Shown piece by piece: positions 1 through 64,000 of a stretch of 64,000 nucleotides of DNA. Source of the stretch: Phycisphaerae bacterium. GTDB taxonomy: Bacteria > Planctomycetota > Phycisphaerae > UBA1845. The notes under the pieces are model-generated. The model saw nothing but the letters and a program-made list of their open reading frames with translations, was not told where the DNA came from and did not search any database. The stretch is from the NCBI GenBank assembly GCA_963666835.2, contig CAXXGO010000006.1, positions 896,001-960,000 on the forward strand, in the 5' to 3' direction. Both the position numbers and the translations under genes were made by a program. Each line of letters starts with the position of its first letter. Positions within the stretch are counted from its first letter, which is position 1.

Positions 1-115
1 CCGTCAGAAGCAGGGCGTGCAACGCCCATCGACGCCATCGCCGGCGGCGGGGCGTGCCCGTCTGGTTCTTCGGGGAGGGCTCCAACTGGCTCTCACGGCT
101 GGATTCGGCAATCAT
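1..115 (-). CDS. 5' part of a probable membrane protein (runs off the window edge)
   Basis: Minus-strand ATG at 115 gives MIAESSRESQLEPSPKNQTGTPRRRRWRRWALHALLL. It is co-oriented with the two upstream genes; there is no family signature. Confidence 0.35.
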   Translation of the reverse strand, partial: MIAESSRESQLEPSPKNQTGTPRRRRWRRWALHALLLT

Positions 116-287
116 GGCTGGCCGTCTCTCATTCTCTCTCTGCTAAACCCGGATCCGGTCCCGCCCGGATTGCGGGCGCGGGAGGTCCGAGAACTCTTCA
201 CCATGATTGAGTTATCGGCACCAACCGCGACGACCTGATCTTCAGTCCGCAGGACTGTTCGATGCCCGTCGAGCAGGGGGCTCGACC

Positions 288-1406
288 CTACCGGGTGCTG
301 CAGCCGGCCCAGTAGTCGAGGTCGTAATGCTCCGGCCGGGCCAGCGGTACCCCTTCAAGGCCGACGGTAACCAGCCGGACGTCCTTGCCTTGCACGTAGA
401 CATCGATGACGTGGTTCCAAGTGCGTTCGGGGAGATACCCTCGGCAACCGGTGGCGATTAGATGCACGCCGTCGAGTCGGTCGTAGATGATCGGAGCGTT
501 CTTGCCGACGTCGCCCGCGAACAGATACACCGGCTTGTCGACGGCCAGCTCCCGCAGCAACGGAAAGACAACATCCCAGAAAGGGTGCCGGATGGTCTGT
601 TGCCGGTCAAGATCACCCGCGGCATCGATCGAGGTCGCGTTGGCGAGCGGGATGACGTTGCGATAGCGTTCGTTGCCCCAGAACCACATCACCCGGTGCA
701 TGAAGAGAAACACGTGATCGATTGTGTCGTCGGTTTGGGCTTCCCGGAGTGCTTCCATCAGGAAATCGAGCTGGGCACCGTCGAATCCCTGAGGGTAATC
801 CAATGTGCAAAGCACAATCGCCAGACTGCGTCCGAGGCGGGTCGCGTGATACTCGGGACCGTATCTCGCCCGGTACCATTCCAGGCTTTCTTCGCGGGTC
901 GGTCTCATCCGAATGTCATGGCCGCCAAGGGCCAACAACACCGGGCCGGAAACCCGCGTCCGCACCGCCGCGTCGTAGAGATCCCAGTTCTCCTCCCCCG
1001 TAGTCGTCTGTATATCGCCCAGGATCGCCAACGCCGTGCTGGCGGTTCTGATGCGCTCCATTCCGGTGACGAATGACCCAATGAACGGATACCGCGGATC
1101 CACCTCGGATCGAAGATGGCCCGCGACCGTGAACCGGTAGTCGTAGTCGGCGGGCGGACGCGATATGTCAGCCGGCGTAACGGGTCGACCTGAGAAGCAC
1201 TCCCAAGATTGATCGTACATCGACTTGGACGGCATAGCGGCAGCCGGGGCGGGACGCGTTACTCCGCGCACGAACTGTCGAAAACGCCAGCTTGCCTGAT
1301 AGAGCAGCAGCGCTCCGAGCACGGTTCCCGCCACGAACAGGACAAGGACGAGCCGCGGCGGGACCCGACAAGCTGATCGACCATGCATGTCCCCTGCAGA
1401 AACCAA
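288..1406 (-). CDS. Membrane-anchored calcineurin-like metallophosphoesterase
   Basis: N-terminal TM segment. Motifs AGH, ILGDI, LGGHD, FLFMH and FAGD match a degenerate metallophosphoesterase set. Confidence 0.65.
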   Translation of the reverse strand: MVSAGDMHGRSACRVPPRLVLVLFVAGTVLGALLLYQASWRFRQFVRGVTRPAPAAAMPSKSMYDQSWECFSGRPVTPADISRPPADYDYRFTVAGHLRSEVDPRYPFIGSFVTGMERIRTASTALAILGDIQTTTGEENWDLYDAAVRTRVSGPVLLALGGHDIRMRPTREESLEWYRARYGPEYHATRLGRSLAIVLCTLDYPQGFDGAQLDFLMEALREAQTDDTIDHVFLFMHRVMWFWGNERYRNVIPLANATSIDAAGDLDRQQTIRHPFWDVVFPLLRELAVDKPVYLFAGDVGKNAPIIYDRLDGVHLIATGCRGYLPERTWNHVIDVYVQGKDVRLVTVGLEGVPLARPEHYDLDYWAGCSTR

Positions 1407-1415
1407 AACACTCTC

Positions 1416-3212
1416 CTATTGCTTCGTGCCTCGGTTTTCCGTGTTCTGCCGTAGCGAAGCCTCCGCGTGGCGTTGCGCGTGAAACTCCAGAGGTTGGGCA
1501 TCCGGCGAAAGGACCACCCAGCTCTCGGTCTGGTCCGACGCCCGCCACGCCTCCCAGGCGGTGTCCGTCGTGGCAAAACAGAAGCGACCGAATCGCGAGA
1601 ACTTCTCCCAGCCGAAGGCGGTTACCGTCCCATCCCGCGGCGTATTCTGAAACTCGGCCGGAGACATGCCCGAGAAGACCGTCACATACAGATAAGGAAA
1701 CAAACCCGGGGCGTCGACGAAAATCCGATCATACTGGTCGCCATGATCGCGGGCCCATTGGCCGATGGCGACCAGGTCATTCTGAGCTCGATCTCCGTGC
1801 CAATCGGGCTGCCGCAGATAACGAACGACGTTGAACGTCCCGGCCGCAGCGATGAGCACCGCCACCGCTGCCGTAGCCGCCCAAGCCGCTCGTACGGAGG
1901 ACGTTCCCGCGCCGCCCTGCAGTTTTGCCCATCCACGGCTGAGGATCGTCCCGAACGTCACGGCCCCCAAGGCCGCCAGGATCGGATACAACGCCCAGAC
2001 GCCCGATGCACGCATGGGGTGCGGGTTGAGCCGGCCGACCGCAGCGGGCATCAGGCAGATGAACGTCGCGCCCAGCAGGAGCAACGTTGGAAGGTGTCGC
2101 CGCCACGCTGTCCGCACGAGAGCGACCAGCATTCCGAAATACAGAAACGGCAGCGAGGCCAGACTCAACCGCGCGGCACTCAGGATGCTGTCCTCGCCGA
2201 ACGAGAAGAACAGATGACGCGGGTCCAGGTTCAAACCGGCGTTGAAGATCACCTTCCGGAACCACCAGTGCAGCCCGTTAGTCAGCGGCGGCACCACGTT
2301 GACAGCCCGCGTGAAGAAATGCTCCGGCCGGCTCAGCATGGCGTAAAGCTGCGGAGCGGCGCCGATGCCCACGCAACCCGCGAAGAGGACGAGTACGCCA
2401 CCTGTTTGCCGCCACTTCCCTCGGAGAACGCCTACCTGGCTCACCAGCAGCGTCGCTCCGAAGACCGCGAACAACAAACCGCTGAGCCGCAACGCTCCGT
2501 ACGCACTGGTAGATAGTCCGATTGCCAGCCCGGCCGCCGCAATCCAAACCGGAGCTTTCTCCCGCCTTACAAGAGGTTTGCTCCAGGCGGGCAGGCTGGA
2601 AGCCTGCGCTACTTGCCGCCGCGCGCTGCCGAGGGCATCGAGTGTCTTCAACAGCAGGTAGACGATCAGGACCGCAAAAAGCGGCGGCAGACACCCGCCG
2701 GTGTGAGCCTGCCGCGAGTACAACACGTGGATCGGAGAGAATACGACCAGCAGCAACGCCAACACCGCCCCCCGCGGCCCAAGCAGGCGCCGGGCGACGG
2801 CGAAGACCAGGATCACCGTCAACACGCCGGCGATAGCGGCCGGGAGCCGCCCGCTCCATACGGAGAATCCCCCGATACCGGTGCTCAGAGCCGCGAGGTA
2901 AACGTAAAGACCCGGGTGGTAGTCACCGGGGCCCATTCCGCGAATGATGATCGGCCAGGCCTCACCCGCCCGATCCGCCCCGGTGGTGGCTAGACTGTAA
3001 CCGTCATAGATATCAGAAAGTTCGTCCTGGTGCAGCGGCAACGGATACTGGTCGAGAGCAGCGAATCGCAAGAACGCCCCAACAACGACGATGGCAACGA
3101 TCAGCCCACGATGTGCCCACGTGGTGGATCCGTCCCGAGCACTCGCACCGGGCGAGCGGCCGAGGACGGAATCGCGATGGTCCTGAGTCAGGTTGGCGCT
3201 GTCGCTCGTCAA
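1416..3212 (-). CDS. GT-C glycosyltransferase (ArnT/PMT, family 39-like)
   Basis: Multiple TM helices, an HQDE acidic motif after TM1, HPGLY, and RLPAAIAG...SPIHVLYSR. Confidence 0.8.
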   Translation of the reverse strand: MTSDSANLTQDHRDSVLGRSPGASARDGSTTWAHRGLIVAIVVVGAFLRFAALDQYPLPLHQDELSDIYDGYSLATTGADRAGEAWPIIIRGMGPGDYHPGLYVYLAALSTGIGGFSVWSGRLPAAIAGVLTVILVFAVARRLLGPRGAVLALLLVVFSPIHVLYSRQAHTGGCLPPLFAVLIVYLLLKTLDALGSARRQVAQASSLPAWSKPLVRREKAPVWIAAAGLAIGLSTSAYGALRLSGLLFAVFGATLLVSQVGVLRGKWRQTGGVLVLFAGCVGIGAAPQLYAMLSRPEHFFTRAVNVVPPLTNGLHWWFRKVIFNAGLNLDPRHLFFSFGEDSILSAARLSLASLPFLYFGMLVALVRTAWRRHLPTLLLLGATFICLMPAAVGRLNPHPMRASGVWALYPILAALGAVTFGTILSRGWAKLQGGAGTSSVRAAWAATAAVAVLIAAAGTFNVVRYLRQPDWHGDRAQNDLVAIGQWARDHGDQYDRIFVDAPGLFPYLYVTVFSGMSPAEFQNTPRDGTVTAFGWEKFSRFGRFCFATTDTAWEAWRASDQTESWVVLSPDAQPLEFHAQRHAEASLRQNTENRGTKQ

Positions 3213-3517
3213 GCGTATTTACCTACCGGCCGGCGCTCGGTCGAAGAGCGACACCCGAACCGGCCTTCGATCCGGGCGCGCACCGTCCGCACAACGTCCA
3301 CGGAAGTTATCGGTCGGTGCGAGCAGTGACTGAAACGCCCCAGGGTGGCTCCGCGGCACTCATCCTGCCCGCCCAGCAATCGAATCGGCCGGGCCGTTTG
3401 CACCGGAAACGCCCGCCGCTCTACAATGCCGCCTCGTTGTACAAAGGTGAGTACCCTGAATGCGGTCTGAATCCCGACGGGCCGCCATCTGCCGCTCGGC
3501 GGCACGGAGGCTAGGCC

Positions 3518-4285
3518 ATGAAACCAGTGATCCTGACTCTTGCTTCTCTCATCGTTGCCGGAACCTGCTTGGGTGGTCAGCCGGCCGACAGCTCCGCGGC
3601 AAAGGTCGACACGATTCTGAGTCAGCTTGAGAAACGCAGCGATGGACTCAAAGACATCCGGTGCAAGGTGGTTTTCGTGGAGGATGACCAGATCAACATG
3701 ACTACCCGTCGGAAGTTCGGGAGTATCCTCTTTCTGATCGCAGAGCCTAATCCGCTGTTTTTGATCCACTTCGAGAAGACCGAGGTGGACGGCATGCTGC
3801 GTCCGCAGGAATGGTATCTGTTCGACGGGCAATGGCTGCACGAGGCGATCGAGCGGATTAAGCAGGTCACCGAGCGGCAGATCGCCCGACCGGGCGAGAA
3901 GATCGATCTGTTTGACCTGGAGACTGCTCCATTCCCCCTGCCTTTCGGCCAGGAGAAGGAGAAGATCCTCAGAAACTTCGAGGTTACGCTGGTCCCGCCG
4001 GCCGAGACGGACCCGGCCAACACCGATCACCTGGTGTGCGTGCCCAAGCCGCAAACTCGCATGCACCGCAAGTACGACAAGATGGAGTTCTTCGTTCGCC
4101 GCGATCTGCACCTTCCCAGCCGGATCGTGGTGACCAAGAACGATGGGGAAGAGGTCAACGCGGCCGACTTCCCCGACCTTAGCGAGAAGTCCCTCAACGC
4201 AGGCGTGCCGGCGGCGGCCTTCAAGCGGCCCTCCGCGTGGAAGAAATACGAGGTTGTCACCGAAGAGGCCGCCTCGACCGATTGA
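3518..4285 (+). CDS. LolA-like periplasmic lipoprotein carrier/sorting protein
   Basis: Signal peptide, GGAGG RBS, WYLFDGQWL and PFPLPFGQ segments as in planctomycete LolA-like proteins. Confidence 0.6.
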   Translation: MKPVILTLASLIVAGTCLGGQPADSSAAKVDTILSQLEKRSDGLKDIRCKVVFVEDDQINMTTRRKFGSILFLIAEPNPLFLIHFEKTEVDGMLRPQEWYLFDGQWLHEAIERIKQVTERQIARPGEKIDLFDLETAPFPLPFGQEKEKILRNFEVTLVPPAETDPANTDHLVCVPKPQTRMHRKYDKMEFFVRRDLHLPSRIVVTKNDGEEVNAADFPDLSEKSLNAGVPAAAFKRPSAWKKYEVVTEEAASTD

Positions 4286-4506
4286 GCCGCACTGAGGCAG
4301 GTTCCTCAGCAAGGTGCGGCCGGGGCGTTGCTTCACGACGTGGGTGGATGTACCCTGCTCCGATAGAGTTTTCGATTACTTCCCAGCACTGATAGTGCGG
4401 TTTGCGAGGTCATAGAGGAGTCTCTCACGAGCGGGGATGTTAGATACGGCACTGTCGCGAGTCGCCATCAAACTTGCGCCCGATAATAACACACCGGAGA
4501 TTTCTG

Positions 4507-5616
4507 ATGGATACTATGAAGGCGGTCGTCAAGACTAGACCGGAATTCGGAGCAGAGCTCCAGGACAAGCCCATGCCGAAGCCGGCTCCCGGCTGGTTGA
4601 TCGTCAAGGTGCGGGCCACGAGCATCTGCGGGACCGACGTACACATATACAAATGGGATCCGTGGTCTGACGGGCGGATCGGGGCCAAGGCGCTGCCGCA
4701 GATTCTGGGGCACGAGGTAGCCGGCGAAGTCGTCGAGGTCGGACCGCATTGTCAGCGGATCAAGGTCGGTGATTACATCTCGGCCGAAACCCACATCTAC
4801 GATCCGGGTGACCTGACCAGTATGCTCGGCTCGCTGCATGTGGGCGCTCACATGAAGATCCTCGGCGTCGATTTCGACGGCTGTTTCGCCGAGTACTTTG
4901 CTTTGCCGGAATCGATCTGCTGGCCGAACGACAAGAGCATCCCGCCGGAAGTCGCGGCTATCCAGGAGCCGCTGGGCAACGCCTGCTATGCAGTGCTCGG
5001 AGAGGACGCGGACGTCGCGGGCAAGAGCATGGTCATCACCGGTGACGGACCGATCAGCTTGTTCGCCATCGGCGTCGCCCGAACGGTCGGGGTCGCCAAG
5101 ATCATCCACTTCGGCAAATACGACACTAACATGGAGATCGCCCGCAAGATGGGGGCCGATCTGCAGATGTATACGAACAAGACGAGCGCTCAGGAGCGGC
5201 TCCAGTTCGTGATGGACCACACCGGCGGCAACGGCGTGGACATCGCCCTCGAGATGGTCGGTTCGCAGGACTCGGTGAACGACTGTTTCGCCATGGTTCG
5301 CAAAGCCGGCCGGCTCACCGCGTTCGGGATCGCCGCTGAATCACGTCTGCCGGTGGACTACAACAACGGAATCGTCTTCAAAGGGTGCCAGATTCACGGC
5401 ATTAACGGCCGGAAGATCTTCGACACGTGGTATCGTAACTGCAATCTGCTCGCCGCCGGTCGGCTCGATCCGACTCCGGTGATCACGGACATCTTCACCC
5501 TCGGCGATTTCGAAAAGGGCTTCGGGAAGATGATGGAACGGCCGCGTACGAGTGCGAAGGTCGTGCTGTTCCCCGACGATACGGAATACCAGGCGGCTTT
5601 GAAGCGGCGCGGTTAG
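4507..5616 (+). CDS. tdh: L-threonine 3-dehydrogenase-like zinc-dependent alcohol dehydrogenase
   Basis: SICGTDVH, GHE, EPLGNA and GINGRKIFDTW motifs; directly upstream of kbl. Confidence 0.85.
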   Translation: MDTMKAVVKTRPEFGAELQDKPMPKPAPGWLIVKVRATSICGTDVHIYKWDPWSDGRIGAKALPQILGHEVAGEVVEVGPHCQRIKVGDYISAETHIYDPGDLTSMLGSLHVGAHMKILGVDFDGCFAEYFALPESICWPNDKSIPPEVAAIQEPLGNACYAVLGEDADVAGKSMVITGDGPISLFAIGVARTVGVAKIIHFGKYDTNMEIARKMGADLQMYTNKTSAQERLQFVMDHTGGNGVDIALEMVGSQDSVNDCFAMVRKAGRLTAFGIAAESRLPVDYNNGIVFKGCQIHGINGRKIFDTWYRNCNLLAAGRLDPTPVITDIFTLGDFEKGFGKMMERPRTSAKVVLFPDDTEYQAALKRRG

Positions 5617-5715
5617 AGTAAGGTGAAGTCGTGTCACTCGACGACGGGTGACGATTCAACGTGTTAACAAACGTCGCGGACGGCGACCAGGCTGAAGTTA
5701 ATCGGAGCAACGAAC

Positions 5716-6957
5716 ATGTTTGGCAGGATGAAGGATGATCTCCAGAAGGAGTTGGCCTCGGTACGGGAGGCTGGTCTGTATAAGGAAGAGCGCTACATTC
5801 TAGGCCCGCAGGCGGCGGACATCAGCGTCGAGTATCCCGAAGGTGCTCCGAAGCAGAATGTCATTAACTTCTGTGCGAACAACTACCTCGGCCTTTCTTC
5901 GCACCCGGACGTGGTAGCGGCGGCCAAGGACGCCCTCGAAACCCACGGGTACGGCATGAGCAGCGTGCGGTTCATCTGTGGAACCCAGGACATCCATCGC
6001 CGGCTCGAAAAGCAGATTGCCGAGTTCTTCAAGACCGAAGATACGATCCTCTATTGCGCCTGCTTCGACGCCAACGGCGGTTTGTTCGAGCCGCTATTGG
6101 GCAAAGACGACGCGATCATCACCGACGCACTCAATCACGCGTCGATTATCGACGGAATCCGGCTCTGCAAGGCCACCCGCTACATCTACAAGAACAACGA
6201 CATGGCCGAGCTGGAGGACAAACTGAAGGAGGCCCAGGGGGCCCGCTACCGGATCGTCGCGACCGACGGGGCGTTCTCCATGGACGGGACCGTCGCCCAG
6301 CTCGACAAGATCTGCGACTTGGCCGACAAGTACGATGCTCTGGTCATGGTCGACGATTGCCATTGCACGGGTTTCATGGGTAAGCACGGCCGCGGCTCCA
6401 CCGAATACTGCGGCGTCATGGGCCGCGTCGATATCATCACCGGTACGCTGGGCAAGGCGCTGGGCGGAGCTTCCGGCGGGTTCACAACCGGCCGCAAGGA
6501 GATTGTGGAACTGCTGCGGCAGCGCAGTCGCCCGTATCTGTTCAGCAATACGGTCTCGCCGATCGTGGTGAAGGCGTCGATCACGGTGTTCAACATGCTC
6601 ACCAAGTCGACCGAACTGCGGGATAAGGTCATCGCCAACACGATGCGTTTCCGCGAGGGAATGACCGCGGCCGGCTTCGACATCAAGCCGGGCGATCACC
6701 CCATCGTCCCGATCATGCTCTACAATGCGAAGCTCAGTCAGGATATCGCCCGCGACATGTACGCCGAGGGCATCTTCGTAATCGGCTTCTTCTACCCGGT
6801 GGTCGGCAAGGGCTTGGCCCGCATTCGCTGCCAGATGTCCGCGGCTCATGATACCGCCCACGTCGACAAGGCCATCGCGGCCTTCACCAAGGTGGGCAAG
6901 AAGTACGACATCCTCGGCAAGACCAAAGAGGAGATCATCGCCAAGTACGGTGAGTAA
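5716..6957 (+). CDS. kbl: Glycine C-acetyltransferase (2-amino-3-ketobutyrate CoA ligase)
   Basis: [39 protein letters not shown] (PLP lysine) and [11 protein letters not shown]. Confidence 0.95.
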
Positions 6958-6962
6958 GGCCG

Positions 6963-7070
6963 GTAGGGTCCGCTTTGCGGACCATCAGACTTGACGTAGG
7001 GCACGGTCGAGGTACGAGACCTGCCGGGTGCCGGGTGCCGGGTGCCATGGCCCACGCTTGCGTGGCCATG
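6963..7070. repeat. Cluster of REP-like palindromes downstream of kbl
   Basis: GTAGGGTCCGC-TTT-GCGGACC hairpin, a copy of the dispersed 29-bp repeat (6996-7024), and a CATGGCC..CACGC-TT-GCGTG-GCCATG palindrome. Confidence 0.7.
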
Positions 7071-7131
7071 AGGCGGATGCAGTCTGCACAGCCAACACGG
7101 CAGATGACTCTTACAAGGCGCTCGCGGACAG

Positions 7132-8385
7132 ATGTTCAGATTCGTTCATGCCGCCGACCTGCATTTGGATAGCCCGTTCAAGGGAATCACTGCCGAATCC
7201 GAAACCGTCGCTCAGGCGTTACGCTCGGCCACGTTTGAAGCGTTCGACGCCTTGATCGAGTTATGCATCGAGCGCGAAGTCGCTTTCCTACTGATTGCCG
7301 GCGATGTGTACGATGGAGCCGATCGCAGCCTGCGCGCGCAGCTCCGCTTTCGCGACGGCTTGGATGAACTCGCCCGCCACGGCGTCCGTGTGTTTGTCGT
7401 TCACGGTAACCACGACCCGCTGGATGGTTGGGCCTCGGCGATCAACTGGCCCGACGGCGTCCACATCTTCGGCGGGGACGAGGTCGAGACCGTCGAGGTC
7501 GAAGTGCTCGGCAAGGCAATCGCGGCCGTCTCCGGGATCAGCTACAGGAATCGGCGCGAAGACCGCAAGCTCTTTCAGCATTTCGAGGCCACCCGGCCGG
7601 AGCTGTTTCAGATCGGGCTCCTTCACTGCAACTGCGGCGGCAACACGGCCCATGAGGACTATGTCCCCTGCCTGCCGGAGGATCTCACTCAAGTCGGTTT
7701 GGATTACTGGGCGCTGGGGCACGTTCACACTCGGGCGGTGGTAAGCGAAGACCCGTGGATTGTCTATCCCGGAAATCCGCAAGGGCGCAGTATTCGTGAG
7801 ACCGATCAGCGCGGGGCTTTCCTGGTTACGGTGGACGACGGGGGCAAGGTCGACCTGGAATTCTGTCCACTTAACGCCGTGCAATGGCTGGCCGACGAGG
7901 TTTCGATTGACAATCACACCACTATCGACGCTATCGATCGGGCGTTGTCGACCAAGGTGGAGGAACTGCGGGAGAAAGGTGGCGGTCGCCCGGTTGTGTG
8001 CCGACTCTCCTTGACCGGTCGCGGCGTGTTGTATCCCGAACTGCTTCGCAACGACGGCATCGGCGACTTGCTAATCCGGGCACAAGAAAGTGGGCTCACT
8101 GACGACCCGTTCGTGTGGGTGCAGGAGATCGAAATGGCGGCCCGCCCGAACGTGGACTTGGCCAGGCTCCGCGACGAACGCGACTTGTTGGGGCAGGCGC
8201 TTTCGATCGCGGAGGAACTCGGGCGGACTCCGACCTTCTCTAAGGAACTGCACCCTGCAATCGCTCCGCTCTTTGAGGATTCGCGGACCAGAAAGGTGTT
8301 GGATCCGCTCTCGCCCGACGAGCTTCACCGGTTGCTGGCCGATGCGGAGCTGCTTTGTGTTGACCTGCTGGCGAGAGACGAATGA
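7132..8385 (+). CDS. DNA repair exonuclease, SbcD/Mre11 (YhaO-like)
   Basis: HAADLHLD, AGDVYD, GNHD, LGHVH and YPGNPQGR. Confidence 0.92.
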   Translation: MFRFVHAADLHLDSPFKGITAESETVAQALRSATFEAFDALIELCIEREVAFLLIAGDVYDGADRSLRAQLRFRDGLDELARHGVRVFVVHGNHDPLDGWASAINWPDGVHIFGGDEVETVEVEVLGKAIAAVSGISYRNRREDRKLFQHFEATRPELFQIGLLHCNCGGNTAHEDYVPCLPEDLTQVGLDYWALGHVHTRAVVSEDPWIVYPGNPQGRSIRETDQRGAFLVTVDDGGKVDLEFCPLNAVQWLADEVSIDNHTTIDAIDRALSTKVEELREKGGGRPVVCRLSLTGRGVLYPELLRNDGIGDLLIRAQESGLTDDPFVWVQEIEMAARPNVDLARLRDERDLLGQALSIAEELGRTPTFSKELHPAIAPLFEDSRTRKVLDPLSPDELHRLLADAELLCVDLLARDE

Positions 8386-11300
8386 GAATCACCGCCCTGC
8401 ACATCAACAGCTTCGGCATCTTCCGCGGAATGTCGCTGCCGGACGTGCCGCCGGGGCTCGTACTCATCCAAGGCGACAACGAGGCCGGTAAGAGCACGCT
8501 GTTGTGGTTCATCCGCGGCATTCTCTTCGGTTATCCCGACGGACGGTCGCGAGATCCGGGTTATCGACTCGGCGACGGAGAGACTCACGGCGGACGCCTG
8601 GAGATTGTCACTGACCACGACATTCCGTACACGATAGCGCGCCGGGGCGTGCGCGGCGGTGGAGAGGTGACCATTACGGACTCCGCCGGCGGCAGCGGGA
8701 GCCTTCACGACCTACTTGGCGGAACCACGGCGCAGCTCTATCGCAATATCTACGCGTTCAGCCTGTCCGAACTGCACACCATCGACTCACTGCAGGCTGA
8801 CGGTGTCAAAGGCGCGATCTACGGAGCGGCCTCCGGCACTGCGCTGATGGCGCTGCCGCAAGCCCGGAAGATAATCAGCGATAAGCTCGACGATACGTTC
8901 AAATCGCGCGGACAGAAACAGCAGATCAACATCCGGCTTGCAGAACTTGATGCCATCAACGAGAGCCTGCGCGAGACCTCCAAGGACATCGATAGATACA
9001 ACGAGGCATGCACGCAGTTGACGAAGACGGAAGCGGAGCTCGGCGAACTGCTGAGTAGGATGCGTGATAGCCGGATTGAATCCGGGCGGATCGATACGCT
9101 TCTGAAAGTATGGCCTGAGTGGGTCAAACTCCAAGACTGTGAGGAGAACCTGAGAAACCTGCCTCTTGTTGTCGAGTCCTTCCCGGAGGACGGGCTGGGG
9201 CGATTGGAGACCGCGAACCAGGTCCTTCTGCAAAACCGGGAGCGTCTGCGAGAACTGGTGGAGGAGCACGCGATTTTGCGCCGCGATATTGCGGACCTGA
9301 ACGTCGATCCTGATGTTCTTGCAGCCGGTGAGACCATCAGCGTTCTGACCGAAAGCCGTGCGGGATACCTTGCCGCCCGCGCGGACCTTCCCTTGAAGCG
9401 ACAGGCCCACGCATCCGTCGATGCCGAGATTGCGGAACTGCGCCGACGCCTGGGGCCGGGCTGGACGGAGGAGGAGATCCGCACGAGTGACTGCTCTGTG
9501 TCAGCGCGGGAGGCTATTCGCAGGCATGACCAGGGTCTGACTGTTGCCGGAGAGGAGCTCGCCCGCGCGGAGCAAGACGCGGCCGCCCGAGAGGAGACCC
9601 ACAAGCAGACTGTCGCCGATGAACAGAGAGCTCGGAAGAAGGTAGAGCAGTTCGCCGATTCCGACGCGGTTGATGAACAGTTGGTGCGTAGACTGCAGAC
9701 CAAACGCGAGCTGTTCCGCGAGGCGGCGACGGACTTGCCTCAAGTCCAAGCCGATCTGAACACCGCCCGGGCTCGCGTCTTGCAGAACGTCAGGGAAATC
9801 GACGCCCGGTGGACGGTTGAGAACGTGGCCAACTTCGATGTCTCCGTTGCGGCGCAGCAGAAGATTCAAGACTTCGCCGACCGACTCGAGATAACGAAGC
9901 AGGATCGGGATAAGGCCGAATCGCTCCGTATAGCCGCGGTGGAGTTGTTGCGGGCCGGCCGTGAGCAACGCGACGCTGTCCAGGAAGAGTTGGAGCAACT
10001 GCCCGAAGGCTTCGATCGGGATGAACTAACCCGGCGCCTGGCCGCGATTTCCGCACTGGAGGGCGCACTACGCGAGCGCACCGAAAACGCCCGGGAGATC
10101 CGGTTCAGCGAGGCACGGCTCGGCGACAAGCGGCAAGAGCTGACCCGACTGAAGCTGCAGTCTCCCGCGTCGAACAAGGTGCCCCGGTGGGTACCGTTTC
10201 CGGCCCTCTTGATTGCCGCAGCGGCGCCGGTTGCTGGGTGGGCGCTTGGCCAACTGCCGGAGGCGGGGGGTGTTAGTGCCCTGTTTGCGGTGGTCGCCGT
10301 CTTGTGCTTTGCGTGGCGGCGCAGAACCGAAGCGAGATCCGCCGGAGCGCAGAAAGCTCATACCGCCGCGGTCGAAGAGCTGAGCCGCGAGATCCGCAAC
10401 CTCGAATCCGAGCTGGCGGTACTTGCCGAAGGCGAGGTCGCCCGCGAAGAGAAGATCGACAAGCACGCCCGCGCGGCGGCTCTGTCTGCCAAGGCCGATG
10501 CCGAGGAGATCAGCACCGCCCGGGAGAGCATCGAACACGACCTGGATGTACTTAAGAGCAGAGATCGGCTGGAGGCCGACCTGCGCAAACGCAACGAAGA
10601 AGTGCAACGCCTTACCGACAAGCTGGCCGAGACCGATCGGGTATTGCAGGCGCACGCCGACGAAATGGCGGGCGTGAAAGACGATTGGCGGAATCACCAG
10701 CAGCACTTGGGGCTCGCTCCGGAGAGTGCGGTCCAGACCGTGCAGCTCATCTTCACCAAGGTGGCGGCCGTGCGGGATCAGATCGCCGGGCTCGAAGAGC
10801 TCGAGAAGCGAATCGCGCGAATGTCCACCGGCCGTGACAGCTATCTGGATCTTGCTCGACAGGCTCCTCCGCTTGCTCCTTATTGCGAGGGACCGCCGGC
10901 GGATCTGCTCAGTGCGGTGGACCGCTTTCTGGAGGAGGTGCAGCGTCAACAGGACAACATGAAGGAACGGGCGCTGGCCCAGCGTAACCTGGCCGAGGTC
11001 GGCCGGCGCGTGATGGCCGCAAGTGACGCGCTGAAACAGGCCCGGGAAGCCCTGGACACCGCCGCTCGGCGGCAGACCACCGCACAGACCGCGTGGCAGG
11101 AGTGGTTGACCCAGCGCGGATTCGATGGGGACATGTCACCGCCGACGGCGCTGGACACCCTGAAACTCATCGAGGACGGGGTCAGGATGCTTCGGGAACG
11201 TGACCAGCTTGATGACGTGATCGCACGGCTGGATGCGGAAACTGCCGGCTACGAGCAGACTGCGGCCGCGGTTTTTGAGAAGCTGAACCGCTCGGTGCCC

Positions 11301-12329
11301 GGGTCTGACGATCTCGCGGCACGGGTTGAGGAGCTTGGCCGGGAGTTGGCGCGCAACAGAGACGACGCCACGCGCCAAGACACCATGCAGCGGCAGGCGG
11401 AGCACCTGGCCGCGCAGATCGAATCAGCCCGCCGACAGGCGGAGGAGTCGGCCCAGACGATCGCGACGCTGTTCAAAGAGGCCGACGTTGTTGATGAAGA
11501 TACATTTCGCAAGTACGGCCGGTTGTACGCCGAGCGGGTCGGCCTGGGCGACGCGATCGAGCAGGCGAAGTCCACCATTCGCGGAATCTCCGGCGAGATG
11601 GACCTGGAGCTTCTGAAGACGAAGCTGGCGGAGACCTCCCGGGAGCAACTTGACGTGCGGCAGGGCGAGGTCCTTGGGGAGGTTGAGGAACTCGAGAAGC
11701 GGTCGCACGACCTGCGCGATACGAAGGCGGAACTGACGAACAGAATCGAGGCCATGAGGACCGCCGACACGGTTTCGCGGCTACGGGCGGACCGGGAGCG
11801 AGTTCTCGCGGAGATTCGCCCGCTGGCACTGCAGTGGACCCGCTACGCTCTTGCCGAAATGTTATTGGACCGGGCGGGCAAGCGATTCGAGAAAGAGCAA
11901 CAACCCCGAGTAGTACGTGACGCGGCCGAGTTCTTCGGCAGAATGACCGGTGGGAAGTACGAGAGGGTCGTTGCCCCAGTAGGTGCTGATACGTTCGAAG
12001 TTGTGACCGCCGCGGACGCCGAGCGCCGGACCCCCGACCAGCTCAGCCGTGGAACGACGGAACAGCTCTATCTGGCGCTGCGTTTTGGATATATCCGCCT
12101 GCGTGCCGCCGATCACGAGCGGCTTCCCATCGTAATGGACGATATTCTGGTGAACTTCGACCCGCAGCGCGCCACCAGGGCCGCCGCGGCGATTCTCGAA
12201 CTGGCGCGGGAGCACCAGGTTCTGTTTTTCACCTGCCACCCCGAGACGGTCGCCCGGTTCCGGCGCGAAGACCCCACCCTTCCGCTCTACCGGCTCCGCG
12301 AATCCTCGCTGACCGTCGAAACTCCGTGA
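8382..12329 (+). CDS. SMC/Rad50-like ATPase (YhaN-like) with a central TM hairpin
   Basis: GDNEAGKST Walker A, long coiled coil, LSRGTTEQLYLALR signature, MDDILVNFD Walker B and FTCH. ATGA overlap with the nuclease gene. Confidence 0.9.
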   Translation: MRITALHINSFGIFRGMSLPDVPPGLVLIQGDNEAGKSTLLWFIRGILFGYPDGRSRDPGYRLGDGETHGGRLEIVTDHDIPYTIARRGVRGGGEVTITDSAGGSGSLHDLLGGTTAQLYRNIYAFSLSELHTIDSLQADGVKGAIYGAASGTALMALPQARKIISDKLDDTFKSRGQKQQINIRLAELDAINESLRETSKDIDRYNEACTQLTKTEAELGELLSRMRDSRIESGRIDTLLKVWPEWVKLQDCEENLRNLPLVVESFPEDGLGRLETANQVLLQNRERLRELVEEHAILRRDIADLNVDPDVLAAGETISVLTESRAGYLAARADLPLKRQAHASVDAEIAELRRRLGPGWTEEEIRTSDCSVSAREAIRRHDQGLTVAGEELARAEQDAAAREETHKQTVADEQRARKKVEQFADSDAVDEQLVRRLQTKRELFREAATDLPQVQADLNTARARVLQNVREIDARWTVENVANFDVSVAAQQKIQDFADRLEITKQDRDKAESLRIAAVELLRAGREQRDAVQEELEQLPEGFDRDELTRRLAAISALEGALRERTENAREIRFSEARLGDKRQELTRLKLQSPASNKVPRWVPFPALLIAAAAPVAGWALGQLPEAGGVSALFAVVAVLCFAWRRRTEARSAGAQKAHTAAVEELSREIRNLESELAVLAEGEVAREEKIDKHARAAALSAKADAEEISTARESIEHDLDVLKSRDRLEADLRKRNEEVQRLTDKLAETDRVLQAHADEMAGVKDDWRNHQQHLGLAPESAVQTVQLIFTKVAAVRDQIAGLEELEKRIARMSTGRDSYLDLARQAPPLAPYCEGPPADLLSAVDRFLEEVQRQQDNMKERALAQRNLAEVGRRVMAASDALKQAREALDTAARRQTTAQTAWQEWLTQRGFDGDMSPPTALDTLKLIEDGVRMLRERDQLDDVIARLDAETAGYEQTAAAVFEKLNRSVPGSDDLAARVEELGRELARNRDDATRQDTMQRQAEHLAAQIESARRQAEESAQTIATLFKEADVVDEDTFRKYGRLYAERVGLGDAIEQAKSTIRGISGEMDLELLKTKLAETSREQLDVRQGEVLGEVEELEKRSHDLRDTKAELTNRIEAMRTADTVSRLRADRERVLAEIRPLALQWTRYALAEMLLDRAGKRFEKEQQPRVVRDAAEFFGRMTGGKYERVVAPVGADTFEVVTAADAERRTPDQLSRGTTEQLYLALRFGYIRLRAADHERLPIVMDDILVNFDPQRATRAAAAILELAREHQVLFFTCHPETVARFRREDPTLPLYRLRESSLTVETP

Positions 12330-12432
12330 CAGTCAGTCAACATGCGACATGTGCGGTGGGGGAATCTCCACGTGCAACGCCCGGGACCGACCACCCTTCC
12401 ATGCCACCGGCAAACCAATGTAGCGCTAGGGC

Positions 12433-12461
12433 TTGACTCGGGCTGCCCGATCCGATAGGAT
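12433..12461 (+). promoter_or_regulatory. Sigma-70-type promoter
   Basis: TTGACT-N17-TAGGAT upstream of the 12489 ORF. Confidence 0.65.
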
Positions 12462-12466
12462 GGGGG

Positions 12467-12481
12467 TGTTACGATGTAATA
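12467..12481. promoter_or_regulatory. Zur/Fur-family-like operator
   Basis: TGTTACGATGTAATA is a near-palindrome with TGTTA-N5-TAACA geometry and overlaps the predicted +1. Confidence 0.5.
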
Positions 12482-12488
12482 TTCCACG

Positions 12489-12815
12489 ATGCGGGTGGAA
12501 CCTAGGGTGATTCGATCGGTTCTGACAATCTCGTTTGGGGCGATGTTGACTGTGGTGGCCAGCGGATGGCCGGCGGCGTCTCATCTGCAGGCTTGCCACG
12601 AGCATCACAGAGAAGGGTCTCATCACGACTCGGACCGTTGCATTGTTTGCCAGACGTTGGTGGCGGCGTCCCAAGGCCTGCAGGTCGCTCCGGCCGCGGA
12701 TATGCTCGAGGTCGCTTATTCCGTTGATGATCATCAACCACCGTCCACTCGGATTCGAGGGCCGGTCGAGTTCCGATCGGCGACTCCCCGCGCCCCCCCT
12801 GAATTCGTTTCCTAG
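12489..12815 (+). CDS. DUF2946-like leader protein (signal/TM, His-rich, CxxC, C-terminal RAPP arrest motif)
   Basis: Hydrophobic N-terminus, CHEHHREGSHHDSDRCIVC, and a C-terminus ending TPRAPPEFVS. Confidence 0.75.
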   Translation: MRVEPRVIRSVLTISFGAMLTVVASGWPAASHLQACHEHHREGSHHDSDRCIVCQTLVAASQGLQVAPAADMLEVAYSVDDHQPPSTRIRGPVEFRSATPRAPPEFVS

Positions 12816-12981
12816 AACATTGTTGAGTTTGCGGTTCGACGTTGTGGGTGTTCGCGGCGCAGTTATGCGCTGACCATAGCGCGCCGGGTAAATCAAACCG
12901 TGCATAGTTCGCGGTAACCGTTCGGTGCGCGAGTAACTTGGAGTACGCGCCGGGTTCAACGCCCGGTGAATGGAGGGTGCA

Positions 12982-13893
12982 ATGATCAAACGACCGATCT
13001 TGGTGATTCTTACGGTGTTGTTGTTTGTCGGGTCTGCGCTGCAGGGACGGGCTCGGGGCGAAACGTGGGGAACTGCGACGTCGCTTTCATCCCAGGACAG
13101 TAGTGCCTGCCCGTTGGCACATACCCATATCGGCAAGAACCCGACATGGAGGCCGGATTGGAGTGACCCCGGCAACTCGGCCGGCGCCACCGATCCGGAC
13201 CCGACCGATGACAACAAACTGTGGTTGTTCTCGATTCCGCCGGTGCATGCGGTTGCGCCTACCCCGGGCTGGCCGAACTGGGGAGAAGAGAACAGTACCC
13301 CGTTCTTGCTACTATCGCCCGCGACTAATCCGAACGGCGATCCGATCTACAAGCCGGGAGACTCGTCGCAGATACTGTACGAAAGTTCTTTCATGTACAG
13401 CGCCGTCGACGGATACGACGATCCGAACGGGGTACTTCATATTGACGGATGGCACTCGGCCCACGGCCCGCAGGGGGCTTGGAACCTCGAGAGCGTCGAC
13501 CAGGCAACCGAGCCGTCGTGGGACATCCGTCTGGTGCGCGAGAGTGTAAGCCTTGCGCAAGATGACTTCTTCATGGCCTTGCCGAATGGCACGACCGTTC
13601 TGACCGCCGACGGTGACGAGTACGCTCTGCAAAAGAGGTGGCTCGATGACTTCTCTGCATGGGGCATGCACGAGCACATGAGCTTCAACTTCTGGCTCGC
13701 CGCTGATGGAAGCGACCTGGGGAGTGAGGTTGTCGCGACGTTCAGCGCCTACGACGCTGGTGGCATGTACACCCCATCGGATGCGTTTGACTTCCGCTTC
13801 AGGGTCGTACCCGAACCTGTGACTCTGAGCATGTTGATGCTCGGCGGGGTCGGGCTGGTCATCCACCGTCGCACCAGGATGAGTCACGTATGA
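12982..13893 (+). CDS. His-rich PEP-CTERM surface protein
   Basis: Signal peptide; CPLAHTH, WHSAH and MHEHM motifs; C-terminal VPEP + TM + RRTR. GGAGG precedes ATG 12982. Confidence 0.85.
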
Positions 13894-13993
13894 CAAAGGT
13901 CTGACGGTCGGCGCGGAGGGTGCGGTCTGCCGGACCCTCCCGCGCCGACCTCGGACGATACTCGCTAAGCGGAAACACGAAAGGAGGCCCGCC

Positions 13994-14728
13994 GTGAGAA
14001 GGACAAAGGCGTTTACGCTGATCGAACTTCTTGTCGTTGTTGCCATCATCGCCCTGCTGATCGCCATGCTGTTGCCGTCGCTGCAGAGAGCTCGGGCGCA
14101 AACCAAGACCATGAGGTGCATGAACAACTGCAAGGAGATCGGACTGGCCGTCGAGCTGTACGGTCAGAACAACTTCGGTCGCTTTCCCCTCAGCGGCGGG
14201 CATGGCGGTGTCGCAGACCCGCAGACCTGGTGGTTCAACGTGTTGGCCCGCGCGGATGTCAATACCTCGCTGCTCTACCGATGTCCAACGGACCCGGCGG
14301 AGAATTTCGTTGACTGGGAGAAGGTGGACTGGGAGGGGGTGGACGACGAGTTCCTCACGAAGCTCCAGGAGAAGCGCTGGGGCAGCTATGCCCTCAACTA
14401 CTTGATGGCCAAGGAGCCCAACCCGTATTGCCACCGCCTTTCGCGAATCAAAAAGCCCACCCACACGATCTTCATCGCTGAGGCGGCGGACACGCTGGCG
14501 GGAGTAGACCACGTGCATCCGGAGCGGTTCCTGCTCATGCCCCCGGAACGCCAGGTGGCCATCGAACGCCACCTCGGCAAGGCCTGCTACCTGTTTGTGG
14601 ACGGGCATGTGGATACCCTGACCCTGGCGGATACCTGGGAGCCGGGAAAGCGGAACCTCTGGGATCCCAAAAACGCGCCCACCTGGAGTGATGATCTGAC
14701 GGCGCCGACACCGCCGCCGAAACCCTGA
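13994..14728 (+). CDS. Prepilin-type N-terminal cleavage / H-X9-DG domain protein (DUF1559-like)
   Basis: [29 protein letters not shown] and [14 protein letters not shown]. Confidence 0.9.
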
Positions 14729-14864
14729 CGTCGTCCGGCAGTCTACTACTAAGTCACACCTGGGTTCTCGGGTGGGCCACCGCTCTTGGGCGGTGCAGGG
14801 ACGGGGCACGGTGCGGAACGTCGAGCGAGACAACATTGCTATTACAACACCTGGAGATGAAACC

Positions 14865-15626
14865 ATGATGCTGCCACACAAGATAGCCGCGGCCACGTCC
14901 CTTATTGTGCTCGTGGCGTTCCAGCCGGTCCGTGCGGACCACGGCTGACCACTTGACCATTTTGCAATTGGTCAATTGCAGGGAAAGCTCTTTGCGGATG
15001 TTGAGGAACTGTACCTCACGCACACGGGGAAGCCGTATCGAAGCCATTACCCACTGAATTACTCGTGGTATCTCAACGCCTACGTAAACGGCGAACCGGG
15101 TTCCGAGCAGATTGAGAATGACCCCGAGCACGAACTAGTAGGAACGCCGGAGACAACGTACGACGTCTGGCTCGATATCGTGGCCCTGTCTCCCAGCCTC
15201 TACGTGTACGTGACAAACGCAGATACCTGGTATTTTGAGGGGGACCGGATTCACCTGAGCAACGTCCCTTATCACCACGTACACGTGGACTACTGGGTGT
15301 TGGCCGCGGACTACGACGAGAATGACCTTATCTACGCCGTCTATAGGTTAGTCGACGAGCAAGACCGGTACGAGCCTTCCGCCGACTTTGCGGTAGTGTT
15401 CAACCGGTCCGTGCCGGGGGACTTTGCATCCGACGGGCATATCGACCTGCAGGACTACGTTCAGATGGCGGCCGCTATGACCGGGCCGGGGACCTCGCAG
15501 CCGGACGCGGAACTTGCAGATGTTGACTACGACGGTGACGACGATGTTGATCTGCGGGATGCTGCTCAGTTCCTGCGCTGTTTCAGTGGCCCGGATGAAC
15601 ATCCTGATCCAAGATGCGCGGAATGA
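14865..15626 (+). CDS. Probable secreted selenoprotein (Sec28) with His motifs and a C-terminal dockerin-like domain
   Basis: GGAG RBS, ATG 14865 and signal peptide MMLPHKIAAATSLIVLVAFQPVRA. An in-frame TGA at 14946-14948 is continuous with ORF 14976-15626. Dockerin-like repeats GDFASDGHIDLQDY and DYDGDDDVDLRD. Confidence 0.75.
14963..14980 (+). promoter_or_regulatory. Bacterial SECIS-like hairpin
   Basis: TGCAATT-GGTC-AATTGCA; the G-first apical loop begins 21 nt after the TGA. Confidence 0.6.
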
Positions 15627-15780
15627 CCGGCGCTGTCGGATTAGGTCTATCGTTCGGGAAGAAGGTGTATCCGGATGGTCCATGGAATTAACGTAGCGCC
15701 GCGGCTTGCCCCTCGTTGTTCTACACATCATTCGACGCATTCACCAACTGCAACCGTTCGATCTTCGATCTCGATTCTCC

Positions 15781-16090
15781 AGCCCGAAGGGCTCAGATGA
15801 AGTAGCCGGGGGCAAGTCCGCCAACGGCGGACGCCGCCCCCGGACCCGATCCCCACAACCTCCCTGACCCCGGTAGGGGTCAAATGCCTTGGGCGAATGC
15901 GTTTCGCGAGGCCGCCATGTCTGTCGACGCATTCTCAATAAGGTCGGATAGCGTCAACAGACGCGCGGTTCATCGACGCCGCCTCTTTCACCCTTCAGGG
16001 TGATTGGGATTGTTGGGCTCCCACCGGGGGCGGCGGCCGCTACGCGGCCTTGCCCCCGGCTACTATCTTGCAGGCTTTCAGCCTGAACAC
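15781..16090. repeat. REP-like hairpin cluster with a 16-bp inverted pair
   Basis: AGTAGCCGGGGGCAAG (15801-15816) and CTTGCCCCCGGCTACT (16049-16064), plus several short GC hairpins. Confidence 0.6.
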
Positions 16091-16223
16091 CGAGCCGGCT
16101 CGACGCCTTTCGCTGAAAAGTAAGCCGCGCCTTGCGGCCTTTCAGGCTGGGGATTGGGTCGCCGCGGAGTCGGACGGATACGCTTCGCTCGCCCGACAGA
16201 GATGTGTAGAACAACGAGGGTCC

Positions 16224-16285
16224 TGTCCCTGGCGCGGAAGCTCGCTGTGTTACGATGACGCCACCCACGAGGGATGGCGTTACAG
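16224..16285 (+). repeat. 62-bp direct repeat, copy 1
   Basis: tgtccctggcgcggaagctcgctgtg...ccacccac...gcgttacag is colinear with 19896-19957. Confidence 0.7.
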
Positions 16286-16613
16286 TGCGTTACGCGCATG
16301 TATGCGAACATCGTGAACAAGCCAAGCGAGTGACCATACTATGGCACTGTACCAGTCCACGGCACGGCGATCGGTGCGGTACGGACCGGACTACGCGGCA
16401 CGGCGACAATCTCCTTTGGTGGATACCCATAACCTCTCCCGTGCGGCAAAGTACTTGAAAAAGGGCGATAATCACGGCTGCCGAATGGCCTCCGGGGCTT
16501 TATGTGCTTCGAGATTGTCCTTTGCCCTGCCTTGCGGGTGCCCGATGAATAGGCGTGCGGGTAAGCCGCGAGTATTCGACACCTTACTCGTCGAACCGAA
16601 GGGAGGCATTGCC

Positions 16614-16874
16614 GTGGAAGAGTCCATCCACACGATAATCGAAGGGATGAACGCCGACGCCCAGATCCGCCTGTTTGTAATCCTCGACGAAACCCTTCGG
16701 GCGTGGGAAGAACGTAACCCTGCCGAGAGACCAATTTCACCCGCCGGCGAAGGCGAGGGCCATCCACCGAAACAACTGGTAGATCTGGTTCACGCCCTGC
16801 GCGATTCCGCCGATCTCGATCATCACGCCATCCCCCCCGAGCTGATGCTGATCGACCGGCCTTATCGGTATTGA
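16614..16874 (+). CDS. Small hypothetical protein
   Basis: GGAGG RBS before GTG 16614, in the 3' part of ORF 16341-16874; protein-like composition. Confidence 0.45.
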   Translation: MEESIHTIIEGMNADAQIRLFVILDETLRAWEERNPAERPISPAGEGEGHPPKQLVDLVHALRDSADLDHHAIPPELMLIDRPYRY

Positions 16875-17215
16875 ACCGGGCGACCCGCAACGTGGTGCTA
16901 CGTCGCCCCCGGGGCCTTCGGGTGTGCCACTGCTCTCGAGCAGTGGACCAGCGGGATACGGTGTGGATTCAACCCGGGCCTTTACGTGTGGCAAAGCGCT
17001 TAACCTGCAAGAATGGACGGCTGGGCGATGAATGTCCGCCAGACATCATCGCCCAGCCGTGCTTTCCGCAGCCCACCGGCAGTCGGGCTGGTTACATGCC
17101 TTCCCCCTTCATCCGGCACTAGGGTCCGGTCCGCGGGGCGGGTCACGCTGTCCGGTCCCTAGACTCCGGGAAGAAGAGGAGAAAGAGGCGCGCTCGGTCT
17201 TATTCGCAAGAAGAT

Positions 17216-18052
17216 CTACGACTCCTCGCCGGATTCCGCCTTCCTTTCCTTGAGCAGTTCCTTGATCTCATCAGGCAAGTCGAAGCGGTCCTCGGGCATA
17301 TCCACATTGTACTCGATGCTCTCGGTCGTCATCCGCCGTTTCGGTCCGGCACCCGTCACCTCCTCGACGAACGGAGTTTTGATTCCGTCCACCTCCCGGT
17401 AATCACTTGAGAAGACCACCAGAGGAATGTCACCCATCGAAGTGGTAATCGTCAGCTCGGTTTTTACCAGCAGTTTGGATTCCTTCTCGTAGTACCGGGT
17501 CTCCGGCTTGCCCTCGTTGGGGGTCATTACGACCTTATAACACGGCTTGTCGTTGACGGTTTCAACGCCTACGCACTCCGCCTTCTTGAAGACCTTACGC
17601 CAGCCGGGCGTGCTGTCGAAGACCGCTCGGCGCAACGTGCCGGCTCTTTCCTCGCCCTCCTTGATTTGCGGGCCTTCCATCATGGACTTGCTCCACGCCA
17701 CTTCGCCGATGGTGCCCTCTTCGATTCTTCCGAGGGCATCTGCCTCGACCACGGCGTAACTCTTGTTGGGCTCGGCCGAGTAGCCGATCACCGAGGCCTT
17801 GATCCCCATCCCCACGAATTCGAGAGTCATCTTACTGACACTGTTGTGGATCTTGGCGTACGCGGCTTTGCCTCCTGTGGCTTTGACAAAATCGTCGACA
17901 ACGTCCTCACCCTTGGGCAACGCCTCATCGCCCGCCAGCAACGCGGCGGGAGCGATCAGCAGCCCCAGCAGCAGTGCCGTAGTGAACCACCCGAACCGGC
18001 TCGCGACCGTCTTTCCCTTGTCTGAATTAATCATCCTCAAGCTCGCCTCCAT
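17216..18052 (-). CDS. Exported LolA-fold / lipoprotein-sorting-like protein
   Basis: Signal peptide; FVKATGG, SDYREVDGIKTPF and FDLP motifs. Confidence 0.65.
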   Translation of the reverse strand: MEASLRMINSDKGKTVASRFGWFTTALLLGLLIAPAALLAGDEALPKGEDVVDDFVKATGGKAAYAKIHNSVSKMTLEFVGMGIKASVIGYSAEPNKSYAVVEADALGRIEEGTIGEVAWSKSMMEGPQIKEGEERAGTLRRAVFDSTPGWRKVFKKAECVGVETVNDKPCYKVVMTPNEGKPETRYYEKESKLLVKTELTITTSMGDIPLVVFSSDYREVDGIKTPFVEEVTGAGPKRRMTTESIEYNVDMPEDRFDLPDEIKELLKERKAESGEES

Positions 18053-18098
18053 CTAGCATTATCCTGCCGAGTGCCCCTTCGAACAGAGCCCGGCCGTC

Positions 18099-18202
18099 TA
18101 ACAGTCCGTTGAAGAAGGTACAGGCACCTCGCCGAAGGCGTCTCGTAATACCGTAAGTGGGAATCGGCTCGGAGCCGGCCCCCTTTTTCAACGGCCTGTT
18201 AA
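18099..18202. mobile_element. MITE-like element with terminal inverted repeats
   Basis: TAACAGTCCGTTGAAGAAGG ... CCCTTTTTCAACGGCCTGTTA. No ORF inside; overlaps the S41 peptidase stop codon. Confidence 0.6.
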
Positions 18203-19536
18203 CCCTGATCACGTATCCAAGCCACCGCCGTCTCCAAAGCCGGATCCCGACCTTCGAGCAGAGCCGCACGCGTGGGCTGAACTTCAATATCCGGAATCAC
18301 ACCGACCCCTTCCAACACCCCGCCGCCTTCCGAGATGTAGTTGGCCGTTGCATACTGAAAGCCGTCACCGTTGGCAAGCTTCTCGATATGCGAAGGAAGA
18401 GACGCACCCGCGGTCGTCGTGCCCACCACTTTGACACGCCCCAAGCCCTGCAAGCCACCGGCCAGTATCTCCGAGGTCGACCCGGAGAGAGCGTCCACCA
18501 GCAAAACAACCGGACCGTCATACGTCTTCGGGCGCGGTTTGACAACGTACTTCAGCTCGTTATCCCGCATGTACATCGTGCCGAGCCGCTGATCTCGCTC
18601 CGCCACGAGCCAGCCGGACATCCCCATGGCCATGGCTCCGATACCACCGGGATTCCCCCGGATGTCGATAACCACCCCGTCGGCGTCCAGGAAGCTCGTC
18701 ATGGCCTTGTTGAACGTCCCCATCACCCTAGTCGGATCGAAGAACATGTTAAACGCGATGTAGCCGATGTTGCCCTCCAACATACGGGTGTCGATCCAGA
18801 CATACGTGGCCGGCAGGTGTCCGAACTGGATTCTCCGGCCCTTGTTCTCCGCACGCACGATGTCGAGCGTCACCATGTCGTCATTGCCGTCACGGAACGT
18901 CACGGCGACGGGTTCGCCGACCGGGCCGCTCAGTCGCGAGGCGACTGCTCCAGTAACTCGGTAACGCTTGCTCGGGGTCTCTTCCAGCTCATCGATGAGG
19001 TTCCGAACGATCGCGGTCACGTCCTCGTCATCCACCCGGAGGACTTCCCAGCCGGGATGCACGCCCGCTGCGGCAGCAGGAGATCCCTCCTCTACGGCGG
19101 TGACCAGAGCCTGCCCCTCCAGCACGCGTACATCAATGCCGGTTCCGCCGTCCCGGGCGCCCTCCCCGGCCGGCGATTGCAGGTCGTCATATAGCTCCGC
19201 CGGGAAGATGGCGAAGTGCGATTTCCCGAGCCGTCCGATCAGTTCGTTCATTGCCGCCCGCGATTCGGACATGACTGCAGCCTGTTCCACCTTCGGCCGC
19301 AGTTCATCGCGCGCTTTCGCCCAGTCGACCCCGCCCAATTCGGGGTCCCAATGGGTATCGTTGATCTTGGTCCACACGTAGTCGAATGACTCGAGATTGA
19401 GCTGGCGCTGCTCGACCGTCAGAGGCGGTTCTTTGGGCGTGGTCGCGCAACCCGTGAGCCCCCCGAGAAGTCCCAAGATGACAGCAAGATAAGCCCCGCA
19501 GACGGCGCGGCGATTCCGTAAAATATGTCCGTACAT
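18199..19536 (-). CDS. S41 family C-terminal processing peptidase with PDZ domain (lipoprotein)
   Basis: Lipobox LTGC, PDZ segment GSPAAAAG, IDIRGNPGG, SGSTSEILA and GVGVIPD. Confidence 0.9.
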   Translation of the reverse strand: MYGHILRNRRAVCGAYLAVILGLLGGLTGCATTPKEPPLTVEQRQLNLESFDYVWTKINDTHWDPELGGVDWAKARDELRPKVEQAAVMSESRAAMNELIGRLGKSHFAIFPAELYDDLQSPAGEGARDGGTGIDVRVLEGQALVTAVEEGSPAAAAGVHPGWEVLRVDDEDVTAIVRNLIDELEETPSKRYRVTGAVASRLSGPVGEPVAVTFRDGNDDMVTLDIVRAENKGRRIQFGHLPATYVWIDTRMLEGNIGYIAFNMFFDPTRVMGTFNKAMTSFLDADGVVIDIRGNPGGIGAMAMGMSGWLVAERDQRLGTMYMRDNELKYVVKPRPKTYDGPVVLLVDALSGSTSEILAGGLQGLGRVKVVGTTTAGASLPSHIEKLANGDGFQYATANYISEGGGVLEGVGVIPDIEVQPTRAALLEGRDPALETAVAWIRDQG

Positions 19537-19895
19537 GATCGCTCCCTTACGTGGTCGATCGCCGTCGCGCCGGGACCCTGGAGTACCTTCCGGAACCGGC
19601 GGAAGACGGTCCTCCCAATGAGCCCCGTGCCCCGCGCGACGAAGCGCCGGACCACCGAATACAACACTACCGGCCTATCGCCGCCGGCACAAGTGTACTG
19701 CTGTAAGCTCTTGTCGCAGAAAGCAAGATCGTGTCCACGTAAAGGACGTTGCGCGTTGCCGAGCGGACATACCCTGGCAGAATGGCGATTCGAGACCTTC
19801 CGAACTCGCAACGGTCAGGCGACAGAAGCGTGTCACTCACCCGGATTACTCACCCAAGCGAAGAAGAGGCGGCAAACCGATGCAGCGCCAGAGCT

Positions 19896-19957
19896 TGTCC
19901 CTGGCGTGGAAGCGCGCTGTGCTTCGATGGCGTCACCCACAAGGAGTAACGCTGCAG
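19896..19957 (+). repeat. 62-bp direct repeat, copy 2
   Basis: Colinear with 16224-16285. Confidence 0.7.
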
Positions 19958-20041
19958 GGGGTCACGCGAATTCGTGCAAATGTCACGAATAATTCGGGCT
20001 AGTCCGCCATCGATTGGCGCGCAAGAATTCCGTCAGCCGTT

Positions 20042-21451
20042 CTACGAGTGGCTCATGAGATACTCGTGGATCGCCTTCGCACTGCCCTTTCCGTCGCCCA
20101 TGGCCAGAATGACCGTGGCACCACCGCGGACGATGTCGCCCCCGGCGAACACGCCCGGGATACTCGTCATGTTGTTATCGTCGACAATGATGTTACCCCA
20201 GCGGTTGAGCTCGAGCCCCGGGGTCGTCTGGGTCAGCAACGGATTCGCTCCGGTGCCGATCGCCTCGACGAACACCTGGCAGGGAATCTCGAATTCACTG
20301 CCGGCGATTGGCACGGGACGCCGCCGACCGGAGTCATCAGGCTCGCCCAGTCCCATTTTGATACACCGGACTGCGCGCACCCAGCCGTTCTCGTCGCCGA
20401 GAATCTCGATGGGGTTATTCAGCATCCGGAAGATCACGCCCTCTTCTTCGGCATGTTTGACTTCCTCGACCCGGGCCGGCATCTCCTCGCGCGAACGGCG
20501 GTAGACTAACGTTGCCGGGTTCGCCCCCAGGCGTTTCGCCGTACGCACAGAGTCCATGGCCGTGTTCCCGCCGCCCACGACGACGGCTTGGGCCGCGGTA
20601 ATCACCGGCGTGTCGGTCTCGCCGGAGCCGAACCGATAACCGCCCATCAGGTTGACGCGCGTCAGGAACTCGTTGGCCGAGTAAACCCCCTTGAGATGCT
20701 CGCCGGGGATACCTTGAAAGACCGGCAGCCCGGCCCCGTTGCCAATGAACACCGCATCGAAACCCTCTTCCTTCATCAGGTCGGGAATCGTATACGTCTG
20801 GCCGACAATCACATCGGTAAGGATCTCCACGCCGCGCGTCCGCAGAGTCTCGACTTCAGCTTCGACCACAATGTTGGGAAGCCTGAACTCCGGAATCCCG
20901 TAGACCAGCACCCCGCCGGCCTTGTGCAGAGCTTCGAAAACCGTAACGGCGTGGCCCATCTTCGCCAGCTCGCCCGCACAGGTAAGCCCGGCCGGCCCGG
21001 AGCCGACCACGGCCACCTTCTTACCGGTCGGCGGCGGAGGCTCGAAGAGATCCTTACGGTTCTCACGCGCCCAGTCGGCTACGAAACGCTCGAGATATCC
21101 CACGCCGACCGGCTCGCCCTTTTTTCCGCGGATGCACAGCTCCTCGCATTGCGTCTCCTGGGGACACACGCGCCCGGTGACTCCCGGAAGCACATTGGAC
21201 GCCAGCAGGATGTCCGCGGCCTTGTTGAGATCGTCTTCGGCCACAGCGCCAACAAAGCCGGCGATATCGATCCCGACGGGACAGCCCTCGACACATTTGG
21301 CGTCTTTGCACTGCAGGCAGCGCTGAGCCTCCTTCCGAGCGGTGGCCGGGTCGTAGCCGTCGTTGACTTCGCGGAAACAGGTAGCTCTCTCAACCGGGTC
21401 CTTCTCAGGCATCGGCTGACGGGGGATCTTCAAGCGTTCAGATGGTTTCAT
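20042..21451 (-). CDS. nfnB: NADH-dependent reduced ferredoxin:NADP+ oxidoreductase large subunit (GltD/SudA-like)
   Basis: RCLQC..CVEGCP, GRVCPQETQC, GSGPAG, GGGNTAMD and FAGGDIVRG; adjacent to nfnA. Confidence 0.88.
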   Translation of the reverse strand: MKPSERLKIPRQPMPEKDPVERATCFREVNDGYDPATARKEAQRCLQCKDAKCVEGCPVGIDIAGFVGAVAEDDLNKAADILLASNVLPGVTGRVCPQETQCEELCIRGKKGEPVGVGYLERFVADWARENRKDLFEPPPPTGKKVAVVGSGPAGLTCAGELAKMGHAVTVFEALHKAGGVLVYGIPEFRLPNIVVEAEVETLRTRGVEILTDVIVGQTYTIPDLMKEEGFDAVFIGNGAGLPVFQGIPGEHLKGVYSANEFLTRVNLMGGYRFGSGETDTPVITAAQAVVVGGGNTAMDSVRTAKRLGANPATLVYRRSREEMPARVEEVKHAEEEGVIFRMLNNPIEILGDENGWVRAVRCIKMGLGEPDDSGRRRPVPIAGSEFEIPCQVFVEAIGTGANPLLTQTTPGLELNRWGNIIVDDNNMTSIPGVFAGGDIVRGGATVILAMGDGKGSAKAIHEYLMSHS

Positions 21452-21514
21452 ATCCTGGTCATCACATCAACGGGCGAGCCCGCGGTTCGTTGACTGCTCA
21501 ACGATGAGCGTTCC

Positions 21515-22357
21515 TTACGGTTTATCACATTTACATTGATGAAGCCGGTCCCAGGCGATTCTCTCCTGGTCGCGGTAGGTGGTGAGCCGATCGACCAACT
21601 CGTCGAAGTCCACATCCTGGGCTTCAAACTCCGGGCCGTCAACGCAGGCGAATTTCATCTTACCGCCCACCGTTACCCGACAGCCACCGCACATGCCGGT
21701 TCCGTCGACCATGATCGGGTTGAGCGAGACAATCGTGCGGACCGAGAAGGCCGTGGTCACCTTCGCCACCGCCCGCATCATCGGTACCGGACCGGCGACC
21801 AGCACGGCCCCGATCTTGGCGCTTTTATCCTCCAGCAGCTCCTGGAGCTTGCCGGTAACGAAGCCGTTGTAGCCGTAGCTTCCGTCGTCAGTGCAGGGGT
21901 ATACGGCGTCGCAGTACTCGGCCAACTCCTTTTCAAAGATGACGTATTCCTTGGTCCGGCCGCCGATAACCGCCGACACCGTGTTGCCCGCCTTCTTGAG
22001 TGCCTTTGCCTGGGGGTTGACCACCGCGGTGCCGACGCCTCCGCCGACGAGAACGGCGTGACCGAAGTTCTCAATCTCCGTCGGCCGGCCCAGCGGGCCG
22101 ACGATGTTCAAGATACTGTCGCCCGCGTCGAGATCGCAAAGCTGTTCGGTAGTCGCGCCGACCACCTGCACTACGAGCGTGATGGTTCCCTCCTCAGCGT
22201 CCGAAGCGGCAACCGTCAACGGAATGCGTTCCCCATCCTCCCGAACTCGCAAGATAATGAAATGGCCGGGAAGATGACGCTTGGCGATCCGCGGGGCTTC
22301 TACCACGAACTGCCGAACCTTAGGGGCCAACCAATCGGCCTTGCGTATCACAAACAT
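21515..22357 (-). CDS. nfnA: Nfn small subunit (SudB-like FAD/[2Fe-2S])
   Basis: GERIPLT, GPLG, GGGVG, MVDGTGMCGGCR and CVDGPEF. Confidence 0.9.
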   Translation of the reverse strand: MFVIRKADWLAPKVRQFVVEAPRIAKRHLPGHFIILRVREDGERIPLTVAASDAEEGTITLVVQVVGATTEQLCDLDAGDSILNIVGPLGRPTEIENFGHAVLVGGGVGTAVVNPQAKALKKAGNTVSAVIGGRTKEYVIFEKELAEYCDAVYPCTDDGSYGYNGFVTGKLQELLEDKSAKIGAVLVAGPVPMMRAVAKVTTAFSVRTIVSLNPIMVDGTGMCGGCRVTVGGKMKFACVDGPEFEAQDVDFDELVDRLTTYRDQERIAWDRLHQCKCDKP

Positions 22358-22924
22358 GAGTACCTCTTGCCAAAAAATCCAGTTGCAGTGCCGCAAGGCT
22401 TGAGGCGATTAGACCCCCGCCGGCGACGCTTCACTTTGAATCCGGCGCCGAGCCCGTTCCGATTGGGCGTAGGCTGCACGCCACCGCCGCTAGGCCATCC
22501 GTCCTGCCTACATCAACGCGGCTCGCCCTATCCTGTCCTAACAGAGGATCTCGTTCGGACCTTGCCGATTCTCCGATACTACCCGCACGACAACACGGGA
22601 ATGTGCCCTTGTACAGGCAATTCGGATAGGTGGCAAGCCAAGGTTCGGCCTCCCCAGGCCGCAGAGTGCTCTTAAGAAAATGCGGCAGGAACGGTCCCAG
22701 TTGCCGGTACTGGCTTGCTCCAGAGGGTCGTACGGCGCGCGAGTCCTGGAACGACCGGACCGAGACCCGCTCGGCCGAAGCTGCTTGCACGCGGGCTCGG
22801 CAGACCCGACACCTCTCGGATTTGCGCGCAAAGAAACCGCACGGTACCCGGATGCGCCGGCTTCCGCGTCCCAACCTGAACCCAATCGGAATGGCCGGGT
22901 TCGGTGCCTCTGCGGGTGGTCCGG

Positions 22925-23377
22925 CTATCGTCGCTTAGCCGCTGGGCGACGCAGCTTCACTTTCATGTCACGGCGGGTGGTTCGGGTTGCCTCCACCACT
23001 TTCATGGCTTTTTTGATGTCCGGGACCTTCAGGACCATCGTGGTCTTACCGCCCCGGGCCCCACCGGTGCAGTACATGTAACCGATATTGATATGCGCCG
23101 CCGAGAGCCGGTCGCACAGGTCTGCTGCCGCTCCCGGACGGTTGGACAGAGTAACGGCAAGGACCTCGGCCTCGGAGCACGGCACGTTGAGGCTGTGGAA
23201 TACAGTGCGGGCTTCCGCTGGATCGTCCACGATCAACCGGAGCACCCCGTGCTCCATCGAGTCCATCATGGCGATCGTTCGGATGTTGACCTTAGCCTTG
23301 GCGAGTTCGCGGAACACTCTGGACAACACACCCGGTCGGTTAACCAGAAACACGGAAAATTGAACGCACTTCTCCAT
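22925..23377 (-). CDS. Tandem ACT-domain protein
   Basis: QFSVFLVNRPGVL...LRLIVDD and LSNRPGAAA...INIGYMY. Confidence 0.85.
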   Translation of the reverse strand: MEKCVQFSVFLVNRPGVLSRVFRELAKAKVNIRTIAMMDSMEHGVLRLIVDDPAEARTVFHSLNVPCSEAEVLAVTLSNRPGAAADLCDRLSAAHINIGYMYCTGGARGGKTTMVLKVPDIKKAMKVVEATRTTRRDMKVKLRRPAAKRR

Positions 23378-23859
23378 CAGTGGTCTCCCGTTCTTGGGGC
23401 CTCGCACCGGCGCGCAAACCTCCTTGCGCACCCGCTGACACCGAAACGCAGCAGCCTTTGAATCTTCGAAAACCAGTCAGAGCCCGGACACTAGCGGACG
23501 AGGCAGATGAGATGATTGTAGCCTCCCGAACGTTCGAACGGATCCGTCGCAATTCGCCTCCTGCTCTCCCGGCCACGCGGGCTACGCCTGCCCCGAGCCG
23601 GTCCTGCGATCGGGTGAAACCGATTGATGCGGCTGGCCCACACCCGTCGGTCCACCAACGTCCCTTGCCAGTATATTCCAGGTCCGCCCAAGCTCCAAGA
23701 CACGAAACGCCAGCAATTGCAGTCGCGCCCCGAATCCGCAGCACATGCGCGCAATCAAGAGTCTCGAACAAGTTCATCGGTAAAAAGAGCGGTGCCCCGG
23801 CAGCGGTATTAGCCGCCACCGAGGCACCGGTTGTCAGACCTAGTCAATCAGGCCGCGGC

Positions 23860-25062
23860 CTAGTGGCCGGAGGGCTTGGCGATTCCGATTGTCGGGACGT
23901 TCGGATAAACCGCCCCGGCATCAATGGCCAGAATCCGGTTGTCGCCGGTGACGTCCTTACGCGGATCCCAGCACGGGAGCGTCGTGTTCACGCACGGCAC
24001 CGCCGGGTAAACCGCACCGGCATCAAGAGCCAGTACGCGAGCGTTGTCGTCCACATCACCCATCAAGACCAGATAGTGAACCTCGAACGGGTCCACGCCG
24101 GCCCAACTGCCGTCATTGGTGATCGCAATCCACGTATTGTGAGTCAGATTCGCGCCAACCTCCTGCACCATCAAAGTCATCGCGTCACCCGCGTCAATCG
24201 TGAAGGTGAAGCTGCCGGACAGGTCCGGACCGAACGCACCACCGGCCAACATCTGGCGGATCTTAAGATCGCCCGCGGCCGGCACGGCCGGGACGTCGCA
24301 GTCCAATGTCAGCAAAGCGTAGTTGTTCTGCGTCCGCCATAGGCTGTGCTCGTGCTCCGGCCAAGCGGAATCTAAGCTGCAAACGTCGATCACATTGACC
24401 GTCAGTTCCGTAACCGTACCCACGCCGGCGGCTTCCGTGGCCCAGAAAGGCACGCCGGTTTCATACTGCTGAATCACATTCGCGAACGGAACATTCGGGG
24501 CCGCGTTCATGATGCGGAGGTAGTAGGTGCCCACCGTCATCGGAGCAGTCAGCGAACCGGTGAGCAAGACCTGCGGGCTCCCCAAAGCAGCAACGTCGGT
24601 GATTACCGTACCGACCGGAAAAGCCGCAACCGGCTCGCAGACATTGCTAACGCAGTTGGACCCGCTCGGGCAGTCATCATTGTCGTCGCACAGCACTTGC
24701 CCGTTCATGATGGTGTTCTGAGCACCACCGCACTGGATCAGCTTGCCGGACTGCACGGTACCACCGTACCCGGCCGGGTTCGTGATCCCGAGGTTCCGCA
24801 CGAAGTTGTTCATCGGGGCAGTCGTGGGCGTATCCGCCTGAGCGAGATCCCCACCGGTGAATTCGAGGTCGAATCCCACCAGAGCAAGACCTTCGTTCGC
24901 AGTATCCGTCAACTCGCCGATCACGGTGTAGTCCACGGTCGCACCCGGGCCCACGTTTACCGTCGACTCACCACCCGACTTAACCGTCAGATTGATATCC
25001 GTTGCCGTGGCGACCGAGCCGCACAAGGCCACCGCCAACGCAAAGACCAACATCCTCTTCAT
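23860..25062 (-). CDS. Secreted protein with a cohesin-like N-terminal domain and a dockerin-like C-terminus
   Basis: Signal peptide, a beta-rich VGPGATVDYTV...GFDLEF region, a Cys-rich insert, and paired GDVDDNARVLALDA / DVTGDNRILAIDA repeats. Confidence 0.6.
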   Translation of the reverse strand: MKRMLVFALAVALCGSVATATDINLTVKSGGESTVNVGPGATVDYTVIGELTDTANEGLALVGFDLEFTGGDLAQADTPTTAPMNNFVRNLGITNPAGYGGTVQSGKLIQCGGAQNTIMNGQVLCDDNDDCPSGSNCVSNVCEPVAAFPVGTVITDVAALGSPQVLLTGSLTAPMTVGTYYLRIMNAAPNVPFANVIQQYETGVPFWATEAAGVGTVTELTVNVIDVCSLDSAWPEHEHSLWRTQNNYALLTLDCDVPAVPAAGDLKIRQMLAGGAFGPDLSGSFTFTIDAGDAMTLMVQEVGANLTHNTWIAITNDGSWAGVDPFEVHYLVLMGDVDDNARVLALDAGAVYPAVPCVNTTLPCWDPRKDVTGDNRILAIDAGAVYPNVPTIGIAKPSGH

Positions 25063-25515
25063 AACATCCGCTCCATTAAGAAAAGCGTGGGTCCGACCCA
25101 CACCGTGCCAAAAAAGACAACCAACGTAAACGGCAACCCAGGGCCTTTTCGCCACCTTGGCCGCGACCTGCGGCACCGGGGGCAACCCTGGACCACCTCC
25201 ACTACCAAACATGTCGCATGCGACCGCGTCAGGCGCGACTTTTTATTCCCATAAACCAAAGAAGTGCCTGACACTACACTGCAGGACAACGTTGGAAGAA
25301 CTGATTCTGTAGCACTTACATCATGGATTTCTCTGTGTGACTATTTGGGACGGATCAGGCGGAGGTTCTGCTCAGATTGCCGGCGAGGTACGTAGCGGGT
25401 TCGGGAAGACGGCTCGCCACCGGTGCGAGGGAACTCCCACATCAAGGATGCCGTAGGGAGCGGGAGCGATCGTAGCGTTTGACGACTCGATTGGCTTAGG
25501 CGACGCTATCGGACC

Positions 25516-27222
25516 ATGACCCCTCTTCAGTTTACCCGTAGCGTGCGCAGCCTTAACCGTCTGCGGCACATTGCCAGGGTTCTTACCCAGCACGGGTTCG
25601 GGCACATTGTCGCCCAACTCAATCTCGCGCGGTTCGTGCCGGTGTGGATGCTGCGGCGTAAGACCCGCGCCGCGCGGGTCGACGAGCGCCCGTCGTCCAT
25701 TGGACGACACCTGGCCGAGGCGTGTGCGGAGCTGGGCCCCGCCTTCATCAAGCTCGCCCAGCTTGTCAGCACTCGCCCCGACATCGTGCCGACGGAGGTG
25801 GTCGAGGAACTGCGGACTCTGCAGGATGACGTGCCGCCGTTTGATACCGCGGAGGCGATGGCAATCATCGCCGCGCAGGTCGGTCGCCCCGTCGAGGAGT
25901 GCTTTGACTGGATTGGTGACACTCCGATTGCCAGCGGCTCGATCGGACAGGTGTACAAGGCGCGGGCTCACGATGGCACCGAGCGCGTTGTGAAGGTCCG
26001 CCGCCCGCATATCGAGGAGACGATCACGCTCGATATGCAGCTTCTTCGCTGGCTGGCCGAGTCGCTGGAGAGCCTGCTGCCGGAGGCGCGGAGCTTCCGC
26101 CCGGTGATGTTCGTCAATGAGCTCGAACAGACGCTCAAGCGCGAGTTGGATTACGTGAACGAAGCTTCGGCTACCGCCCGCTTTCGGGAGGCGTTCGCAG
26201 GAGTGCCGGGCATCCGCATTCCCGCGGTCGATTGGGATCTATCGGGTCCGAGCGTGCTGACCCTCGAAGCTCTCCCGGGTACGAATGTAGACCGGATGCT
26301 CGAGCGCTCGGATGGCGAGGCCGAACCGATTGATCGGCGGCTGGTAGCCCGGCGGCTCGCAGATGCATACGTCCGTCAGGTCTTTGACCTGGGCCAATTC
26401 CACGCCGATCCGCACCCCGGGAACATCCTGGTCGAGCCGGTGGCGCGGGTTGGGCTTATCGACTTCGGACAGGTCGGCACGATCACCGACGAGCTGATGA
26501 CACAGTTGATCGTCATCGTCTACGCGTGCGTGAATAATGAGCTTGACGTGGTGATCGATACGTTGGCCGACATGGGTGCGGTCGGACGTGAGACCGACCG
26601 GGGCAGTTTGCACCGGGCGCTACAGGCGCTACTCGACAAATACCACGGCCTGCCGATCAAACGTTTCGACTTACCGACGGTGCTCGCGGAGTTTACCGAC
26701 GTCGTCCGCCGGCACGACGTGCTGATCCCGCGGGATTTGATGATGCTGTTCAAGGCGATTGGGACGGTCTCGGGGGTCGTGATCCGGTTGGACGCCGATC
26801 TCGATATGCTCGAACTGCTTCAGCCGCGGCTCAAGGAGGCCTTATCTAAAAGGTTCTCTCCGGCGCGACTCGCCCGGGCGGCGGCGCTGGTGGGTTGGGA
26901 TATGGTCAGCATCGCCCGTCAAGCCCCGCGCTATCTTCGCCAGATGATGCGTCGGGTATCAGCGGGAACGTGGCGCCTCGACATTCGGCATCAGAATATC
27001 GACCGGTTGATCCGCGAGCTGGATCGCTCCAGCAACCGGCTTGCCTTTTCGATCGTTATCGCAGCCATCATCGTGGGCAGCTCCGTCGTCATCAGCGCCG
27101 ACAGCGCTTTGACTTTGTTCGGGATCCAGGTGCAGCACTTCGGGGCTGTCGGTTATCTGATCGCAGGGATACTCGGCTTGGCGTTGAGCTGGGCCATTCT
27201 CCGAAGCGGACGGCTGCACTGA
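25516..27222 (+). CDS. AarF/UbiB/ABC1 family kinase
   Basis: LGPAFIKLAQ, ASGSIGQVY, FHADPHPGN and IDFG; two C-terminal TM helices. Confidence 0.92.
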   Translation: MTPLQFTRSVRSLNRLRHIARVLTQHGFGHIVAQLNLARFVPVWMLRRKTRAARVDERPSSIGRHLAEACAELGPAFIKLAQLVSTRPDIVPTEVVEELRTLQDDVPPFDTAEAMAIIAAQVGRPVEECFDWIGDTPIASGSIGQVYKARAHDGTERVVKVRRPHIEETITLDMQLLRWLAESLESLLPEARSFRPVMFVNELEQTLKRELDYVNEASATARFREAFAGVPGIRIPAVDWDLSGPSVLTLEALPGTNVDRMLERSDGEAEPIDRRLVARRLADAYVRQVFDLGQFHADPHPGNILVEPVARVGLIDFGQVGTITDELMTQLIVIVYACVNNELDVVIDTLADMGAVGRETDRGSLHRALQALLDKYHGLPIKRFDLPTVLAEFTDVVRRHDVLIPRDLMMLFKAIGTVSGVVIRLDADLDMLELLQPRLKEALSKRFSPARLARAAALVGWDMVSIARQAPRYLRQMMRRVSAGTWRLDIRHQNIDRLIRELDRSSNRLAFSIVIAAIIVGSSVVISADSALTLFGIQVQHFGAVGYLIAGILGLALSWAILRSGRLH

Positions 27223-27391
27223 CGACGGCGTGGAATACCTCCTCGACGAAAATGCGCGTAGAATGTGCCACCGGCACACGACGGAGGGCGGGGTCGCGGC
27301 TGGTCCCGAGGTTCCGCGGTGTTCGACTCGGCGGGGCACGTGTCCGCGCCGGCCTTGATTAGTCCGTATCAAGCGCAAGCTGGAACTCGGC

Positions 27392-29332
27392 ATGACGATT
27401 AGACTCCGACTGACGATGGCCGTCATTGCCGTGATCTTTGTAGCCAACGCGCTGCTGTCGATGTTCACCGTCAAGTACATCAGCCGGGTCTGGCTGGAGC
27501 AGGTCCAGACCAGCGTGAGCCTGGATCTCAACTCCGCCCGAGCTGCGTACAACAACCATATCGAGGGGATCGCTCAGTTCCTCGAGGCGGTCTGCCTTGA
27601 TCGCCGGATCGCTTCCGCCTTGGCGGACGGCGACGGTGAGACATTGGATCGGCTCTTGGAGGTCGTGTATTCGCGCGGGGGGATGGACATTCTGGTTGTG
27701 CTCGACGCCGAGGGACGAGTGTGCTATCGCCCCCGCAACCCGGAGAGCCGCGCCGAGAGTATGCAATCGAACCCCATCGTCGCGAGGGTACTCGAGCAGA
27801 GAATTCCGTTTTCCGGGACCATAATCCTGTCCCGTGAGTCCCTGGAGAGGGAGGGGGCGGACTTGGCCGCACGAGCCCGGTTCACGCTTCTTCCCACCCC
27901 GGCCGCACGACCTACCGAGGACACGGTTCGAGAAGACGGTATGGTCCTCGCTGCGGCCGTGCCCATTCTGGACTCGCACGGGACCATGCTGGGAGTGCTT
28001 TACGGCGGAGACCTTCTGAACCGGCGTTATGAGATCGTTGATGAGATCAAGGACGAGGTATTCCCCCACAAGGTGTACGAAGGTCGGCAGGTCGGTACGG
28101 TGACGGTCTTCCAGGGGGACCTTCGGGTCTCTACCAACGTTACGCGGGCTGACGGTACGCGGGCGGTGGGGACGCGGCTCAGTGACGCGGTTCACGGCAA
28201 GGTCCTCGAAGAGGGCAGCATCTGGGCCGATCGAGCGTTTGTAGTCAATGACTGGTACATCACCGCTTACGAGCCGATTAGGGACCCGGGAGGCCGGATA
28301 ATCGGGGCTCTCTACGTTGGCCTGTTGGAGGCTCCGTTTGCCGATCGGGAGAGCGCGATTGTCGGGATGTTCCTGGTGGCGGTCATCGCGACTACGTTAA
28401 CGAGCCTGGCCCTGATCTTCTTCGTTACCGAGTTGGTTCTTAGGCCGATCGGGCGCATTGTCTCGATGTCCCAGCATGTGGTCCGAGGCGACTTGACCGC
28501 TCGGGTGGGAATTCGTCCGCCGGGGGAAATGGGCAGGTTATGCCAGGCTATTGATGCCATGGCCAACGCCGTCAGCCTTCGCGAAGCCCAGTTGAAATTG
28601 GCGACCAGGCAGCACATCGGTCGCACGGAGAAACTGGCGTCAATCGGACGGCTTTCGGCGGGTATCGCACACGAGATCAACAATCCGCTCACCGGAGTCC
28701 TGACTTTCGCTCACCTTCTGCGGCAGAAGGAGAACATGACGGAGCAGGACCAGCAGGATCTCGATGTGATTATCAAAGAGACCTCGCGAGTCGGTGAAAT
28801 CGTTAAGGGGTTGCTGGACTTTGCAAGGGAAAGACCGTCGATCAAGGAGCAACTGGACATAAACCAGGTCGTCGGGCAGACGATGAAGCTGATCCGGAGC
28901 CAGAAGCAGATCGAGCAGATTAAGATCGTCGAGAGTCTGACGGACGAGCTGCCGAAGATCGTCGGGGACGAGAATCAGCTTCAGCAAGTATTGTTGAATG
29001 TCCTCTTGAATGGGTGCGAGGCCATGCCGAACGGAGGGACCCTGACGGTCAGCACCACGGCGCATGACGGCAAGGTCTATGTAGATGTGGTCGATACGGG
29101 TTGTGGCATCAGTCGAGAGCATCTCGACGAGATCTTCGAGCCTTTCTTTAGTACTAAGCCCGTTGGCAAGGGTACGGGCTTGGGGTTGAGTGTGAGTTAC
29201 GGTATCATCCGACAGCATCAAGGCAGCCTGGAGGTGGAAAGCGAGGAAGGACGAGGGACCACGCTGACGATCATCCTGCCTGCGGCCGCGAGTGCTCAAT
29301 CCCCGAAGGACGACGAGAAGAAGGACCTATGA
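27392..29332 (+). CDS. Cache/HAMP sensor histidine kinase
   Basis: Two TM helices, a Cache region (RVSTNV..RAVGT..YEPI), HAMP, AHEINNPL and GKGTGLGL. Confidence 0.92.
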   Translation: MTIRLRLTMAVIAVIFVANALLSMFTVKYISRVWLEQVQTSVSLDLNSARAAYNNHIEGIAQFLEAVCLDRRIASALADGDGETLDRLLEVVYSRGGMDILVVLDAEGRVCYRPRNPESRAESMQSNPIVARVLEQRIPFSGTIILSRESLEREGADLAARARFTLLPTPAARPTEDTVREDGMVLAAAVPILDSHGTMLGVLYGGDLLNRRYEIVDEIKDEVFPHKVYEGRQVGTVTVFQGDLRVSTNVTRADGTRAVGTRLSDAVHGKVLEEGSIWADRAFVVNDWYITAYEPIRDPGGRIIGALYVGLLEAPFADRESAIVGMFLVAVIATTLTSLALIFFVTELVLRPIGRIVSMSQHVVRGDLTARVGIRPPGEMGRLCQAIDAMANAVSLREAQLKLATRQHIGRTEKLASIGRLSAGIAHEINNPLTGVLTFAHLLRQKENMTEQDQQDLDVIIKETSRVGEIVKGLLDFARERPSIKEQLDINQVVGQTMKLIRSQKQIEQIKIVESLTDELPKIVGDENQLQQVLLNVLLNGCEAMPNGGTLTVSTTAHDGKVYVDVVDTGCGISREHLDEIFEPFFSTKPVGKGTGLGLSVSYGIIRQHQGSLEVESEEGRGTTLTIILPAAASAQSPKDDEKKDL

Positions 29333-30768
29333 GTATCCCTGAATCGGAACAGGAACTCTGTCCCGCTCAGCAAAGAGTCCTGGTCATAGATGACGAGGCC
29401 TTGATTGGTCTGAGTTGCCACCGGGCGCTCACGCCGGAAGGGTACGACGTCGACACGCGGGACGACCCCCAGGTCGGGTTACAGGTAGCGTTATCCGGTG
29501 AGTACGACATCATTCTCGTCGACCTGATGATGCCGGGGATGTCCGGCTTAGAGGTGCTCCGCCGGATCAAGGCTGCCGGGGTTACGTCGGAGGTTGTGAT
29601 AATCACGGGGCACTCCACGGTGGAATCGGCCGTCGAGGCTATGAAAGAGGGGGCGGCCGACTATCTGAGCAAGCCGTTCTCGCCGGCCCAGCTCCGCATC
29701 GTGGTCGAGAAGGTCTCCGAGCGTTCGGCGCTTATGCGCGAAAACGCGGCTCTTCGCCGGGAGCTGGAGATTCACAAGGGGTTTGAGGGCATCATCGGTG
29801 AGAGCCGGTCGATGGAGCGGGTGTTCTCGGTCTGCAAGCGAGTCGCCCCAACCGATAGCACCGTCTTGGTTACCGGAGAGAGCGGCACGGGCAAGGAGAT
29901 GTTCGTTCGGGCGATTCATCATCTCAGCCGTCGCAAGGACGCTCCGCTACTGGCCTGCGACTGCAGCTCGTTGGCTCCGACCCTGCTGGAAAGCGAGTTG
30001 TTCGGCCACGTCAAGGGGTCGTTCTCGGGTGCGGTCGCCACCAAGCAGGGTTTGTTCGAGGCCGCTAATAAGGGCACGCTGTTTCTGGACGAAGTCTCGA
30101 ATCTGAGCATGGAGACGCAGGCGAAGTTGCTGCGGGTTCTGGAGACCCAGAGGGTCCGCAAAGTGGGCGATACCGCGGAGCTTGCAATCAACATTCGGCT
30201 TATCGCGGCCACGAATCGCGACCTCTCGGAGATGGTCAAGGAGGAGTCCTTTCGCGAGGACCTCTATTATCGGCTTAACGTCGTACCGGTGTATCTTCCT
30301 CCGCTTCGGGAACGTCAGGGAGACATTGCCCGTCTGGCAATGACCTTTCTTGACCGATGTCGCAAGATCTCAGGGTCCACCGTGCGGGGATTCACGCCGG
30401 ACGCAATGGCCAAGATGGAAAGCTACCACTGGCCGGGCAACGTTCGTGAACTGAGGAACATTGTGGAGCGTATCAGCGTTCTCTGTGACTCGGAGTCAAT
30501 CGAGCTGTGGCATCTCCCCACCGAGATCCGCCAGGTATCGTCGTTCGCGTCCGTCTCGCAGCTTCCGCATCAGTGGGAGGAGTTCCGCAAGATCAAGCAG
30601 CAAGCGCGGGACGCGGCGGGTCAGGAGTTGGAACGTCGTTTTCTGACCGAGGCGTTGGAGCGTTGTGAAGGCAACGTCAGCAAGGCGGCGAAGGACGTGG
30701 GCATGCAGCGCACCAACTTTCACGCCCTGATGCGCAAGTACGGTTTGAGCGCCGACACCGTCTCCTGA
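29329..30768 (+). CDS. NtrC-type sigma-54-dependent response regulator
   Basis: REC domain, GESGTGKE, ESELFGHVKGSFSGA, WPGNVREL and a C-terminal HTH. Confidence 0.95.
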   Translation: MSIPESEQELCPAQQRVLVIDDEALIGLSCHRALTPEGYDVDTRDDPQVGLQVALSGEYDIILVDLMMPGMSGLEVLRRIKAAGVTSEVVIITGHSTVESAVEAMKEGAADYLSKPFSPAQLRIVVEKVSERSALMRENAALRRELEIHKGFEGIIGESRSMERVFSVCKRVAPTDSTVLVTGESGTGKEMFVRAIHHLSRRKDAPLLACDCSSLAPTLLESELFGHVKGSFSGAVATKQGLFEAANKGTLFLDEVSNLSMETQAKLLRVLETQRVRKVGDTAELAINIRLIAATNRDLSEMVKEESFREDLYYRLNVVPVYLPPLRERQGDIARLAMTFLDRCRKISGSTVRGFTPDAMAKMESYHWPGNVRELRNIVERISVLCDSESIELWHLPTEIRQVSSFASVSQLPHQWEEFRKIKQQARDAAGQELERRFLTEALERCEGNVSKAAKDVGMQRTNFHALMRKYGLSADTVS

Positions 30769-31094
30769 CCCGGATTGCATCTTCCTCATAGACTCCATTC
30801 TCAGCCGGTGGAAGGTCCGCCTAACAAGATCGCGCGCCATACAGTGTATGGTCGCGGCATACACATCTTACGCCGAAGCTAGTCTCGTCAGCACAACCGG
30901 CGATCATCGTTTTGGTGGCATGCAAGTCGCGGTCTACCCGGACGTCGAATGAGTCCGATCGCTGTTTCCAGCTCCTCAGTCGCGATATTACCGGCCTTTA
31001 CCCACGCTTGCCGACGCCGCTTCACGGAGTCGCGGCGGCTGGCCGGCTCCTGCAGCGACGCGGTTATGTCACCTCGAGAGAGAGTTATTTCTTC

Positions 31095-31110
31095 TGGCAC
31101 GCCCGTTGCT
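31095..31110 (+). promoter_or_regulatory. Sigma-54 (-24/-12) promoter
   Basis: TGGCACGCCCGTTGCT is a consensus match about 46 nt before ATG 31157. A weaker GG-N10-GC lies at 30916-30930. Confidence 0.8.
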
Positions 31111-31156
31111 CTAACCATGGTTCGGACGCGGAAGAGAAGCCGTTGAAGGGCAAGCG

Positions 31157-32791
31157 ATGTTCGATAACACAAGACTGCTGGTTGTTGATGATGAAGAGGT
31201 GATCTGCCAGGCTTGTGAGCGCATCTTCCTGCCGCACGGCTTCCGGGTGGAGAGCAGTCGCGATCCGATCGACGGGTTATGCCTGGCCGCGGAGGAAGAC
31301 TTCGCGGCGTTGCTCCTTGACATCAAAATGGCGGCGCTGGACGGGATTCAGTTTCTGGAACAGTTGCGAAAGACGAAGCCGAACCTCCCGGTGATTCTGA
31401 TCACGGGATACCCGAGCATCCAGAGTGCCGCTTCGGCGATGCGGTTGGGGGCGGTGGACTACATTACCAAGCCCTTTGCTCCTGAGCAGATTACCGAAGC
31501 GGTTCGACGAGCGCTGCGGCCCAGTACTCCGGATAACGGAGACGAAAGCCGTTGCGCTTTTACGTCGGGAGTGTTCAAGCAGTGGGTTCCGCAAGCTCAG
31601 GAGTTCCATTTCAAGAACGAATCGTGGTTCCAGCGAGGTGAAGACGGTTCGCTACGGGTCGGAGCATTGTTGACCCGCGATCAGGGCGAGGGGCTTGAAG
31701 GCGTGCGCCTCCCGCAGATCGGCGAGACGGTCTACCAAGGCCTGCCGTACGCGGCGCTGAAGACCGCAAAGAAGCCGCTGCAGGTTATTCCCGCGCCGGC
31801 CTCCGGTGTAGTGGTGGCGGTCAACGAGAGCCTGCTCGCGCGGCCGGAGCTGCTGGCGACGGATCCGTGTAAGAACGGCTGGATCGCCTGCATCTGTCCG
31901 ACGCGGTTGGAGAACGAAGCCACGTGCTGCGAGCGGCGACGGGTAGTGCTGGTTTCGGCGGATTCGGGCTCGGCCGGGGAGCAAACCGAGAAGCTCGCTT
32001 CCCTCGGTTGTGAGGTGTCCGTCGTTCGAACTTGGAAGGACTTGACGCCGTATCTGGCGAATCCGGACGGCACCCTGTTGGTGGTCGATGCCGGATCGCT
32101 GGGAGACCGCGGACCGGAGATGGTCCGGCGGGTGAATGCGGGGGCGGCCGGGATGAAGGTAGTAGTGGTGGCATCGCCCGGTTCGAAGTGGGAAGGCGCC
32201 TACCGCGAACGGAAGATCTTCTACTACGCAGTCGAGCCCTTCGCGGACAACGAGATCGTGGACATTCTCGATGCCGCGTTCCGGTGTCGGCGACCGAGTC
32301 GATGCCCCGCGAAGGCCGGCAAGGCGGCCGCGGCGCCGATCAGCCGAATCAGCATTACGAACGGCTCCGGCCGCAAGGTGCGGTTGCTCGCCGCTTCGGG
32401 GTTGCTGGGCGAAGAGCAAGGGTTGGCCCGCCGGGTGATTCACCGGTTGCGCGATCGTCTCTTTACCGTGGAGACCGCGACCGGCAGCGAAGAGGGGATC
32501 AGCCCGGTTACGATCCTGCACGCGGCGCACGAGTGTCATCGCCTGTTGATTTTGTTGGAGAAGGATATGGGCCGTCTCCCGGGATCTCTGGTTCGCGACA
32601 CCCTGGGCGAATTCGCCTCGGTGTTGTGTGAACACTCCGGGAATGTAACGACCTTGGTAGTGCAGCCCCCTGCAGAGGACGGAGGGCGGATGACCTTCTG
32701 TGATGACACGATTGAGGCATTAGCGGAACACATCTCCAGGGAGATGGTGTTGTGTTATCAGGCCGCATCTGAAGGGCCGAAGGATCCATAG
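31157..32791 (+). CDS. Response regulator fused to a GcvH/lipoyl-like domain and a second REC-like region
   Basis: N-terminal REC (VVDD, DIKM, KPF), followed by W...RVG...LPQIGETV...APASGVVVAVN...DPCKNGWI. Confidence 0.8.
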   Translation: MFDNTRLLVVDDEEVICQACERIFLPHGFRVESSRDPIDGLCLAAEEDFAALLLDIKMAALDGIQFLEQLRKTKPNLPVILITGYPSIQSAASAMRLGAVDYITKPFAPEQITEAVRRALRPSTPDNGDESRCAFTSGVFKQWVPQAQEFHFKNESWFQRGEDGSLRVGALLTRDQGEGLEGVRLPQIGETVYQGLPYAALKTAKKPLQVIPAPASGVVVAVNESLLARPELLATDPCKNGWIACICPTRLENEATCCERRRVVLVSADSGSAGEQTEKLASLGCEVSVVRTWKDLTPYLANPDGTLLVVDAGSLGDRGPEMVRRVNAGAAGMKVVVVASPGSKWEGAYRERKIFYYAVEPFADNEIVDILDAAFRCRRPSRCPAKAGKAAAAPISRISITNGSGRKVRLLAASGLLGEEQGLARRVIHRLRDRLFTVETATGSEEGISPVTILHAAHECHRLLILLEKDMGRLPGSLVRDTLGEFASVLCEHSGNVTTLVVQPPAEDGGRMTFCDDTIEALAEHISREMVLCYQAASEGPKDP

Positions 32792-32951
32792 GAGTGTTGG
32801 CGAACAGTCGCGACGGAACGGCCGAAATCCGGCCTTCGTTGCGAAAGAATGAGAACATTTGCGGATCGGGCTTCCCCAAAAGACGTCCGATCGTACGAAC
32901 CCGGTAGAAGTGGGGCCGCCTGACGGCAGAAAGAAGCAGAGGAGAAAAGTC

Positions 32952-34157
32952 ATGTATTCCAGCTCAGCTCAGTATCGAATCGTGTTGGCCGTGGCCTTGG
33001 CAGTGGGATGTCTGGGAGCCGGCAGTGCCTTGGCGCAGCAGACTCTGAACCTGTACGGCCCGATGGGTCTTTCACCCGCCATCGAGGATGCGGCGATAGC
33101 ATTCTCATCGCAGAGTGACGTGACCGTGAACGTCGTGGCCGGGACCCCGGACGAATGGCAGACCGCCGCGGCCGCGAATGGTGATTTCATCTACAGTACC
33201 GGCGAGTTCATCATGACGGACTTCGTCAGGTCCGGCGTGGTCCCGGTCGATAGGACCTCGTTGACCAAGCTGTACCTCCGCCCGTCGGCCATTCTGGTCC
33301 GTCCGGGTAACCCCAAGGACATTCGGGACTTCCCGGATCTTCTGCGCCCGGGGATGAAGGTGATGATGGTGAACGGATCGGGGCAGACCGGCTTGTGGGA
33401 GAACCTCACGGGCAAGTTGCAGAGTCTGCAGAATCTGGTGGCGTTGCAGAAGAACGTTGTGCTGTGCGAGAAGACGACGGCCGCGGCGATGAAGAAGTGG
33501 GAGACCCAGCCGGAAATCGACGCCTGGTTGACCTGGAACGTCTGGCACATGCCGCGACGGGATAGTGCTCAGATCGTGACGATCAGCAAGGACTACCGCA
33601 TCTATCGCGAGTGCAGCATCTCGCTGACCGAGCGCGGCAAGAGTAACCCGTCGGCGGTGCAGTTCATGGAGTTCCTCGCTTCCGCCGAAGGCGCCGACAT
33701 CTATGATTCCTGGGGATGGGCGAAGCCGCCGACCGATGTGAACCCGGCCGTCGCGGAGCGGGGTGTTTGCGTCGCCGCCCGGATTAAGGATGATCAGTGG
33801 ACCAACAGCATCGGTCGGGGTCTGGACCGCGTGAAGAGGCTGGTGGACGAGTATCGGTCGCTGGGCATTCCCGCTGAAGATATCCACGTGTGTGCGGTGT
33901 TCGACGGTGACGCCGGCTACTGGATGCTCAAGGATGATCCGTACCGGAAGCACACCTCGAAGGTGGCGGAAAACCCGAACCACGACGTGGTTGAGGATCT
34001 GGTTGCGGCCGGTGTTAGTATCGAGATCAGCGCCGAGACCATGCGGGACTACGGGTGGACCGCGGAAGATCTGCTGCCGGGCGTGAAGGTTGTGCCGGGA
34101 GCCGGTTCGCGAATCGCCACTCTCGGCGAGCAGGGCTACGACTTCCTGCCATTCTGA
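32952..34157 (+). CDS. AcfC/ModA-like substrate-binding protein fused to a DsrE-like domain
   Basis: Signal peptide; ILVRPGNPK..GSGQTGLWE..DAWLTW; C-terminal AVFDG..NP..GVSIEI..LLPGV. Confidence 0.7.
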   Translation: MYSSSAQYRIVLAVALAVGCLGAGSALAQQTLNLYGPMGLSPAIEDAAIAFSSQSDVTVNVVAGTPDEWQTAAAANGDFIYSTGEFIMTDFVRSGVVPVDRTSLTKLYLRPSAILVRPGNPKDIRDFPDLLRPGMKVMMVNGSGQTGLWENLTGKLQSLQNLVALQKNVVLCEKTTAAAMKKWETQPEIDAWLTWNVWHMPRRDSAQIVTISKDYRIYRECSISLTERGKSNPSAVQFMEFLASAEGADIYDSWGWAKPPTDVNPAVAERGVCVAARIKDDQWTNSIGRGLDRVKRLVDEYRSLGIPAEDIHVCAVFDGDAGYWMLKDDPYRKHTSKVAENPNHDVVEDLVAAGVSIEISAETMRDYGWTAEDLLPGVKVVPGAGSRIATLGEQGYDFLPF

Positions 34158-34300
34158 GGATAAGGTGGGGAGCTGAGCTGGAGTAGTTAGGAGTACGCCG
34201 GCCGAGACCGGCGGGGGGCGAAGAATACAGGACACTTGCGACGCCCCCGCAGGGCGCCGCAAGTGTGTGTTTACGGGGTTAGGGCGCTAATCTGGATTAG

Positions 34301-35236
34301 GTGAAAGCTGTGAATGTCAGTCGGCGAGGTTTTCTGAAGAGGATGGGAGCCGCTGGGCTCGGGGCAACGGCGTTGGGCGGAAGTACCAGCGAGGCTTTGG
34401 CTTCCCATGGAGCGCGCACCGCATCGGAAGATGCCATGGGCGTTCTCGTGGACCTGACGCAGTGTAACGGATGTCGGCGTTGCGAGGCGGCCTGTAAAGA
34501 GGCGGCCGGGTTCGAGGTGCCGACCGAGGAAGAGCTGAAGGACTACTCGGTGTTTGACGAAAACCGTCCGCTAAGTCCGGATGCCTATACGACCGTCAAC
34601 CAGTTCGAGGGCCCGCAAGGGCAGCCGATTTTCGCCAAGGCTAACTGCCTGCATTGCATCGACCCGGCGTGCGCCTCGGCATGCATCGTCAATGCGCTGC
34701 GGAAGGAACCGGAGGGGCCGGTGGTCTACGATGTCTGGAAGTGCATGGGCTGTCGCTATTGCATGGTGGCCTGCCCGTTCCAGATTCCGACCTACGAGTA
34801 CGATAACGCCTTCACTCCGCAGGTCCGCAAATGCACCATGTGCCAGAACGAAGGCAACCCCCACAAGGGCGGTGTGCCGGCCTGTGTGAAGGCGTGTCCG
34901 AAAGAGAGTCTCACCTACGGCAAACGCTCTGATTTGCTGAAGCGCGCCCACGAGAAAATCAAGGACCGCCCGGATCTCTACATCGATCACGTGTACGGAG
35001 AGCATGAGGCCGGCGGAACTTCCTGGATGTACCTGTCGAGCGTGCCGTTCGAAGAGGTTGGTTTCCTGAAAGTCGATGAGGCCGCCCCTCCACGGCTGTC
35101 CGAGACGATTCAGCACGGGGTTTTCAAGCACTTCATGCCTCCGGTGGCGTGGTGCGGGATCCTGGCGATGGCCATGTGGATGACGAAGCCGGAGAATCCC
35201 GGTCACGGGTCAACGCCGGAGCATGAAGAGAAGTAG
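34301..35236 (+). CDS. Tat-exported 4Fe-4S protein (HybA/HmcB-like)
   Basis: SRRGFLK Tat motif; CNGCRRC, CLHC..C..C, CMGCRYC..CP and KCTMC; YGEHEAGGT; C-terminal TM. Confidence 0.9.
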   Translation: MKAVNVSRRGFLKRMGAAGLGATALGGSTSEALASHGARTASEDAMGVLVDLTQCNGCRRCEAACKEAAGFEVPTEEELKDYSVFDENRPLSPDAYTTVNQFEGPQGQPIFAKANCLHCIDPACASACIVNALRKEPEGPVVYDVWKCMGCRYCMVACPFQIPTYEYDNAFTPQVRKCTMCQNEGNPHKGGVPACVKACPKESLTYGKRSDLLKRAHEKIKDRPDLYIDHVYGEHEAGGTSWMYLSSVPFEEVGFLKVDEAAPPRLSETIQHGVFKHFMPPVAWCGILAMAMWMTKPENPGHGSTPEHEEK

Positions 35237-35298
35237 GCTCAGCGCCTGGATACGATTGTGAGTGGAAGAACACGATACGAGAAACGAGGAATACCGCA

Positions 35299-36489
35299 GT
35301 GACTGCTCATCTTGAACCTTCGCCGGTCAACCGGAGAGTGCTGACCCCGGGCGTCTGGGGCTTGTTGGCCTTGGCAGGCATAGGCTTACTTGCCGGGGTC
35401 TACCGTTTTGCGTTCGGCCTCGAGGCCAGCACAAATCTGGACCAGCAATACCCGTGGGGCATCTGGATTATTGCCGACGTCTCCTTCATCGCCCTGGCGG
35501 CCGGAGGCTTCACAATGGCCGCGCTGACCCACGTGTTTCACCGGGAGGCGTATCATGCGCTGGCCCGCCCGATCCTGGTCGCAGCGCTGCTGGGGTACAG
35601 TTTCGCGACGGTGGCGTTGCTGGCCGACCTCGGGAGGTACTACAACATCTGGCATCCGGTGCTCCCGATGTGTTGGCAAGGGAATTCTGCGTTGTTCGAG
35701 GTCGGGATGTGCGTGATGTGCTACGCGACCGTTATGTACATCGAGTTCATCCCGATCTTCTGCGAGCGTTTTATCGGCGATCGCCGGTTCCCGACGCTCG
35801 GGCGGATCTGCGAGTTCGTCAACCGTACAAGCGGCAAGGTGATGTTTATTTTCATCGTCCTGGGCGTGGGGATCTCGTTTCTGCATCAGTCGTCCCTGGG
35901 GCACATCATGGTCTTGGTGCCCTCGAAACTTCATCCGCTCTGGTACACTCCCGTGCTTTCCCTGATGTTCCTCGTGTCGGCGATTGCCGTAGGGTTCCCG
36001 ACCGCGATAACCGTTTCGGTCTTCTCCTCCTGGGCGATGAAGTTGAAGCCGGACATGCGAATGCTAGGGGGTCTGGCTAAGTTCGTTCCGTTCTTCCTGG
36101 GCATCTACGTAGCGTTGAAGATCGGCGACATGCTCATCCGCGGGAGCTACGTTCATTTGACCGATGGATCTCTGCAGAGCTTCGCGTTCATGGTGGAGAT
36201 GATTCTGCTGATCATCCCGCTCGCCATGGTGTTGGCGGAGCGAGTTCGGAACTCGCCGCGATTGCTAGGTCTGGCTACCGGGCTTATTATGCTGGGCGTG
36301 GTCTTGAATCGAACGAACGTCTATTGGATCGGCTATCAGCCGCCGCGAACTGACAAGATGTACTTCCCGTCATTCGTGGAATGGGCGGTGACTATCGGGG
36401 CTTTGGCGGCTTTGATAGTCCTCTGGCGGGTGATTGCGACGTTCTTCCCCGTTATCAGTCATGAGCCCAGCCGGGCGAAAGCATCCTGA
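35299..36489 (+). CDS. NrfD/PsrC family membrane subunit (HybB/HmcC-like)
   Basis: PWGIWI, DLGR, SALFEV and LHQSSLG...KLHPLW; about 10 TM helices. Confidence 0.9.
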   Translation: MTAHLEPSPVNRRVLTPGVWGLLALAGIGLLAGVYRFAFGLEASTNLDQQYPWGIWIIADVSFIALAAGGFTMAALTHVFHREAYHALARPILVAALLGYSFATVALLADLGRYYNIWHPVLPMCWQGNSALFEVGMCVMCYATVMYIEFIPIFCERFIGDRRFPTLGRICEFVNRTSGKVMFIFIVLGVGISFLHQSSLGHIMVLVPSKLHPLWYTPVLSLMFLVSAIAVGFPTAITVSVFSSWAMKLKPDMRMLGGLAKFVPFFLGIYVALKIGDMLIRGSYVHLTDGSLQSFAFMVEMILLIIPLAMVLAERVRNSPRLLGLATGLIMLGVVLNRTNVYWIGYQPPRTDKMYFPSFVEWAVTIGALAALIVLWRVIATFFPVISHEPSRAKAS

Positions 36490-36524
36490 GAGTTCAATAA
36501 CCTGTTGACCGGTGGATTTAAGAA

Positions 36525-37769
36525 ATGGTACGTGTGTTTTTCCTTGCAGTTTGGGTTCTTTCATTTGTAAACATGCCCCTGGTCTCGGCCCAGCAGCCGG
36601 CGGACGGGGCTCATGGTTCCGGCGCGGCGGCTAATGCCGCGAGTGAGCAGGCGGGTGATCCGGATTGTCGCCAATGCCACTTCTGCAGTGCGCCTACGCA
36701 TACGAGCAAGTGCCTGGTGCACGTGTGTACCAGGGGGCAACGCCGCCTGCCCGCAGGAACGGCCGAAGATCACGGCCCGGACGTAATCTTCCTCGATATG
36801 CTTGAGGGCAATTATCTGCCGGTGCCGTTCGATCACGAAGGGCACGCGAAGATGGCGGAGATGGGCGGCGGCTGTACGACGTGCCATCACTTTACGCCCA
36901 AGGGTGAGCAGCACCCCAAATGCGTGACCTGCCACGACTTGATGGTGGCCGGTACCGACATCCACAAGCCCGGCCTTAAAGGAGCCTACCACCAGCAGTG
37001 CATGAACTGCCACCGGGAGTGGGCCGGCCAGGAGGACTGCGCGCAGTGCCACGTTGCCAAGACGGGAGCCGGATCCGGAGGCGCCGCCACCGAGGTGACG
37101 GGGCTTTTGGGGCGCATTCACCCGCCGATTCCCGAGCCGGATACGGATTATTTCGGCGGGCAGCCCGCGGCAGATCGCGACTCGCTCGTTCTTTTCGGCC
37201 ACCAGAAGCACGTGAAGGGCTTCGGCCTTAATTGTGTTGACTGCCATCGCGAGCCGAGCTGCACGCGGTGCCACACGCGCGACGTGGGGGGCGACACTCC
37301 GCAGACTCTTGCCCAACACCACCGCCACTGCCTGAATTGTCACAAGCAGGACATGCGCGGCACCGACGAGGCGGCCGAGTGCAAACGCTGCCACTGGCAA
37401 AAGGACGAGCCGAAACCGGCGCAGTTTGCTCACGCCGACGTCGGCTGGCCGCTGAAGGACTATCACCAGGGAGCCAACTGCCGCGACTGCCATCAGCGGG
37501 TGCCGTTCGCCAAGTTGGACAAGAACTGCCAGGCCTGCCACAAGGATTGGGATCCGGACAGCTTCGATCACCGGGTCACGGGGCAGGTTCTGGACGACAA
37601 TCACGCCGACGCCGATTGCACGGACTGCCACTCCGGGCAGAGGTACGAAGAGCCGCCGACCTGCAGCGAGTGTCACGACGAGGAAGACGATGGGATCGCC
37701 TTCCCGGCTCGTCGCCCCGGCCCGAGCGTCAAGTTCCAGACCTCAATGTTGCACCGTAAGGGCAACTGA
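36525..37769 (+). CDS. Multiheme cytochrome c (13 CxxCH motifs; c3/HmcA-like)
   Basis: Signal peptide, 13 counted CxxCH motifs, and c3-type FDHEGH and LKGAYHQQC. Confidence 0.9.
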   Translation: MVRVFFLAVWVLSFVNMPLVSAQQPADGAHGSGAAANAASEQAGDPDCRQCHFCSAPTHTSKCLVHVCTRGQRRLPAGTAEDHGPDVIFLDMLEGNYLPVPFDHEGHAKMAEMGGGCTTCHHFTPKGEQHPKCVTCHDLMVAGTDIHKPGLKGAYHQQCMNCHREWAGQEDCAQCHVAKTGAGSGGAATEVTGLLGRIHPPIPEPDTDYFGGQPAADRDSLVLFGHQKHVKGFGLNCVDCHREPSCTRCHTRDVGGDTPQTLAQHHRHCLNCHKQDMRGTDEAAECKRCHWQKDEPKPAQFAHADVGWPLKDYHQGANCRDCHQRVPFAKLDKNCQACHKDWDPDSFDHRVTGQVLDDNHADADCTDCHSGQRYEEPPTCSECHDEEDDGIAFPARRPGPSVKFQTSMLHRKGN

Positions 37770-37945
37770 CGTGTGCGCCTGACCGGTTGGGCTTCCAGGC
37801 GGAGCTCAACCGGAATAGGGCGAACGGCGGCTTTCCTTTGTCCGGGACCGCTTTCGGATGCGCTTCGCGCGGACGGCCCGAATACAGTCGACCCCGCCTC
37901 GCAAACGACACTACTTGCCCTGTAAAAGTCTATCAGCCAGAGGCC

Positions 37946-38370
37946 GGTCGCTCACGCTCACGTACTGGTGGAGTGCCGGAGCTGGGGCACCGCACGAGCT
38001 GACGTTTTGGTCGTTGACGACGCCCGCTTGCAGTCAATGGCAGGTCTCGTGTCTCGACCATGCCCTACTACACTGTCGCAACGTCGCGCGAAGATGGCGG
38101 CAGGTCTCGTGCCTCGACCGTGCCCTACAGCACTGCCAGCGGGGTGTCATGGGCCAACTTGTTGGCCCGTGGCGTATCGGCGGGTCGCCGCGTATCAAGT
38201 ACCGCGACCGTCGGGGAGTGGCCCTCCTGCATCGGAGGGTCGCCGCGTATCGGCCACAAGGGCGGGTCGCTCACGCTCGCCGTACTGATAGCGGCCGCGA
38301 CGTCGCATGTCGCGCGAAGATGGCGGCAGGTCTCGTGCCTCGACCTGCCCTACTGCTGCGCGACGCAGCC
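37946..38370. repeat. Repeat-rich intergenic region with three copies of the 29-bp REP-like element
   Basis: GCAGGTCTCGTGCCTCGACCGTGCCCTAC-like copies at 38040, 38100 and 38326; GTCGCTCACGCTC at about 37947 and 38266. Confidence 0.85.
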
Positions 38371-38555
38371 TTTCATCGCGGTTTGCGGTTCCCACCTCCG
38401 AAGAGGCGGGCTATCCAGGCTCTAAAAAGAGGCGGACCACTTAGACGCTCCACGGGTCAACAAGTTGACCCATGTCACCCGCCGCGGGTCAACGAGTTGC
38501 GCCGTGACATGAGCTTGTTACGTCCCGGTGTTACAATCCGCGCGCGGTGGGCGTT

Positions 38556-38957
38556 TTACTTGTATTCCAGGGCTTTCGTGGGGCAGAAGGCGGCGCAGGC
38601 CGGCTCGCCGCCGCACAGGTCGCACTTGATCGCCACGCCGACTCTGCCGTCCTGGCCCATGTGTCCGAACGGGCAGGCGATGGCACACAATCCGCAGCCG
38701 ATGCAGCGGGCTTCGTCTACTTCAATAGCGTCGGTTTGCTCGTTGCGTGACAATGCGTTGACCGGGCACACTTTCACGCACGCGGCCTCGGCACATTGGA
38801 AACAGGTAAGGAGCTGGTTCTGCCCCTCGCCGATCATAAAGGCCTGGATCCGGGCGACTCCGAGTCCACTTGAACCCGCGTGTTTGAACGCGCACGACAT
38901 CTCGCAAGTTCGGCAGGCGATGCAACGCGAAGGAGTAATCGTCAGTGTCTTGAGCAT
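38556..38957 (-). CDS. 4Fe-4S multicluster protein (CooF/AOR small subunit-like)
   Basis: CIACRTC..C, CFQC...C..CP, CIGCGLC..CP and KCDLC...C..CP. Confidence 0.88.
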   Translation of the reverse strand: MLKTLTITPSRCIACRTCEMSCAFKHAGSSGLGVARIQAFMIGEGQNQLLTCFQCAEAACVKVCPVNALSRNEQTDAIEVDEARCIGCGLCAIACPFGHMGQDGRVGVAIKCDLCGGEPACAAFCPTKALEYK

Positions 38958-38970
38958 GTTCGGTATCCTA

Positions 38971-39774
38971 TCAGCCTGAAACCTCGACGGACTCGATGGC
39001 GCTCATGTCGAAGGCGGTTCGGATCGTAGTAACGGTTTTCTTTCGAGAGCAGGCGGGGCAAGTCTGGAAGTACTCGGCGCTCAGCCCCGACTTGGCCACC
39101 TCGAACTCGAGCTGTTTCTCGGGCATGATCGGCTGCCCGCACGAGGTGCATTTTACCATCGGGAACGAATGCCCCCATATCTTCCGCACTCCGTCCTCAT
39201 CGCGATAGCGAATCGTATCCGTCGGGCAGATGTGGGCACAGCTTGCACAGCCGATGCAATCGGGCGGCGGTTGCTTGAACGGGATGGAGATGGCCTTCTC
39301 GATCCCGCGCCCGCTCGTGCCGATTGCGTTGCACCCCTTCTCCGCACAGACCCGCACGCAGAGCCCGCACAGAATGCACGTCGTTTCGACCTCGTTTTCC
39401 TTATACGACGTGGCCGTCACCCCGTGCTCGGCCGCCAGCTTCCGGATGACCGCCGAGGTGGGGCAGCGGGCCAGCAGAAGGTCCAAAACCGTCCGCCGCG
39501 CCTTGCGAACCTCTTCGTTACCCGTGGAGACCCGCAGGCCTTCCTCCACCGGGTACAGGCAAGCCGTCACCAGCCCCTTCCAGCCCTTCCAGTTGGGATG
39601 ACTGATCTCCACGAGGCACAGGCGACATGCCCCGACCGGCTCCAAGGCATCGTGATGACACAGCGTCGGGATCGGGATCCCCTCGCGCCGCGCCACCTCC
39701 AGAATCGTCATTTCCGGGCGGGCTTGGAAGAACCGGCCGTCTATCTCGATATTGATGGTCTGCTCAGTTGTCAT
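38971..39774 (-). CDS. HydA/NuoG N-terminal-like FeS subunit without a catalytic domain (BfuA-like)
   Basis: IPTLC..GACRLC [2Fe-2S], CILCGLC, CIGCASC and a C-terminal CxxC...CxxC. Only 267 aa, with no H-cluster motifs. Confidence 0.85.
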   Translation of the reverse strand: MTTEQTINIEIDGRFFQARPEMTILEVARREGIPIPTLCHHDALEPVGACRLCLVEISHPNWKGWKGLVTACLYPVEEGLRVSTGNEEVRKARRTVLDLLLARCPTSAVIRKLAAEHGVTATSYKENEVETTCILCGLCVRVCAEKGCNAIGTSGRGIEKAISIPFKQPPPDCIGCASCAHICPTDTIRYRDEDGVRKIWGHSFPMVKCTSCGQPIMPEKQLEFEVAKSGLSAEYFQTCPACSRKKTVTTIRTAFDMSAIESVEVSG

Positions 39775-39830
39775 TGAATTACCTCGGCCGGGGAGCCGGC
39801 TCGTCCATCCGCCTTCTACCGGCGGGCGTT

Positions 39831-41687
39831 CTATTCCACATCGACGGCGTCGTAACGACAGACGTTACGGCAAGCTCCGCAACGCGTGCACTTGTCGGCG
39901 TCGATGGTATGGAGTTTCTTCAACTCCCCGACGATACAATCCACGGGGCACGCCTTCACGCACGCCCCGCAACCTATGCACTTCTCCTTGGAGATCCGGA
40001 ACGTAAACAGATTCCGACACACCCCGGCCGCACACTTGCGATCGTTGATGTGGGCTTCGTATTCGTCCCGGAAGTACCGCAAGGTGCTCAAAACCGGATT
40101 CGGCGCCGATTTCCCCAGCGCGCACAGCGAAGCCTTGACGATCGTGTCGCTCAGTTGTTCGATCTTCTCGACATCACCGGGCCGGCCCTCTCCGCGACAG
40201 ATTGCTTCGAGGATCCCGTGAAGCTGATGGACGCCCTCGCGACACGGAACGCACTTGCCGCACGATTCGTCCACCAGAAACGCGAGGAAGTACCGGGCGG
40301 TATCGACCATGCAGGTGTGATCGTCCATGACGATCATCCCGCCGGACCCCATCATGGAGCCGACTTCGGTGAGCCCGTCGAAATCCACCGGCAGGTCCAA
40401 CATGCTCTCGGGCAGACATCCGCCGGACGGGCCTCCGGTTTGAACCGCTTTGAACGGGCGATCGCCGATGATCCCCCCGCCGATATCGAAGATGATCTCG
40501 CGGAGGGTGATTCCCATGGGGACCTCCACGAGCCCGGTATTCTTCACCTTACCGACCAGAGAGAACGCCTTGGTGCCCGTGCTCTTCTTCGTACCCAGCG
40601 CAGCGAACTTGTCGGCACCCTCGGTAATAATCCACGGGACGTTCGCCCACGTCTCCACGTTGTTCAGAACCGTGGGCTTATCGTGCAATCCGCGAACGAC
40701 CGAATGAACGTACTTGGCCCGCGGCTCACCGACTTCCCCGGCCACCGACTTCATCAGCGCCGACGATTCGCCACAGACGAACGCTCCGCCGCCGCGCGCA
40801 ATGTGAATGTCGTAGGAGAACCCCGTCCCCAGGATGTTCTCGCCGAGGAACCCGTGTTCCCGCGCTTGGGCGATTGCCTGCTCCAGGTGCTTGACCGCCA
40901 GCGGGTACTCTTCGCGTACGTAGATGTAGCCCTTCGAAGCCCCGACGGCCCAGGCCCCGATTACCATGCCTTCGAGCACGGTGTGCGGGTCGCCCTCGCA
41001 GATACTGCGGTCCATGAATGCCCCGGGGTCACCCTCGTCGGCATTGCACAGGACGTAACGCGTGTCGGCTGGTGCATCTCGGCACGTCTTCCACTTACGC
41101 CCGGCGGGGAACCCGCCGCCGCCGCGCCCACGCAGGCCGGAAGCCGTTACGGCGTCCACGACTTCCTCGGGCTTCATTTTGGTTAGGGCCTTCGCCAGCC
41201 CGAGATAACCGCCGACGGCGATGTAGTCCTCGATATTGCCCGGGTCGATCTTGCCGATGTTGCGCAGGGCGATACGAAGCTGCTTGCTGTAAAACGGGAT
41301 AGCGGTGTACTGCTCGATACGCTCTTTGGTGTTGGGGTTACGATAGAGGAGTCGTTCGACGATCTCCCCTTTCTTGAGCGTCTTCTCGACGATGTCTTCC
41401 ACGTCTTTGGGTTTTACGCGGTTATAGAAGATGCCCTTCGGCTGGATTACGACGAGGGGTCCCTTCTCGCAGAATCCGTGACACCCGGTTGTCTTTACCC
41501 CGAGGGCGAGTTCGACGTCGAGCTTCTGCTCGCGGACGGCTTTCTCGAAAGCCTCGGTAACCGCGAGACTGCCGTTGGCGAGGCACCCGGTTCCGGCACA
41601 GATCAGAACTTCGGTCTTGATCTTCTCGCGCTCGCTCCGGGCCTTCTTCGCCGCAGTCTCCAGGCTCTTCATACTCTTAATAGGCAT
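39831..41687 (-). CDS. NuoF/HydB (BfuB) FMN-NAD subunit with C-terminal 2[4Fe-4S]
   Basis: SGLRGRGGGGFP, CNADEGDPGAFMDR, ESCGKCVPCR, an N-terminal [2Fe-2S] domain and a C-terminal ferredoxin. Confidence 0.92.
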   Translation of the reverse strand: MPIKSMKSLETAAKKARSEREKIKTEVLICAGTGCLANGSLAVTEAFEKAVREQKLDVELALGVKTTGCHGFCEKGPLVVIQPKGIFYNRVKPKDVEDIVEKTLKKGEIVERLLYRNPNTKERIEQYTAIPFYSKQLRIALRNIGKIDPGNIEDYIAVGGYLGLAKALTKMKPEEVVDAVTASGLRGRGGGGFPAGRKWKTCRDAPADTRYVLCNADEGDPGAFMDRSICEGDPHTVLEGMVIGAWAVGASKGYIYVREEYPLAVKHLEQAIAQAREHGFLGENILGTGFSYDIHIARGGGAFVCGESSALMKSVAGEVGEPRAKYVHSVVRGLHDKPTVLNNVETWANVPWIITEGADKFAALGTKKSTGTKAFSLVGKVKNTGLVEVPMGITLREIIFDIGGGIIGDRPFKAVQTGGPSGGCLPESMLDLPVDFDGLTEVGSMMGSGGMIVMDDHTCMVDTARYFLAFLVDESCGKCVPCREGVHQLHGILEAICRGEGRPGDVEKIEQLSDTIVKASLCALGKSAPNPVLSTLRYFRDEYEAHINDRKCAAGVCRNLFTFRISKEKCIGCGACVKACPVDCIVGELKKLHTIDADKCTRCGACRNVCRYDAVDVE

Positions 41688-41691
41688 TGGT

Positions 41692-42165
41692 CTACTTTCC
41701 GCCTTGGATCTTCTTCATGATCGACCCCGGCTGAACGTTGCCGTGGTACTCGCCGTTGAGAGAGATGACGGGGGCCATCGCACAGGCACCCACGCAGTTG
41801 ACCGTCTCGAGCGTGAACTTCAGGTCCTTCGTTGTGCCACCCGGCTTGAGATCCAGCGCCGTGCAGATTTCATCCACCAGCGTCTGGGCACCTCGAATAT
41901 GGCAGGCCGTTCCGGTGCATACTCGAATAACGACTTCGCCCTTGGGCTCGAGGCTGAACGCCTTATAGAACGTAGCCGCGGAGAACGCCTTGCTGATCGG
42001 AACCCCCAGCCGCTCGCACAGGATCTCGACCGCTTCGCACGGGACGTAGCCATACCCCGCCTGAACGTCTTGCAGGGCGTGAATCAGTCCCGTGGAGTCT
42101 CCTTCAGGGTACTTCTCGAGAATCGCTCGGGCTTTGTCCAGATCAACGGAACAGGTCTTACTCAT
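41692..42165 (-). CDS. NuoE/HydC (BfuC) [2Fe-2S] subunit
   Basis: ATFY, VCTGTACH and VNCVGAC. Confidence 0.9.
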   Translation of the reverse strand: MSKTCSVDLDKARAILEKYPEGDSTGLIHALQDVQAGYGYVPCEAVEILCERLGVPISKAFSAATFYKAFSLEPKGEVVIRVCTGTACHIRGAQTLVDEICTALDLKPGGTTKDLKFTLETVNCVGACAMAPVISLNGEYHGNVQPGSIMKKIQGGK

Positions 42166-42709
42166 CGCTCTTTCCTGCCTTGGCCAGCTCGTAGCCATGC
42201 ATGAAGGTCTTGCAGTTGACCTCGATGAACTGCTTCTTCGAGGCAAAAGTCTTCTCGATAGTCTTAATCAACATCTCGTGGGAAACGACCTCGTCGAGAC
42301 CGATGTACGCCCCGAGCATGATCAGGTTGGCCGATCGCCGGTTGCCCAGCTCCGTGGCGAGATCATTGGCCTTGATCCGGAAGGTTCGCAGGTCATCGCG
42401 ATCCGAGTTCACCGGGATCATGGAGCTGTTGATTACCAGAGTACCGCCCTTGCGCAGCATCGGAGCAAACTTCTCCAGCGACGGCTGGTTCATGACCACC
42501 GCCGCTTGCGGCGTGGTAATCAACGGCGAACCGATCGGCTTGTCGCCCACTACCACGGTACAGTTGGCCGTCCCGCCGCGCATCTCCGGACCGTACGAAG
42601 GGAGCCAGGTAACCTCCTTGCCCTCTTCCAGACCGGCGTAAGCCAAGAGCTTACCGATCATCATCAGGCCCTGGCCTCCGAAACCGGACATGATCACTTC
42701 GGTCTGCAT
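42158..42709 (-). CDS. 2-oxoacid:ferredoxin oxidoreductase gamma subunit
   Basis: SGFGGQG and PSYGPEMRGGTANC. Confidence 0.92.
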   Translation of the reverse strand: MQTEVIMSGFGGQGLMMIGKLLAYAGLEEGKEVTWLPSYGPEMRGGTANCTVVVGDKPIGSPLITTPQAAVVMNQPSLEKFAPMLRKGGTLVINSSMIPVNSDRDDLRTFRIKANDLATELGNRRSANLIMLGAYIGLDEVVSHEMLIKTIEKTFASKKQFIEVNCKTFMHGYELAKAGKSDE

Positions 42710-42710
42710 C

Positions 42711-43496
42711 TCACGCTCCTTTCCGAGATCCCGCGACCTCGGCAACAGTCGTCTCATCCGGGTCCGGCCGCTTGAAGACCCCCAGCGGGTAGTACGGCAC
42801 CATATTGCCCTGGAGCCACGCGTCTGCTTCCTGGCAGGTCATGCCCCAGTTCGTCGGGCAGATTGAAAGCACTTCAACCATCGTGAAGCACACGCCCTCC
42901 GACTGCAGCCGAAACGCCTCCCGGATCGCCTTCTTGGCCTCGATCACATGGTGCGGCGTGTGCGAGGCCACCCGGGCGACAAACGCCGGAGTCCGCAAGG
43001 TGCTCAGCAGCTCCACCACGCGGATCGGATAACCCTCGTGACCGGGGTTACGCCCGGCGGGGCACGTGGTTGTCACCTGCCCCGGCATGGTGGTCGGAGC
43101 CATCTGCCCGCCGGTCATGCCGTAGATGGCGTTGTTAACGAAAATGACCGTGATCTTCTCGCCCCGGTTGGCGGCGTGGACGATCTCGGCCATACCGATG
43201 GAAGCCAGATCACCATCACCCTGATAAGTGAAGACAATCAGGTTCGGTCGACAGCGCTTTGCGCCGGTAGCGACGGCCGGAGCCCGCCCGTGGGCGGCCT
43301 CGAACATATCGCAATTGAAGTACTTGTACGCCAGCACCGAACAGCCGACCGGAGCGATACCCACGGCCCGCTCGCGCAGGCCCAGCTCGTCCAAAGACTC
43401 CGCCACCATCCGGTGGATCGTGCCGTGAGTGCATCCTGGGCAATAGTGGGTGGGTAGGGCCGTCAGTGAATCCGGATATCCGAAAACCTTCTTCAT
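42711..43496 (-). CDS. 2-oxoacid:ferredoxin oxidoreductase beta (TPP-binding) subunit, VOR-type
   Basis: HYCPGCTHG, GDGDLASIG, NNAIYGMTGGQ and CPTNW. Confidence 0.92.
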   Translation of the reverse strand: MKKVFGYPDSLTALPTHYCPGCTHGTIHRMVAESLDELGLRERAVGIAPVGCSVLAYKYFNCDMFEAAHGRAPAVATGAKRCRPNLIVFTYQGDGDLASIGMAEIVHAANRGEKITVIFVNNAIYGMTGGQMAPTTMPGQVTTTCPAGRNPGHEGYPIRVVELLSTLRTPAFVARVASHTPHHVIEAKKAIREAFRLQSEGVCFTMVEVLSICPTNWGMTCQEADAWLQGNMVPYYPLGVFKRPDPDETTVAEVAGSRKGA

Positions 43497-43512
43497 AGCT
43501 TGGATCCTCGCC

Positions 43513-44574
43513 TTACTTCAGGATCTTCCTGAGATTCTCCGCCACGTTGTCGGGCGACGGAACCATTCCACCCGTCAGGCCATAGAAGTCGACGGGCTTC
43601 GACCCCAGCACGGCCAGCTTGACGTCTTCGACCATTTGCCCGGTGCTCATTTCCACGACCAGCACTCTCTTGGCCTTCTTAACTTCTTTCGCCAGCGCTT
43701 CGTACGGGTAAGGCCAGAGCGTGATCGGTCGAAAGACGCCCACCTTCGCCTCACCGTTGCTGTGCAGCTCATCCGCGGCAGTCTTGCAGATTCGGGCCAT
43801 CGTGCCGTAGGCCACGACCAGGACGTCCAGCTCTTTCGGTTCGCAGTCGTACGTCTCCCAGCGCTTCTCGTTGGCCTCGATCTCGTCGTACTTCTCCTTC
43901 ATCTTCCAGTTGTTGGCGTTGCACGCCTCTTCGGTGAGATAAAGAGAGTTTACGATGTTGGGGTCGCGCCCCTTTGCCCCACAAGCCGCCCAGGGCTTGG
44001 CGGGCAGCTCGTCGAGATCGCGCATCTCGGGGATGTCGACCGGCTCCATCATCTGCCCGATCATCCCGTCACCCATCACCATGACCGGGTTGAGGTACTT
44101 GTCGGCCAGGTCGAAAGCTTCGTACATCAGGTCGACCGCCTCTTGAACCGAGGACGGAGCCAGAACCACCATGCGGTAGTCGCCGTGGCCGAGCCCTTTG
44201 GTCGCCTGCAAATAGTCTGATTGGGCGGGCAGGATGCCCCCGAGCCCCGGTCCGGCGCGGACGATGTTGACCATGACCACGGGCAGGTGGCTCGCGGCCA
44301 GGTAAGAGACCCCCTCGGCCATCAGGCTGATTCCGGGGCTTGAGGAGCTGGTCAACACGCGTTTACCCACTCCCGCACCGCCGTAGAGCATGTTGATCGA
44401 GGCTACCTCGCTCTCCGCCTGGACGAACACCCCCCCAACTTGGGGAAAGCGCTTGGCGAGGTACTCGGGAATCTCGGTCTGAGGCGTAATCGGGTAGCCG
44501 AAGAAGTTGCGACAACCGGCCCTAATGGCCGCTTCGCCGATCGCTTCGCACCCTTTCATGAGAACCTTGGCCAT
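43513..44574 (-). CDS. 2-oxoacid:ferredoxin oxidoreductase alpha subunit, VorB-like
   Basis: GYPITPQ, QAESE, TSSSSPG and RAGPGLG. Confidence 0.92.
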   Translation of the reverse strand: MAKVLMKGCEAIGEAAIRAGCRNFFGYPITPQTEIPEYLAKRFPQVGGVFVQAESEVASINMLYGGAGVGKRVLTSSSSPGISLMAEGVSYLAASHLPVVMVNIVRAGPGLGGILPAQSDYLQATKGLGHGDYRMVVLAPSSVQEAVDLMYEAFDLADKYLNPVMVMGDGMIGQMMEPVDIPEMRDLDELPAKPWAACGAKGRDPNIVNSLYLTEEACNANNWKMKEKYDEIEANEKRWETYDCEPKELDVLVVAYGTMARICKTAADELHSNGEAKVGVFRPITLWPYPYEALAKEVKKAKRVLVVEMSTGQMVEDVKLAVLGSKPVDFYGLTGGMVPSPDNVAENLRKILK

Positions 44575-44590
44575 AGTCGAAGTTCCCCTT

Positions 44591-44824
44591 CTAGTAGCTG
44601 AAGAACTGATAGTGAGTCCCGTGCACGAAAACCTCGATAGCCACGTCGGGGCAGTTCAGCGCACACAGCCGGCAACCCACGCATCTGGATTGCTCGGTCG
44701 GCACCGCATAGAAGTAGCCCTTCTCATTCAGCTTCGTCGACATCGAGATCACTTGTTGCGGGCAGACCCCCTTACAGCGCTCACAGCCCTTGCATCTAGT
44801 TTCATCAACGACGATTCTCGGCAT
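44591..44824 (-). CDS. 2[4Fe-4S] ferredoxin (oxidoreductase delta subunit)
   Basis: CKGCERC..CP and CVGCRLC..CP. Confidence 0.9.
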   Translation of the reverse strand: MPRIVVDETRCKGCERCKGVCPQQVISMSTKLNEKGYFYAVPTEQSRCVGCRLCALNCPDVAIEVFVHGTHYQFFSY

Positions 44825-44841
44825 TCCTGTTCACCTCGCTT

Positions 44842-45609
44842 CTAGCGACGGCCACTGCTGCTGTTCCCAAGTCGGGCATCTCTGCCGAGCACCCGCTCGG
44901 CCTTGTCGGTCATGCTCCGCAACTTCCACGGGGGAAGCATGCGTCGCTTGATCCACAACACCGGGCATCCCAACTCATCCGCCGCCAGCTCCCCACGAAG
45001 ACATTCGTCCGCCGTGGCCAAAGAAACCGGCAGATCGGCAGCTTGCGAAACCTCCCGCGCCAAGTCGAGCCCCTCCCGCACCGTAGCGGCGTCCGTTTCG
45101 TCCAACAAGTGCGTGTTGGAAACGAACCCGGTCACACGGAGGCGGGAGGCGGCCTCAATCTCGCTTTTGATCGTTAGGCACCCGTCTACGGTATCCGTGA
45201 AGGGCCGCCTGGCGTTCAGAACCTGCAGCATAGCATAACTTGTGCCCCCAAACACGTCAGCCAAAGAGCTGAGCACTCGGGCACCGACGTCGTCCCCGCC
45301 CACATCGAGGATCATTGGTCCTGCGCTTTCGCGCACTCCGCCTCGGATTTCGGGTAGAATGATCGGAAGATCCGCGTCTTGGAACTCGCCGCTCGGGTTG
45401 ATCACCCGAATTCCGTGCCCCTCCATCTCCTCCCTCGCCTCTCGACAACGAAAGTACGGGTTGACTATGTCGAGGTCTGCGATGGAGACCTTTTCGCGCT
45501 CCGCCAACCGGATCGCCAGGTTCACGGCCACCTCGGTCTTGCCGGACCCGTAGTTGCCCACAATCAGCAGGACTCGTTCGTTCGGCATGTACTCGTCGCG
45601 GTCAACCAT
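44842..45609 (-). CDS. P-loop ATP-binding protein associated with VOR operons
   Basis: GNYGSGKTE, DLDIVNPYFR and DVGGD. Confidence 0.8.
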   Translation of the reverse strand: MVDRDEYMPNERVLLIVGNYGSGKTEVAVNLAIRLAEREKVSIADLDIVNPYFRCREAREEMEGHGIRVINPSGEFQDADLPIILPEIRGGVRESAGPMILDVGGDDVGARVLSSLADVFGGTSYAMLQVLNARRPFTDTVDGCLTIKSEIEAASRLRVTGFVSNTHLLDETDAATVREGLDLAREVSQAADLPVSLATADECLRGELAADELGCPVLWIKRRMLPPWKLRSMTDKAERVLGRDARLGNSSSGRR

Positions 45610-46020
45610 CGCTATCCAATCTCAATTCCAAGCGACAGAATCAGACAATCCCACAGAGAACCTGGGATTGCGTGCCGCTACAGCCCACCGCGAAGCGCAC
45701 ACCACGCTCCGCGCAGGGATACTCCCGGTCACACCTCTAGCAAGATACGTTCCGTTATCGGTTTGACCGAGGCGGCTCGGCTCTGTGCGGTGCTCCGCCG
45801 CGCAGCGAAATGCAGCGCGCGACGAGGGCAAAGAACACGTCCAACGCCAGAAGACCCGCAGCACCGAACGCCGCCACCGAAACCGCAGCAAGTCCAAACC
45901 CGAGCCCGCCTTCGACCGCGACCGATGGCTCCAACCTGTTGCGCTGATGGGCCGCGGGCGTAACCAGAAACGTCGCGATAGGGGAGAAGGCGTAAGCCCC
46001 TGGGGGAATGTGCGGTTGTT

Positions 46021-46806
46021 TCATGCATAGCCTCGTGGGCGGCACCGGGCATCGGGGTTCGCAACGGGTGCCGCAGATTCGGCAGCACGCGAAGATGAGT
46101 CGTTGCCGGAGCGTATGCGGAAGTGCCGCCCGTGGCGCCAACATGGCAACGCGATCCCGCGGCTCACGCCGTGGGCCGGCAGAGCTGACGGGCTGAAATG
46201 CGAAACGACACAGGACTGCGTCGCGTAGTAGTAGGGCAGGTCGAGGCACGAGACCTGCCGCGATCTTCGCGCGACACTCGACGCTGCGGCCGCCATCAGT
46301 ACGGCGAGCGTGAGCGACAAGCTGAACCACCAAGACCCTGCGCCCACACCGATGGCAATGGCGACAAGGATATGGCACAAAATGTCCGTAGCGGCCACTG
46401 CTCGGTACTTCGTTGCCTCGGACGAACTTGGCCCGGCCGGCGAGTCGCCGGTGGCACGCATTGTGAGTAGCCACACCGCGATTCCACGGAGAGCGGCGCC
46501 GGAGAATGGTAATGCAAGCACGGCCGGCAACGGCCACCCAAGATCCCACAGAGCGCCTGAAACGGGCAACGCGAATAGCGTGGCCGGCACGCTTGCCTCG
46601 ATACAGTTGATGCCGCAGATTACTCTGCGAGCCCGGCGCGGGGTGGCCGTGACAACGCGAAGGGGGATGAGCGAGATCGCAATGTCCAGTCCGCACTCAG
46701 GGCAAACCGCGTTATCGTGCCATCCGCGCAGATCATAATCACACCGGCAGCAGCAAACGCCGACCGGAACCTGCCGAACAGACTCAAAGTCGCTCCCCTC
46801 GCTCAT
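46021..46806 (-). CDS. Zinc-ribbon membrane protein whose 3' end runs into a repeat element
   Basis: CCRCDYDLRG...CPECG followed by TM helices. Codons beyond 46318 derive from the repeat. Confidence 0.55.
   Translation of the reverse strand: MSEGSDFESVRQVPVGVCCCRCDYDLRGWHDNAVCPECGLDIAISLIPLRVVTATPRRARRVICGINCIEASVPATLFALPVSGALWDLGWPLPAVLALPFSGAALRGIAVWLLTMRATGDSPAGPSSSEATKYRAVAATDILCHILVAIAIGVGAGSWWFSLSLTLAVLMAAAASSVARRSRQVSCLDLPYYYATQSCVVSHFSPSALPAHGVSRGIALPCWRHGRHFRIRSGNDSSSRAAESAAPVANPDARCRPRGYA
46216..46318 (-). repeat. 103-bp repeat, inverted copy of 38266-38368
   Basis: The reverse complement gtcgctcacgctcgccgtactgat...gcaggtctcgtgcctcgacctgccctac...gcgacgcag aligns without gaps. Confidence 0.85.
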
Positions 46807-47083
46807 CAATGTGCTCCCTCGCTCGATCACAGATCTTCGCGCGGCATGCGTCTTTGTCAAAGGTCTTGTTTCTCGACCGTGCCCACAAGAGAGGTCATCG
46901 GCACTGCGAGTGTGAGCGACCCGGCCTTGGCCGATGCACGGGGGCGGGTTGCCAGGCGGGTGGGGGGCGGCATAATCGCCAGGGTTGATTGGTGGATACG
47001 CGGCCCGAAAGAGATGCGCCGCCCTTGGCGACGGCGGACGGTCTGCACAGCGATTACGGACTTTGAGGATTTCGCCGCTACGG

Positions 47084-47210
47084 CGCAACCCCGTTGGGGT
47101 AAGTTCCTCTCTTGGCCGTGAACCCAGGGTAGCCGCTGCGCGGCAACCCTGGGCTGGAGGACGGAACGCCGTTGGCGTACCCTGGATTCGGGGGAACGCT
47201 GTTGGGGTAC
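47084..47210. repeat. REP-like palindromic element (CCCAGGGT...ACCCTGGG family)
   Basis: AACCCC-GTT-GGGGT hairpin and CCCAGGGTAGCCGC..GCGGCAACCCTGGG. A related copy lies at about 48018-48090. Confidence 0.65.
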
Positions 47211-47326
47211 TCCGATGGGACGCAGGCCGTGGACCGGTGAGGACCACGGTCCGCACAGCGGACTCTACGGGCTCCCGGCAACTTAACGACCGGCGCGCCA
47301 CCAACGACCGAGAGCGAGTGGGGCTC

Positions 47327-47836
47327 ATGGCCAATCTCGAGAACATTCGTAGCCCGGAAGCACTTCGCGAGGTGTTCGTCAATTACCTCCGCGATCGGGG
47401 CATCAAGTGTACCGCGGCCCGGCGGAAGATTCTCGACGCCGTGTTGGAGCTGCAGGACCACTTCGAGGCCGAGCAGGTGCTGTATATGCTCACCGAACGC
47501 AACCACCGGGTGGGCAAGGCCACGGTATATCGGACTCTGCCCCTGCTGGTGGATTGCGGGATCCTCAAACAGGTGCGGTTCGATGTGAAGCAGGCCCACT
47601 ATGAGCACGCTTTCGGGGCCGGCCCGCACGACCACATGGTCTGCCGGCGCTGCGGGCGGATCATCGAGTTCCGCTCAGACGAAGTTGAAGAGCTCCGCGC
47701 CCGAATCGCTCGGCGCGAGCGGTTCCACGTGGTCAGCCACCGCTTTCAGATCTCCGGACTCTGCTGGGAATGCGCCGTCGCCTGCCCGGTCGCGACGGCC
47801 AAGCCGCCGTCGCGAACCGACAGTTCGGAATCCTGA
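47327..47836 (+). CDS. Fur family transcriptional regulator
   Basis: ATVYRTL, HDHMVCRRCG and GLCWEC. Confidence 0.92.
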   Translation: MANLENIRSPEALREVFVNYLRDRGIKCTAARRKILDAVLELQDHFEAEQVLYMLTERNHRVGKATVYRTLPLLVDCGILKQVRFDVKQAHYEHAFGAGPHDHMVCRRCGRIIEFRSDEVEELRARIARRERFHVVSHRFQISGLCWECAVACPVATAKPPSRTDSSES

Positions 47837-47913
47837 GGTATTCCCTCAGGGCGAGCCAGGCGGGGAGGTTCGGGCCGTGGACGACATGCCCTTGGGTGAC
47901 GCGCGCCATTGCG

Positions 47914-48188
47914 GCAGGTCTCGTGCCTCGACCGTGCCCTACGCACGCCTTCGCGGCTCCGCACATGGGCACGGCTGTTCAACCCGCTTCGGGGTTGGTG
48001 TGGGAGGGGGCTTCGGGACCCAGGGTGGCACTTCGCGGCTGCGCCGCTTCGTTTACCCTGGGCTTTGTTGTGCAACACCTTCGGTGTAGGTTCGGAAGGC
48101 GTGCGGCGGGCAAAGATCGCGGCAGGTCTCGTGCCTCGACCGTGCCCTACAGTGTTGCGGCAGGTCTCGTTCCTCGACCGTGCCCTAC
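47914..48188 (+). repeat. Three further copies of the 29-bp REP-like element
   Basis: Copies at 47914-47942, 48122-48150 and 48160-48188. Confidence 0.85.
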
Positions 48189-48333
48189 AGATGCCGCCGG
48201 CGTTATTTGGTTTTCTGTAGGCAAGATGCGTGCGTTACACGTGCCGGCGGGGTGATTGGACATGCTCCAAGGGGATAGCTAAGGTGCGTCCGGATGGAGA
48301 ATTCACAGCCGTACTACGGGAGACGTTGAACGT

Positions 48334-49332
48334 ATGGCCCAGCGCATAGCGTATGGGGCACTGTCCATCTCTGTGCTCCTAATACTCTTCATGACGGAAT
48401 CTCTGATCGCGGCGCGGGCGTTCGAAATGCCCGGGCCTATCGGGGAACTGCTGCGGCGCGGAAGCGTGATTCCCGCGGCCTTTCTGTTCTTCTTTCTGCT
48501 CGGGGCGGTGGAGTTCCTGAACCTGCTGCAGGCCAGAGGTGCTCAACCGTACCGGGCGTTCACGTTCATAATGATCGCACTTCTGCTGCTTACGCCCTGG
48601 TTGTCGGCGGCCGGCTGGCTCGGATCCGGCGCGGCCCACGTCGAGGGGGTTTACTGGCAGGTAGTCTGGCTGATGGTCGCCGCTCTCGGCGTTGGGTTGG
48701 GAGTTGTCTTCCGCGGCAACCCCGCCGGCTCACTGCGCGACGCCGGAACGACCCTGCTGGCCATCATGTACCTCGGGTTCCTCGGCTCCTTCGGCGTGCA
48801 GATCTGCTGCGGGCGCGATTTCCCCGAGCTGTCCGGCGTCTGGGTGTTGCTGATCACGGTTCTGGTAACCAAGGCCTCCGACATCGGAGCATATTTCGTC
48901 GGTTCGATGCTTGGACGACACAAACTGTGTCCGTCGATCAGCCCGGCCAAGTCGATCGAAGGTGCGATTGGCGGTCTGCTGGCCAGTGCGGGTGCCGGGG
49001 TCCTGCTGGTTGCCGGCGGCATGGCGATGATCACCGTTCCCGAGGGGGAAACGTCGGGGCCGGACGGAGTGGGGTTCCGTTCGGCGCTCGGTCTGTTCAT
49101 CGTACCTCATGCTTCTATTCCGTTCCTTAGGGCGGCCATCTTTGGAATCTGCATGTCGATTTCGGGACAACTTGGCGACTTGCTAGAGTCCTGCTTTAAG
49201 CGTGACGCTTGCGTGAAGGACTCGGGCAGGATCATGCCGCGGTTTGGGGGTATACTAGATTTGATCGATAGCCCGGTTCTTTCGATGCCGGTTGCGTGGT
49301 TCTTGTTGACGGCCGTGTGGTCGGTTCAATAG
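48334..49332 (+). CDS. cdsA: Phosphatidate cytidylyltransferase
   Basis: SDIGAYFVG, SPAKSIEG, GDLLESCFKR..KDSG and GGILDLIDS. Confidence 0.92.
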   Translation: MAQRIAYGALSISVLLILFMTESLIAARAFEMPGPIGELLRRGSVIPAAFLFFFLLGAVEFLNLLQARGAQPYRAFTFIMIALLLLTPWLSAAGWLGSGAAHVEGVYWQVVWLMVAALGVGLGVVFRGNPAGSLRDAGTTLLAIMYLGFLGSFGVQICCGRDFPELSGVWVLLITVLVTKASDIGAYFVGSMLGRHKLCPSISPAKSIEGAIGGLLASAGAGVLLVAGGMAMITVPEGETSGPDGVGFRSALGLFIVPHASIPFLRAAIFGICMSISGQLGDLLESCFKRDACVKDSGRIMPRFGGILDLIDSPVLSMPVAWFLLTAVWSVQ

Positions 49333-49413
49333 CGATCCGACCGGCGAAGGCGGGCCGGCGAGTGTAGCCCAAGTGGGCTCGCTCAGTGCGCTGTTGGAAT
49401 CTCAGGAGGACTG

Positions 49414-50367
49414 GTGGCGAAGCACTTGGAAATCAACGTACCGATCGAAGATACGACCCAGCGGGACGTGCTCTATGGCTCTGCGGATCGCCACCTTCGG
49501 TTGATCAGAACGGCGTTTGACGTCCGCGTAAGCGCCCGGAACGACACGGTACATATCAGTGGTCCGGAGGAAGGCGTCCGCAAGGCGGCGTGTGTCATTG
49601 AGGAACTTCAACACAAGCTTCGGCACCGGATGAGCATCAGCGAAGATGTTGTCCAAGATTCTATTCACCGAGCCCGTGCCGTCACCCGAGCACCGGCCGA
49701 GCCGGAACTCGATGTGTTTCTTCCTTCCGCGTCCATCGCCCCCAGAGGATCCGGGCAGCGCGCTTATGTAGAAGCTGTGCAGAACCATGATCTGACGTTC
49801 TGCCTGGGCCCGGCGGGGACCGGCAAGACGTACCTGGCCGTGGCGATAGCGGTTTCGCTGCTCAAGCACCGCAAGATCAAGCGGATCGTGCTGGTTCGTC
49901 CTGCGGTGGAGGCGGGGGAGAAGCTTGGCTACTTGCCCGGCGACATGCAGGCGAAAGTCAACCCGTACTTGCGACCGCTGTTCGACGCAATGCACGACAT
50001 GATGCCGTTCGAGCAGGTCAGGCGTTTCATGAACGACGACGTAATCGAGGTTGTTCCGTTGGCGTTTATGCGGGGGCGTACTCTGAATAACTCGGCGATC
50101 ATCCTCGACGAGGCCCAGAACTCGACTATCGGGCAGATGTTGATGTTCCTGACTCGGTTGGGTCATCACAGCAAGATGATCGTCACCGGCGACGACAGCC
50201 AGACGGACCTGGAAGGCAGCGCCTGCGGTTTCACCGACGCAGTCGACAAGCTCGAGGGTGTTAACGGGATCGCGGTGATCCGGCTGGGTAACGAAGATAT
50301 CGTGCGGCATGCGCTGGTGCAGCGTGTGGTGGAGGCGTACGGGCGAGGGGAGCCTAACGTCCTATAA
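49414..50367 (+). CDS. phoH: PhoH family ATPase
   Basis: GPAGTGKT, RPAVEAGE, MRGRT and DEAQN. Confidence 0.93.
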   Translation: MAKHLEINVPIEDTTQRDVLYGSADRHLRLIRTAFDVRVSARNDTVHISGPEEGVRKAACVIEELQHKLRHRMSISEDVVQDSIHRARAVTRAPAEPELDVFLPSASIAPRGSGQRAYVEAVQNHDLTFCLGPAGTGKTYLAVAIAVSLLKHRKIKRIVLVRPAVEAGEKLGYLPGDMQAKVNPYLRPLFDAMHDMMPFEQVRRFMNDDVIEVVPLAFMRGRTLNNSAIILDEAQNSTIGQMLMFLTRLGHHSKMIVTGDDSQTDLEGSACGFTDAVDKLEGVNGIAVIRLGNEDIVRHALVQRVVEAYGRGEPNVL

Positions 50368-50484
50368 TGGAGCCCCTGGCGCGGTTTGACGGCCTACCGT
50401 GGGCTCCGGTGTGCGTTGGAGACCCTTTGGGTCGATAATCCTACGAAGCCGGGGATAACACGGAGCCACTCGGATTCGAAAGCG

Positions 50485-52821
50485 ATGTTTGGCTGGTCAA
50501 AAAAGCCCAAGATCAGACGGCGACAGGTTCGCGAGCATCGCGCGCGCATTACGGTTCCGGTGCGGACCCGCTTGGCGGCGCGGATCTTCTCCTGGCCGGT
50601 ATTGGTTGGGCTGGTTTTCGTAGCCGGGGCATCGGCTATCACGGTCTGGGGTGAGGCGGCGCTGCCGTACTCGGTCGGGCAACGGGTGCCGTACCCCATT
50701 TACGCCCGGGTCGATTTCCGAGTGCCCGATGTGGAGCAAACCGCCGATGACCGCCGCGCGGCGCGGGCGGCCACCCCCAGCTACTATACTCCGAACCGAA
50801 GTGCGCTGACGTACGACAGCGTTCGCGCCGAGCTTCGACGGCTTTACGGCACTGCGGCGGACGCGGCCACGTACGAGGAATTCGAGAAGGCGCTGGCTGA
50901 TGTCGACTGGGCGGTCAGCGATGGTGTTTACCGGCGGTTGCGCGCTTTGGTGGACCGGCCCGAGGATACCGGGCGTCAGCAGTTTGAGGAGTGGATTGCC
51001 GCACTGCCGCTGGAGAACGAGTATGTAGTGCGAGGCTTACGCGAGGAACTCCGCCACCCGGCGAGCACGACGGACTACATTGTGTTGGACACGTCGGCCG
51101 GGGACGGTGACGCGAAGGTCACTCAAGTACCGCATTCGCAACTCGTCTCGCAAGCGCGTGAGAAAGCCCTACGCGGAAGTGCCGCGGACGTGGCCCGGCG
51201 TTTTCCGATCTATGAACTTCGTCCGGCGATCGAAGCGATTGTTTTCGCCGCTTTTCAGGCGCAGCCTACGATTATCTTCGACCAGGAGCGGACGGTCGAG
51301 GAGATGCGCGCGGCCGAGGAAGCCACGCCGGAAGCGCTGGCCACGTATGAACGAGACAAGCCGTTTGTTAAGCCCGGCGTGCTCGGCACGGTCGAGTATC
51401 AGCTTCTCAAGGCAGAGCAAGCCGCCTATGTAGAGTTCTTAAGAGAAGACGACCCGCTGGCACACAAGCTGCGCCAGAGGCAACTGCTCCGGCAACTGGG
51501 GCTGGTCGTTCTGGTTGGGATGTTGTCGGTCGGCCTGCTGGTCTACGTTCACATGCATCAGCCACGCATCTTCGAGGTACGTTCCAGTAGCGCGGCGTTC
51601 TCGGTGTTGTTGTTGGCTACCCTGCTGGCCGCTCGGATCCTGGGCTCAAAATGGGGTCACATTCCGGAACTGACGTTCACCCCATGCCTGTTGTCGGCGA
51701 GTATTTTAGCGATCGTATACCCTCGGCGATTCGCCATCGGAGCGTCCTGTATCACTATTGCACTGGTAACCGTGTCGCTCGGGGCGGATTTCACGTACTT
51801 GCTCACGCTGCTGGTCGGCGTGACGGTCATAGCGTTTCAACTTCACGAGATTCGGTCGCGGACGAAGATCATCACGGCCGGGCTGTTGACGGCTTTGGCA
51901 ATCACGGTGACCTCGGCCGCCGACGGGTTAGTCCACGGCCATACGCTGGACTTCGTTTGGTACCACGCATTGTGGGCGGGTGGCTGCGCCCTGCTGGCGT
52001 CTTTCGTATTGTCGGGCACTCTGCCGTTCATCGAACGGCTGTTTCGGGTAGCGACATCGCTGACGCTATTGGAATGGCGCGATCCGACCAAGCCTCTTCT
52101 GCAGCTTCTGGCCCGGGAAGCCCCGGGGACCTACAACCACAGCCTGGTGTTGGGGACTTTGGCGGAGGCCGCGTGCGAGCGGATCGGAGCCAACGGGCTC
52201 CTTGCCCAGGTCGGTTCGCTGTACCACGACATCGGTAAGATCTCCAAAGCCGGGTATTTTGCAGAGAACCAAGAAGGGCGGATCAACCGCCACGACAATC
52301 TGGCTCCGACGATGAGCCTGTTGATCATTCTCGGGCACGTCAAGGACGGGGTCGAGATGGCCAAGGAGTACAAACTGCCACGAGTTCTCCATCAGTTCAT
52401 CGGGGAGCATCACGGTACGACGGTGGTGCGATATTTCCACCACATGGCAAGCGAGAAACAGCCCCAAATCGCCAGCGGTAAGCATGATCGCGAGGTTCCG
52501 GAAGCCGAGTTCCGCTACACCGGACCAAAACCGCGCACGCGCGAGTCGGCAGTGGTCATGTTGTGCGACGGAGTGGAAAGCGCGGTTCGCGCTCAAGCGG
52601 AGCCGACGGTCGGACGAATCGAGAGTACGGTCCACCAAATGGTAGCCGGACGGATGGCCGACGGTCAGCTCAGTGACTGCGATATGACCATGCGACAGCT
52701 ACGCCAGGTAGAGGAATCGCTGGTCAAGAGTTTGTGTGCCATCTATCATGGGCGGGTGGCTTATCCCAAAGCCTCAAAACCGGCGGAGATGCCGGCAGAG
52801 CCTGCGAGGGTCAGCGTGTAG
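50485..52821 (+). CDS. 7TM-HDIG phosphohydrolase (PgpH-like)
   Basis: Extracytoplasmic domain and 7 TM helices; APGTYNHS, YHDIGK, EHHGT and GPKP. Confidence 0.9.
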   Translation: MFGWSKKPKIRRRQVREHRARITVPVRTRLAARIFSWPVLVGLVFVAGASAITVWGEAALPYSVGQRVPYPIYARVDFRVPDVEQTADDRRAARAATPSYYTPNRSALTYDSVRAELRRLYGTAADAATYEEFEKALADVDWAVSDGVYRRLRALVDRPEDTGRQQFEEWIAALPLENEYVVRGLREELRHPASTTDYIVLDTSAGDGDAKVTQVPHSQLVSQAREKALRGSAADVARRFPIYELRPAIEAIVFAAFQAQPTIIFDQERTVEEMRAAEEATPEALATYERDKPFVKPGVLGTVEYQLLKAEQAAYVEFLREDDPLAHKLRQRQLLRQLGLVVLVGMLSVGLLVYVHMHQPRIFEVRSSSAAFSVLLLATLLAARILGSKWGHIPELTFTPCLLSASILAIVYPRRFAIGASCITIALVTVSLGADFTYLLTLLVGVTVIAFQLHEIRSRTKIITAGLLTALAITVTSAADGLVHGHTLDFVWYHALWAGGCALLASFVLSGTLPFIERLFRVATSLTLLEWRDPTKPLLQLLAREAPGTYNHSLVLGTLAEAACERIGANGLLAQVGSLYHDIGKISKAGYFAENQEGRINRHDNLAPTMSLLIILGHVKDGVEMAKEYKLPRVLHQFIGEHHGTTVVRYFHHMASEKQPQIASGKHDREVPEAEFRYTGPKPRTRESAVVMLCDGVESAVRAQAEPTVGRIESTVHQMVAGRMADGQLSDCDMTMRQLRQVEESLVKSLCAIYHGRVAYPKASKPAEMPAEPARVSV

Positions 52822-52860
52822 CTGCCTGCCGGGTATCCGGGGGGCAGATTGAAAAGTCTA

Positions 52861-53346
52861 ATGGAAGACGATTCTCCCTACGAAATAGCCATTGCCCGCA
52901 CCGGCGGGCTCGCTTCGGTTTCGGAGGAATGCCTCTCCGGGGCGATTCGGGCGACCCTCGAGCGGCATCATGTTTCCCGGGCTCAAATCAGCGTAGCTTT
53001 GGTCGACGACGACCGAATCACCCAGCTCAACGAGGCTCACCTTGACCATCAGGGTCCTACCGACGTGCTGACGTTCGATCTTCGGGACGCCGAGTCCGGC
53101 AGTGCGGCAGTTGCGGGCGACCCGATCGAGGGGGAGATCGTGGTCTCGGTGGATACTGCAGACCGGGAAGCGCGGACTCGCGGACATGAACTCGATGCAG
53201 AGTTGGCTCTCTACGTTATCCACGGGACTCTTCACCTGCTCGGGTTCGATGACCAGACCACGGATGAGGCCGCGCGGATGCACGGGGTCGAAGACGAGAT
53301 CCTCGTGTCCCTCGGGTTCGGACCGGTCTACGGGGGGACCGCGTGA
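52861..53346 (+). CDS. ybeY: rRNA maturation endoribonuclease YbeY
   Basis: PTDVLTF, GEIVVS and IHGTLHLLGFD. Confidence 0.92.
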   Translation: MEDDSPYEIAIARTGGLASVSEECLSGAIRATLERHHVSRAQISVALVDDDRITQLNEAHLDHQGPTDVLTFDLRDAESGSAAVAGDPIEGEIVVSVDTADREARTRGHELDAELALYVIHGTLHLLGFDDQTTDEAARMHGVEDEILVSLGFGPVYGGTA

Positions 53347-54071
53347 TGATCGTGGCGCTGTTGCAGCCCAAGTTCGAGCCGACCAGCCAGGCCGCCAACG
53401 TCCAAGGGATAATGTCGGCGATCAACGCGGCCGGGCGGGCAAGTCCGGCGCCCGATCTTCTTGTGTTGCCCGGAGCGTGCGACACGGGCGGGGTCAAGGT
53501 CGGCGCAAGCTGGACGGAATCCGCGCGGGACCGTGTGGCCGAGATGGTAGCCTGGAAGGCCCGCGAGTGGGGGATCTTCATCGCCGTCGGAGTGCATTCC
53601 ATTGCCGGCGACACCATCGAAAACGCGGCTCTGCTCTTTGACCCGGATGGGGACATCGCTGTGAGCCACACTCCTCCTGACAGTGTCAAGATCTGGGACA
53701 GCCCCGGAGGCAGGATTGGGCTGATCGGATCGGCCTCGCCGGCCGGGTTCGACGGCGGCGACCCGGATGAGCGGCGTGAGATGGTAATCGCCTGGCCTTA
53801 TGCCGTAGCGGGCAAGGCCAAGCTGCGCCGAGTTCAGGAACAGGTGGTCGCCGGATTGTGTGGCAACCCGGCAAAGACCGAAGGGGCGTACTGGGTCGTG
53901 GCCGCTCCGCCCGGTCAGCCGCTTCCGTTACCGGACGGAACCGGATCGGAAACCACGTTTGCATGCGGGCCGGATGGGAATACACTCCCTCGGGCCGTTG
54001 AGACTCCCGATTCGAATCTGTGGGTGGAGATCCCGGCACCACCACCCAAGGACACGGGGGGTGGCGCCTGA
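53343..54071 (+). CDS. Degenerate carbon-nitrogen hydrolase fold protein
   Basis: IVALLQ, DLLVLP, NAALLFDPDG and GRIGLI; the catalytic residues are not evident. Confidence 0.55.
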   Translation: MMIVALLQPKFEPTSQAANVQGIMSAINAAGRASPAPDLLVLPGACDTGGVKVGASWTESARDRVAEMVAWKAREWGIFIAVGVHSIAGDTIENAALLFDPDGDIAVSHTPPDSVKIWDSPGGRIGLIGSASPAGFDGGDPDERREMVIAWPYAVAGKAKLRRVQEQVVAGLCGNPAKTEGAYWVVAAPPGQPLPLPDGTGSETTFACGPDGNTLPRAVETPDSNLWVEIPAPPPKDTGGGA

Positions 54072-54147
54072 AGCTCGCCTCAGCGATCATGCAGACTGAT
54101 CGCCTCGAGGCTCTGGATATTGCAGTTGTCTGCATTGAGGCCCGTCG

Positions 54148-55434
54148 GTGGGCGATTGGACTATTTTGGTCGGGCTGCTGGCGCTCGTAGCGTTGCTGTT
54201 GTTCTCCACCTTGAACCATGCACTGCACGTCCTGTCGCGCGCGCGGCTGGCAGAGCAACTCAAGAAGGTTCAGCGGGAGAGCGTGTTCGAGAACTTCGTG
54301 GCCGCGCGTCCTCAGTATTTGCTCGCCACGGCTGTGTTGCGGTCGATATTCACTTTGCTGCTGCTGGTAACGGTATTCGCGTACTTTGACGTCGTCGGTT
54401 CAGAGCGTCCCGGGGCAGCGACGGCCGGATCGGGTGCGGTGGCCTTGGGGTTCGTGCTGGTGTTCGGCGTAGCCATCCCCAACGCCTGGGCGAAGTACTG
54501 CGGCGAGTGGCTGATTGTCCGGGTGCTCCCTCTTCTAGCGGCCGTTCGCGTTCTGTGTTTTCCGGTGACGGTAGTTCTCGCGGTTTTCGACCCGTTCGTT
54601 CGCCGCCTGGCCGGGGTGCCGGTGCGTGACGCGCGGTCCTATGCCGACGAGCTCGAGCAGGAGATTCTCAACGCCGTCAGCGAAGGTGAGCGCCACGGGG
54701 CGGTGGATGAGGAAGAGAAGGAGATGATCGAGTCGGTCATCGAGCTGTCTGAAACGCGAGTCGAGGAGATTATGACTCCGCGGACGGATATAGTCGCCCT
54801 CGACAAGAATACCGAGCTTGACGACGTCCTGGACATCGTGCGGGTAAAGGGGCACTCGCGGATTCCGGTCTTCGATGAGACGATCGACGTGGTGCTGGGC
54901 GTCCTTTACGCCAAAGACCTTTTGCGACAGACCAAAGACACTCCCTTCCGTTTGACCGCCATCATGCGGAAGGTGCTGTTCGTCCCGGAATCGAAGCTCG
55001 TGCGCGAGCTTCTGCGCGAGTTTCAGACTCAGAAGGTCCACATTGCGGTTGTCTTGGATGAGTACGGCGGGACCGCGGGGTTGGTAACGATCGAGGACAT
55101 TCTCGAAGAGCTCGTCGGGGAGATTGTGGACGAATACGATCGCGCCGAGCCGGTGGAACTATTCCGGATAGACGACCAGACCATTGAAGTGGACGCGCGG
55201 ATGCGGATCGACGATTTGAACGATCAGTTCGACATAGACCTGCCCGAAGACGAAGACTACGAGACGATCGGTGGGTTCGTCTTCAGCACCTTGGGGAAGA
55301 TCCCCGAAGTCGGCGAATCGTGCGGCCACAAAAACATCGGGATTCAGGTTATTGCTGCCGACCCGCGTCGGATCGTTCGCTTGCGCCTGAAGATGGTTCC
55401 CGAGACGGCGACCGACACCCCTCCTACGGATTGA
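54148..55434 (+). CDS. Hemolysin/CNNM-CBS-CorC family protein
   Basis: TM region, IMTPR, HSRIPV, DEYGGTAGLVTIEDILEE and YETIGG. Confidence 0.92.
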   Translation: MGDWTILVGLLALVALLLFSTLNHALHVLSRARLAEQLKKVQRESVFENFVAARPQYLLATAVLRSIFTLLLLVTVFAYFDVVGSERPGAATAGSGAVALGFVLVFGVAIPNAWAKYCGEWLIVRVLPLLAAVRVLCFPVTVVLAVFDPFVRRLAGVPVRDARSYADELEQEILNAVSEGERHGAVDEEEKEMIESVIELSETRVEEIMTPRTDIVALDKNTELDDVLDIVRVKGHSRIPVFDETIDVVLGVLYAKDLLRQTKDTPFRLTAIMRKVLFVPESKLVRELLREFQTQKVHIAVVLDEYGGTAGLVTIEDILEELVGEIVDEYDRAEPVELFRIDDQTIEVDARMRIDDLNDQFDIDLPEDEDYETIGGFVFSTLGKIPEVGESCGHKNIGIQVIAADPRRIVRLRLKMVPETATDTPPTD

Positions 55435-56398
55435 TCGCTCCGGAATTGCGCGACCGTACCGGATCCACCCACGCTCCCTCCCGATGGTTGATCGAGAAAA
55501 GCCGGTTGTCGCCGTCGAACTCCACGACCCCCGACTTGTTGACGTTGTAACCCAGAGATTCGAGCGTTTCCTCGGAACAATGGCCGTCGACCCACAACAC
55601 GTTGCCCCGCCCCCGATGACGCTCGTGGATTGCCGTGCGCGCCTGCTCCGATTCCTTGAGCCAGGCCATTTCGCCGATGTCAGGGTCCACGCATGGGGGA
55701 TCGAGATTGAACCCCTCGTTCCCCACGGCGGTTACCGATCGCCCACTGGCGCTGTCGCCGGGGAGGTTGTCCTCATAGCTGGTGCGTTCCTTCACCGGAA
55801 ACGAGGCGGCCGTGCCCAGACTGTCTGCCACAGCCACGCACTCTGCGGGTATCCGCACTTTTGAATAACGCACCGGCCAGTTCTTGAAGGATGTCGGATC
55901 ACTACTGTCGAGAAGTCTGGCGTTGCCAAGGAACTGGTAATTATACCCGTAGCACCCGTTGCGTTCGTCCGTCCACGTCGGCACGACCGGACACACGTAG
56001 AACTCGTTGGAGTAGTTCTGGCGATCGCCCGGCTGCTGATAGCGGTCTATTATGTTCTTGGTGGGTTGGGGGTCGTCGAAGGGCGGAAGACCCAACTGCG
56101 TTGCCATCATCGCCAGAAAGCTCGGCCGGTACTTGAGCCCGCCCTCGACCCTTATGGCCCATTGCTCACTGTCGACCTTGGGCATTCTGCCGGGCACGAG
56201 AACATCTTCATTCTCGTTGGCGTAGAGCACCAGCCCTTGCCCCACGGTGCGCAATCGCGTGGCACAGACCGTGGACTTCGCCTGATCCCGCGCCCGGCTC
56301 ATCGCCGGGAGCATCAGCCCGGCCAGTACGCCGATAATGGCCACGACCGTCAACAGCTCGATCAGCGTAAACGCCTTGCAGTGCCTTTGCCGGGTGAT
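55424..56398 (-). CDS. Prepilin-type N-terminal cleavage / H-X9-DG domain protein
   Basis: The frame extends upstream of 56353 to KAFTLIELL and contains RHRGRGNVLWVDGH. The only plausible start is ATC at 56398. Confidence 0.8.
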   Translation of the reverse strand: MTRQRHCKAFTLIELLTVVAIIGVLAGLMLPAMSRARDQAKSTVCATRLRTVGQGLVLYANENEDVLVPGRMPKVDSEQWAIRVEGGLKYRPSFLAMMATQLGLPPFDDPQPTKNIIDRYQQPGDRQNYSNEFYVCPVVPTWTDERNGCYGYNYQFLGNARLLDSSDPTSFKNWPVRYSKVRIPAECVAVADSLGTAASFPVKERTSYEDNLPGDSASGRSVTAVGNEGFNLDPPCVDPDIGEMAWLKESEQARTAIHERHRGRGNVLWVDGHCSEETLESLGYNVNKSGVVEFDGDNRLFSINHREGAWVDPVRSRNSGAINP

Positions 56399-56402
56399 CT
56401 GC

Positions 56403-57683
56403 CTATTCCTTCAAATCCAGGGCGATTACCGCGTTGCGGTCTCGAATCAACAGAGTCGTACCCGCCAGCGTCGGCGTCACCCGACACGGCGTTTCCAACA
56501 GCTTGACTTTGGAGTGGATAACCAGTCCCGGACCCTTGGCGGTCGCCAAGGCCAACACCCCGGTCTCATCCAGGATAATCAGTTTGCCGTCCCCATAGAC
56601 CAGGTGCGGTCTGGCGAAGCCCTCCTGTTGTCCCACGACCTTTCCGGTGGCGGCTTCCACGACGATCAGCGCCGGCTTTCCGTCCTTGCCGAGGCCGGAT
56701 CCGTACAGGTAATCGCCCAGGCGAATCACATTCGGGCCGTCAAGGGCGGCCGGAACTGACTCCCACATCTGGGCCGCGACCATCTTGCCCTCCATCCTCA
56801 TCAGGTGGAACATCCGCCCCGGCGTTCCTTCGCTCCCCGGAAAGAAGAGCTGATCCCCGGGTCCCCAGACCGGGTTGGCCTGGCTGACTGTCGGCACGGC
56901 GTCGTGGGGAGCACTCCAGAGGAATTCTCCATCAACTGCGCTGAACCCGATTACGCCGCGGGATCCCAGCAGGATGAGGTGAGGCTCGCCCTGGAAGTTG
57001 ACCACGATCGGCGAGCTGAAACCGTTTCGAAACGGTGCCGACTTCCAAACGGCGCGCCCGTCCTCGGGGGCCAACGCGGCGAACCCCATTCGCCCTCCGC
57101 CGGCTTGGATGATAATCAGCTCATTGTGCTCAATCGGACTCGAAGCGTAGCCCGTCGGGAGGAAGGTGCCGCCGAAATCCATGAACACGTTGCGGGTCCA
57201 TCGATACTTCCCGTCCGCCCTTTCCCAAGCGTAGATCTTCCCCGTGAACCCCACGGTATAGATGCCGTCTTTCAGAACCAGAGGGGTTGTTCTCGGACCC
57301 TCGCCGTGGCTCAGATCATATTTGCTCGTCAGGGGCGCCGGATACCGTGATTTCCAGAGCTCCTCTCCGGTCTTCATATCCAACGCCACCAGGGCTTCCT
57401 GCCACGCGTCGAAGAGATACATCACATAAGCCACGCCATCGGCAACCGCGATAGAACCACTCCCGCCCCCCAGTTGGTGGCGCCATAGTTCGCGCGGGCC
57501 CTCTGCGGGCCACTTGGCGGCCAGCCCTTTCGATGCAGCCTTGAAATCGCGGTTCTCGCCGCCCCACTGGGGCCATTGTGCAGAGGCTGCGGTGCCGGCA
57601 GCCAAGAAGAACGCCGCTGCCAGGGCGATCATCAGGCGTTCGGCCACCGTTCGATTCCCTCTTGTCCTGCGGTGTAATGACAT
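56403..57683 (-). CDS. PQQ-like beta-propeller (BamB-like) exported protein
   Basis: QWPQWGG, repeated W-terminated blades and GPRTTP; AGGAG RBS. Confidence 0.85.
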   Translation of the reverse strand: MSLHRRTRGNRTVAERLMIALAAAFFLAAGTAASAQWPQWGGENRDFKAASKGLAAKWPAEGPRELWRHQLGGGSGSIAVADGVAYVMYLFDAWQEALVALDMKTGEELWKSRYPAPLTSKYDLSHGEGPRTTPLVLKDGIYTVGFTGKIYAWERADGKYRWTRNVFMDFGGTFLPTGYASSPIEHNELIIIQAGGGRMGFAALAPEDGRAVWKSAPFRNGFSSPIVVNFQGEPHLILLGSRGVIGFSAVDGEFLWSAPHDAVPTVSQANPVWGPGDQLFFPGSEGTPGRMFHLMRMEGKMVAAQMWESVPAALDGPNVIRLGDYLYGSGLGKDGKPALIVVEAATGKVVGQQEGFARPHLVYGDGKLIILDETGVLALATAKGPGLVIHSKVKLLETPCRVTPTLAGTTLLIRDRNAVIALDLKE

Positions 57684-58219
57684 AGGTTTGGCTCTCCTAC
57701 TCTCGTACTTTGCCGACCGATCGCTCGGCAACTGATTTCATGCCTCTCCGGGTATCGGCGTTACCGGCGTGTGAGCCCGGATCATCAGAGAATAGTAACG
57801 TGGACCGCCTCCGCCAGCCATGCCCACCACGTAACGACGCGCGCGTACGCCGCTTCCCGCGACGACTCCGGGAGCACCGCTCCACCGAGTGCGCGGCCGC
57901 CCAAGTATTGTCGGCAGGTTAAGCGGTCCGATTAGGTCGGGAATCAGCCCGGGCGCCCGGCACGTTTAGATTGAGGCCGCAGGCTTCCCCGGAACCGGGC
58001 CACTATCTTCCGTTTATGGGACGTCATCCGACCGGGCCCAACGAAAGTGCGCGGAACGGCGCTCGAGTTCTCGGCATCCGTATCTCCCCTTGCGGCAAGA
58101 CTCGGTTCCACGGTCCCTTCGCGACGGTCTCTCGAGTCCGTGGCCTGCGACCCTTGTAGTAACTTCAGGCGTGGACCGCACCTCGACCTTGCGCTGTCGT
58201 ACGTGGTCAGCGAATTATG

Positions 58220-58248
58220 TTGACTCTCGATAACCGTTTCGATAGTCT
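58220..58248 (+). promoter_or_regulatory. Sigma-70-type promoter
   Basis: TTGACT-N17-TAGTCT upstream of ATG 58358. Confidence 0.5.
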
Positions 58249-58357
58249 CGATTATTGTGGGGTTGGTGTGCCATCATAAGGTGAAGTGCATCTTCCGATG
58301 GCCGGCCGGTTGGGTGTCTTACCCTGACTTTACTGCAACACTCAGGAGATCGGGATC

Positions 58358-59899
58358 ATGAAGCGGCGTTTTCAGACAAGCGATAGAGCGTTGTCGGTGG
58401 TTGCGTTGGGCGCACTGGTGGTGGCCTTCACCTTTTCACCTGGCGCACAGGCGGCGGAACGGATGGTGATTTGTGAGGAATTCACGAGCGTGAACTGAGG
58501 GGGGTGTAGCAGCGCGGGTACCGCGCTTAACGCCGTTCTGACGGCTCATCCGGACAGCTTCACGTATATTCAGATTCACCTAGACGCCTATTCGACGACC
58601 TGGGGTAACAACCGGGCTAACTTCTACAACATCGAGTACACCCCAACTGCGTGGTTTGACGGATGGTATTCCCTCGTCGGAGATACGCATCTGTACGAGG
58701 GGCGATACACGACCCGCTACAACACGCCGACCGATGTTACAATCGACATCAGCGGAGAGCCGGTAGGCGAAGCGACCTATGAGATTACGGCGAATGTCTG
58801 TATCGAACCCGGCGGCACCGCCAAGACCATGCGGGTGCATGTGGCGCAAGTGCTTGACTACTGGCCGTCCAGCCCATCGTATTCTCGTAACGGGCTCAAG
58901 CAGGCAGCTCCGCAAGCAACGGTCACCGTCGCCCCCGGCGCCTGTGAAGAGGTCGTCAATACGATGACCTTCGATGCGACCAGTTGGACGAACAAAACCG
59001 ACATCAAGATCATCGCCTGGGCTCAAAATACCATGAGTTCCGGACCGTCCGAGGTATACCAGGCCGCCAGGTGGTTCATCCCGATTCCGGGCGATTTCAA
59101 CGGGGATCGCAATGTGGACTCGGAGGACTACGACACGTTTACACTCGATTGCTTCACGGGGCCGGACGGTGGTCCGATCGATCCGGCCTGTACTCCGGGT
59201 GACTTTGACGAAGATGACGACGTTGACTGCGACGATTGGGACCAGTTCGTTCTGGCCTGGACCGCAGGGGGAGATCCACCTGCGTTCGAGACGTGTGTGA
59301 TAGCCTCCCCGGAGCACGCGGCCGGGGAGCATTCTGTCTTGAAGAACCGTTATATCTCGTTCAGTCCGATCGATGCGGGCGGTACGGAAGTCGCCTACCG
59401 GTTGGACACCACCGATAGCACGTTCTTCCCGGATACGGTCGGGACGACCAGGTGGATCGGTGACCCGGATGCGGATAACCTCGCTGGCGTAGAGTCGGAG
59501 CCGATCTACCGCAGTGCCTGGCCGGAAACGGTTCACGTCGGGAGTTGTCACATTGTCCCGGCGTCAGTCTATGCGGTTAGTGCTACAGATGGAGTGGCAA
59601 CGTCTGATCCCCTAGCGCTGTACACGATCATTCAACCCATCCCGAAGAACTGGGGAGATATCGCCGGACCGTTCATCGGTGGCGAGTGGACGGCCCCCAA
59701 CGGCACGGTGAGCATGGACGATGTGATGGCGCTTCTCCAGGTGTTTCAGGCAACCCCCGGTGCTCTCCACATGACCCGTGGTGATTTGCACGATAACGGT
59801 CCTAATCGCGTGGTCAACATGAGCGATGTCATGATTGAAGTGGGTTGCTTCCGCGGCGATCCGTATCCTTACGGTTCGGCGACCGACCCGTGCGAATAG
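58358..59899 (+). CDS. Probable secreted selenoprotein: thioredoxin/Omp28-like domain with UxxC, a dockerin-like domain and a C-terminal domain
   Basis: AGGAG RBS and signal peptide, then VICEEFTSVN-TGA(58496)-GGC and YTPTAWFDG. In frame with ORF 58829-59899, which contains GDFNGDRNVDSED and GDFDEDDDVDCDD. Confidence 0.85.
58511..58527 (+). promoter_or_regulatory. Bacterial SECIS-like hairpin
   Basis: AGCGCG-GGTAC-CGCGCT; the stem begins 12 nt after the TGA and the loop starts with G. Confidence 0.65.
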
Positions 59900-59952
59900 G
59901 CGTGTGACAGAGCTGCGTCACCACACTGCGTAGCGTAGCAGAACCACCGAAG

Positions 59953-59992
59953 CTCCCGGGGCGGCTCAAGACCGCCCCGGGAGTCTTTTTTT
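59953..59992 (+). terminator. Rho-independent terminator
   Basis: CTCCCGGGGCGG...CCGCCCCGGGAG followed by a T-run. Confidence 0.85.
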
Positions 59993-60253
59993 CACGGCCG
60001 GTGATTGCAGAGAATTGCCATCTTCGGGTGGTTAGCCCGGGTCATTCATCCAAGCCAAGGATCGGGCACCAGTCAGTGTCGTGCCAGGGCTTGTTTCCGG
60101 CGTGGAAGCACGCCGTGTTACCATTACGTCACCCACAAGGAATGACGCTACCGCGAGTTACGTGTAATCATGCGAACGTCATGAGTAGTCCGGGCCGGAT
60201 TCGTAGCGATTGATCGTGCCTGATGTACGGCTGCGCCGTGGGGATTATTGTCA

Positions 60254-61123
60254 TCATGCGGATCGGCCGGGTTGGGGCAAGCGCCGCCGGGTGATCTCGA
60301 CGGCCTGCACGTTGGCATCGCATCCGAGCCAACGCCGGTTCAAGCGGTGTGCCACCGCCAGCGCCGTTCCGCTGCCGCAGAAGAAATCACCGACCACATC
60401 TCCTTCGTTGGAACCGGCGCGGATGATCCGCTCGAGCAAGGCCTCCGGCTTCTGGGTCGGGTATCCGGTTCTTTCCTTGGCGACCGTAGAGAGAAACGGG
60501 ATATCCCAGACATCCGTCAGTTCCGGTCCCTCGGGGTGGAACTTGAGGGGGCCGTTCCGCGTGGACTTGTAGGGGGTACCATCTGCAGCGGTCTTCAGAC
60601 CACGTGTGCGGTATGATCCTCCGCGAAGCCGGTTGAACGTCTGCCGACCGGCCTGCCGGGCGTATGCCAGGATCGTGTCGTGTTTGCGAGCGAACCACTG
60701 CCCGCAGCGCCCGCCACTGCGGTATTGCCAGATGATCTCGTTCAGGAACTGTTCCGGGCCGCAGATCTCATCCAACATCACCTTGACATAATGCACCGTA
60801 CGCCAATCAAGATGAACGTAAAGGCACCCATGTGGAGAGAGCAGGCGGAACATCTCCGCCAAGCGGGGGCGGAGGAACTCCAGGTATCCGGCGACACCGC
60901 GCCCGTGCCGGTCATCGAACGTGACGCCCGGCCGGTCTGCGGCAACGTGCACGCGATTGCAGTTAAACGGCGGGTCGGCGTAGATGAGATCGCAGCAACC
61001 AGTCTCCAGCGTTTCCATGAACGCCAGATTATCCGCGGCAACGACCCTGCCCAAAGGAGCTGAAAGGGGGCTTGGCCGGTCCGCCAACGGAAGGACGTGG
61101 CTCGGTGATTGACCGCTGCTCAA
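60254..61123 (-). CDS. Orphan N6/N4 DNA methyltransferase (beta class)
   Basis: IYADPPF precedes YPTQKP and DFFCGSGT; no adjacent endonuclease. Confidence 0.88.
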   Translation of the reverse strand: MSSGQSPSHVLPLADRPSPLSAPLGRVVAADNLAFMETLETGCCDLIYADPPFNCNRVHVAADRPGVTFDDRHGRGVAGYLEFLRPRLAEMFRLLSPHGCLYVHLDWRTVHYVKVMLDEICGPEQFLNEIIWQYRSGGRCGQWFARKHDTILAYARQAGRQTFNRLRGGSYRTRGLKTAADGTPYKSTRNGPLKFHPEGPELTDVWDIPFLSTVAKERTGYPTQKPEALLERIIRAGSNEGDVVGDFFCGSGTALAVAHRLNRRWLGCDANVQAVEITRRRLPQPGRSA

Positions 61124-61830
61124 ACGACCTCGCTCGGCCCAACTTTGCGCGGGTCAATCTCCAGCGCTTCCATGCGGCGGTATAGCCTGCTCCGAGAGAT
61201 TCCGAGCAGCCGCGCCGCCAGGGTTCGTTGGCCGTTTGCCCGACTGAGAGCATTGAGAATCTCGCGCTTTTCAATGCCGGTCAGGATTCGATCCAACGAA
61301 CCGATCCCATCTCCGTCTTGGGAATCGCCGCCGCCCATCTCTCCCACATCCGCACCGGTCAACGGGGAGCAGATTCCAACAGATCCTCCCGTGTTGCCGC
61401 CGGACGCACCATGTAGTTCGTTTTCCATCTTCTTGGCTTCCGTTATTTCTCGGACTATCCCCACGATGCACGTTACGTTGCTATCGCTATCGTAAATGGC
61501 CGAGTATGTAGTCTCGATCCAGATATGATGCCCTTCGCGATGTCGGACGCATAGCCGTTGCCGTACAGCCGGTCGGTCGCCTTTGAAAATCGGGGTGCTC
61601 GGGCAGAGGGCTCCGACCAACGCTTTACCCTGGCCTTCGCGACCACCAGGACCCTCGCGTCCCGCGCTATGGTTTCCAAGCACCGCAGTGCGCGGGTATC
61701 CGGTGATCCGTTCCAGACTCTCCGAGAAGAGAACGAAGTTGCGGTTGCGATCGATCATGAACAGCCCGTCTTCCGAGTTGGAAAGCAGGTCGCCCAATGC
61801 GATTTCGCACACGTCGCCACCTGTAATCAT
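61120..61830 (-). CDS. PAS domain + Fis-type HTH protein
   Basis: PAS/PAC (ERITGY, GIVREIT) and AARLLGISRSRLYRRM, with no AAA+ domain. Confidence 0.8.
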   Translation of the reverse strand: MITGGDVCEIALGDLLSNSEDGLFMIDRNRNFVLFSESLERITGYPRTAVLGNHSAGREGPGGREGQGKALVGALCPSTPIFKGDRPAVRQRLCVRHREGHHIWIETTYSAIYDSDSNVTCIVGIVREITEAKKMENELHGASGGNTGGSVGICSPLTGADVGEMGGGDSQDGDGIGSLDRILTGIEKREILNALSRANGQRTLAARLLGISRSRLYRRMEALEIDPRKVGPSEVV

Positions 61831-62082
61831 AGCGAAGCCCCTGTTTGTTCAGTGTACATCCGCGATTTATGTCTTGCCCGATAACCGTTGGACCTGTCCG
61901 AAGGATTATAGCGCGCTTGTGTCAGAAAGCCAACGGGGGAAAACCCCCAATTGTTCCGGCCCAGCAACATGTAGGCGCAAACAGAACGTCGGGCTCCCCC
62001 GGTCCGTTTCTCCTTGCCGCTTCAGCGATGGAGTCTCGCGCGCTATCCTCCGCGGGGGGCGTGCAACGCGAGCACTGCCCCG

Positions 62083-63084
62083 TTAATTATGCCAGTAAGA
62101 AAGGACGCGATCAACCTCACTTTTACCTCCGATAATCAGCGAGGTGCGCTCGTGCAGGGCAGTTGGCTCCTTGTCGAGAATCCGCTGTGTTCCGTCGGTC
62201 GCCGCCCCACCGGCCTGCTCGGCCAGAAACGCCAACGGGTTGGCTTCATAGAGAAGCCGCAACTTTCCACCAGGGGCCTTCTTGGTCGGCGGATAAAGGA
62301 ACACGCCTCCCTTGAGCAACGTTCGGTGGAAGTCGGCCACCAACGAACCAATGTACCGAAGGCTGGAGCCCGCCTCATCAGTCTTGCACCAATCGAGATA
62401 GTCTTGTACGCCTTTGGGGAACTGCGTCCGATATGCTTCGTTAACGCTGTACGTCTTCCCACCTGACGGCATCTTCACATGTTCCTGGCTCAGGCGATAA
62501 GCCCCGATCGAAGGATCGAGAGTAAACATGTGAACGCCGTCCCCGGTCGTGTAGGCCATGACCGTACTGCTGCCGTACACCATATACCCCGCAGCGACCT
62601 GCCTGTACCCTGGCTGCAATATATGATCCATAACCTTCCCGGAGTCGACTCCCTCCCTGCGTTGGAGCACTGAGAAAATCGTCCCGATTGAAACGTTGAC
62701 ATCAATGTTGCTGGATCCGTCCAACGGGTCAAACAGTACGATGTACCTTGCTTCACCTTCCAGTTCTTTGATTATCGTGGGTTCGTCATCCTCTTCGGAC
62801 ACCATGATCCCGACGTTACCGCGATAGCCCAAGCAGGCCATGATGGTCTCGTTGGCGATCACGTCGAGCTTCTGGACATCTTCACCCTGGACATTGGTCT
62901 TGCCGGCCGAGCCCAGCACGTCACGTAGGCCCGCCCGCCGAACGTGGTCGGAGATCACTTTGGTTGCGAGGGTAATCCCAGAGAGCAGCCAACTGAACTC
63001 TCCGCTAGCCCCCGGATGGTGCAGTCGCTGCCGCTCAATGATATGCTGCTGAACCGTCACGATCTTCGGAGTCATGACTGACAT
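62083..63084 (-). CDS. fbp: Class I fructose-1,6-bisphosphatase
   Basis: SEE, FDPLDGSSN, RYIGSLVAD and GKLRLLYEANP. Confidence 0.96.
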   Translation of the reverse strand: MSVMTPKIVTVQQHIIERQRLHHPGASGEFSWLLSGITLATKVISDHVRRAGLRDVLGSAGKTNVQGEDVQKLDVIANETIMACLGYRGNVGIMVSEEDDEPTIIKELEGEARYIVLFDPLDGSSNIDVNVSIGTIFSVLQRREGVDSGKVMDHILQPGYRQVAAGYMVYGSSTVMAYTTGDGVHMFTLDPSIGAYRLSQEHVKMPSGGKTYSVNEAYRTQFPKGVQDYLDWCKTDEAGSSLRYIGSLVADFHRTLLKGGVFLYPPTKKAPGGKLRLLYEANPLAFLAEQAGGAATDGTQRILDKEPTALHERTSLIIGGKSEVDRVLSYWHN

Positions 63085-63500
63085 ATTCGCGTTCTCCTAA
63101 TGGCTTCTGCGACCCTGTGTGGCGAGTCCCTCGACACGGCCAAGTATAATCATAACACGTTCGAGCCCCCGGTTACAAACACGAATCACGTTGCGGTGTG
63201 GTCGATGCGAACGGCACCCGCGCTGCCGGAGCCCGGTTGGCTCTGCCACGCGGGGCTCTTCGCCGGGGTCCTCCGTTGTGGTGCAGGGTGCTTCCGGATG
63301 GGCGGCTGACGTTTCTCACCGCAGAGGCTGTCGATTCCGACGCTGTGAGGCGTTTCCAACGGCTCCAGGCCGCCCCGGAAGGTAATCAACAGGCCGGCAT
63401 GGCGTTGCCTTGACTTTTGTCGCCGGCAGGACAATCCTCGGGGCAAGCGGGCGTGTTGGGCAGCCGGATCACCGGCACAGGTAAGATGGGAGTCTACGAC

Positions 63501-64000
63501 ATGGCGGGCGACGGTGGGTGGTACTACGTGCGGAATGGGCAAACGATGGGCCCTATGTCCCTTGCAGAGGTCATTGCAGCCCTTCCGGGAGCAGATGGGC
63601 CTGAGACCCCGGTGTGGGGACCCGGAATCCCGGATTGGACGGCCGCCAAACACGTAGCGGCACTCGGGGCGGGCGGAGCGCGCCCGGTTGGTCCTCCGCC
63701 ACGGCTCGCTAAGACCCGTGTTGCGGATGAGATCGACTACGAGATCTACGGTGACGACATGCAGTTCGTGGAGGTCACCCTCGATCCCAACGAGGTGGTT
63801 GTGGCCGAAGCCGGCGGCATGATGTACATGACCGAGGGAATCAAGATGGAGACGGTCTTCGGGGACCCCGGCAAGCAGCAGGGCTTTCTGGGGAAGGTCC
63901 TCGACGCCGGCAAGAGGGTGGTCACCGGCGAGTCACTGTTCTTAACGACGTTCGGAGCGGTGAGCCGCCGGCGCGAGCAAGTGGCGTTCGCCGCACCATA
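63501..64000 (+). CDS. GYF-domain + AIM24/TIGR00266 family protein (partial)
   Basis: Translated by hand: WYYVRNGQTMGP...W...W, then DEIDYEIYGDDMQFVEVTLDP..AEAGGMMYM..GESLFLT. Open to the window end. Confidence 0.85.
   Translation, partial: MAGDGGWYYVRNGQTMGPMSLAEVIAALPGADGPETPVWGPGIPDWTAAKHVAALGAGGARPVGPPPRLAKTRVADEIDYEIYGDDMQFVEVTLDPNEVVVAEAGGMMYMTEGIKMETVFGDPGKQQGFLGKVLDAGKRVVTGESLFLTTFGAVSRRREQVAFAAP

Follow-up and report, generated by a model that had tools for sequence, protein, structure and literature searches.

A conserved Phycisphaerae gene cluster, read as a zinc-starvation operon, encodes a candidate selenoprotein and a pilin-like protein under two predicted layers of control

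In a 64,000-nucleotide stretch of a Phycisphaerae bacterium genome (the window), we found a four-gene cluster on the + strand (12433..15626) that is real and kept across a planctomycete class (Phycisphaerae). On balance, we read it as a zinc-starvation operon encoding two ZepA-like predicted zinc binders, one of them with predicted selenocysteine, together with a pilin-like protein bearing a His site, under two layers of control. All parts listed in the initial annotation are present at their places. The gene order of leader, PEP-CTERM protein, pilin and dockerin protein recurs in 41 of 54 loci, the conserved neighbourhood that had been proposed as a check, and the pilin gene adjoins a gene of the PEP-CTERM or last-gene family in all 54. 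One homologue, P0044, comes from Sedimentisphaera cyanobacteriorum. No transporter gene lies inside the transcription unit 12433..15626, in agreement with the earlier remark that a TonB receptor and an ABC transporter are absent. Rfam and ARAGORN gave no matches over the window, and a strong hairpin (13899..13958, +, z -4.98) lies between the PEP-CTERM and pilin genes. In an open-access literature search, no paper was found that described the operon, a CopG-like repressor of znuABC, or the last gene as a selenoprotein.

The second gene (12982..13893, +) encodes an exported PEP-CTERM protein of 303 aa (TIGR02595, 18.9 bits against a cut-off of 16) with a signal peptide and N-terminal C/H-x-x-x-H-T-H, W-H-S and H-x-H motifs, and exosortases are encoded in the genome. 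The last gene (14865..15626, +, ATG at 14865) encodes an exported ZepA-like protein with a signal peptide, a predicted selenocysteine U28 in HG-U-PLDHF and a dockerin-like C-terminal repeat (PF00404, 18.6 bits, under the cut-off of 22.9). These two exported proteins are paralogous, so the suggestion that one domain occurs twice holds. BLASTP likeness between them is weak (E 0.002 over 49 aa), and paralogy therefore requires profiles: HHalign joined the two families at 99.1% (E 7.8e-19, 210 columns), and a short form in sister operons connects with each of them (99.4% and 99.0%). AlphaFold models both proteins as beta-sandwiches (pLDDT 77.7 and 91.8). Their description as His-rich needs tempering, since His content is modest (3.3% and 4.7%) and it is a few invariant His residues that matter; invariant His pairs occur in all three proteins, the pilin included, and are conserved in their families. 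The contrast drawn between a Cys form and a Sec form is correct in that the two residues align, but members of the PEP family frequently have His or some other residue in place of this Cys, and the genuine Cys equivalents of the Sec are the last gene's orthologues. Similarly, the different anchors are present here but swap freely among members of both families.

Profile similarity suggests that both proteins are distant relatives of ZepA that fall below the family cut-off, where membership is defined by more than 75 bits to NF040463 and an identity of 35% or higher across 75% of ZepA. The PEP-CTERM protein scores 16.4 bits and the best relative 42.1 (cut-off 75), while the window's last protein gives no match to NF040463; members of the short form match the model up to E 8.8e-11 at positions 138-227. 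These matches span the C-terminal half only, outside ZepA's zinc motif. That motif, H-X2-9-H-F/Y-H, has no literal copy in the window, whose motifs read CPLAHTH and UPLDHF, but a literal version exists in relative L017 (HSDAVAHFH) and H-x-H-T-H in many relatives. A scan of 401 genomes of the phylum with NF040463 at E 1e-8 found none, and detected no positive control. Fold searches gave generic Ig-like matches only (best Z 6.1), and a representative-library search with the last protein was dominated by dockerin repeats; domain A of ZepA is itself an Ig-like sandwich (PMC10957091 section 10).

The first gene (12489..12815, +) is a CruR/DUF2946-type leader ORF of 108 aa, with a hydrophobic N-terminus that reads as an export signal, HEHH/HH, CIVC at aa 51 (CxxC at 12639) and RAPP at aa 101 (12789). 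It scores 18.4 bits against PF11162, under the gathering cut-off of 23.7, and its relatives are under the cut-off too. The distance from CxxC to RAPP is 46 residues, and a search permitting 25-60 residues found CxxC-RxPP spacings of 44-47 across 28 distinct leaders; CruR has 45 residues between the motifs and an intergenic region of 162 bp (PMC9426467). The counterpart region here measures 166 nt (12816..12981, +) and has no intrinsic terminator and no significant fold (z 0.26 for 12812-12960). By analogy with CruR, the leader is quite likely a metal-sensing ribosome-arrest peptide, which upholds the earlier assignment of a RAPP leader, with arrest itself predicted, and adds to the tandem operator a second predicted layer of the double control first suggested.

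The initial annotation had left the metal as Zn, Cu or Ni. We consider zinc the probable metal, with copper and nickel less favoured and capture itself predicted, because two unrelated zinc-type regulator systems are tied, in different genomes, to this one operon, which points to zinc starvation and agrees with the metal-limitation role first envisaged. The cluster could instead be a copper operon, or respond to zinc through its promoter and to copper through its leader, its products serving as Cu(I) chaperones or scavengers with Sec as a soft Cu ligand. The two DUF2946 leaders that have been tested, CruR and CutF, both respond to Cu via CxxC, a site of Cys or Sec with His also suits Cu(I), and Cu metallochaperones are among the weak fold matches (3zk0 Z 4.7, 9yah Z 4.0). 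However, those fold matches are generic Ig-like ones, both operator types found at this promoter in different genomes are tied to znuABC-type loci, and clustered neighbourhoods hold no recurrent copper gene. ZepA, the nearest tested family, is zinc-specific and, without a transporter of its own, yet serves uptake (PMC10957091). We therefore regard the copper reading as unlikely.

The third gene (13994..14728, +) encodes a prepilin-type N-methyl/DUF1559/H-X9-DG protein with PF07963 (30.5 bits, cut-off 21.2) and PF07596 (28.4 bits, cut-off 23.3), and both the H-X9-DG and the DHVH motif noted at first inspection are present. TIGR04294 reaches 13.3 bits, under its cut-off of 19; H-X9-DG-H is nonetheless present and conserved. 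Across 31 sequences, C42, C97, D172-H173-x-H175, R192-H193 and D203-x-H205 are invariant. Metal uptake by a pilus route is a tentative proposal that we hold possible at best. N-methyl and dockerin proteins are numerous in this genome. That abundance, a unit without a transporter, Ig-like folds akin to adhesin and pilin domains, and the mostly redox roles of known selenoproteins would also suit a zinc-regulated cluster that imports no metal, in which structural, adhesive or catalytic surface (metallo)proteins belong to a starvation-made, pilus-like appendage and Cys or Sec is redox-active or catalytic. This is improbable in our estimation: the domain has no CxxC/UxxC partner cysteine, Cys exchanges with His at the paralogue's matching site, which is more in keeping with a ligand than with a redox residue, and ZepA serves uptake without a transporter in the same way.

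Upstream of the leader lies a sigma-70-type promoter, TTGACT-17-TAGGAT (12433..12461, +, 9/12 match). The match alone is at chance level (1 found versus 1.4 expected); in relatives, -35/-10-like hexamers adjoin the operator boxes. Five nt past the -10 hexamer begins a tandem operator, GTGTTAC-GAT-GTAATAT (12466..12482, +), which follows the pattern GTAnTAC-N3-GTAnTAC. The same box marks the promoter of P0141, a CopG-like repressor gene heading znuABC (G000:C1:720073-720417) whose 115-aa product ends in CPxC, CxxC and His, falls in CopG-like clusters (ESM Atlas 0.97-0.98) and has no match above cut-off in Pfam or NCBIfam. Here 'znuABC' is a family label only, because the metals carried by ZnuA-family proteins also include Mn and Fe. 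We trained a matrix on 13 promoters of the CopG-like gene from other genomes only and scanned the 6 Mb genome, where the operon's operator ranked first and the znuABC promoter third, with ranks 2 and 4 at the AT-rich promoter of an unrelated gene; an earlier matrix from three other sites had placed the window site 44th. Away from the operon, the genome also has genes for three TonB receptors and a single weak match to cohesin, and these are not among the top 30 matrix sites, among the matches listed.

Across genomes, the box accompanies the CopG-like gene. Each of the 14 close CopG-like orthologues, that of G000 included, has it at the promoter (12 of them precede znuABC-type genes, the other 2 a permease). 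Of the 12 genomes that carry the gene, 9 have an operon promoter with a matrix score of at least 18 and the other 3 lack a tandem box at the operon, compared to at most 12.9 in all 32 operon loci without the gene. A distant CopG-like homologue only is found in three genomes, two of which have the box at the operon. By itself, the box consensus shows no genome-wide enrichment (16 sites with at most one mismatch versus about 20 in shuffles). From this comparative evidence, P0141, the CopG-like repressor, is very likely the protein that binds the operator.

The initial annotation had instead proposed a Zur-like box, bound by a Fur-family protein. An imperfect 7-1-7 palindrome is one possible reading of the operator, and the genome has five Fur-family genes; however, none of these is orthologous to the operon-linked Fur clade (best ~30% identity; genome 92% complete), four lie beside peroxide or iron-storage genes and none beside znuABC among the neighbours listed, and the box follows the CopG-like gene across genomes. 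A Gibbs search of 30 upstream regions recovered a TGCAAC box that is absent from the window, where the best site has 4 mismatches to the relatives' Zur-type box. Where relatives have no CopG-like gene, TGCAAC-N3-GTTGCA stands at 23 of their 32 operon promoters; it is present in 18 of 18 loci with a Fur gene inside the unit, and agrees with the Desulfovibrio znuABC-zur box (PMC545781). With neither a Zur-type box nor a cognate Fur-family orthologue found, the window operator is probably not a Zur regulon member: the Zur-type box belongs to other relatives, a CopG-like repressor heading znuABC fits better here, and Zur binding is very unlikely.

Selenocysteine is predicted at an in-frame TGA in the last gene (14946..14948, +, HG*PLDHF). 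Among 48 homologues covering the site, 44 have Cys and 4 have TGA; the four TGA homologues fall in two separate clades (AU test p 4e-54 against the TGA genes forming one clade), each keeps an open frame downstream, and all are in selA genomes. As 16 of the 26 distinct genomes checked contain selA, this last agreement gives modest support. The genome has selA, selB, tRNA-Sec (selC) and selD. Contigs from four runs in two studies, one possibly the assembly's source, all keep the TGA, and a metagenome scan found two loci, one covering the Sec site, with Cys. A SECIS-like hairpin, UUUUGCAAUU[GGUC]AAUUGCAGGG (14960..14983, +), places its loop 21 nt past the UGA on a 9-10 bp stem and lies within the loop, stem and distance ranges of a published model (loop of 3-9 nt with G in the first two places, stem of 4-16 bp, 16-37 nt from UGA; PMC13188914). 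The isolated stem reaches -6.3 to -6.8 kcal/mol (-7.5 in the published model) and -8.0 in a 41-nt window, and a competing fold beats it in longer windows; the G962 hairpin reaches -9.5. The GGUC hairpin is common to three TGA genes and one close TGC gene, recurs 3' of UGA in another selenoprotein candidate of the same genome and follows 0 of 1500 random TGA, and the 10 codons 3' of the TGA are the gene's rarest-codon stretch. No NCBIfam selenoprotein model matches the last protein, and the 119-family inventory (PMC13188914 Table 1) holds nothing matching UPLDH, PEP-CTERM, dockerin or ZepA.

From TGA/Cys alternation, hairpin and machinery, insertion of Sec at this TGA appears highly probable, in line with the Sec form first described, and the last gene may represent a new family of selenoproteins. 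A true stop, leaving a pseudogene or an internal start without signal peptide, would suit the weak isolated SECIS energy and competing fold, the single change from TGC to TGA and the hairpins of Cys homologues that also pass loose criteria, but is scarcely credible given the TGA at exactly the same codon in four genomes of two clades with open frames, the shared GGUC hairpin and the rare codons directly after the TGA.

In the zinc-starvation reading, the two ZepA-like paralogues would bind zinc at the cell surface via His/Cys sites, the last protein using selenocysteine in place of the conserved cysteine, and the pilin-like protein with its His site may help to display or import metal. Exosortase would cut and sort the PEP-CTERM protein, and the dockerin-like protein would be retained on the surface. 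The zinc-loaded CopG-like repressor would sit on the tandem box behind the -10 hexamer and depart when zinc is short; in many relatives, a Fur-family protein with a Desulfovibrio-type Zur box would act at the same place. On a model taken from CruR, the ribosome would stall at the leader's RAPP, and metal on the His/CxxC cluster 46 residues upstream would alter the stall and so set read-through into the three downstream genes. Captured zinc might be handed to the periplasm and then to ZnuABC encoded elsewhere. A bolder version, which we think doubtful, is a pilus-coupled zincophore: surface binders would load a His-site pseudopilin and zinc would cross the outer membrane without a TonB receptor, with a new ribbon-helix-helix zinc repressor (the CopG-like type) replacing Zur, the leader re-tuned from copper to zinc and Sec gained at least twice.

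If true, Sec would be a metal ligand in an exported scavenger, the first such metal-scavenging selenoprotein, for which Cys orthologues at 64-68% identity offer natural controls. The candidate zinc repressor would represent a new type whose operator is defined, and since that operator alternates with a Zur-type box between genomes, zinc regulons in Zur-less bacteria would become predictable. An abundant, functionless pilin-like family of planctomycetes would be tied to one nutrient, potentially a first function for the large DUF1559/H-X9-DG family, and a CruR-type leader would be placed in a zinc rather than copper context.

Among known systems, CruR (Bordetella) and CutF (Rhodobacter) share with this leader an export signal, CxxC, a C-terminal RAPP at nearly equal spacing (46 versus 45) and a downstream intergenic region of comparable length. 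In contrast to them, our leader is below the Pfam cut-off, has a His cluster immediately before CxxC, is stacked under a zinc-type operator and precedes surface proteins and a pilin, where theirs precede a TonB receptor or copper oxidase. The computationally predicted Desulfovibrio Zur regulon (ATGCAACnnnGTTGCAT; PMC545781) shares its box with 23 of the 32 loci whose genomes have no CopG-like gene, in many cases with a Fur-family gene inside the unit, whereas the window carries the tandem box; the same work notes znuABC operons without Zur. The NikR/CopG family resembles P0141 in its CopG-like clusters and in half-sites like deltaproteobacterial NikR GTGTTAC/GTAACAC, but P0141 heads znuABC and its half-sites lie 3 nt apart compared to 13-14 for NikR, a spacing on which we rejected a NikR-type site. 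As in known prokaryotic selenoproteins, the UGA aligns to Cys and a SECIS-like hairpin with G first in its loop follows 16-37 nt downstream; a few listed families are proposed metal binders (SaoB, SaoX and MbdU; PMC13188914). ZepA (All3515; NF040463) is alike in signal peptide, Ig-like sandwich, N-terminal His motif, PEP-CTERM anchor (second gene only, the last having a dockerin-like tail), zinc-type operator, nearby Fur-family gene (in relatives), lack of its own transporter and weak profile similarity in the C-terminal half. The main text of PMC10957091 has no mention of pilin, dockerin, DUF2946 or selenocysteine. Unlike ZepA, the operon has two paralogues, Cys or Sec in the N-terminal motif and a dockerin-like anchor on one of them, and the pilin-like gene and CruR-type leader are always there.

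The window (G000:C6:896001-960000) belongs to a 6.02-Mb genome that is 92% complete; its named relatives are Phycisphaerae, which points to that class. On the forward strand, a sigma-70-like promoter (12433-12461), whose sequence match is at chance level when taken alone, and a 17-nt operator (12466-12482) precede genes for a 108-aa leader (12489..12815), a 303-aa PEP-CTERM protein (12982..13893), a 244-aa prepilin-type protein (13994..14728) and a last ORF of 253 codons with a single in-frame TGA (14865..15626); there is no transporter gene inside the unit. We consider it fairly probable, and the likeliest reading, that zinc starvation would lead to production of a surface scavenging unit, with control exerted by a repressor plus an arrest peptide. 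The PEP-CTERM gene is separated from the pilin gene by a very stable hairpin (13899-13958, z -4.98), through which the two could be expressed at different levels. Upstream, an Mre11/SbcD-like phosphoesterase and a 1315-aa AAA_27 coiled-coil (SMC-like) protein (7132-12329) are unrelated and outside the unit, and downstream, inverted copies of a ~24-nt element (about 15712-15735 and 16195-16222) bracket a 450-nt non-coding stretch, an arrangement that could represent a repeat or a small mobile element.

The leader scores under the DUF2946 cut-off but has the defining anatomy of DUF2946 and CruR: 46 residues separate CxxC from RAPP (44-47 among 28 distinct leaders), compared to 45 in CruR (PMC9426467). 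CruR and CutF both sense copper with opposite outcomes, so for the window leader both the sign of regulation and the metal are inferred. Copper handling by the operon is a less likely alternative to which this kinship lends weight; the regulators predicted to act at the operator point to zinc. In loci L135 (genome G893) and L138 (G930), the leaders keep RAPP, but their long His run leads into CPVW or CPVF where CxxC would stand, which suggests His-based sensing.

When 401 genomes of the class were searched with the last-protein profile, 25 gave hits; a wider profile gave hits in 27 of 279 genomes of the order. Among 54 loci (four duplicates or fragments excluded), the order leader-PEP-pilin-last was found in 41 and the pilin adjoined an exported-family gene in all 54, confirming the synteny expected by the initial annotation, with the proviso that loci were retrieved via the two exported proteins and hence only the leader and pilin test it. 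The other 13 mostly reflect contig-edge ends, CxxC-less leaders missed by the search pattern, or a shorter paralogue. Loci L150 (G848), L063 and L137 hold tandem units, with an extra leader-pilin or pilin cassette immediately upstream.

The PEP-CTERM and last proteins are only weakly similar by BLASTP, but comparison of their family profiles gives an alignment of 210 columns (99.1%, E 7.8e-19), in which C47 of the former lies opposite U28, the predicted selenocysteine (TGA, 14946..14948) of the latter. The suggestion that one domain occurs twice with different anchors and chalcogens thus stands as to paralogy and the C47-U28 pairing; however, anchors interchange within both families and the PEP-family Cys is frequently replaced by His or another residue. 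Histidines are conserved in all three families, as anticipated, with the following residues invariant or nearly so: C28, D31, H32, E77-P78-G79, H138 and H140 in the last-gene family (44 rows, 26 of them extracted by the CxxDH motif; the unbiased Cys count is 44/48 rows); H47, H49, W157, H230 and H232 in the PEP family (30 rows); and C42, C97, D172-H173-x-H175, R192-H193 and D203-x-H205 in the pilin (31 rows). Both exported proteins are predicted beta-sandwiches, for which fold searches returned generic Ig-like matches only. Such folds would also suit a surface role other than transport, a less likely alternative.

At the U28 site, Cys occupies all 14 database homologues that reach it (four others are N-truncated gene calls), and the profile-based set has Cys in 44 and TGA in 4 of 48 rows covering it (G000, the window's genome, G962, G893 and G837). 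The TGA is identical in four runs from two studies. G000 carries selA, selB, tRNA-Sec and two selD genes, of which one itself contains a TGA; selA is present in 4/4 TGA genomes versus 16/26 distinct genomes tested. In G000, G962 and G893 a GGUC-loop hairpin lies 21 nt past the UGA, and G209, a close relative, has it past its TGC codon; this loop also stands past the UGA of another G000 candidate, which resembles AhpC, but past none of 1500 random TGAs, 44 of which are followed by some stem of at least 9 bp. The hairpin's geometry fits the published SECIS model (PMC13188914), but its energy is marginal and a competing fold is present. A true stop, which the last two points would allow, is unlikely given TGA at this same codon in four genomes from two clades. 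A single clade for the four TGA genes was rejected (p 4e-54, 24 rows), G837 sitting in a separate clade, and the G837 hairpin is unlike the others. Two or more gains of Sec are therefore probable, the alternative being many losses. Cys-coding genes at L010:9819 (G209) and L102 (G947) retain SECIS-like hairpins similar to those of TGA relatives and are likely recent Sec-to-Cys reversions. Two further G000 selenoprotein candidates, labeled from motif only, have SECIS-like GGUC/GUC-type hairpins: an AhpC/TSA-like UPWC protein (G000:C1:1903505, minus strand) and an exported UAAC protein (G000:C6:886751, plus strand; 772-codon frame past TGA). We found no matching entry in the portions examined of the 119-family selenoprotein table (PMC13188914) and of BSepDB.

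Zur control of the operator, proposed in the initial annotation, is unlikely. A Fur-family gene precedes the operon in 19/54 loci, and a motif search over 30 upstream regions recovered TGCAAC-N3-GTTGCA in 19 of them, the box predicted for znuABC-zur of Desulfovibrio (PMC545781, Table 5); the window lacks this box, and none of the five Fur-family genes in G000 belongs to the operon-linked clade, including one inside the window (47396-47752) by phoH-like and rRNA-maturation genes. The window operator instead tracks a CopG-like gene. The sole ZnuA-family operon of G000 is headed by P0141 (115 aa; G000:C1:720073-720417, minus strand; locus L083/L087), a CopG-like protein that contains CPxC, CxxC and His, and the promoter of this gene contains a box resembling the operator, putatively autoregulatory. 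With up to two mismatches, this tandem box occurs in promoters of all 14 distinct close orthologues and is absent from those of five distant ones. The gene itself was found in 6/34 and 13/23 genomes (two sets, overlap of one). Scoring 47 operon promoters for the box gave hits in 9/12 genomes with the gene (6/9 minus the three used to define it), 2/32 loci without it and 2/3 with a distant homologue, against a background of 21/966 windows. A matrix built from 13 foreign CopG-like-gene promoters alone, with sites placed using the box consensus defined in this analysis, ranked the window site 1st and znuABC 3rd genome-wide and separated 9/12 genomes with the gene from 0/32 loci without. The significance of all these counts is overstated because related genomes are not independent.

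Depending on the lineage, the same position of the operon appears to be taken by one or the other of two regulators that are unrelated but both linked to znuABC-type genes, and no other argument speaks as strongly for zinc limitation being the signal. Atlas clusters of the CopG-like protein include Lentisphaerota and Thermodesulfobacteriota, so it could stand in for Zur more widely. An unannotated multi-pass permease with a weak ZrgA match (E 0.01) lies before the Fur gene in 10 loci (L017:6209-7021 and nine others) and after the CopG-like gene in L091 and L127; it is a candidate for a zinc importer that the two regulons share. Three loci (L069, L071 and L073), two of which lack both boxes, have a gene that looks DtxR/MntR-like by its sequence in divergent orientation upstream of the operon, a possible third regulator.

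ZepA is an exoprotein whose zinc role has been tested, and it has an Ig-like domain and the site H-X2-9-H-F/Y-H (PMC10957091). Its model, NF040463, is weakly matched by 18/30 PEP-family members and 9/44 last-gene-family members (E up to 0.5 in each), with the PEP tail accounting for part of this. A short form matches it up to E 8.8e-11 and aligns at 99% to both exported families, and the ESM Atlas offers as a lead a PEP-CTERM cluster from cyanobacteria (0.96; recognition score low). In open-access literature, we found no report of this combination of parts, the selenoprotein family or the CopG-like repressor. Judged by these profiles, the exported proteins are distant relatives of ZepA, not members of its family, and every single part of the operon has a known relative.

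Follow-up and report, generated by a model that had tools for sequence, protein, structure and literature searches.

The window analysed here is a 64,000-nucleotide stretch of the genome of a Phycisphaerae bacterium. At positions 14865-15626 of its plus strand lies an open reading frame of 253 residues, provided that its single internal TGA, at codon 28 (14946-14948), is read as selenocysteine (Sec); beyond this TGA the frame remains open until the stop codon at 15624-15626. The Shine-Dalgarno sequence GGAG (14853-14856, plus strand) is found 8 nt upstream of ATG 14865, and residues 1 to 24 (14865-14936, plus strand) look, by eye, like a signal peptide, with cleavage predicted after V-R-A. The TGA stands four residues past this signal peptide, and the putative Sec28 would occupy mature position 4. 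Full-length homologues have an equivalent leader ahead of the corresponding position, hereafter the C/U column. In the standard ORF track, the gene begins at TTG 14976, downstream of the TGA, and the Sec forms appear in databases as leaderless 216-residue hypothetical proteins. An original prediction for this DNA had proposed a ribosome-binding site, ATG 14865 and a signal peptide upstream of the ORF track, with one TGA in between, and all of these are present in the sequence.

Behind the signal-peptide-like residues 1 to 24, the protein is laid out as a family domain (residues 25 to 181) and a dockerin-like tail (residues 184 to 253; 15414-15623, plus strand). This tail gave a match to Pfam PF00404 below the cut-off (E 0.0034), the only, weak, match of the window protein in Pfam, and tblastn found many copies of it across the genome; the window protein thus ends in a dockerin-like rather than a PEP-CTERM tail. 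A search against NCBIfam with E up to 0.1 returned 0 families. The lipobox reads [LVI][ASTVI][GAS]C. A lipoprotein with Cys at +1 was considered and rejected: the C/U column is preceded by D-H-G in the window protein and, in most homologues, by A-D or A-E.

The original prediction held that homologues should show Cys or TGA at this column. In 49 distinct homologous domains from Phycisphaerae, a set from which we excluded a Cys gene with a frameshift, two incomplete genes and distant matches devoid of the motif, we indeed found Cys in 45 and TGA in 4 (G000, G620, G536, and G471). The same TGA was present in three other genera, and the TGA genes of the four genomes, only 38 to 76% identical to the window protein, have kept the leader and the remaining frame intact. 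No further stop was listed within any match of an order-wide search. Among protein homologues (n = 14), Cys occupied the column in 10, and 4 started just downstream of it; the database proteins P0007, P0011, and P0045, which start there, are possibly additional TGA forms. Genome searches placed the family in 24/279 genomes of the order and in 28/401 sampled from the class, and a metagenome scan yielded 2 loci only, both with Cys where read. From these sequences, we infer that the TGA is a site of Sec insertion and that Sec replaced an ancestral Cys. The pairing of Sec with Cys put forward originally was thereby upheld, while the paralogue, offered as evidence for it, was superseded by the orthologues, which serve better.

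With the C/U column left out of the alignment, the resulting tree needed 3 to 4 Cys/TGA changes. On the simplest reading, TGA would have been gained once in the subclade of the window, Cys would have returned in G541, and a separate TGA would have arisen in G471. The G541 gene (L010/L059) is a Cys (TGC) orthologue in which the full SECIS hairpin is retained, and it likely represents a recent reversion from Sec to Cys. The hairpin of G471 is also found in its Cys relatives, and its TGA could therefore be a true stop.

The hairpin TGCAATT-GGTC-AATTGCA, already noted downstream of the TGA in the original prediction, is located at 14963-14980, and its loop begins 21 nt past the TGA. It forms the core of a candidate bacterial SECIS upper stem-loop (14960-14983, plus strand) consisting of 7 Watson-Crick pairs (14963-14980), additional G-U pairs, and the loop GGUC (14970-14973). 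We presume that this loop is comparable to that of the E. coli fdhF SECIS. The consensus bacterial SECIS has a loop of 3 to 9 nt with G first or second and a stem of 4 to 16 bp, 16 to 37 nt from the UGA (PMC13188914), and the geometry of the window hairpin (GGUC, 7 to 10 bp, 21 nt) agrees with it. With the consensus element, the window hairpin shares the GG at the start of the loop, the loop and stem sizes, and a 21-nt spacing within the published range (PMC13188914); distinctive are its AU-rich stem and its energy of -6.8 kcal/mol on a 37-nt fold. A fold of the same length gave -9.5 kcal/mol for G620, and the consensus model has at most -7.5 kcal/mol, for a stretch that need not be 37 nt long (PMC13188914).

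The stability of the window hairpin did not exceed that of shuffled sequences (z = -0.18), and the G620 hairpin was likewise not better than shuffles. When the UGA region was left free to fold, the hairpin was not the minimum-energy structure and a competing pairing won; a ribosome positioned on the UGA would presumably cover bases of this competing pairing. The five hairpin codons are rare (joint frequency in this genome, 2.7e-4), and G000, G620, G536, and the Cys gene of G541 all use the same five. When the window is compared with G536, all five hairpin codons agree, versus 36 of the 82 other comparable codons, and in five other Cys relatives only 0 to 2 hairpin codons match and the hairpin is absent. 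Codon choice would therefore seem to be stronger evidence for a SECIS than folding energy. A search of positions 12200-16400 against Rfam gave no credible match.

A genome lacking the Sec machinery had been named beforehand as a sign of a pseudogene. This genome harbors selA, selB, tRNA-Sec (selC), and two selD genes, one of which has its own TGA, and selA, selB, and tRNA-Sec are each present in G620, G536, and G471 too. Because selA occurs in 236/279 genomes of the order, this co-occurrence is necessary rather than discriminating and only removes an objection. In a rough genome scan, 567 coding-like TGAs passed a loose filter, 107 of them with such a hairpin. The candidates included genes that we take, by eye, to be peroxiredoxin-, SelW-, and DUF1573-like, as well as an Omp28-like gene labeled from its NF045500 match. 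Their hairpin loops mostly start with G-U or G-G, 17 to 24 nt past the TGA, a local pattern that the window gene appears to fit. A strict scan for GGUC tetraloops was rejected as a definition of the selenoproteome, being too narrow. Judged by these sequences, selenoproteins seem abundant in this genome, several of them exported. Other candidates for TGA read-through, with short GU/GG hairpins, were seen in G000 at C6:417380, C6:418527, C7:86323, C1:1243784, C1:294805, C1:1903505, and C1:1170318. The window itself contains a second candidate exported selenoprotein, related to Omp28 (58358-59896, plus strand; TGA at 58496-58498; NF045500 E 2e-13, below cut-off), with a U-G-G-C motif, dockerin-like parts, and a short hairpin 19 nt past the TGA; two other genes of this genome are similar to it.

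The gene at 12970-13893 (plus strand) encodes a PEP-CTERM protein (TIGR02595, above cut-off) with the motifs CPLAHTHIG and H-x-H, proposed at the outset to be a paralogue of the window protein on account of this motif and later shared ones, which are present. Pairwise BLAST between the two window proteins was weak (E 0.002), and paralogy therefore had to be shown by profiles. In hhalign comparisons, the window family matched the paralogue at 96.5% (E 8e-10) and, in a second run, at 97.3%, while a global profile alignment (98.4%) paired both N-terminal motifs. Furthermore, the N-terminal segments of family and paralogue scored 22.4, while none of 40 shuffles scored above 11.0. We conclude from these profiles that the window protein and the PEP-CTERM protein encoded upstream are true paralogues. 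Among 17 paralogue starts, 11 carried Cys, 2 (from two genomes) carried His at the same place, and 4 were of a shorter H-A-H-T-H type; none was a TGA form. Exchange of Cys for His is in keeping with a ligand rather than with a redox thiol. G620 has two paralogue copies (L056:7000-8870), of which one carries a frameshift and the other is interrupted by a stop at a position other than the Cys.

AlphaFold2 modeled the family domain (14937-15407, plus strand) as a beta-sandwich (pLDDT 88, pTM 0.84) of strands and one short helix, with the motif U-P-L-D-H; residue 28 falls on a low-confidence N-terminal segment of the model. Ten positions are invariant in 49/49 domains, namely C/U28, D31, H32, Y50, Y62, P78, G93, H138, H140, and D164, giving a C/U-x-x-D-H motif near the N terminus and an H-x-H motif. 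No other Cys column is conserved in the 49 domains: extra Cys residues are found in 35/49, and a second Cys is absent in 14/49, among them all three TGA genes from the subclade to which the window belongs. We therefore rejected a conserved intramolecular disulfide, there being no conserved second Cys among the 49 domains. With neither a UxxC/CxxU motif in the sequence nor an alpha/beta fold in the model, the protein does not resemble a thioredoxin, in agreement with the original call of a non-thioredoxin selenoprotein. Foldseek returned no match at E 0.001, and the VIA fold search gave generic matches only (best Z 7.4 for the window protein and 6.6 for the paralogue), among them a weak match to the plastocyanin fold (Z 5.9, rmsd 3.5, 94 aligned). 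Queried with proteins other than the Sec form, Atlas produced leads under 0.9 only, one of 0.89 for a Cys orthologue in a cupredoxin-like/MbnP comparison; the four-Cys pattern of MbnP type was found in none of the 49 domains, and a sequence-profile search of the PDB brought nothing useful. Since an unpaired invariant Cys stands among invariant His and Asp residues in an exported protein, we consider that these residues may form a metal site. Related His-rich domains also occur in tandem in large proteins (P0020, P0031; L006-L008), some of which are fused to lipocalin (Blc) domains.

The window gene belongs to a cassette whose gene order, DUF2946-like gene, paralogue, prepilin-type DUF1559 gene, and window-type gene, recurs across the class. 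Its first gene (12489-12815, plus strand) encodes a small His-rich DUF2946-like protein (PF11162 E 0.0039, below cut-off), with similar genes in relatives, and the gene at 13994-14728 (plus strand) encodes a prepilin-type DUF1559 protein; domain and subfamily comparisons assign it to a subfamily that is specific to the cassette and has invariant His residues. In a pattern search, this prepilin gene lay at most 1.3 kb upstream in 26/31 family genes. The subfamily has invariant H-x-H, R-H, and D-x-H motifs, and, judging from these residues, the prepilin-type protein may itself bind metal. Just upstream of the cassette, an imperfect 7-1-7 palindrome (12467-12481, plus strand) is a candidate metal-regulator box: in one relative, 14 of its 15 positions recur ahead of the same gene, and a genome scan gave 41 hits that revealed no zinc regulon, with no conserved box in most relatives. 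Positions 14749-14817 (plus strand) hold one of about 70 dispersed copies of an intergenic repeat that contains a central hairpin; the copies occur on five contigs, and the repeat has no Rfam match.

A Fur-family gene, not resolved to Zur, adjoins the cassette in 12/20 loci (91 selected genes scanned) and in 2/12 other loci; we saw none adjoining the cassettes of the four TGA genomes. ZnuABC and ZIP matches were found near the cassette at one locus each, and one locus (G450) has ZigA together with a true ZepA, the latter two called genes upstream of the cassette. G471 and G705 have MntR/DtxR and FeoAB next to the cassette, G763 has MntR/DtxR there, and G909 has MntP. A TrmO/TsaA-family gene is located near the cassette in four genomes (L057, L058, L063, and L100; L057 and L063 by sequence likeness).

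Taken together, we favor, with a probability of about 60%, an exported selenoprotein in which Sec is a metal ligand for zinc capture at the cell surface. In this scheme, the Sec insertion criteria of the sequence suggest that SelB, bound to the GGUC hairpin, would deliver Sec at UGA28. Cleavage of the leader would then leave D-H-G-U-P-L-D-H at the N terminus of the beta-sandwich, and the dockerin-like tail would probably anchor the protein at the cell surface. The selenolate, D31/H32, and the H138-x-H140 pair would form a metal site, most likely for zinc, in which Sec took over from an ancestral Cys ligand, and the protein, one member of a four-gene cassette for metal starvation, would collect metal extracellularly. 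Selenolates are ionized at neutral pH, are good ligands for soft metals, and are resistant to irreversible oxidation. That this is a new, apparently unlisted selenoprotein family is strongly suggested by the sequences, and it is quite probable that Sec acts as a metal ligand when all metals are considered together; the metal-ligand role advanced in the original prediction is still something that we infer, now with support from the family and its neighborhood.

Could the TGA instead be an error of assembly or sequencing in this genome, as had been contemplated from the start? The genome is 92% complete, and run X1, one of those compared, is possibly its source. Nevertheless, contigs of 4 runs (at most 3 samples and 2 studies; assembled contigs rather than reads) showed no other letter at 14946-14948, contigs of 3 runs bridged the site with at least 31 letters on each side, and the X3 contig kept the TGA despite differing at 3 other sites. 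With the same TGA in three other genera, such an error is hardly conceivable. A nonsense mutation, making the gene a pseudogene or leaving a leaderless product from TTG 14976, would take one change (TGC to TGA), and the damaged cassette of G620, the modest hairpin of the window, and the hairpin of G471 with its possible true stop would all suit it. Against this, leader and frame have been preserved across four such divergent TGA genes, the stop occurs only at the invariant Cys, and the rare hairpin codons have been kept in the TGA lineage, and we therefore regard it as improbable.

The remaining alternatives accept a true selenoprotein. Sec could be the ligand of a metal other than zinc, i.e., Fe, Mn, Ni, Co, or Cu, as the MntR/DtxR, FeoAB, and MntP neighbors, the Fur genes not resolved to Zur, and the weak cupredoxin-like fold matches (Z 5 to 6) would allow. 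We consider this unlikely, though worth keeping in mind, in view of the ZnuABC, ZIP, ZigA, and ZepA neighbors and of the zinc specificity of the nearest characterized relative (PMC10957091). Slightly less plausible still is that the N-terminal Sec/Cys is redox active or forms an intermolecular link with itself, the Cys of the paralogue, or a small thiol. Most bacterial selenoproteins are redox proteins (PMC13188914), residue 28 sits on a segment modeled with low confidence, and many members do have a further Cys in the domain; these points are outweighed by the missing UxxC/CxxU motif and conserved second Cys, the all-beta fold of the model, and the His found in place of Cys in paralogues.

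If surface zinc capture by a Sec ligand is correct, we would tentatively go further and see here the first selenoprotein of nutrient-metal scavenging, with a ZepA-like surface beta-sandwich whose zinc site exchanged its Cys ligand for Sec on two or more occasions within Phycisphaerae and regained Cys once, leaving the SECIS behind. Metal capture would then be tied to selenium supply. The Sec form, the natural Cys orthologues, and the His-bearing paralogues make up a series of Se, S, and N ligands on one scaffold, in which the advantage of Sec over Cys becomes testable as metal affinity instead of catalysis. The family also appears to catch a Sec/Cys switch under way, including a Cys gene that kept its SECIS. 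The family itself is well supported by sequence, and its probable function could be tested by simple biochemistry.

The original prediction did not recognize a described selenoprotein family, and the family was indeed absent from the catalogues compared. The 119-entry family table of PMC13188914 has no such entry, families without a model (CDD and PANTHER ids) being judged by name. The accessible texts on BSepDB (PMC13326102), deep-Sep (PMC12013277), and the SAO system (preprint 10.1101/2022.07.06.499078) do not mention PEP-CTERM or planctomycetes. A literature search with little coverage of subscription journals found no account of the family; supplements or BSepDB entries could hold it.

ZepA is a secreted protein with an Ig-like domain that binds and supplies zinc (PMC10957091). 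The window family shares with the ZepA/All3515 family (NF040463) its presumed export, a predicted beta-sandwich, a His-rich N terminus, and Fur-family/zinc-gene neighborhoods (PMC10957091). Several Cys homologues gave weak but repeated matches to NF040463 over their C-terminal half (best E 1.4e-5; hhalign E 0.003), reaching at most 25 bits against a cut-off of 75 bits, and the window protein had no match. The ZepA zinc motif H-X2-9-H-F/Y-H is missing at the aligned position of the window protein, which has H-V-H in its C-terminal half instead. Because these score and motif tests failed, we propose that the family works like ZepA but is not ZepA. When 251 genomes from across the phylum were searched for NF040463 with E 1e-20 as the limit, no match was found, but the controls were equally without one. 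Unlike ZepA, the window family has a conserved His pair where aligned ZepA has no His, an N-terminal C/U-x-x-D-H, and, in Sec forms, a dockerin-like tail; the window protein combines its leader with this tail, and several Cys homologues have PEP-CTERM. The words "cysteine" and "selenocysteine" have 0 occurrences in the main text of the ZepA paper (PMC10957091).

Closest to home, the Omp28-related selenoprotein candidate (NF045500) of the same window is likewise exported and dockerin tailed, with a short GGU hairpin at 19 nt; it differs from the window protein in its domain and in its U-x-x-C, a motif that the window protein does not have. Metal-binding selenoproteins proposed to date are mostly concerned with heavy-metal handling (PMC13188914). 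SaoB, SaoX, SaoC, MbdU, and the SO_0444 efflux family resemble the window protein in that Sec is proposed as a metal ligand in a transport-linked setting, and SaoC has signal peptides. Published accounts place these proteins among ABC substrate-binding, CU-motif, or membrane proteins that handle heavy metals or organometals. The window protein, which matches no NCBIfam family, would differ from all of them as a predicted beta-sandwich at the cell surface, encoded in a proposed metal-starvation cassette.

Follow-up and report, generated by a model that had tools for sequence, protein, structure and literature searches.

A predicted exported thioredoxin-like selenoprotein with a dockerin-like tail in a Phycisphaerae genome

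The closest described relatives of the protein reported here belong to GOS_C, a thioredoxin-like UxxC selenoprotein family of 2008 with unknown function (PMC2398784). Table 1 of PMC13188914 equates GOS_C with the NCBIfam model NF045500, 'Omp28-related selenoprotein', and the sequences in the supplement of PMC2398784 carry U at the same place as our protein, after E-D-F-T-x-x-N. A thioredoxin fold followed by a beta-sandwich is also the architecture of the exported HBP35 of Porphyromonas gingivalis (5y1a), of the Omp28 family (NF033782; PDB 2r2c) and of Atu2684 (2axo), and HBP35 reduces insulin in a CxxC-dependent manner and complements dsbA (PMC2907840). Dockerins (type I, PF00404, and GC-type, NF041540), in which paired Asp-rich Ca loops are followed by helices, are found on many exported Phycisphaerae proteins.

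The window, that is, the whole 64,000 nt stretch of DNA that was analysed, contains a frame resembling both kinds of protein. It runs for 513 codons from ATG 58358 to TAG 59897-59899 and has a sole internal TGA, codon 47 (58496-58498), in the context EEFTSVN-U-GGC. The standard (table-11) ORF call begins at 58829, 157 codons past that ATG. The original prediction had extended ORF 58829-59899 upstream to ATG 58358, had credited it with a good ribosome-binding site and promoter, and had warned that gene callers would miss the redox domain. The single frame with one TGA, an AGGAGA ahead of the ATG and a called start lying after the TGA agree with this, but not the promoter, as a scan of 57700-60300 for sigma-70-like sites found none on the + strand and gave only a terminator-like hairpin at 59952-59984. 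The features of the locus are as follows.

58344..58349, + strand, Shine-Dalgarno-like AGGAGA, 8 nt 5′ of the ATG (sequence)
58358..59899, + strand, full gene, 513 aa with TGA read as Sec (frame, and a second-study contig across the whole stretch)
58358..58453, + strand, putative signal peptide, residues 1-32 (by eye: basic N region, hydrophobic core, A-Q-A)
58454..58723, + strand, predicted thioredoxin-fold domain, residues 33-122 (model, HBP35 match, profile matches to thioredoxins)
58496..58507, + strand, putative U47-G-G-C50 active site, with the TGA at 58496-58498 (homologue column alignment)
58511..58527, + strand, candidate bacterial SECIS hairpin AGCGCG-GGTAC-CGCGCT, 12 nt past the TGA (folding and comparative data)
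58643..58645, + strand, P96, putative cis-Pro
58724..59086, + strand, predicted beta-sandwich (Ig-like) domain, residues 123-243, as in Omp28 and HBP35 (model and fold match)
59090..59272, + strand, dockerin-like pair of putative Ca-binding loops, D246-D257 and D282-D293 (sequence pattern; poorly modelled)
59291..59635, + strand, FN3-like beta domain, first half of the C-terminal module (pLDDT about 90; FN3 matches at Z 5-6)
59636..59896, + strand, terminal dockerin-like domain of atypical form, completing the module (NF041540 profile; three-helix model)
59952..59994, + strand, intrinsic-terminator-like hairpin, 13 pairs and a T run (terminator scan; such sites arise in shuffled sequence too, mean 1.9)

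The TGA is real and did not arise in assembly. One run of a second study yielded a contig that covers 58200-60000 and differs at two sites, both distant from the TGA and both synonymous, and a piece from a third sample spans the TGA with zero differences. One sequencing run, X1, may itself be the source of the DNA analysed. The identical TGA in the second-study assembly rules out the sequencing error that the original prediction had named as a possible refutation.

By eye, residues 1-32 fit the signal peptide that had been proposed, with cleavage inferred after A-Q-A, and a hydrophobic stretch lies 12-45 aa upstream of Sec in 75 of the 77 TGA homologues whose open frame extends far enough to show it. 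Residues 33-243 are predicted to fold into thioredoxin and beta-sandwich domains (pLDDT 95), for which the best fold matches are HBP35 (TM 0.80, E 1.4e-10) and Atu2684 (TM 0.67), so that the UxxC thioredoxin/Omp28-like domain of the original prediction is recovered both by predicted fold and by the NF045500 match given below. The segment YTPTAWFDG had been called cis-Pro-like: its Pro (P96) is invariant in 24/24 aligned rows, and the cis geometry is assumed from knowledge of the family. The likeness to HBP35, which here is by predicted fold, comes with differences: the window protein has Sec for the first Cys, the two proteins share 12% identity, and where HBP35 has a C-terminal attachment domain this one has a dockerin-like/FN3-like tail. 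A Pfam search with the whole protein gave no match, and a single-sequence PDB search nothing useful. The Omp28 lipoprotein model NF033782 scored 16.9 bits against a cut-off of 150, and inspection of the sequence shows no lipobox Cys at the signal cut.

NF045500 matched the window protein at 50.3 bits (E 2.3e-13; model positions 35-278) against a cut-off of 200, the two sharing the Trx-like fold and UxxC after E-x-F-T. The model matched 23/24 family members, while its cut-off was reached in 0/251 genomes of the order (best score 105.6). Since 50 bits stand against 200, we place these proteins in a divergent, mostly Phycisphaerae, modular branch; by its profile match the window protein is a divergent variant of GOS_C/NF045500 that shares the Sec site and lies outside the curated membership. 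Sec at this very position is thus already published for GOS_C/NF045500, and the original prediction overrated its novelty. Positions 266-377 of NF045500 match tails composed of TSP3 and dockerin-like parts, so a dockerin-like tail, too, is already within the known model; the window protein has the dockerin-like pair and no TSP3 match. What differs from NF045500 is that this branch has several paralogues per genome and varied C-terminal cargo, which among the 56 tails scanned included multihaem, FGE-sulfatase-like, Ig, FN3, FG-GAP, TSP3, DUF7901 and dockerin parts. The uncharacterised family of 2008 is in this way extended to a modular, multi-copy branch. Apart from a few Acidobacteriota, nearly every relative that carries a name is a Planctomycetota MAG, in most cases under the label Phycisphaerae, where the window organism presumably belongs as well.

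As a rule, the gene calls for the window gene and its relatives lack the signal peptide and the active site, and these proteins are beyond the reach of the curated family model. Among the best 150 database protein representatives, 95 of the protein records start past the Sec column, the expected sign of truncation at a UGA if these are homologous selenoproteins. Literature searches found no paper for Omp28 with selenoprotein, nothing related for Phycisphaerae selenocysteine, and no paper for Phycisphaerae hydrogenase with multiheme cytochrome and thioredoxin. The available part of the BSepDB supplement has no GOS_C family rows, and a term search of the available part of deep-Sep found neither the window protein nor its family named; further tables of either may list these genes.

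Profile searches found tRNA-Sec, selB, selA and two selD genes in the genome, all above cut-off, as the original prediction required in proposing a check for selABCD. One of the selD pair (G000:C1:1328296-1329225 and C6:1524365-1525294) is a Cys form and the other a Sec form. The window gene and its two paralogues in this genome (3/3) have TGA at the identical column. Across 120 homologous domains (the distinct ones in which the active-site column could be mapped; another 5 matches, without that part, were dropped) the column holds TGA in 79, Cys in 37, Gly in 3 and Tyr in 1; the rows are related and the counts therefore overstate independence. This is the pattern expected from the earlier claim that Sec replaces the first Cys. 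Two of the signs by which a bacterial selenoprotein is recognised are thus found: homologues have a conserved Cys where this gene has its in-frame UGA, and the genome has selA, selB, selC and selD. selA was also detected in 12/14 tested TGA-bearing genomes (of the other two, both have tRNA-Sec and one has selB), a co-occurrence that is weak evidence because selA is nearly universal (57/60 genomes) in the family. In a quick tree, unrooted and built from 113 rows (7 low-scoring rows of the 120 excluded), the Sec and Cys forms are interleaved, with 22 changes, at least 9 of them forced by strong branches; without a root, Sec gain and Sec loss look alike. On this comparison, the internal stop almost certainly stands for Sec, placed in the active site of a thioredoxin-like protein that is exported.

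The second Cys of the motif is kept in 74/79 TGA rows. The remaining five TGA homologues (L084, L087, L093, L101 and L147) have the hairpin and Asp, Ser or Gly in place of this Cys, and may be single-Sec variants. With these 5 of 79 rows and the 4 of 120 that have Gly or Tyr in the first position, some members of the family lack the full UxxC.

The bacterial SECIS model described in section 5 of PMC13188914 has a loop of 3-9 nt with G first, a stem of 4-16 bp, a distance of 16-37 nt from the UGA and an MFE of at most -7.5. The window hairpin conforms to this geometry, with a GGUAC loop that starts 18 nt after the UGA and a stem of 6-7 bp, and the 42 nt past the UGA have a folding energy of -21.6 kcal/mol. 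By folding energy alone the hairpin is within chance (z -0.91; 36/200 shuffles fold equally well), and it is the homologues that mark it. In the TGA rows a five-pair stem is 92% paired with a covariation of 0.44, which 0/500 shuffles match, while controls slid along the alignment are 28-52% paired; 73 of the 79 TGA rows were used here, the 6 with indels or without the second Cys having been excluded. The loop-adjacent pair alternates between G-C (45 rows) and C-G (22 rows) at two wobble positions. The Cys rows, in contrast, are within their shuffles, the stem being 63% paired with a covariation of 0.18 that 100/500 shuffles reach. Where TGA rows have Gly in the loop, its codon is GGT in 73 of 75; in Cys rows this holds for 13 of 27, and genome-wide GGT makes up 19% of Gly codons. 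The GC hairpin that had been noticed 12 nt past the TGA is thereby located at 58511-58527 with comparative backing, and the SECIS covariation that had been suggested as a check is present. Genome-wide, such a hairpin was found at only 22 of 14,525 open-flanked in-frame TGAs, including those of the window gene, one paralogue and SelD; the TGA of the Sec-form SelD is followed by an identical GGTAC loop, and the hairpin of the third paralogue, with four pairs, is below the scan threshold. An element so sharply defined and covarying is well suited to tests of SelB recognition.

We take the window gene to be a real, mis-annotated exported selenoprotein, as judged from sequence comparison. Our best explanation of it, to which we assign a probability of roughly 0.6, is an exported Sec thiol-disulfide oxidoreductase for a cysteine-rich secretome. 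From a stand-alone gene, SelB would bind the GGU-loop hairpin and direct insertion of Sec at codon 47, a step of which we are highly confident. Removal of the signal peptide would then expose a predicted thioredoxin and beta-sandwich unit of the HBP35/Omp28 type, in which the U47 selenolate would attack a substrate disulfide and C50 would resolve the mixed bond; by analogy to thioredoxin chemistry, the protein is probably a thiol-disulfide oxidoreductase of the envelope. The dockerin-like and FN3-like tail would be a generic sorting or Ca-binding tag, common to dozens of cysteine-rich exported proteins, and for that reason the disulfides of the secretome are the likeliest target. That the job is to reduce or reshuffle these disulfides, with DsbD or a sister protein fused to haem motifs doing the recycling, we consider an even bet. 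The genome has one DsbD gene and two VKOR genes, whose products are possible electron donor and acceptor.

Several results bear on the tail. The loop pair has the duplicated 12-residue loop of dockerins with D/N at 1, 3, 5, 9 and 12, and related pairs occur elsewhere in the genome, in about 16 further ORFs. In searches with the dockerin-like parts PF00404 gave no match and NF041540 gave 19-22 bits against a cut-off of 29; compared with those families, the terminal copy has loop insertions and an FN3-like domain attached to it. A fold search of residues 244-513 found only FN3 domains (Z up to 6.1, which is middling) and barely covered the dockerin-like parts. The C-terminal module (residues 311-513, about 200 aa) is present on 57 ORFs of the genome, 52 of which have it at the C-terminus. 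Most of these ORFs open with signal-peptide-like starts (by eye), and they contain 3.6% Cys versus 2.0% in other long frames, a control that includes non-coding frames. The module was found in 15/121 genomes of the order, chiefly within the family of the window organism (12/24). The stretch 59288-59896 that encodes it corresponds to no Pfam or NCBIfam family, and may be an unrecognised sorting signal.

Cohesin-like domains, all weak, are found in seven exported proteins, one in each of seven ORFs (L203, L204, L205, L041, L207-L209), with the best by hmmscan at 23.0 against a cut-off of 24.1. L204 combines its cohesin-like domain with HYR domains and a dockerin-like end. As each match is in a separate ORF there is no multi-cohesin scaffoldin among the seven, in a genome that is 92% complete and where divergent cohesins could escape the search. 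A complex prediction for one of the seven cohesin-like domains with the terminal one of the two dockerin-like parts scored 0.02 against a mark of 0.32, a value that speaks neither for nor against docking.

The window gene has relatives elsewhere in the genome. One paralogue, at G000:C6:886598-889069 (L202) about 7 kb ahead of the window, has UxxC-thioredoxin, TSP3 and dockerin-like parts and nine CxxCH motifs; its stop codon and the start of the gene for the small subunit of a twin-Arg [NiFe]-hydrogenase overlap. In 886598-893286 it is followed by the small subunit, the large subunit (which scores over the NF033181 cut-off), a maturation protease and an exported protein in which one CxxCH is combined with the C-terminal module described above. 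Nine CxxCH motifs are present in 27/120 family members, and among the 19 nine-haem homologues that could be tested (complete and followed by 200 nt or more of sequence) the start of a hydrogenase small subunit lies within 11 nt of the stop in 17 (11 Sec and 6 Cys forms). This conserved link gives the family its first testable function and is the part most worth pursuing. The third paralogue, at G000:C1:1961800-1965756 (L023), is about 1,318 aa long with UxxC, an FGE-sulfatase-like part, cysteine-rich repeats and the same C-terminal module, and is stored truncated in databases (P0021).

Two other accounts concern single parts of the best explanation. Reading the TGA as a true stop, in a pseudogene or through error, or as some other residue under an alternative code, would be in keeping with the downstream part having its own in-frame ATG starts and being called as a separate ORF. 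We reject the pseudogene and recoded versions and find the whole account exceedingly improbable, as the same TGA stands in the second-study assembly, in 79 genes TGA occurs only at the Cys column, the hairpin covaries, and ordinary genes of this genome (selB, the hydrogenase large subunit) end in TGA. The original prediction went further than we do in the other direction, with a protein docking on a surface scaffold, in the manner of a cellulosome-like complex ('planctosome') with dockerin on cohesin. Canonical paired Ca loops at residues 246-293, dockerin-like loops in 60/91 complete homologues, and the seven cohesin-like domains, one with HYR as in the planctosome adaptor proposed in PMC6461901, all speak for such docking, which would also be compatible with a secretome oxidoreductase. 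With sub-cut-off dockerin scores, a generic module and weak cohesin-like domains, one per ORF, the scaffold is possible but unsupported, and we regard it as somewhat unlikely.

The remaining accounts start from the haem-bearing members. In one, a respiratory or detoxifying network passes H2 electrons from a periplasmic [NiFe]-hydrogenase to the nine-haem UxxC paralogue, and UxxC modules, with the window protein as a haem-free partner, reduce extracellular disulfides, polysulfide or peroxides. The overlapping genes and their coupling in homologues favour this, as does the lack of a membrane cytochrome b gene among the ORFs of the hydrogenase locus. MccSep, which joins Sec and c-type haems in one protein, offers a functional precedent as a multihaem selenoenzyme reducing polysulfide (PMC13510729); the analogy is to the nine-haem paralogue only, and MccSep differs in that each subunit has five haems and that a haem site is ligated by Cys, whereas the paralogue has a separate thioredoxin domain. 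Because haem motifs are absent from the window gene, which is about 65 kb away from the hydrogenase operon, dithiol reduction by one-electron haems requires a converter, and 89/120 members have no haem motif in the part seen, we rate this network as rather unlikely. A fuller form of it we call unlikely: an extracytoplasmic H2-fed selenol redox network in these Phycisphaerae, where the coupled nine-haem/UxxC fusion would replace membrane cytochrome b, and the fusion and its haem-free siblings, gathered by the lineage-specific FN3/dockerin-like tag, would act outside the cytoplasm and without DsbD to reduce disulfides or polysulfide. We judge it quite improbable that the protein handles haem, whether as a CcmG-like reductase of apocytochrome CxxCH or as a haem-binding surface protein like HBP35; the fusions with nine CxxCH, the 17 ORFs of the genome with at least four CxxCH and the binding of hemin by HBP35 (PMC2907840) are weighed against a window gene that is not beside cytochrome c maturation genes and encodes no membrane anchor, the low identity to HBP35, and non-haem domains in most fusions.

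The neighbouring genes give no clue to the substrate. Divergently upstream on the minus strand (55424-57731) are genes for a PQQ_2 beta-propeller protein and for a second protein, with no evident selenoprotein link; the second has what we take to be a prepilin-like start, and no Pfam match at E 0.001. Elsewhere in the genome, about 1.8 kb ahead of the DsbD gene, a signal-peptide-bearing frame at G000:C6:417381 (+ strand) reads K-G-U-G across a TGA, with a GGT-loop hairpin 19 nt past it. This frame is a probable further selenoprotein, presumably resembling the DUF1573 selenoproteins.
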